Below, piece by piece: positions 1-16,727 of a stretch of 16,727 bases of DNA. The notes under the pieces are model-generated. The model was not told the DNA's origin, did not search any database, and saw only the letters and a program-made list of their open reading frames with translations. The DNA lies in NCBI GenBank assembly GCA_040752415.1, contig JBFMGU010000231.1, forward strand, positions 1 to 16,727, read 5' to 3'. A program made the translations under genes and the position numbers. Source of the stretch: Myxococcota bacterium. Lineage in GTDB: Bacteria; Myxococcota; JACRCW01. Position 1 is the stretch's first letter, and every line of letters begins with the position of its first letter.

Positions 1-107
1 GCTTATCTCCGTGCCAACCCCCACTGTCTCTTAGCCCCCCAGCCAGGCATTGTGGCCACGCCGCCTGGCTGGTTTGTTCTTGGGGCCGGGGGGGCGTGGG
101 AGCGCAG

Positions 108-123
108 AGCACGCGCAATGCCA
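108..123 (-). promoter_or_regulatory. sigma54 (-24/-12) promoter for a transcript leaving the left edge
   Basis: Minus strand reads TGGCATTGCGCGTGCT with exact GG-N10-GC spacing. Predicted +1 is near 97. Tandem palindromic sites lie upstream at 167-203. Confidence 0.65.
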
Positions 124-166
124 ACCCACTTCTCGACGGAGAACACATACGAACGCGCGCGGGACC

Positions 167-203
167 TGTCTGAATTTCAGTCAGGGTGACCGAATTCACG
201 ACA
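167..203. promoter_or_regulatory. Tandem palindromic enhancer-binding-protein sites (TGWC-N9-GWCA x2)
   Basis: TGTCtgaatttcaGTCA (167-183), ggg, TGACcgaattcacGACA (187-203). The 20-bp period is the same as at 1329-1365. Confidence 0.65.
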
Positions 204-331
204 CTTCTCGGCTCGGGACCCGGCGTGACAGCGGGGGCGCGTGGGGGGGCGCCGCATGCCGCCTTGCCTTCCGCCGCGCGCGTCGCCCCTCGACATTCGG
301 TTCCGCCTCGACGTCGGACTCGTCGTCACAG

Positions 332-374
332 AAAAAAGAACCGGCCGCACCAGGAACCTTCCCCGGTGCGGCCG
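332..374 (-). terminator. Rho-independent terminator of comEA
   Basis: 10-bp inverted repeat CGGCCGCACC (342-351) / GGTGCGGCCG (365-374), followed on the minus strand by GTTCTTTTTT, just past the comEA stop. Confidence 0.85.
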
Positions 375-397
375 ACCCAACCTGCTTCAGGGTCTCG

Positions 398-778
398 TCA
401 GGTCTTGCGTGAGGTTCCGCGCAGCTTCTGGGTCAGCGTGGTGGGACCACTGACCCGCACGTGCGCCTTGCACTTCCTGAAGATGCCCCGACCAATCCCC
501 TTGACCTCCATCAGCTCCTCGGGGCGCGTGAACTTCTTCTTCTCCCGACGCGCCACGATCGCCTCGGCCTTGCGCATCCCCACGCCGGGCAGGAAGGACA
601 GCTCCTCCGCGCTGGCGGTGTTGATGTTCACCACGCCGCCCTCGTCGGAAGCGGGGGCTTCCACGCGCGGGGTGGTGGTCACGGCGTTGTCGGCGGCCCA
701 CGCCGGGGTGCCCAGCGTGGTGAGGACGGCGCCCAGCACTCCCAGCGCCACGGTCTTGAACAAACATTCCATCGTCAT
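398..778 (-). CDS. comEA: ComEA-family helix-hairpin-helix DNA-binding/uptake protein with signal peptide
   Basis: VNINTASAEELSFLPGVGMRKAEAIVARREKKKFTRPEELMEVKGIG is the classic ComEA HhH domain. The N-terminal hydrophobic segment ends in AWA-A. GGAG precedes ATG 778; the ORF extends to 790. Confidence 0.92.
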   Translation of the reverse strand: MTMECLFKTVALGVLGAVLTTLGTPAWAADNAVTTTPRVEAPASDEGGVVNINTASAEELSFLPGVGMRKAEAIVARREKKKFTRPEELMEVKGIGRGIFRKCKAHVRVSGPTTLTQKLRGTSRKT

Positions 779-842
779 GGGTGACTCCATTGATGTGAAC
801 GTCGGGACGTACCCGACGGAAAAGAGGGGTTGGTGGTGATGC

Positions 843-1136
843 TCAGAACGGCGCGTGGGAGGCGCGCTCGCGACGCTCGCGGTCCTTGTCGTCGTCGCGG
901 ATCTGGAGCGTGCCGCTCACGGGCAGCGCCTCCAGCTTGATGGTGACGGAGCCGTCGCGGTTCTCGAAAGCCACTCCCACCTTGGTCCAGAACGAGCGCG
1001 TCCCGTCTCCGACGTTGCGCTCGCTGATCACGTAGACACTGCGGCGCGGCCGCTCCCCCGCCATGACGGCGGCCTGGCCCATGACCGGCGGAGTGTTCAC
1101 GTAGTTGCTGCTCATGTTGCTTGCGTGCGTGGTCAT
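843..1136 (-). CDS. Small beta-rich hypothetical protein (97 aa), possibly nucleic-acid binding
   Basis: GAGGAAGAACAGAG precedes ATG 1136. GC3-rich codons. Compact core VYVISER...SFWTKVGVAFENRDGSVTIKLEALPVSGTLQIR. Same strand as, and directly upstream of, comEA. Confidence 0.8.
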   Translation of the reverse strand: MTTHASNMSSNYVNTPPVMGQAAVMAGERPRRSVYVISERNVGDGTRSFWTKVGVAFENRDGSVTIKLEALPVSGTLQIRDDDKDRERRERASHAPF

Positions 1137-1247
1137 CTCTGTTCTTCCTCTGGCTGGTGCGTCGCCACCGGCGTGCGCACCTCTCAAGTCCCGCCGCCTC
1201 TTGCGGTGGGAGCGCCGGGCTCATCAGCGCGACGCACGTCTCCCCAC

Positions 1248-1263
1248 ATCAACCCACGTGCCA
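1248..1263 (-). promoter_or_regulatory. sigma54 promoter for the small gene + comEA
   Basis: Minus strand reads TGGCACGTGGGTTGAT: a perfect TGGCACG -24 box and TTGA instead of TTGC at -12, with correct spacing. Predicted +1 is near 1237. Confidence 0.7.
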
Positions 1264-1328
1264 AGCAGCTCCCGCGACGCAAGTCCGCGAAATCACACAC
1301 CGCGGCCTGCTCGGTCGGCGCGCGCCCC

Positions 1329-1921
<593 letters not shown>

Positions 1922-2093
1922 CCTCGGGCCTGACCGGCGCGAGCACCCGCATGTCGCCGCGCGCGGCGGGCTTCCCGGGTGGTTCCCCCCGAACCCGACC
2001 TCCCATGACAACCCAACCCCGCTCCACCCGCGCCCACGCCCCTGCGTTGCGCGAGCGGCCGCGGTGTTGCCCGCGTTTCCGCACGGTGACGGC

Positions 2094-2738
2094 ATGACCG
2101 CGTGGCCGGAGGTGGGGCGAGCGGAGTTGGAGGAGCTGCGCCACAAGTACGAGGTGCTGCTCCGCCTCCACGACGAGCGGGAGGCCGCCGCGGCCGCCGG
2201 ACTGACCGGCTTCTCCGGGGCGGAGCGGGACGCGCGTCGACTCGCCATGAAGCGCCTGGCGGCGCGTTTCCCCGGCGCGCTGCGGGAGCTGGATGCGCTG
2301 GACCGCGCCGCGCTGCTGGACCGACGCCAAGCGCTGCAGGCCGTGCTGGACGCGGCGCCCCCGGAGCTTCCCGGCCTGCTGGCCCAACCCGCCCACACCT
2401 GGATGTCGTGGATGTGGCTCTTCCACGCTCTCACGCGGGAGATGCTGCACGTGAAGCGGAGGCTGGCCCTGCAGGCCCGCGGACTGGTGGAGCGGGGCGC
2501 GGATGGCCGGTGGCCAGAGCCGGCGGTGCTGGGCCCGCAGGGCTACCCGGAGGTGCTGCAGCGGCGCATCCTGGACCCTCCGCGCGGGCACCTCACCCAC
2601 CTCGTCTATGAACTCTTGTCCACGCGACTGGGCTGTCCTGCCCCCACCCTCCAGGAGGCCATCTTCGGCCCACCCAAGGTTCCCGCCGGTGACGCCGCCG
2701 AAAACCAACCGGGGCATACAAACCCTGATAGGGCGTGA
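2094..2738 (+). CDS. Hypothetical helical protein (~214 aa)
   Basis: GC3-biased codons from ATG 2094 and amphipathic helical sequence (LRHKYEVLLRLH, RFPGALRELDAL). No family recognised; start uncertain. Confidence 0.65.
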   Translation: MTAWPEVGRAELEELRHKYEVLLRLHDEREAAAAAGLTGFSGAERDARRLAMKRLAARFPGALRELDALDRAALLDRRQALQAVLDAAPPELPGLLAQPAHTWMSWMWLFHALTREMLHVKRRLALQARGLVERGADGRWPEPAVLGPQGYPEVLQRRILDPPRGHLTHLVYELLSTRLGCPAPTLQEAIFGPPKVPAGDAAENQPGHTNPDRA

Positions 2739-2905
2739 GGCACCACGTATTGCAAGACGCTGTACTTGCTGAGTTCCAATCGTTTGAGCGCTCGCAAACC
2801 CGGGCACAGAAACCCGAACCGCAGGTGCGTGAAGGTAGCCGCCACGGAGACCAAGATGCCGAAAACACGACAGAATGCGGCGCGGGCAAACCGGTCGCCG
2901 GAGCC

Positions 2906-2921
2906 TGGCACGTCGCCTGCT
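2906..2921 (+). promoter_or_regulatory. sigma54 promoter of the putative sRNA
   Basis: TGGCACGTCGCCTGCT, near-consensus -24/-12. Predicted +1 (A2932) coincides with the first base of hairpin 1. Confidence 0.85.
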
Positions 2922-2931
2922 ATCACCCTGG

Positions 2932-3080
2932 ATGCACGGTGCGGCAGGGCGTCAGGACTCCCCCCCCCGGTCCGACGTCCAGTCCGCCGTGCGTTTATCT
3001 CTTGGCAGGTTTCCGGAGGGCAGCTGCGCGGTACCGGTGATCCCCCCCCACCAACCACCGCGGCTGCCCTCCGTTTTTTT
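2932..3080 (+). ncRNA. Putative sigma54-dependent small RNA with two poly-C-loop hairpins (Pxr-like architecture)
   Basis: Hairpin 1 spans 2932-2994 (loop UCCCCCCCCCG). Hairpin 2 spans 3014-3073 (loop AUCCCCCCC). T7 follows. The unit is bounded by a promoter and a terminator. Confidence 0.75.
3014..3080 (+). terminator. Rho-independent terminator (3' hairpin of the putative sRNA)
   Basis: Perfect 11-bp basal stem CGGAGGGCAGC / GCTGCCCTCCG immediately followed by TTTTTTT (3074-3080). Confidence 0.8.
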
Positions 3081-3086
3081 CCCCTT

Positions 3087-3404
3087 CTGATCGCCCTGCT
3101 GGTGACCACGCCGCTCGCGTGTCGCAGCGCTGCCACGCCCGCGCCGCAGGGAAGCGCGCCCGCACGGTCCACGCGCGCCGCCGCGGAGGAGCACCAGCTG
3201 GGCTCACCCCATGCGGTGTGGCTGGACTGCTCGGAGGACGCGCACTGTGCCTCGCGTGCCGGGACGGTGTGTCACGTGGCGGTGATGGGCGGGACCTGCG
3301 CGCCGCCGTGTGACAGCGACGCGCGCTGCAGCAACTTTGGCCTGGCGTGCGTGCAGGGTCGCTGCGGCAGCGCCACGACGACGGACGGCGGCGCCCCGCG
3401 CTGA
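3087..3404 (+). CDS. Cys-rich lipoprotein-like protein; start codon unclear (possibly 5'-truncated)
   Basis: LLIALLVTTPLAC resembles a lipobox. The 8-Cys domain (CSEDAHC...C...CAPPCDSDARC...CVQGRC) is typical of myxobacterial secreted proteins. Codons are GC3-rich. There is no in-frame ATG/GTG between the promoter and the hydrophobic stretch; the start given is an in-frame CTG. Confidence 0.55.
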   Translation: MIALLVTTPLACRSAATPAPQGSAPARSTRAAAEEHQLGSPHAVWLDCSEDAHCASRAGTVCHVAVMGGTCAPPCDSDARCSNFGLACVQGRCGSATTTDGGAPR

Positions 3405-3406
3405 CC

Positions 3407-4039
3407 TCACATCCCCTTGAGGAGCTCCCTGGCGGAGGCCAGCGCGTCGCCGGCGGCGTTGCCCATGGCCACCACCGCCTCCAGCTGCTTCTTGCACTCG
3501 CTGCGGCTGCCGCCCTCCTTGTGGGCCACGGCCAGCATGACGCGCCACTGCGCCAGCTCCTCGCTTCCCGCGGGCGCCTGCTTCACCATCGCGTCCAGCG
3601 CGGCAATGCGCTCCTTGTCGGCCTTCTCGATCTCGCTGGGCTTGGCACCGCTGTCGCGCAGGACCTGGCAGAGCATGCACAGCGCGGTGGTGGTGGCGGG
3701 CGTGGGCGCGCCGGAGCCAATCACCTTGCGCAGCTCAAACACCGCCTGCGGGTACTTCTGCTTGGCGTGCAGGGTCAGCGCGTAGCTGGTGCGCGCCACC
3801 GGGCTCCACGTGGGGTCCTTCTTCTCGGCGGCGCGCTTGAAGAGGTCACTGGCCGCGGCCAGGTCACGCTTGCGCCACAAGGTGGACAACCCCAGCCGGT
3901 AGAGGGCCTCCGTCACGGCGGGCGCGGCGGCGGGATCCCCCTCCAGCTCCTCCACCAGCCTGCGACGCGCCTCATCCACCGCGTCCGCGTTCCCCTCCGC
4001 CTTCTCCACGTCCTTCAGCCGGTCCTGCAGTGCGCTCAT
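3407..4039 (-). CDS. TPR-like helical repeat protein
   Basis: EALYRLGL...AASDLFKRA and YALTLHAKQKYPQAVFELRKV resemble TPR helices. ATGA overlap with the upstream stop at 4036-4039. Confidence 0.75.
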   Translation of the reverse strand: MSALQDRLKDVEKAEGNADAVDEARRRLVEELEGDPAAAPAVTEALYRLGLSTLWRKRDLAAASDLFKRAAEKKDPTWSPVARTSYALTLHAKQKYPQAVFELRKVIGSGAPTPATTTALCMLCQVLRDSGAKPSEIEKADKERIAALDAMVKQAPAGSEELAQWRVMLAVAHKEGGSRSECKKQLEAVVAMGNAAGDALASARELLKGM

Positions 4040-5076
4040 GGGCCTCTCCCCACACCGCTGCCCCAACGTCGGTAGTGCTGACTGAGCAGGTGCATGGCAG
4101 GCGTACCCTCCAGCGAGTAGGCGTCGCGGTCAAATGGGTTGAAGGAGGACGTGTACCACTTCCACGCGAACATCCCGCGCAGGCTCCCCAGCCCCGGGGC
4201 CACCTCCAGCAGGGCCTGCCAGGCGCGTACCGCCTCGTCCACGTCGGCACGGGCGCCATCCGGCAGCTCCCAGGGACGCGCCGCCCCTCCGTGCAGCGCG
4301 GGATAGCCCACCTCCGTCAGGAGCAGCGGCCGGCCCGCGCGCGTGGCCAGCGCATCCACTGGGCGCAGCGCGGACAGCAGGCGTTCCTTCATGCGCGTGA
4401 CGTCGGCACCGGGGCCGTCGGCGGCGGGGAAGTAGGCGTCCACGCCCACCGCGTCCAGCGCGTCCCAGAAGCTCACCGCGTGCACCTCGTCCCAGTTGGA
4501 CGCGTAGGTGACCGGTCCGCGGTAGACCCGGCGCACCTCCTCGACGAGCGCGCGCCACCGCGCCGGCTGCGCCAGGGTGGCCTCCTTGAGCTCCACGCCC
4601 ACGCAGAACAGGTCCACGCCCGCGCGCTGCGCCTGCTCGGCCAGGGGCACCACCAGGTCGCGGTAGGCGCGGAAGAAGCGCGCCCAGTCCGCCTCGCTGC
4701 GCATCTTCACCGCGCCCGGCCAGCTGCCGTGGATCCAGAGGTGCGGCTTGAGCATCACCCGCAGCCCCGCCGCGTGCGCGTGCGCCACCTCCTGGAGCCA
4801 GTCCTCGTCGCGGAGCGTGGGGTCGCGGCCGCGTCGCACCTCCGGGCTGTCCGACGCGGGCAGGTAGAAGAACGGCATCACGCTGACCCAGTTGGCGCCC
4901 TGCGCGCGCAGCTGCTCCAACTGCTCACGGGCGCGCTGCGAGCCGTAGCCGAACCCCGGCACGTGCAGGTGCGCCACGCTCACGCCGAGCAGCGGGCCCG
5001 GTGGCAACGCAATGGGCGTGACCGGCGTGCTCGACGCCAGCACCACCAGCGCCCACGCCAGCCGCCCGGTGATCAT
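4036..5076 (-). CDS. Secreted glycoside hydrolase, GH113 / TIM-barrel type
   Basis: Motifs MLKPHL, GVEL (acid/base Glu), TYASNWD, GVDAYFP and TEVGY (nucleophile Glu). N-terminal hydrophobic signal. Confidence 0.85.
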   Translation of the reverse strand: MITGRLAWALVVLASSTPVTPIALPPGPLLGVSVAHLHVPGFGYGSQRAREQLEQLRAQGANWVSVMPFFYLPASDSPEVRRGRDPTLRDEDWLQEVAHAHAAGLRVMLKPHLWIHGSWPGAVKMRSEADWARFFRAYRDLVVPLAEQAQRAGVDLFCVGVELKEATLAQPARWRALVEEVRRVYRGPVTYASNWDEVHAVSFWDALDAVGVDAYFPAADGPGADVTRMKERLLSALRPVDALATRAGRPLLLTEVGYPALHGGAARPWELPDGARADVDEAVRAWQALLEVAPGLGSLRGMFAWKWYTSSFNPFDRDAYSLEGTPAMHLLSQHYRRWGSGVGRGP

Positions 5077-5504
5077 GATGCGCCGGAGGCCTTCTTGGAC
5101 TCGGTGACGCCCATGGCCTGCGGCACCAGCTTCAGGAGCACGCGGATGAGCTCCATGTTGCGCAGCGGCTTGAGGAGGTACGCGCTGGCGCCCAACGCCA
5201 GGCCGCGCTCCCGGTCCTTCTCCTGGCCCAGCGTGGTGAGGAGCACAATGGGCCTCTCCCGGTACGCCTCGGTGCGACGCAGCCCGTCCAGCACCGTCAA
5301 CCCGGTCATGTGCGGCATGTTGATGTCCAGGAACACCAGGTCAAACCGCTTGCCCTGGGCCAGCTTCATGGCGGTGGCGCCGTCGGGGGCCTCCGTGAAG
5401 TCCGCGCGCAGCACGCGGCTGATCATCACCTTGAGCAGCATGCGCATGACGGGCGCGTCGTCGGCAATGAGGATGCTCAGCGATGGCGCGCCCTTGGTGA
5501 CCAT
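5073..5504 (-). CDS. Single-domain response regulator (CheY-like receiver)
   Basis: ILIADD, FLDINMP (phospho-Asp), LLTT and YLLKP are all intact. Confidence 0.93.
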   Translation of the reverse strand: MVTKGAPSLSILIADDAPVMRMLLKVMISRVLRADFTEAPDGATAMKLAQGKRFDLVFLDINMPHMTGLTVLDGLRRTEAYRERPIVLLTTLGQEKDRERGLALGASAYLLKPLRNMELIRVLLKLVPQAMGVTESKKASGAS

Positions 5505-7397
5505 TCAGCCCTTGCCCCCCGCCAACCGCTCGGCCTTGGCCCGGTCCTCGTCGCCACGCGGCAGGCGACACGCCGCATCCCGGGCCAGCCGCACCTGGGC
5601 TGCCTTGTCGCCGCGGGCGCGCGCCGCCTCCGCTTCACCCAGCAGCGTGCGTCCCTTGGCGGCCAGTCGGGAGAGTTTGTCCACCACCTTGGCGTCGCCC
5701 CCCTTCTCGCTGTCGGCGCGCTCAAAGAACGTCCGGGCCTCGCATTCCTTCCCGGCGCCCAACGCCTCAATGCCCGCCAGGTAGTACGCGTCGGCCAACG
5801 CGCGGGCAATGTCCTGCCCCAGCGGCGTGGTCCGACCACCCGCGAGCGCTTCCTCCAGCTCCCGCGCGTCCTTCAACGGGCCCACCGCCTTGGCGCTCTT
5901 CTGCTTGAGCAGCGCGCGCCCCTGCGACCACTTCTGCTGCAGCTCCTCGAGCTGGCCCGCCATGCGTCGCGCCTGGGCGGCATCCGAACCACCGGTAGCG
6001 TCCTGCGCGGTGGCCAGCGCGGCGGTGAGGTCGCCTGCTTCCAGGTGCGACATCGCCTTCTGACGGGTGGCCTGCCAGGTGGCGCTGCCCAGGGCCTCCC
6101 GCGCGCTGGCGGTGCGTACCGCGGTGGCGCGCATGCCCGCGGCCTCCTGGTCCTTGGGATAGGTGCGCAGGTGCAGCTCCGCGCGCTCGGCCGCCTCGCG
6201 GAACCTCCCCGCCTCCATCAGCTCGCGGATGGCCGCCAGGCCGCTGAGGCGCCCGTCGTCGTCGACCTGGAAGAGCAGCTTGTCGCGGTCCGCGGCGTAG
6301 ACGCTGGTGTCCGGGATGAGCCGCAGCGCGCCGCGCGCCACGTCGAACTGGCGGCCGGCCACGCCCATGCGCGCCACGTTGAGGTTCTTCTCCGCGGTGG
6401 CCTCCTCGCGGCCCTCGCGCTCCAGCTTGGCGCCGTCGTCGCGCTCGGGCGCCAGCGTGCTGAGCGTGGTGCCGGTGTCCTGCAACTGCTGCCACTTGCG
6501 CGACTGCCGCATGGCCGGCACCTGCGCGAGCAACTGCTGGTAGCTGCCGTTGGGATCATCCAGGGTCGCCTGCCGCGCCGCCACCGTGTACGCGCGGTAG
6601 CCGTAGATGCTGCCGGCCACCAGGAGCACCCCGGCCACGACGGCGATCCCGATGCTCCGCCGGGTGAGCTTGGGATTGTCCGCCACCTTGCGGAACACCT
6701 GCTTGGTGCGCTCCAGGATGGGCGGCGGGGGTGGGGGAGGCGCCGGCGCGGCCACCGGCTCGGGCTCGGGAGGCTTGGGGACCTCGCGCGGCCTGGGCTC
6801 CGCGCCCTCCAGCCGCACGAAGCGGATGGTCGACTCGCCCGCTTCAATGACGTCGCCGTCGGCGAGCTCACGGTCGCTGCCCGCGGCCTCCTCGCCGTTC
6901 AACAGCGGAGCGGGGTCGGTGACGATGGGATGGAAGAAGAACGTGCCGCTCCCGGCGTCGTAGCGGATCTCGAAGTGCGCGCGACTGATGGCGGGGTCGG
7001 TGAGCTTGATGTGCGCGTCGTTGGAGCGGCCCACCACCATGACGTCGTGGACCAGGTCAAAGCTCTTGCCAACGTCCTTGCCCTCCAGGCAGATGAGCCG
7101 CCCCGCGCGGAGCTCAGGCCCCAGCTGCAGCGCACGCACGGCGGTGGGCTCGGCGGGACGTTCCCGGAGCAGGTCGCGCGCGGCCACGCCCACGCTGGTC
7201 ACGTTGGTGACGCCCGTGCCGCGACGATTGGGCGCGCGCTCCGGCGCCACGTCGGGATCGGGCAAGCCGCCGGATTCGTCGTCGGGGGGAAGGGAGAGTC
7301 CGGGCGTGGTGGCCTCGCGCGGGCCCTCATCCTCGCCGCCCATGCGCTCACGACGTCGATCCGCGGCCCTGCGGCCCTTGGTGTTGGTCTCACCCAT
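5505..7397 (-). CDS. FHA-domain membrane protein with C-terminal TPR-like region
   Basis: FHA: VVGRS...DPAISRAH...LNG...LADGDVIEAG. A Pro-rich linker, one TM helix (IGIAVVAGVLLVAGSIYGY) and Ala-rich helical repeats follow. Alternative start at 7343. Confidence 0.85.
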   Translation of the reverse strand: MGETNTKGRRAADRRRERMGGEDEGPREATTPGLSLPPDDESGGLPDPDVAPERAPNRRGTGVTNVTSVGVAARDLLRERPAEPTAVRALQLGPELRAGRLICLEGKDVGKSFDLVHDVMVVGRSNDAHIKLTDPAISRAHFEIRYDAGSGTFFFHPIVTDPAPLLNGEEAAGSDRELADGDVIEAGESTIRFVRLEGAEPRPREVPKPPEPEPVAAPAPPPPPPPILERTKQVFRKVADNPKLTRRSIGIAVVAGVLLVAGSIYGYRAYTVAARQATLDDPNGSYQQLLAQVPAMRQSRKWQQLQDTGTTLSTLAPERDDGAKLEREGREEATAEKNLNVARMGVAGRQFDVARGALRLIPDTSVYAADRDKLLFQVDDDGRLSGLAAIRELMEAGRFREAAERAELHLRTYPKDQEAAGMRATAVRTASAREALGSATWQATRQKAMSHLEAGDLTAALATAQDATGGSDAAQARRMAGQLEELQQKWSQGRALLKQKSAKAVGPLKDARELEEALAGGRTTPLGQDIARALADAYYLAGIEALGAGKECEARTFFERADSEKGGDAKVVDKLSRLAAKGRTLLGEAEAARARGDKAAQVRLARDAACRLPRGDEDRAKAERLAGGKG

Positions 7398-7467
7398 GCG
7401 CGAAGCAGCGTAGGCCCCCGGGCGCGGCGGGAAAAGCGCCTTCGCGCCACCTCGGGCTCAAGCCACC

Positions 7468-8091
7468 TCAGCGACGGGCGCGCTGCTGCAGCCGCTCGAA
7501 GTACGCGCGGGCGGCCTCTGCCTGGTCGTCCATCAGCGCGAAGGTGCTCAGCTCGTCGAGGTCCAGGTCGGGGAGGACCTTGCTTTGCGCCAGCGGTTGG
7601 TACTGGCCTTCCACGAGCTCGAAGAGGTGGAGGCGCTGACTCTTCCAGATCCACACCTCGGGGACGCCCAGGCCGCGGTACACCTCCAGCTTGCTGATCC
7701 CGCCGCTGGAGAGCGCGACCTCCAGGGCGATGTCCGGCGTGTCCTTGACGTCGCCAACGCAGTAGCACTCGTCGGGCTCCAGCGCGCGTTCCATCTGCTC
7801 GTTCTGATACGTGGTCGAGCCGAAGCCGTGCAGGCGGACACCGCTGACCAGCCCGTAGATCTCCAGCAAGCGCGCGATGATCTTCTTGTAGCCTTCATGG
7901 GCGCGGGACGGGCTCATGAGCTCCAGCGTTCCCTCGAGAAAGGTGAGACGGAAGCCGGGCCGCTCGTCGAACATCTTGCGCAGGGCGGCGTACTGCTCCC
8001 AGGTCACGTTGAACATGATGAACCGCTGCCCGTCGGCGTCCTGGACGGGAACGGGGGCTGGCGACGAGGGCAGCTTCTCCGCGGCAACCAT
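7468..8091 (-). CDS. Uma2-family (DUF820) putative restriction endonuclease-fold protein
   Basis: VTWEQY, LELMSPSRAHE, GSTT, EPDECY, PDIALEV and YRGLGVPEVWIW motifs. Confidence 0.93.
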   Translation of the reverse strand: MVAAEKLPSSPAPVPVQDADGQRFIMFNVTWEQYAALRKMFDERPGFRLTFLEGTLELMSPSRAHEGYKKIIARLLEIYGLVSGVRLHGFGSTTYQNEQMERALEPDECYCVGDVKDTPDIALEVALSSGGISKLEVYRGLGVPEVWIWKSQRLHLFELVEGQYQPLAQSKVLPDLDLDELSTFALMDDQAEAARAYFERLQQRARR

Positions 8092-8099
8092 GACTGGGG

Positions 8100-8128
8100 A
8101 GTCTAGAGAACCGGAGACAGGCCCTCAA
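8100..8128 (-). promoter_or_regulatory. sigma70-type promoter of the Uma2 gene (near-leaderless)
   Basis: Minus strand TTGAGG-17 bp-TAGACT, 8 nt before the ATG; no SD. Confidence 0.5.
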
Positions 8129-8133
8129 GGCAC

Positions 8134-9993
8134 CTACTTGTTGAGCACTCCGGCCACGATCAGCAGCGCCACGAGGATGCCCATCAAGCTCTCTCCCGCG
8201 ATGATGCCCGAGCTGACCGGCACCACCACGCGCTCCACGTTCTGCGGGTTCTTCCGTCGAACGATCTCCGCGATCAGCGCGCCGAGGAACATTGCCAGCG
8301 CGTTGTAGAACGGCATCACCGCCGCAATGCCCAGCCCCGACGGCGCGGGGACGAACTTCCGCAGCGCCTTGGGACCGTGCTTCTCCAGCAGCACCAGCAC
8401 CACGCCCAACAGCAGCCCGATCATGCCCGCGGTGCGCGCCATGGGATGCAGCGCGTCGACGCCGGAGACGAGGATCTTGGACACGCTGGCCCACACCTGC
8501 ACACTGGGCGCGGGGAACTTCTCGCCGCCAAGGGCTTCCGCGTTGGGGACCAGCACGTTGAAGACGGGAATCACCACCAACGCGCCCGCCACGCAACCAA
8601 AGAGCTGCGCGTAGAGTTGCTGGCGTGGGTTGGCCCCGACGAGATAACCGCTCTTGAGATCCGTGAGCAGGTCCGCGGAGTGCAGCCCCACGCCACCCGT
8701 CACATTCGCGCTCATGATGTTGGCGGTGAGGTTGTTGGGCAGCAGGCCGCCGTAGACGAACTGCGTGAGGGGCCCCAGGGCCTTGGTGGGAGTGACGTCG
8801 GTCTCACCGGTGACGCGCGCGGCCACCATGCCCATCAGCACGCTGAGCGGAATGGCCACCAGGCCCGCCCACCACGGGATGCCGAACATGAACCACATCA
8901 GCGCGACGATGATGGGGCTCAGCACCGCGAAGCTCACCGGGAACCACCACTGCGGGCACTCGATCTCCGCCAGCGGGTCGCTCTCGTCGGTGCGGGCGGG
9001 CTTGAACAGGCGCACCAGCTCCACCACGGAGCGGGCAATGCTGCGCCACTCATACGCAAAGGACATCAACCCCGACGACACCAGCAGCGCCGCACCCGGC
9101 CACAACGTTGCCTGCACGATGATCTTGTAGCTCACCGAGGGGATGACGCCCGCGTCCAGGAACATGGGACCAAGCCAGAGATAGGTGAGCACGCCACCCA
9201 ACAGCAGCGACCAACCCGTGCGCCAGCTCATCAGCGCGCCGGCGGAAATCAGGATGAGGCTGGCCTCCATGCTCAGCGTCCACGCCTCGGCGGGCTTGCC
9301 CCGCAGCGTGCCCGGGAAGGGGAAGCCGTGCGGCAGGTTGAAGGGCATCCAGCTGGCCTTGGCGTCGCGGAACCAGGCCACCAGGGCGCCAACCACCGAC
9401 GCGTAGCCCAGCATGCGCGCCTTGTCGGCGGCCTCACCGTGGCTGTGCAGGGAGCGCAGCGTCTCCGCGGTGGCGGTGCCGGTGGGGAACGGGAGCTGCT
9501 CGATGTTGATGAGCTGGCGCTTGATGGGGATGGCGGCAAACACACCCATCACGGCAATCACCGCGCACCACATGATGAGCTGCCAGGTGGGCGGGAGCGC
9601 GCCGGTGAGCACCAACAGCGCGGGGATGGCCGCCATGTTGCCACCGCCCGTCATGTACCCCGCCGCCGACGCCACCGAGCCCATGGCGTTGTTCTCCAGC
9701 AACGAGAACTCCGTGCGCACCAGCCGCAGCGCGGAGAGCATTCGGAAGATGGCAAAGGCGAGGATGCACGCGGTGATGGTGACGCCCAGGCTCCAGCCCG
9801 TCTTGAGCACCACGTACAGGTTGCTCAGGCACATGATGGCGCCCAGCAACATGCCCATGACGACGGCACGCGGGGTGAGCTGCTTGGCGCCGCGCTGGTA
9901 CACCTCGCGCAGCCACTTGAGCTCGGGGTTCTCGGGACGCTCCGCGGGGGGAACCGCGGCGGGCGTGCTGGGGGTGGACTCGGCGGCGCTCAT
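8134..9993 (-). CDS. OPT/YSL-family oligopeptide or metal-chelate transporter
   Basis: QLTPRAVV, NLYVVLKTG, ENN, LPFPTGTATAE, GETD, DLKSGYLVGANPRQQ and SGIIAGESL motifs, with many TM helices. The ORF extends to 10017. Confidence 0.93.
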   Translation of the reverse strand: MSAAESTPSTPAAVPPAERPENPELKWLREVYQRGAKQLTPRAVVMGMLLGAIMCLSNLYVVLKTGWSLGVTITACILAFAIFRMLSALRLVRTEFSLLENNAMGSVASAAGYMTGGGNMAAIPALLVLTGALPPTWQLIMWCAVIAVMGVFAAIPIKRQLINIEQLPFPTGTATAETLRSLHSHGEAADKARMLGYASVVGALVAWFRDAKASWMPFNLPHGFPFPGTLRGKPAEAWTLSMEASLILISAGALMSWRTGWSLLLGGVLTYLWLGPMFLDAGVIPSVSYKIIVQATLWPGAALLVSSGLMSFAYEWRSIARSVVELVRLFKPARTDESDPLAEIECPQWWFPVSFAVLSPIIVALMWFMFGIPWWAGLVAIPLSVLMGMVAARVTGETDVTPTKALGPLTQFVYGGLLPNNLTANIMSANVTGGVGLHSADLLTDLKSGYLVGANPRQQLYAQLFGCVAGALVVIPVFNVLVPNAEALGGEKFPAPSVQVWASVSKILVSGVDALHPMARTAGMIGLLLGVVLVLLEKHGPKALRKFVPAPSGLGIAAVMPFYNALAMFLGALIAEIVRRKNPQNVERVVVPVSSGIIAGESLMGILVALLIVAGVLNK

Positions 9994-10186
9994 GGGGCGG
10001 CTCCCTATCCCAGCCATCCCACGCCCGCCACCCTCCTCCTGACGTCACCTGTGCCCTGTGCCAACGAGCCACCGGGTCCAAGGTGCGGGCCAAGGACAAG
10101 GTCGTGCGGGACCCACGCAATCAATTCACCCGGTGACGTCATCCAAGCGGCGTGACGTTCCGCCCCCGCGGGTGTTGAATGCGCCC

Positions 10187-11440
10187 ATGAGTTCCTCGGA
10201 CCGGCCCTTCGCCATGTTCGGTCATCGTCGACCGTTGCTCTCGCCCTCGTTGCAGGACCCGCGCTTCATCCGCGGTGACCGCTACGCGATCTACCAGCGC
10301 ATGCGCGCGCAGAGCCCCGTGTACTGGGACCGCGCGCTCACCTGCTGGGTGGTCACCGGCTACGCCGAGGCCATGGCCGCGCTGAAGGAGCCACGCCTTG
10401 CCGCGGACCGGATGGCCTCCGTCTACGACGTCATCCCGATCGAGGAGCGCGCCCGCTTTGCTCCGCTGATTGAGTCCGTGAGCCGCTTCCTCCTCTTCCG
10501 CGACGCGCCCCAGCACACGCGCATCCGCGCGCTGGTGCACAAGGCGTTCACGCCCCGTCGGGTGGAGGGGATGCGGGCGCACATGCAGGAGGTGGTGGAC
10601 CGCCTCATTGACGACGTGGCGCCGCGTGGCGAGATGGACGCCATGGCGGACTTTGCCTACCGCCTCCCCACCACCGTGATTGCCGAGATGCTGGGAATTC
10701 CGTCGGAGGACCACGAGCTGTTCCGGCACTGGACGGAGGGCCTGGCCGTCTTCCTGGGAGACATGATCCACAGTGCGCAGGCGCTGGAGACGGGCCTGGA
10801 GAGCATCCAGGGCATGACCGACTACTTCCGTCAGGCGCTCAGGCGCGTGCGTGCCCATCCCGGCCCGGACCTGCTGACCGCGCTGGCGCAGGCCGAGGAA
10901 CAGGGCGACGTGCTCACCGAGGACGAGCTGCTCAGCACCGCCATCCTGTTGCTGGCCGCGGGACATGAGACCACCGCCACCTCGGTGGGGACCGGACTCT
11001 GGCTCCTGCTCACGCACCCGGACCAGCGCGCGCTCGTCGACGAGGATCCCGAGCGAATGACCGCCGCCGTCGAGGAGATTGTGCGCTACGAGAGCCCCAT
11101 CCAGCTCACCGGTCGAGAAGCACGTGAGGCGCTCACGTTGGGCGGCGCAAACATCCTGCCCGGTCAGCTCGTCGTCATCTCGCTGGGCGGCGCCAACCGC
11201 GACCCCGCACAGTTCCCCGAGCCCGACACGTTCGACATCACGCGCCCCGAGAACAAGCACCTGGCCTTCAGCCACGGCCCGCACTACTGCGTGGGCGCCA
11301 TGCTGGCGCGCGCGGAGACGCAGGTGGCGCTCACCACGCTGCTGAAGCGCTTCCCGGACATCGCCCTCGTCGACGAACAGGCCGACTGGAAACCCAACCA
11401 GGTCTTCCGCGGGCTCAACACGCTGCGCGTCACGCTCTGA
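10187..11440 (+). CDS. Cytochrome P450
   Basis: I-helix AAGHETT, EIVR (ExxR), and heme motif FSHGPHYCVG. Confidence 0.96.
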   Translation: MSSSDRPFAMFGHRRPLLSPSLQDPRFIRGDRYAIYQRMRAQSPVYWDRALTCWVVTGYAEAMAALKEPRLAADRMASVYDVIPIEERARFAPLIESVSRFLLFRDAPQHTRIRALVHKAFTPRRVEGMRAHMQEVVDRLIDDVAPRGEMDAMADFAYRLPTTVIAEMLGIPSEDHELFRHWTEGLAVFLGDMIHSAQALETGLESIQGMTDYFRQALRRVRAHPGPDLLTALAQAEEQGDVLTEDELLSTAILLLAAGHETTATSVGTGLWLLLTHPDQRALVDEDPERMTAAVEEIVRYESPIQLTGREAREALTLGGANILPGQLVVISLGGANRDPAQFPEPDTFDITRPENKHLAFSHGPHYCVGAMLARAETQVALTTLLKRFPDIALVDEQADWKPNQVFRGLNTLRVTL

Positions 11441-12035
11441 CCGGGGTGTACGGCGGACCGGGCAGCACCACGAACGCCGCGCCCGCTCCCGAGGGATGCT
11501 CCGTCTCACCCCGTTCCAACCTCGCCCGTCGCTGCGCCCAGGCCTCCGGGTCCAGCACGTAGACGGCGTGGGGAACTCCGTCGGAGTCCGGTCTGATCTC
11601 GCGCTGCCGGTAACCAATCCTCCGCACCACCGCCAGGCTGGCCGCGTTCTCCGGCTTCACCGTGGCACCGCAGCGGGGCGCGCCCAGGTGGTCGAACATG
11701 TAGTGGCTCATGGCGTCTATGGCGTGCATCATGCTGAACGCGTCACGGTGTCTGACGTCGGGAATGGCCGCCAGGATCTCCCAGAAATCCTTGCCCTCAT
11801 GGGGGCACAGCATGAGCACGAAACCCATGCGCGCGCCGTCGACCACGCGCCGCATCATGCCGACGATCACCGCGCCAATGCGATGACCGCCGCAGATGTC
11901 CGCCGGCGTGAGGTCGTCACCCCAGGCAAAGTTCTCCGCGATCTCCGGGTGTGAGAGCTGGCGCGTGACCCAGATGACATCCATCCCGCGAGGGGGCTCC
12001 AGGTAGATGCTCCGCCGTTGGATGGCCAGCTTCAT
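11430..12035 (-). CDS. GNAT (RimJ/RimL-like) acetyltransferase-fold protein
   Basis: C-terminal YMFDHLG...ATVKPENAASLAVVRRIGY motif; the N-terminal half is divergent. Confidence 0.7.
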   Translation of the reverse strand: MKLAIQRRSIYLEPPRGMDVIWVTRQLSHPEIAENFAWGDDLTPADICGGHRIGAVIVGMMRRVVDGARMGFVLMLCPHEGKDFWEILAAIPDVRHRDAFSMMHAIDAMSHYMFDHLGAPRCGATVKPENAASLAVVRRIGYRQREIRPDSDGVPHAVYVLDPEAWAQRRARLERGETEHPSGAGAAFVVLPGPPYTPVRA

Positions 12036-12276
12036 GGGTCGAACCTATGCCACGTCCCCGTTGCGGCCAACGCGGACAACACGGCTTGAACGGATGCGCG
12101 GACGCGCGGGCAACTCCGCATGCTCCGACGAGGACACGCCTGCATGACGTGTTGAGGGGGGTTATCTCCTTTCGGTCGTTGACTTCCCGCCTGGTGTCCA
12201 TCCGCCGCGAGCGTTCCTCGCCGTTGCACGACGCCAGCCCCCATCCCAACCACGGCAGACTGTGAAGGAGGATGAC

Positions 12277-12888
12277 ATGAAGGCCACGGAGTTCCTGAAG
12301 GAAGACCACGCCACCATCCGCGACCTCATCAAGGAGTACCGCGAAGCCGAAGGCCAGGACATCAGCGGCAAGCGGGCGTCGTTCGAGAAGATCCGGCAGG
12401 AGCTGGAGGTCCACGCACAGATCGAGGAGAAGCTGTTCTACCCCACGGTCAAGGCGTGCAGCGACGAGTGCTTCAACCTCGTCGAGGACAACGTGGACGA
12501 GCACAAGATGATGGAGGACCTGCTGGGCGAGCTGACCGAGCCGCAGAGCGATGACGAGTTCATCAGCAAGATGGGCGAGCTGCTCAGCTGCGTGGATGAC
12601 CACTTCCAGAAAGAGGAGAATGAGCTGTTCCCCAAGGTTGAGCAGGCCATCGACGCCGAGCGGCACGAGGAGCTGGGCAACCAGCTTGAAGCCCTGAAGG
12701 CCGACTACGTCTACGAGGGCGTGCCCATTGGCGTGTACGCCAAGGCCGCGGCCGAGGAGACCCGCGTCACCGTGGAGGCCGACATTGGTGAGCCCAGCAT
12801 GGCCACCGACGTGGGCACCAGCGAAGCGGGCAGCCCCGCCTATCCGCAGAGCACCGCCCCGGAAGAGGGCACCAGCCGCAACATCTGA
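12277..12888 (+). CDS. Hemerythrin/HHE cation-binding domain protein with acidic C-terminal tail
   Basis: LKEDH, HAQIEEKLFYP, DEH and HFQKEENELFP motifs. AAGGAGG RBS at 12265-12271. Confidence 0.92.
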   Translation: MKATEFLKEDHATIRDLIKEYREAEGQDISGKRASFEKIRQELEVHAQIEEKLFYPTVKACSDECFNLVEDNVDEHKMMEDLLGELTEPQSDDEFISKMGELLSCVDDHFQKEENELFPKVEQAIDAERHEELGNQLEALKADYVYEGVPIGVYAKAAAEETRVTVEADIGEPSMATDVGTSEAGSPAYPQSTAPEEGTSRNI

Positions 12889-12909
12889 CCCATCCCCGTC
12901 AGACACCAA

Positions 12910-12942
12910 GGCCCCTCACCACCGTCGTCGTGATGAGGGGCC
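12910..12942. terminator. Hairpin between convergent genes (probable terminator)
   Basis: Perfect 9-bp inverted repeat GGCCCCTCA / TGAGGGGCC with further inner pairing; no U-tract. Confidence 0.55.
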
Positions 12943-12968
12943 CTGGCATTCCACCCGTCGGGGAGGAT

Positions 12969-14891
12969 TCAGAGCGTGCGCAGATACGCTGCCAGCGCGG
13001 TCATGTCCTCGGCCGAGAGGTGCGAGCCGCGGCCCATCAGGTCCGTCTTCACCAGCTTCTCCAGCACGTCCTCGACGGTGGGCGCCGTGCCGTCGTGCAG
13101 GTACGGGCTGCTGAGGTGCAGGCCGTGCAGCACCGGGGTCTGGAACGCGCCGCCGGTTCCCACGTCGTGGTTCAGGTTGTCGGTGCGGTGGTTGCCGGCG
13201 TGGCAGGATGCGCAGCCCACACGCTCATCAAAGAACAGCTCCTCGCCGCGCAGCTGCAGCGCCCGCTGCGTGTCGTCGTCACGGTTCACGTTGTCCGGCG
13301 TGGGGACGGTGTCAATGAACGCCGCCAGCTGGTCCAGCCCGTCCTCCGGCAGGCCATGGCCACCCATGAACTCGGTGATGGTGCGCTGCAGCTCACGGTG
13401 GCTCTGCAGCTCGCCGCCCCAGTGCAGCGGCGCGGTGGTGGTGGCAATGCCGCCCGCCAGGCTCATGGTGTTGCGCGGCCCGTCGATGAAGTTCCAGGTC
13501 TTGCGGTCGGCGCGCCCGTCGGGGTGGCAGGTGGCGCAGGTGACGCCGGGGCCCGTGGTCATGCTGTTGTTGGTGGCATCAAAGAAGAGCTTGCGACCGG
13601 CGAGCACGTCGGCCGGCAGGTCCAGCGCGGCCACGGGCATGCGACGCGCAGGCTGCTCCTGCTCGACGGGCGCCTTGGGATGGCTCGCCTCCTGGAGACC
13701 GCCGGCCAGGGAGCTCTTCTGCTGCTTCTCCTCGAACAGCGGCACCTCCACCACGTCCACCGTCTGGTCAAACGCGCTGTGCACGTAGAGCGCGCGACCA
13801 TCGGGGCTGGCGGCCAGGCCGTCGGCGCCGCTGCCCACCTTCACCGCCTTGACCAGCTCGGTGCGCCGTCCGTCGGAGTCCCGACGCCAGATGAGCAGGT
13901 TGTTGCTCCCGCGCGCCAGCACCGCGAAGCCCCGGCCACCGTCGAGGTACGCCACCGCGGTGGGCTCGTTGACCTGGTGGCTCTCGGTCTGGCCGTTCTC
14001 CCGACGGAGCAGCGCGCTGCGCCCCACCTCCGCCGGGTCCACCTGCCCGCAGTTCTCGAAGCAGACGTTGGGAATGTCCGCCGTCACGGTGTCCGCCGTG
14101 GTGACCTCCAGGTCGGTGTCCACCGTGGTCACCGCGGGCGTGACCGCGGGGAGCTGCTCCGGCGTGCCCAGGTAGCCGCCGCCACCGCCACCCTCGACGG
14201 GACGGTCCGCGTTCACCTGCTCGTTGTTCAGCTCCACGTTGGAGGTGGCCACCTCTTTGCCGTCGTGGCGCACCGCCAGGGACTGCACCAGGTTGGGCGT
14301 GAGGTGTGGCATGGAGCGCAGGCGCAGACTGAGCTCGCGCACCTCACCACCCTGCACCACGGAGAGCTTGTCGGTGGTGAGGTGGCTCACGAAGATGCGC
14401 CCGTCGGGCAGCACCGCCACCGCGCGCGGCTCCTGGTGCGCCAGCGCCACGCGCTGGACCACCTGGCCCGCGTCCACGTCGACCAGCGCCAGCGCCTGCT
14501 CCCCGCCCAGGCTCACCGCCGCGCGCCGGTCATCCACCCACGCCACCCCCACCGGCTCCACACCAACCTTGAACGTCCGCACCACGTTCTCGTCGCGGGT
14601 GCTCAGCAGCGTGACGGAGCGCGCACCGCGGTTGGTGACCAGCACCCTCTCGCCGCGAATGGCCAGCTGCGCGGGGCGCTGCCCCACCGGCACGGAGCGC
14701 ACGTTGCCGCCGTCGGCGTCCATGAACACCACCGCGTCGTGGTCCGCGTCCACCGCCACAATGCGACCCGAGGCCGCGGTGACGATGGTGCTGCTCTGCG
14801 GCGTGGCGGCGGGCTCATGCGCGCGCGGCGGCGGTTCACAGGCGAGGACGGCGGCAAGGAGGGCAAGGGCACCAAGGCGTGAGGCTTTCAT
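12969..14891 (-). CDS. Lipoprotein: YVTN-like beta-propeller fused to a di-heme cytochrome c peroxidase (bCcP/MauG-like) domain
   Basis: MKASRLGALALLAAVLAC lipobox; propeller repeats (VPVGQRP, FKVGVEP, VKVGSGA); heme motifs CATCH and CASCH; GRKLFFD, GPRNT, HWGG, FQTPVL and PYLHDG. Confidence 0.9.
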   Translation of the reverse strand: MKASRLGALALLAAVLACEPPPRAHEPAATPQSSTIVTAASGRIVAVDADHDAVVFMDADGGNVRSVPVGQRPAQLAIRGERVLVTNRGARSVTLLSTRDENVVRTFKVGVEPVGVAWVDDRRAAVSLGGEQALALVDVDAGQVVQRVALAHQEPRAVAVLPDGRIFVSHLTTDKLSVVQGGEVRELSLRLRSMPHLTPNLVQSLAVRHDGKEVATSNVELNNEQVNADRPVEGGGGGGYLGTPEQLPAVTPAVTTVDTDLEVTTADTVTADIPNVCFENCGQVDPAEVGRSALLRRENGQTESHQVNEPTAVAYLDGGRGFAVLARGSNNLLIWRRDSDGRRTELVKAVKVGSGADGLAASPDGRALYVHSAFDQTVDVVEVPLFEEKQQKSSLAGGLQEASHPKAPVEQEQPARRMPVAALDLPADVLAGRKLFFDATNNSMTTGPGVTCATCHPDGRADRKTWNFIDGPRNTMSLAGGIATTTAPLHWGGELQSHRELQRTITEFMGGHGLPEDGLDQLAAFIDTVPTPDNVNRDDDTQRALQLRGEELFFDERVGCASCHAGNHRTDNLNHDVGTGGAFQTPVLHGLHLSSPYLHDGTAPTVEDVLEKLVKTDLMGRGSHLSAEDMTALAAYLRTL

Positions 14892-14933
14892 GGCTCTCTC
14901 CGATTTCCGGGGTGGGCAGACACCGCTTGCTTG

Positions 14934-14949
14934 AGCAACGCCGGTGCCA
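14934..14949 (-). promoter_or_regulatory. sigma54 promoter of the di-heme lipoprotein gene
   Basis: Minus strand TGGCACCGGCGTTGCT, essentially consensus, about 40 bp upstream of the ATG. Confidence 0.85.
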
Positions 14950-15156
14950 AGCCCGCATCCCGTGCCGCCCTCCGGCGAAAAAACTGCGATTCCGCGCACT
15001 TGGGCGCACTTCCCGCGTCCATCGTCGTGCGTGGGGACGGCGGAGGAGGTGACAACCTCGGTTTTCCACTGCGGTGCGCGCGCATCACCCCGCTGCCCGG
15101 GCGCGGTCCGCGTGGCGGGCTTGACGGGTGCCGGGCAAACGTTCATCTCAGCGGCC

Positions 15157-16005
15157 ATGGCCGGAAGCTGTGAGAAGACGCCCAGGCTGGAGCTGATTCG
15201 TGGCGGGACGCGGCTGCACCAGGTGCACGTGCAGCGCGTGCGTCGCGACGGCAGCGCGGTGGACCCGCCGGAGCTGGACCCGCGCGACATCCCGCCCGCG
15301 CTGATGCAGGACGCGCGCAACGGGTGGCAGCGGCTGCTGGAGAGTGAGTACGAGTCGGTGGTGGTCAGCGGGTGGATGACCAGCGCGCTGGCGCGGCTGG
15401 GCGTGCCGTTGGACATCCTGGGCGCGTTTGGTCGCGTGGTGGAGGATGAGATCCGTCACGTAGACGTGTGCGCGGACGTGCTGCAGCGGCTGGGCGTCAA
15501 CGCGGTGATTCCCAAGGACGCCACGCCGCCGGTGTTCGCCTGGAAGGACGACGCCGACGCCGACGAGCAGGTCATTGCCGGCCTGGTGAGCTTCTTCTGC
15601 GTGGGTGAGCTGATGAGCGCCATGGAGTTCCGCAACGCGCTGCAGATGGCGCGGCTGCCGCTGGCGCAGTGGGCCATTGGTGAGATCCACCGCGACGAGG
15701 CCTTCCACGGCGCCTTCGGCTTCGAGGCCGCCAAGCTGTTCGTGCCGCACTGGAAGCCGGAGGCCAAGGCGCGCCTGGTGAAGCGGCTGCAGGATGAGCT
15801 GGCGCGTTTCGAGCGTCGGATTGGCGGGCCGCTCAACGAGGACCCGCGCGAGCTCACCGGCAAGGAGAAGGACCTGGCGGAGCTGGGCCTGCCACCGCCC
15901 CCGGTGATGCTGGGCGTGTTCTACGGCGCGGTGGAGTCCCAGCTCTTGCCGCGCCTGGCCGACCTGGGCCTGGAGATGAACATCGGCGTGGGCAGCGTGC
16001 GCTGA
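15157..16005 (+). CDS. Ferritin-like diiron-carboxylate protein
   Basis: Ligand pattern E(SEYES)...DEIRH...GE...DEAFH. Confidence 0.82.
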   Translation: MAGSCEKTPRLELIRGGTRLHQVHVQRVRRDGSAVDPPELDPRDIPPALMQDARNGWQRLLESEYESVVVSGWMTSALARLGVPLDILGAFGRVVEDEIRHVDVCADVLQRLGVNAVIPKDATPPVFAWKDDADADEQVIAGLVSFFCVGELMSAMEFRNALQMARLPLAQWAIGEIHRDEAFHGAFGFEAAKLFVPHWKPEAKARLVKRLQDELARFERRIGGPLNEDPRELTGKEKDLAELGLPPPPVMLGVFYGAVESQLLPRLADLGLEMNIGVGSVR

Positions 16006-16089
16006 GCACCGTCCGCGTCCCGGTCCACGTGGTCATTGCAGGCTGGGCGTGCGGCGTTAGCTCTCTCCGACGAGGACGGAGGAGCCGCC

Positions 16090-16686
16090 ATGCAGAACTG
16101 GGATCCGCGCTACTGGCAGGAGCTGGTGGAATCCGACGAGCCCGCCTGGGACCCGTGCGCGCAGGTCCGCCACGGGCTGCATGATGAACTGGCCATCCAC
16201 CCCGTGCACCACCTGGAGCATGACGAGGTGCGCGCCGAGCACTTCTACAGCTGGCCCGCGCCCGAGGGGAACTGGGGCGTGATGAACCGCGCCGAGCTGC
16301 ACGCGTGGGGTCGGATTGGCACGGGCGGACTGCACCTCGGTCGTCAGGAGGAGATTACCCGCGGTGAGCTTCCGCTGTGGCAGCTGGGGCCGGAGTCGCG
16401 TCGGGACGTCCCGGTGGACACCCGGCCCACCCCGCCCGGACCGCGCGGCTACCGTCGCTCCGACGAGGCCATCCACGACGAGGTCCACGCCCTCCTCACC
16501 GACCACGACGCGGTTGACGCCAGCGACATCGTGGTCACCGTCATGCACGCGGAGGTGACGCTGGAGGGCAGCGTGCCCACCCGTCGGATGAAGCGCCTGG
16601 CGGAGGACGTGTGCCTCTCCGTGCGCGGCGTCCACGACGTCCACAACCGGCTGCGCGTGGCCGGCGGGCTCATGCTTGAGCGGTGA
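16090..16686 (+). CDS. BON domain protein
   Basis: GPRGYRRSDEAI...VDASDIVVTV...VTLEGSV...GVHDVHNRLRV. GGAGGAG RBS before ATG 16090. Confidence 0.9.
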   Translation: MQNWDPRYWQELVESDEPAWDPCAQVRHGLHDELAIHPVHHLEHDEVRAEHFYSWPAPEGNWGVMNRAELHAWGRIGTGGLHLGRQEEITRGELPLWQLGPESRRDVPVDTRPTPPGPRGYRRSDEAIHDEVHALLTDHDAVDASDIVVTVMHAEVTLEGSVPTRRMKRLAEDVCLSVRGVHDVHNRLRVAGGLMLER

Positions 16687-16727
16687 CCGCCGTCCCCGCC
16701 CCCGCCCGCGCCTGTCCCAATCCGCCC

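Follow-up and report, generated by a model that had tools for sequence, protein, structure and literature searches.

A predicted sigma-54-dependent small RNA gene with poly-C-loop hairpins, of Pxr-like design, in an uncultured class of Myxococcota

The stretch of DNA considered here (the window) is 16,727 nucleotides long and forms contig C148 of a Myxococcota genome, G000 (11.0 Mb, 69% GC, 520 contigs, completeness 96.8%). Within it, a short segment combines a sigma-54-type promoter word with two long hairpins whose loops carry runs of cytosine, closed by a run of T and followed directly by a gene for a small, cysteine-rich, apparently secreted protein; a mechanically called open reading frame runs over the whole arrangement (Table 1). 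The promoter word comes close to the -24/-12 consensus of sigma-54. It lies, as does the A predicted to be the first transcribed base, where an earlier note made from this DNA alone had placed it, and RNAfold of 2932-3080 returns exactly the succession of a 63-nt hairpin, a 19-nt linker, a 60-nt hairpin and seven T that the same note had described. Both of the poly-C loops it reported are present, with a run of nine C in hairpin 1 and one of eight C in hairpin 2. The observation of a promoter and two C-loop hairpins at these positions is confirmed.

Table 1. Features of the element and of the gene that follows it, in window coordinates
Feature	Position	Strand	Remarks
Sigma-54-type promoter (-24 GG / -12 GC)	2906-2921	+	TGGCACGTCGCCTGCT; the extended motif TGGCAC-N5-CTGCTAT reaches 2923
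Predicted +1	A2932	+	12 nt past the -12 C (2920); same spacing in all five genome copies
Hairpin 1, 63 nt	2932-2994	+	Unpaired C9 apical loop at 2960-2968; from fold, R2 model and covariation
Linker, 19 nt	2995-3013	+	Opens with a weak U-tract, 2995-3003
Hairpin 2, 60 nt	3014-3073	+	Eight-C run 3042-3049 in apical loop; from fold, R2 and R3 models
GTG within hairpin 2 apical stem	3037-3039	+	
T7 run	3074-3080	+	Hairpin 2 and T7 form an intrinsic-terminator-like 3' end
Small secreted/lipoprotein-like protein, six conserved Cys	3075-3404	+	From the ORF list and comparison with the G001 and G003 proteins
N-terminal part of the mechanical ORF 2766-3404	2766-3074	+	Not coding

The predicted two-hairpin structure of 2932-3080 has a minimum free energy of -79.9 kcal/mol, against a mean of -54.4 (sd 4.07) for shuffled sequences, and none of 200 shuffles was as stable (z -6.27); the opposite strand is less stable in these terms (z -3.06, with one of 200 shuffles as good). 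Hairpin 2 and the T7 run together have the composition of an intrinsic terminator, a GC-rich hairpin followed by a U-run, and six to eight T follow hairpin 2 at all six of the two-hairpin loci that were compared. The weak U-tract that opens the linker corresponds to a full T7 in the related genome G003, and in four single-hairpin paralogues five to eight T make up a T-rich tail at the same place; the tract is possibly a partial terminator, from which a short transcript of hairpin 1 alone would result. A simple promoter and terminator scan of the region gave no match, which is uninformative because its loop limit of 3-8 nt excludes the 9-nt loops found here. Promoter use, the +1 and the 3' ends of the RNA are predictions from sequence.

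The element is not single in its genome. BLAST of 2880-3100 against G000 gave four weak matches that cover the promoter and the first half of hairpin 1, one of them on contig C20 and three in tandem, about 400 nt apart, on contig C497. In each, the word TGGCAC-N5-CTGCTAT precedes a 60-nt hairpin whose loop is UU-C8, and the T-rich tail already mentioned follows; these single-hairpin units are separate genes, each with its own promoter and U-tail; the family in G000 thus amounts to five genes, one with two hairpins and four with one. Two covariance models built from the hairpin only, with the promoter left out, were run over the 11 Mb. The first (R1) returned five matches and one further at E 2.6; the second (R2) returned six, the sixth being hairpin 2 of the window, and no other credible match, with genome-wide scores of 64.7 bits (E 3.1e-11) for hairpin 1 and 54.4 bits for hairpin 2. 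The extended promoter word, for its part, has five occurrences in the 11.0-Mb genome, both strands counted, and all five sit 26 nt before the start of a hairpin. Since promoter word and hairpin-only model pick the same five loci, the pattern goes beyond chance.

Less can be said of how these promoters would be controlled. The genome holds one rpoN gene and 50 sites of the looser form TGGCAC-N5-YTGCW. No gene for an enhancer-binding protein adjoins any of the five copies, as judged from neighbours scanned at three loci, where no Sigma54_activat protein was found; nor did a common upstream activator site emerge among the five promoters, the best candidate being a 9-mer present in three of them. 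A convergent gene comes after the last of the three tandem copies on C497. On C20, a 65-codon ORF (G000:C20:19148-19345; about 1617-1814 of L002), with GGAG six bases before its ATG, opens about 20 nt beyond the T-run of the sRNA.

Orthologues extend the picture across the class of Myxococcota to which the window belongs. This class is sparsely sampled, with four species-level genomes in the collection that was searched, and all four carry the element as covariance-model matches. In G001, of the same family, and G003, of another, the two-hairpin form is syntenic with that of the window, in the order ferredoxin, RNA, Cys-rich protein. G002 has three loci, two of them (C68 and C87) with two hairpins and the third (C31) with one hairpin and a plain terminator, after which comes a different Cys-rich secreted protein. 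A sixth two-hairpin RNA is found on metagenome contig L128, and L057, from another metagenome-assembled genome (MAG), shows a sigma-54 promoter and three C-loop hairpins followed by a response-regulator gene. The five two-hairpin loci other than that of the window, and the four paralogues, take the same fold (z -4.0 to -8.6), and in all of them the C-runs are left unpaired. Across this material the apical C8-C9 loops are invariant and the stems almost wholly different between families; the base of hairpin 1 alone exists in three distinct sequences, one in G000 and G001, one in G003 and one in G002. An exact pattern for the apex of hairpin 1 was found at 32 loci across genome contigs, four of which are the RNA of the window (in G001-G003 and one MAG); the remaining 28 match by chance and lie mostly in what looks like coding sequence. 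A metagenome scan for promoter and apex together gave 12 loci, and only L128 and L126, the latter with one hairpin and a plain terminator, belong to the family.

The building of a covariance model from homologues had been proposed in the earlier note, and the stems do covary. Over 14 hairpins in a model-guided alignment, 90.8% of cells are paired, whereas shifting the partners by 1-3 columns lowers this to 34-47%; both sides have changed in 16 of 20 pairs, and none of 500 column shuffles reaches any of five measures. These counts lean towards structure, because the alignment was fitted to the model and because it mixes hairpin-1 sequences, hairpin-2 sequences and paralogues. An alignment of the six two-hairpin RNAs made by MAFFT from sequence only recovers nothing beyond the apical stems and the hairpin 2 base, and RNAalifold applied to it keeps 20 pairs with a covariation term near zero. 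The model-guided alignment was relied on because the MAFFT alignment is too diverged for the outer stems.

Searches of Rfam, the Pxr model included, had likewise been proposed, and they leave the novelty of the element standing. In the window no family attains its gathering score; a search of 2700-3300 at E<=10 gives just two weak and irrelevant matches, neither of them on the hairpins; and the hairpins of 11 related loci match no family.

To our knowledge, Pxr is the only characterised sRNA of myxobacteria, and the searchable literature, with subscription papers outside the search, yielded no description of another sigma-54/poly-C-loop sRNA of Myxococcota. Those parts of the Pxr literature that are accessible describe a 108-nt RNA with a sigma-54 promoter downstream of nla19/pxrR and three stem-loops (PMC5684412, PMC5568312). 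A C-to-A change in its first loop (PMC5568312) is there said to abolish function and not RNA accumulation (PMC5684412, PMC5568312). The statement in the earlier note of a critical mutation in a cytosine run fits this, and in a true Pxr locus the loop is C7. The accessible portion of one of these papers also places tandem paralogues in Cystobacter and describes the origin of Pxr as apparently recent, within the Cystobacterineae (PMC5568312), and the available part of a 2025 paper gives its binding targets as still unknown. True Pxr loci were located by using a primer given in PMC5568312 as a pattern, with up to two mismatches, over 401 genomes of the phylum. The pattern occurs in 98 of these, 95 of which are among the 172 genomes of one family. 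Within this Pxr-bearing family, genus g113 (G308:C1:2240012-2241282, G344, G296, G327) has three to five tandem copies of the pattern, spaced by about 300 nt.

One such locus, L098, served as a positive control for the Rfam model of Pxr, RF01812, and scores 109.9 bits with it (the gathering score is 80 bits). Its promoter, TGGCACGACGCCTGCTAT, is one base off that of the window, with 17 of 18 positions identical in the extended motif, and its first stem-loop, SL1, exposes UU-C7. The same model has no match at E<=10 in the whole window genome and none above its cut-off in any of five genomes; a sub-threshold match in G042 (32.5 bits) is a mere terminator after a coding region. Conversely, R2 gives only 14-15.5 bits on Pxr SL1 and has no match in 21 sampled genomes of the Pxr-bearing family. 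As RF01812 is blank genome-wide while its positive control works, the element is not a member of Pxr in the sense of Rfam, and by sequence model it is a family apart, of Pxr-like design. The earlier suggestion of "a divergent Pxr relative or a new sRNA family" is accordingly retained in its second half, with the Pxr-like design, and given up as regards Pxr membership by RF01812.

The likeness to Pxr is nonetheless considerable. Both occur in the same phylum, both have a sigma-54 promoter (a sequence prediction in the present case), and both place beside the transcription start a long hairpin with an exposed loop of U and C; both are RNAs of several hairpins with a terminator hairpin at the end, and both have tandem arrays of paralogues. 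The first loop is a C-run in each, C7 in L098 and, by fold alone, C9 and C8 here. The differences are in the number of hairpins, Pxr having three stem-loops, SL1-SL3, with a conserved 8-bp segment in SL3, whereas the window has two hairpins and the paralogues one; in the neighbours, which are pxrR/nla19 and an NADH dehydrogenase gene for Pxr and a ferredoxin, an unknown ORF and the Cys-rich protein for the window; and in the host, which belongs to another class of Myxococcota.

Small RNAs of other phyla offer further comparisons. We know of no report of a sigma-54 promoter for the actinobacterial sRNA 6C and of no poly-C loops in the Qrr sRNAs of Vibrio; the Qrr sRNAs are Hfq-dependent, and Hfq was not detected in the window genome (96.8% complete). 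6C resembles the element in its C-rich hairpin loops, which in 6C are functional sites, and in coming from a high-GC organism without Hfq; it differs in stemming from a phylum unrelated to Myxococcota and in giving no Rfam match at E<=10 over 2700-3300. The available text on 6C has its C-rich loops bind G-rich ribosome-binding sites without chaperones (PMC6486639). sX13 of Xanthomonas, said in the accessible part of its source to work through C-rich loops, has no sequence or model similarity to the window hairpins. Qrr1-5 are described, in the portions of the sources that are available, as multi-copy, trans-acting sRNAs dependent on sigma-54 and an enhancer-binding protein (PMC3730234, PMC10162802); they share with the element the multiple copies and sigma-54 (predicted here), and differ in that they give no Rfam match in the window.

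The design itself is more widely spread than either family. A class was defined by a strong sigma-54 promoter and at least seven C within 25-55 nt, lying in the apical loop of a long start-proximal hairpin, and the window RNA belongs to it by fold and promoter spacing. The pattern of promoter plus C7 occurs in 22 of 121 Myxococcota genomes, as compared with two for a reversed control pattern, and spans about ten families (f2, f4, f11, f13, f15, f20, f22, f26 and f30, with f1 represented only by G000). Fourteen loci from other genomes were fetched, and 11 of them show a long start-proximal hairpin with the C-run in its apical loop, with a U-run after most; the other three are ordinary 5' regions of protein genes. 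R2 matches at E<=0.01 are found in 14 of 151 genomes, among them multi-hairpin C-loop RNAs in f4 and other families.

A third model, R3, was made from ten first hairpins of families f15, f22, f26, f30, f13 and f4 only. With no more than 8 base pairs it is mainly a model of sequence, and the C-run and the U-tail contribute part of its scores. Over a 57-kb test set the best match is hairpin 2 of the window (35.1 bits, E 2.5e-7), with 17-29 bits for hairpin 2 of five orthologues, 17-22 bits for the four paralogues, 17.7-34.7 bits for Pxr SL1 loci and a non-significant 12.4 bits for hairpin 1 of the window. Across G000 the top match is again hairpin 2 of the window (35.1 bits, E 4.8e-5), and in three of three Pxr-bearing genomes it falls at the pxr locus (E 2.7e-5, 0.013 and 0.085). 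These model scores support a common class for the window RNA and Pxr, whether by descent or by strongly convergent design, homology being unproven. In G308, the best R3 match lies just upstream of four Pxr-pattern matches and may be a further diverged copy.

Two observations on this wider class deserve mention in their own right. A response-regulator-like gene follows directly after the C-loop sRNA, on the same strand, at L142, L143 and L144 (three f15 genomes), at L078 (in G042, of f22) and at L057, which suggests a module of sRNA and downstream receiver-domain gene unlike the pxrR-then-pxr order. In f4, the loci L074, L077, L073 and L069 each have a sigma-54 promoter and encode an RNA some 190 nt long with three successive hairpins, all of which bear a C7-C8 loop; a GAGGAG/CTCCTC stem closes the middle one, and no Rfam family matches these RNAs.

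Taking these lines together, we consider that 2906-3080 is probably a small-RNA gene whose product acts by pairing of its C-loops with G-rich sites on mRNA, the latter part being what we infer of its mechanism. An enhancer-binding protein would activate RpoN-dependent transcription from A2932; partial termination past hairpin 1 would yield a transcript of about 65-70 nt, and full termination past hairpin 2 would give about 150 nt. Pairing with G-rich, single-stranded sites on mRNA, for example G-rich ribosome-binding regions, could then be seeded by the exposed poly-C loops; it would not depend on Hfq, and would either block translation or make the mRNA less stable. Pairing through the C-loops is proposed because it has been shown for 6C and fits the first-loop mutation of Pxr. 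Candidate sites may be present in G000, which has 3,351 runs of at least six G per strand: a crude scan placed 80 such runs 3-8 nt before candidate starts, compared with 30 C-runs and a baseline of about 9 per position, a weak indication that G-rich target sites exist. By our own base-composition estimate, G-runs of this length amount to about a quarter to a third of the number expected in G000; a similar depletion in mycobacteria is noted in the accessible part of the 6C paper (PMC6486639).

The downstream gene invites a different reading, in which the element is a leader acting in cis: the sigma-54 promoter would drive the Cys-rich gene, the hairpin and U-runs would attenuate its transcription, and hairpin 2 would hide the start codon, with protein made only upon read-through and opening of hairpin 2. 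We think this unlikely, and it is the overlap of hairpin 2 with a start codon, along with an oddity of the frame, that earns it such weight as it has. The order of RNA and then Cys-rich protein is kept in G000, G001 and G003, with another Cys-rich protein at G002:C31; the four paralogues and G002:C68 and G002:C87, however, have promoter, hairpin and U-run without such a gene, and attenuation alone does not account for invariant C-loops. The protein of 3075-3404 has no Pfam family above cut-off, and its hydrophobic signal segment starts in the T-run. Hairpin 2 overlaps the apparent 5' end of its gene in two of the three syntenic genomes, those of the window and G003. In G003 only one start is plausible, a GTG lying within the hairpin 2 apical stem, and it yields a normal lipoprotein signal peptide; with this start, the C-run encodes Pro-Pro and the T-run falls inside the signal segment. 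The window has the same GTG, and no ATG, GTG or TTG between hairpin 2 and the signal segment, but the frame from that GTG stops at 3088-3090 and the protein resumes one base out of frame past T7. One extra T in the T-run would put GTG 3037 in frame with the Cys-rich protein, and the break may reflect an error of assembly, a pseudogene or slippage. The protein of G001, for its part, has an ATG of its own about 50 nt after a T8 run.

It is rather improbable, in our estimation, that the loops serve instead as a decoy that sequesters a C-run-binding protein without any pairing to mRNA, much as CsrA/RsmA is bound up by sRNAs with GGA loops. The presence of several identical loops in one RNA, the multiple gene copies and the fixed loops on drifting stems would all suit a decoy, as would a genome in which Hfq was not found, but 6C and sX13, the two studied C-loop sRNAs considered on this point, act or are thought to act through base pairing in the available parts of their sources. 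We hold it very improbable that the copies are untranscribed palindromic repeat DNA, REP-like or derived from the ends of mobile elements, with promoter-like words by their side: they are multi-copy and include a tandem array, but the strand asymmetry of C-run and U-tail is retained in every copy, promoter spacing is exact in five of five, syntenic orthologues across two families of the class have stems that are diverged yet paired, and no transposase lies nearby. That ORF 2766-3404 (212 aa) is coding over its whole length, with the hairpins incidental, is contradicted and can be set aside as next to impossible, because, although the frame is open in table 11 and in G003 runs open from stop to stop through both hairpins, the alignment with G001 and G003 shows no conservation before the Cys-rich domain, all that the three syntenic loci have in common over the hairpins, upstream of the signal segment, is the PPP encoded by the C-runs, the frame in G001 has a stop within hairpin 1, the changes in the stems are compensatory rather than synonymous, and the paralogues sit in other contexts without that frame.

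The want of residue conservation, the stop in G001 and the compensatory changes together argue that 2766-3074 is not coding. The earlier note had held that the RNA is hidden under this ORF, and protein conservation does begin only downstream of the hairpins; it had also set conservation of the frame against conservation of the stems, and what the homologues keep upstream of the signal segment is paired stems and C-loops. Its reading of an independently transcribed sigma-54 sRNA made of poly-C-loop hairpins is thus supported by the paralogues and orthologues, by covariation and by the absence of a conserved frame.

A broader proposition joins several of these elements and is put forward tentatively, as something quite possible that falls somewhat short of probable. 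It holds that Pxr is one branch of an old, phylum-wide set of sigma-54 C-loop sRNAs and that the window RNA is the form this takes in the uncultured class, with a dual function. The first hairpin could offer its C7-C9 loop as a chaperone-free G/C seed; the module would have been doubled in one RNA and amplified to five genes in the window genome; and hairpin 2 would also be the translation-start region of the Cys-rich protein, which would make the transcript both an sRNA and an mRNA leader.

A new covarying sRNA family, absent from Rfam 15, in an uncultured class of Myxococcota, and the recurrence in about ten families of this phylum of a design that combines a sigma-54 promoter, a start-proximal hairpin and a poly-C loop, should provide a comparative handle on C-loop recognition, because conserved G-rich sites can be sought across many lineages. 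The wider distribution also calls for a re-test of the view that Pxr is of recent origin. Myxococcota may be a second independent high-GC lineage, after that of the actinobacterial 6C, where C-loop sRNAs appear to replace Hfq-type regulation.

At its other end, the window holds a further repeated element. Positions 1-190 (-) are the start of a multi-copy repeat with 23 pieces in the genome by BLAST, seen also at L118:1100-1633 (-) and L119:700-1200 (-); 15 of 17 copies of a marker word end 30-130 nt before the end of a contig. No copy of the repeat turned up in G001-G003, no Rfam family matches it, and its fold is not significant (z +0.5). Upstream there are tandem GAATTC-type repeats and then a sigma-54-like TTGGCAY-N5-GTGCT; the conserved unit is of about 330 nt, with a C7 run first, a G6 run inside and a hairpin and T-run last. 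This may be either an RNA gene that is driven by sigma-54 and present in many copies or a mobile repeat of small size.
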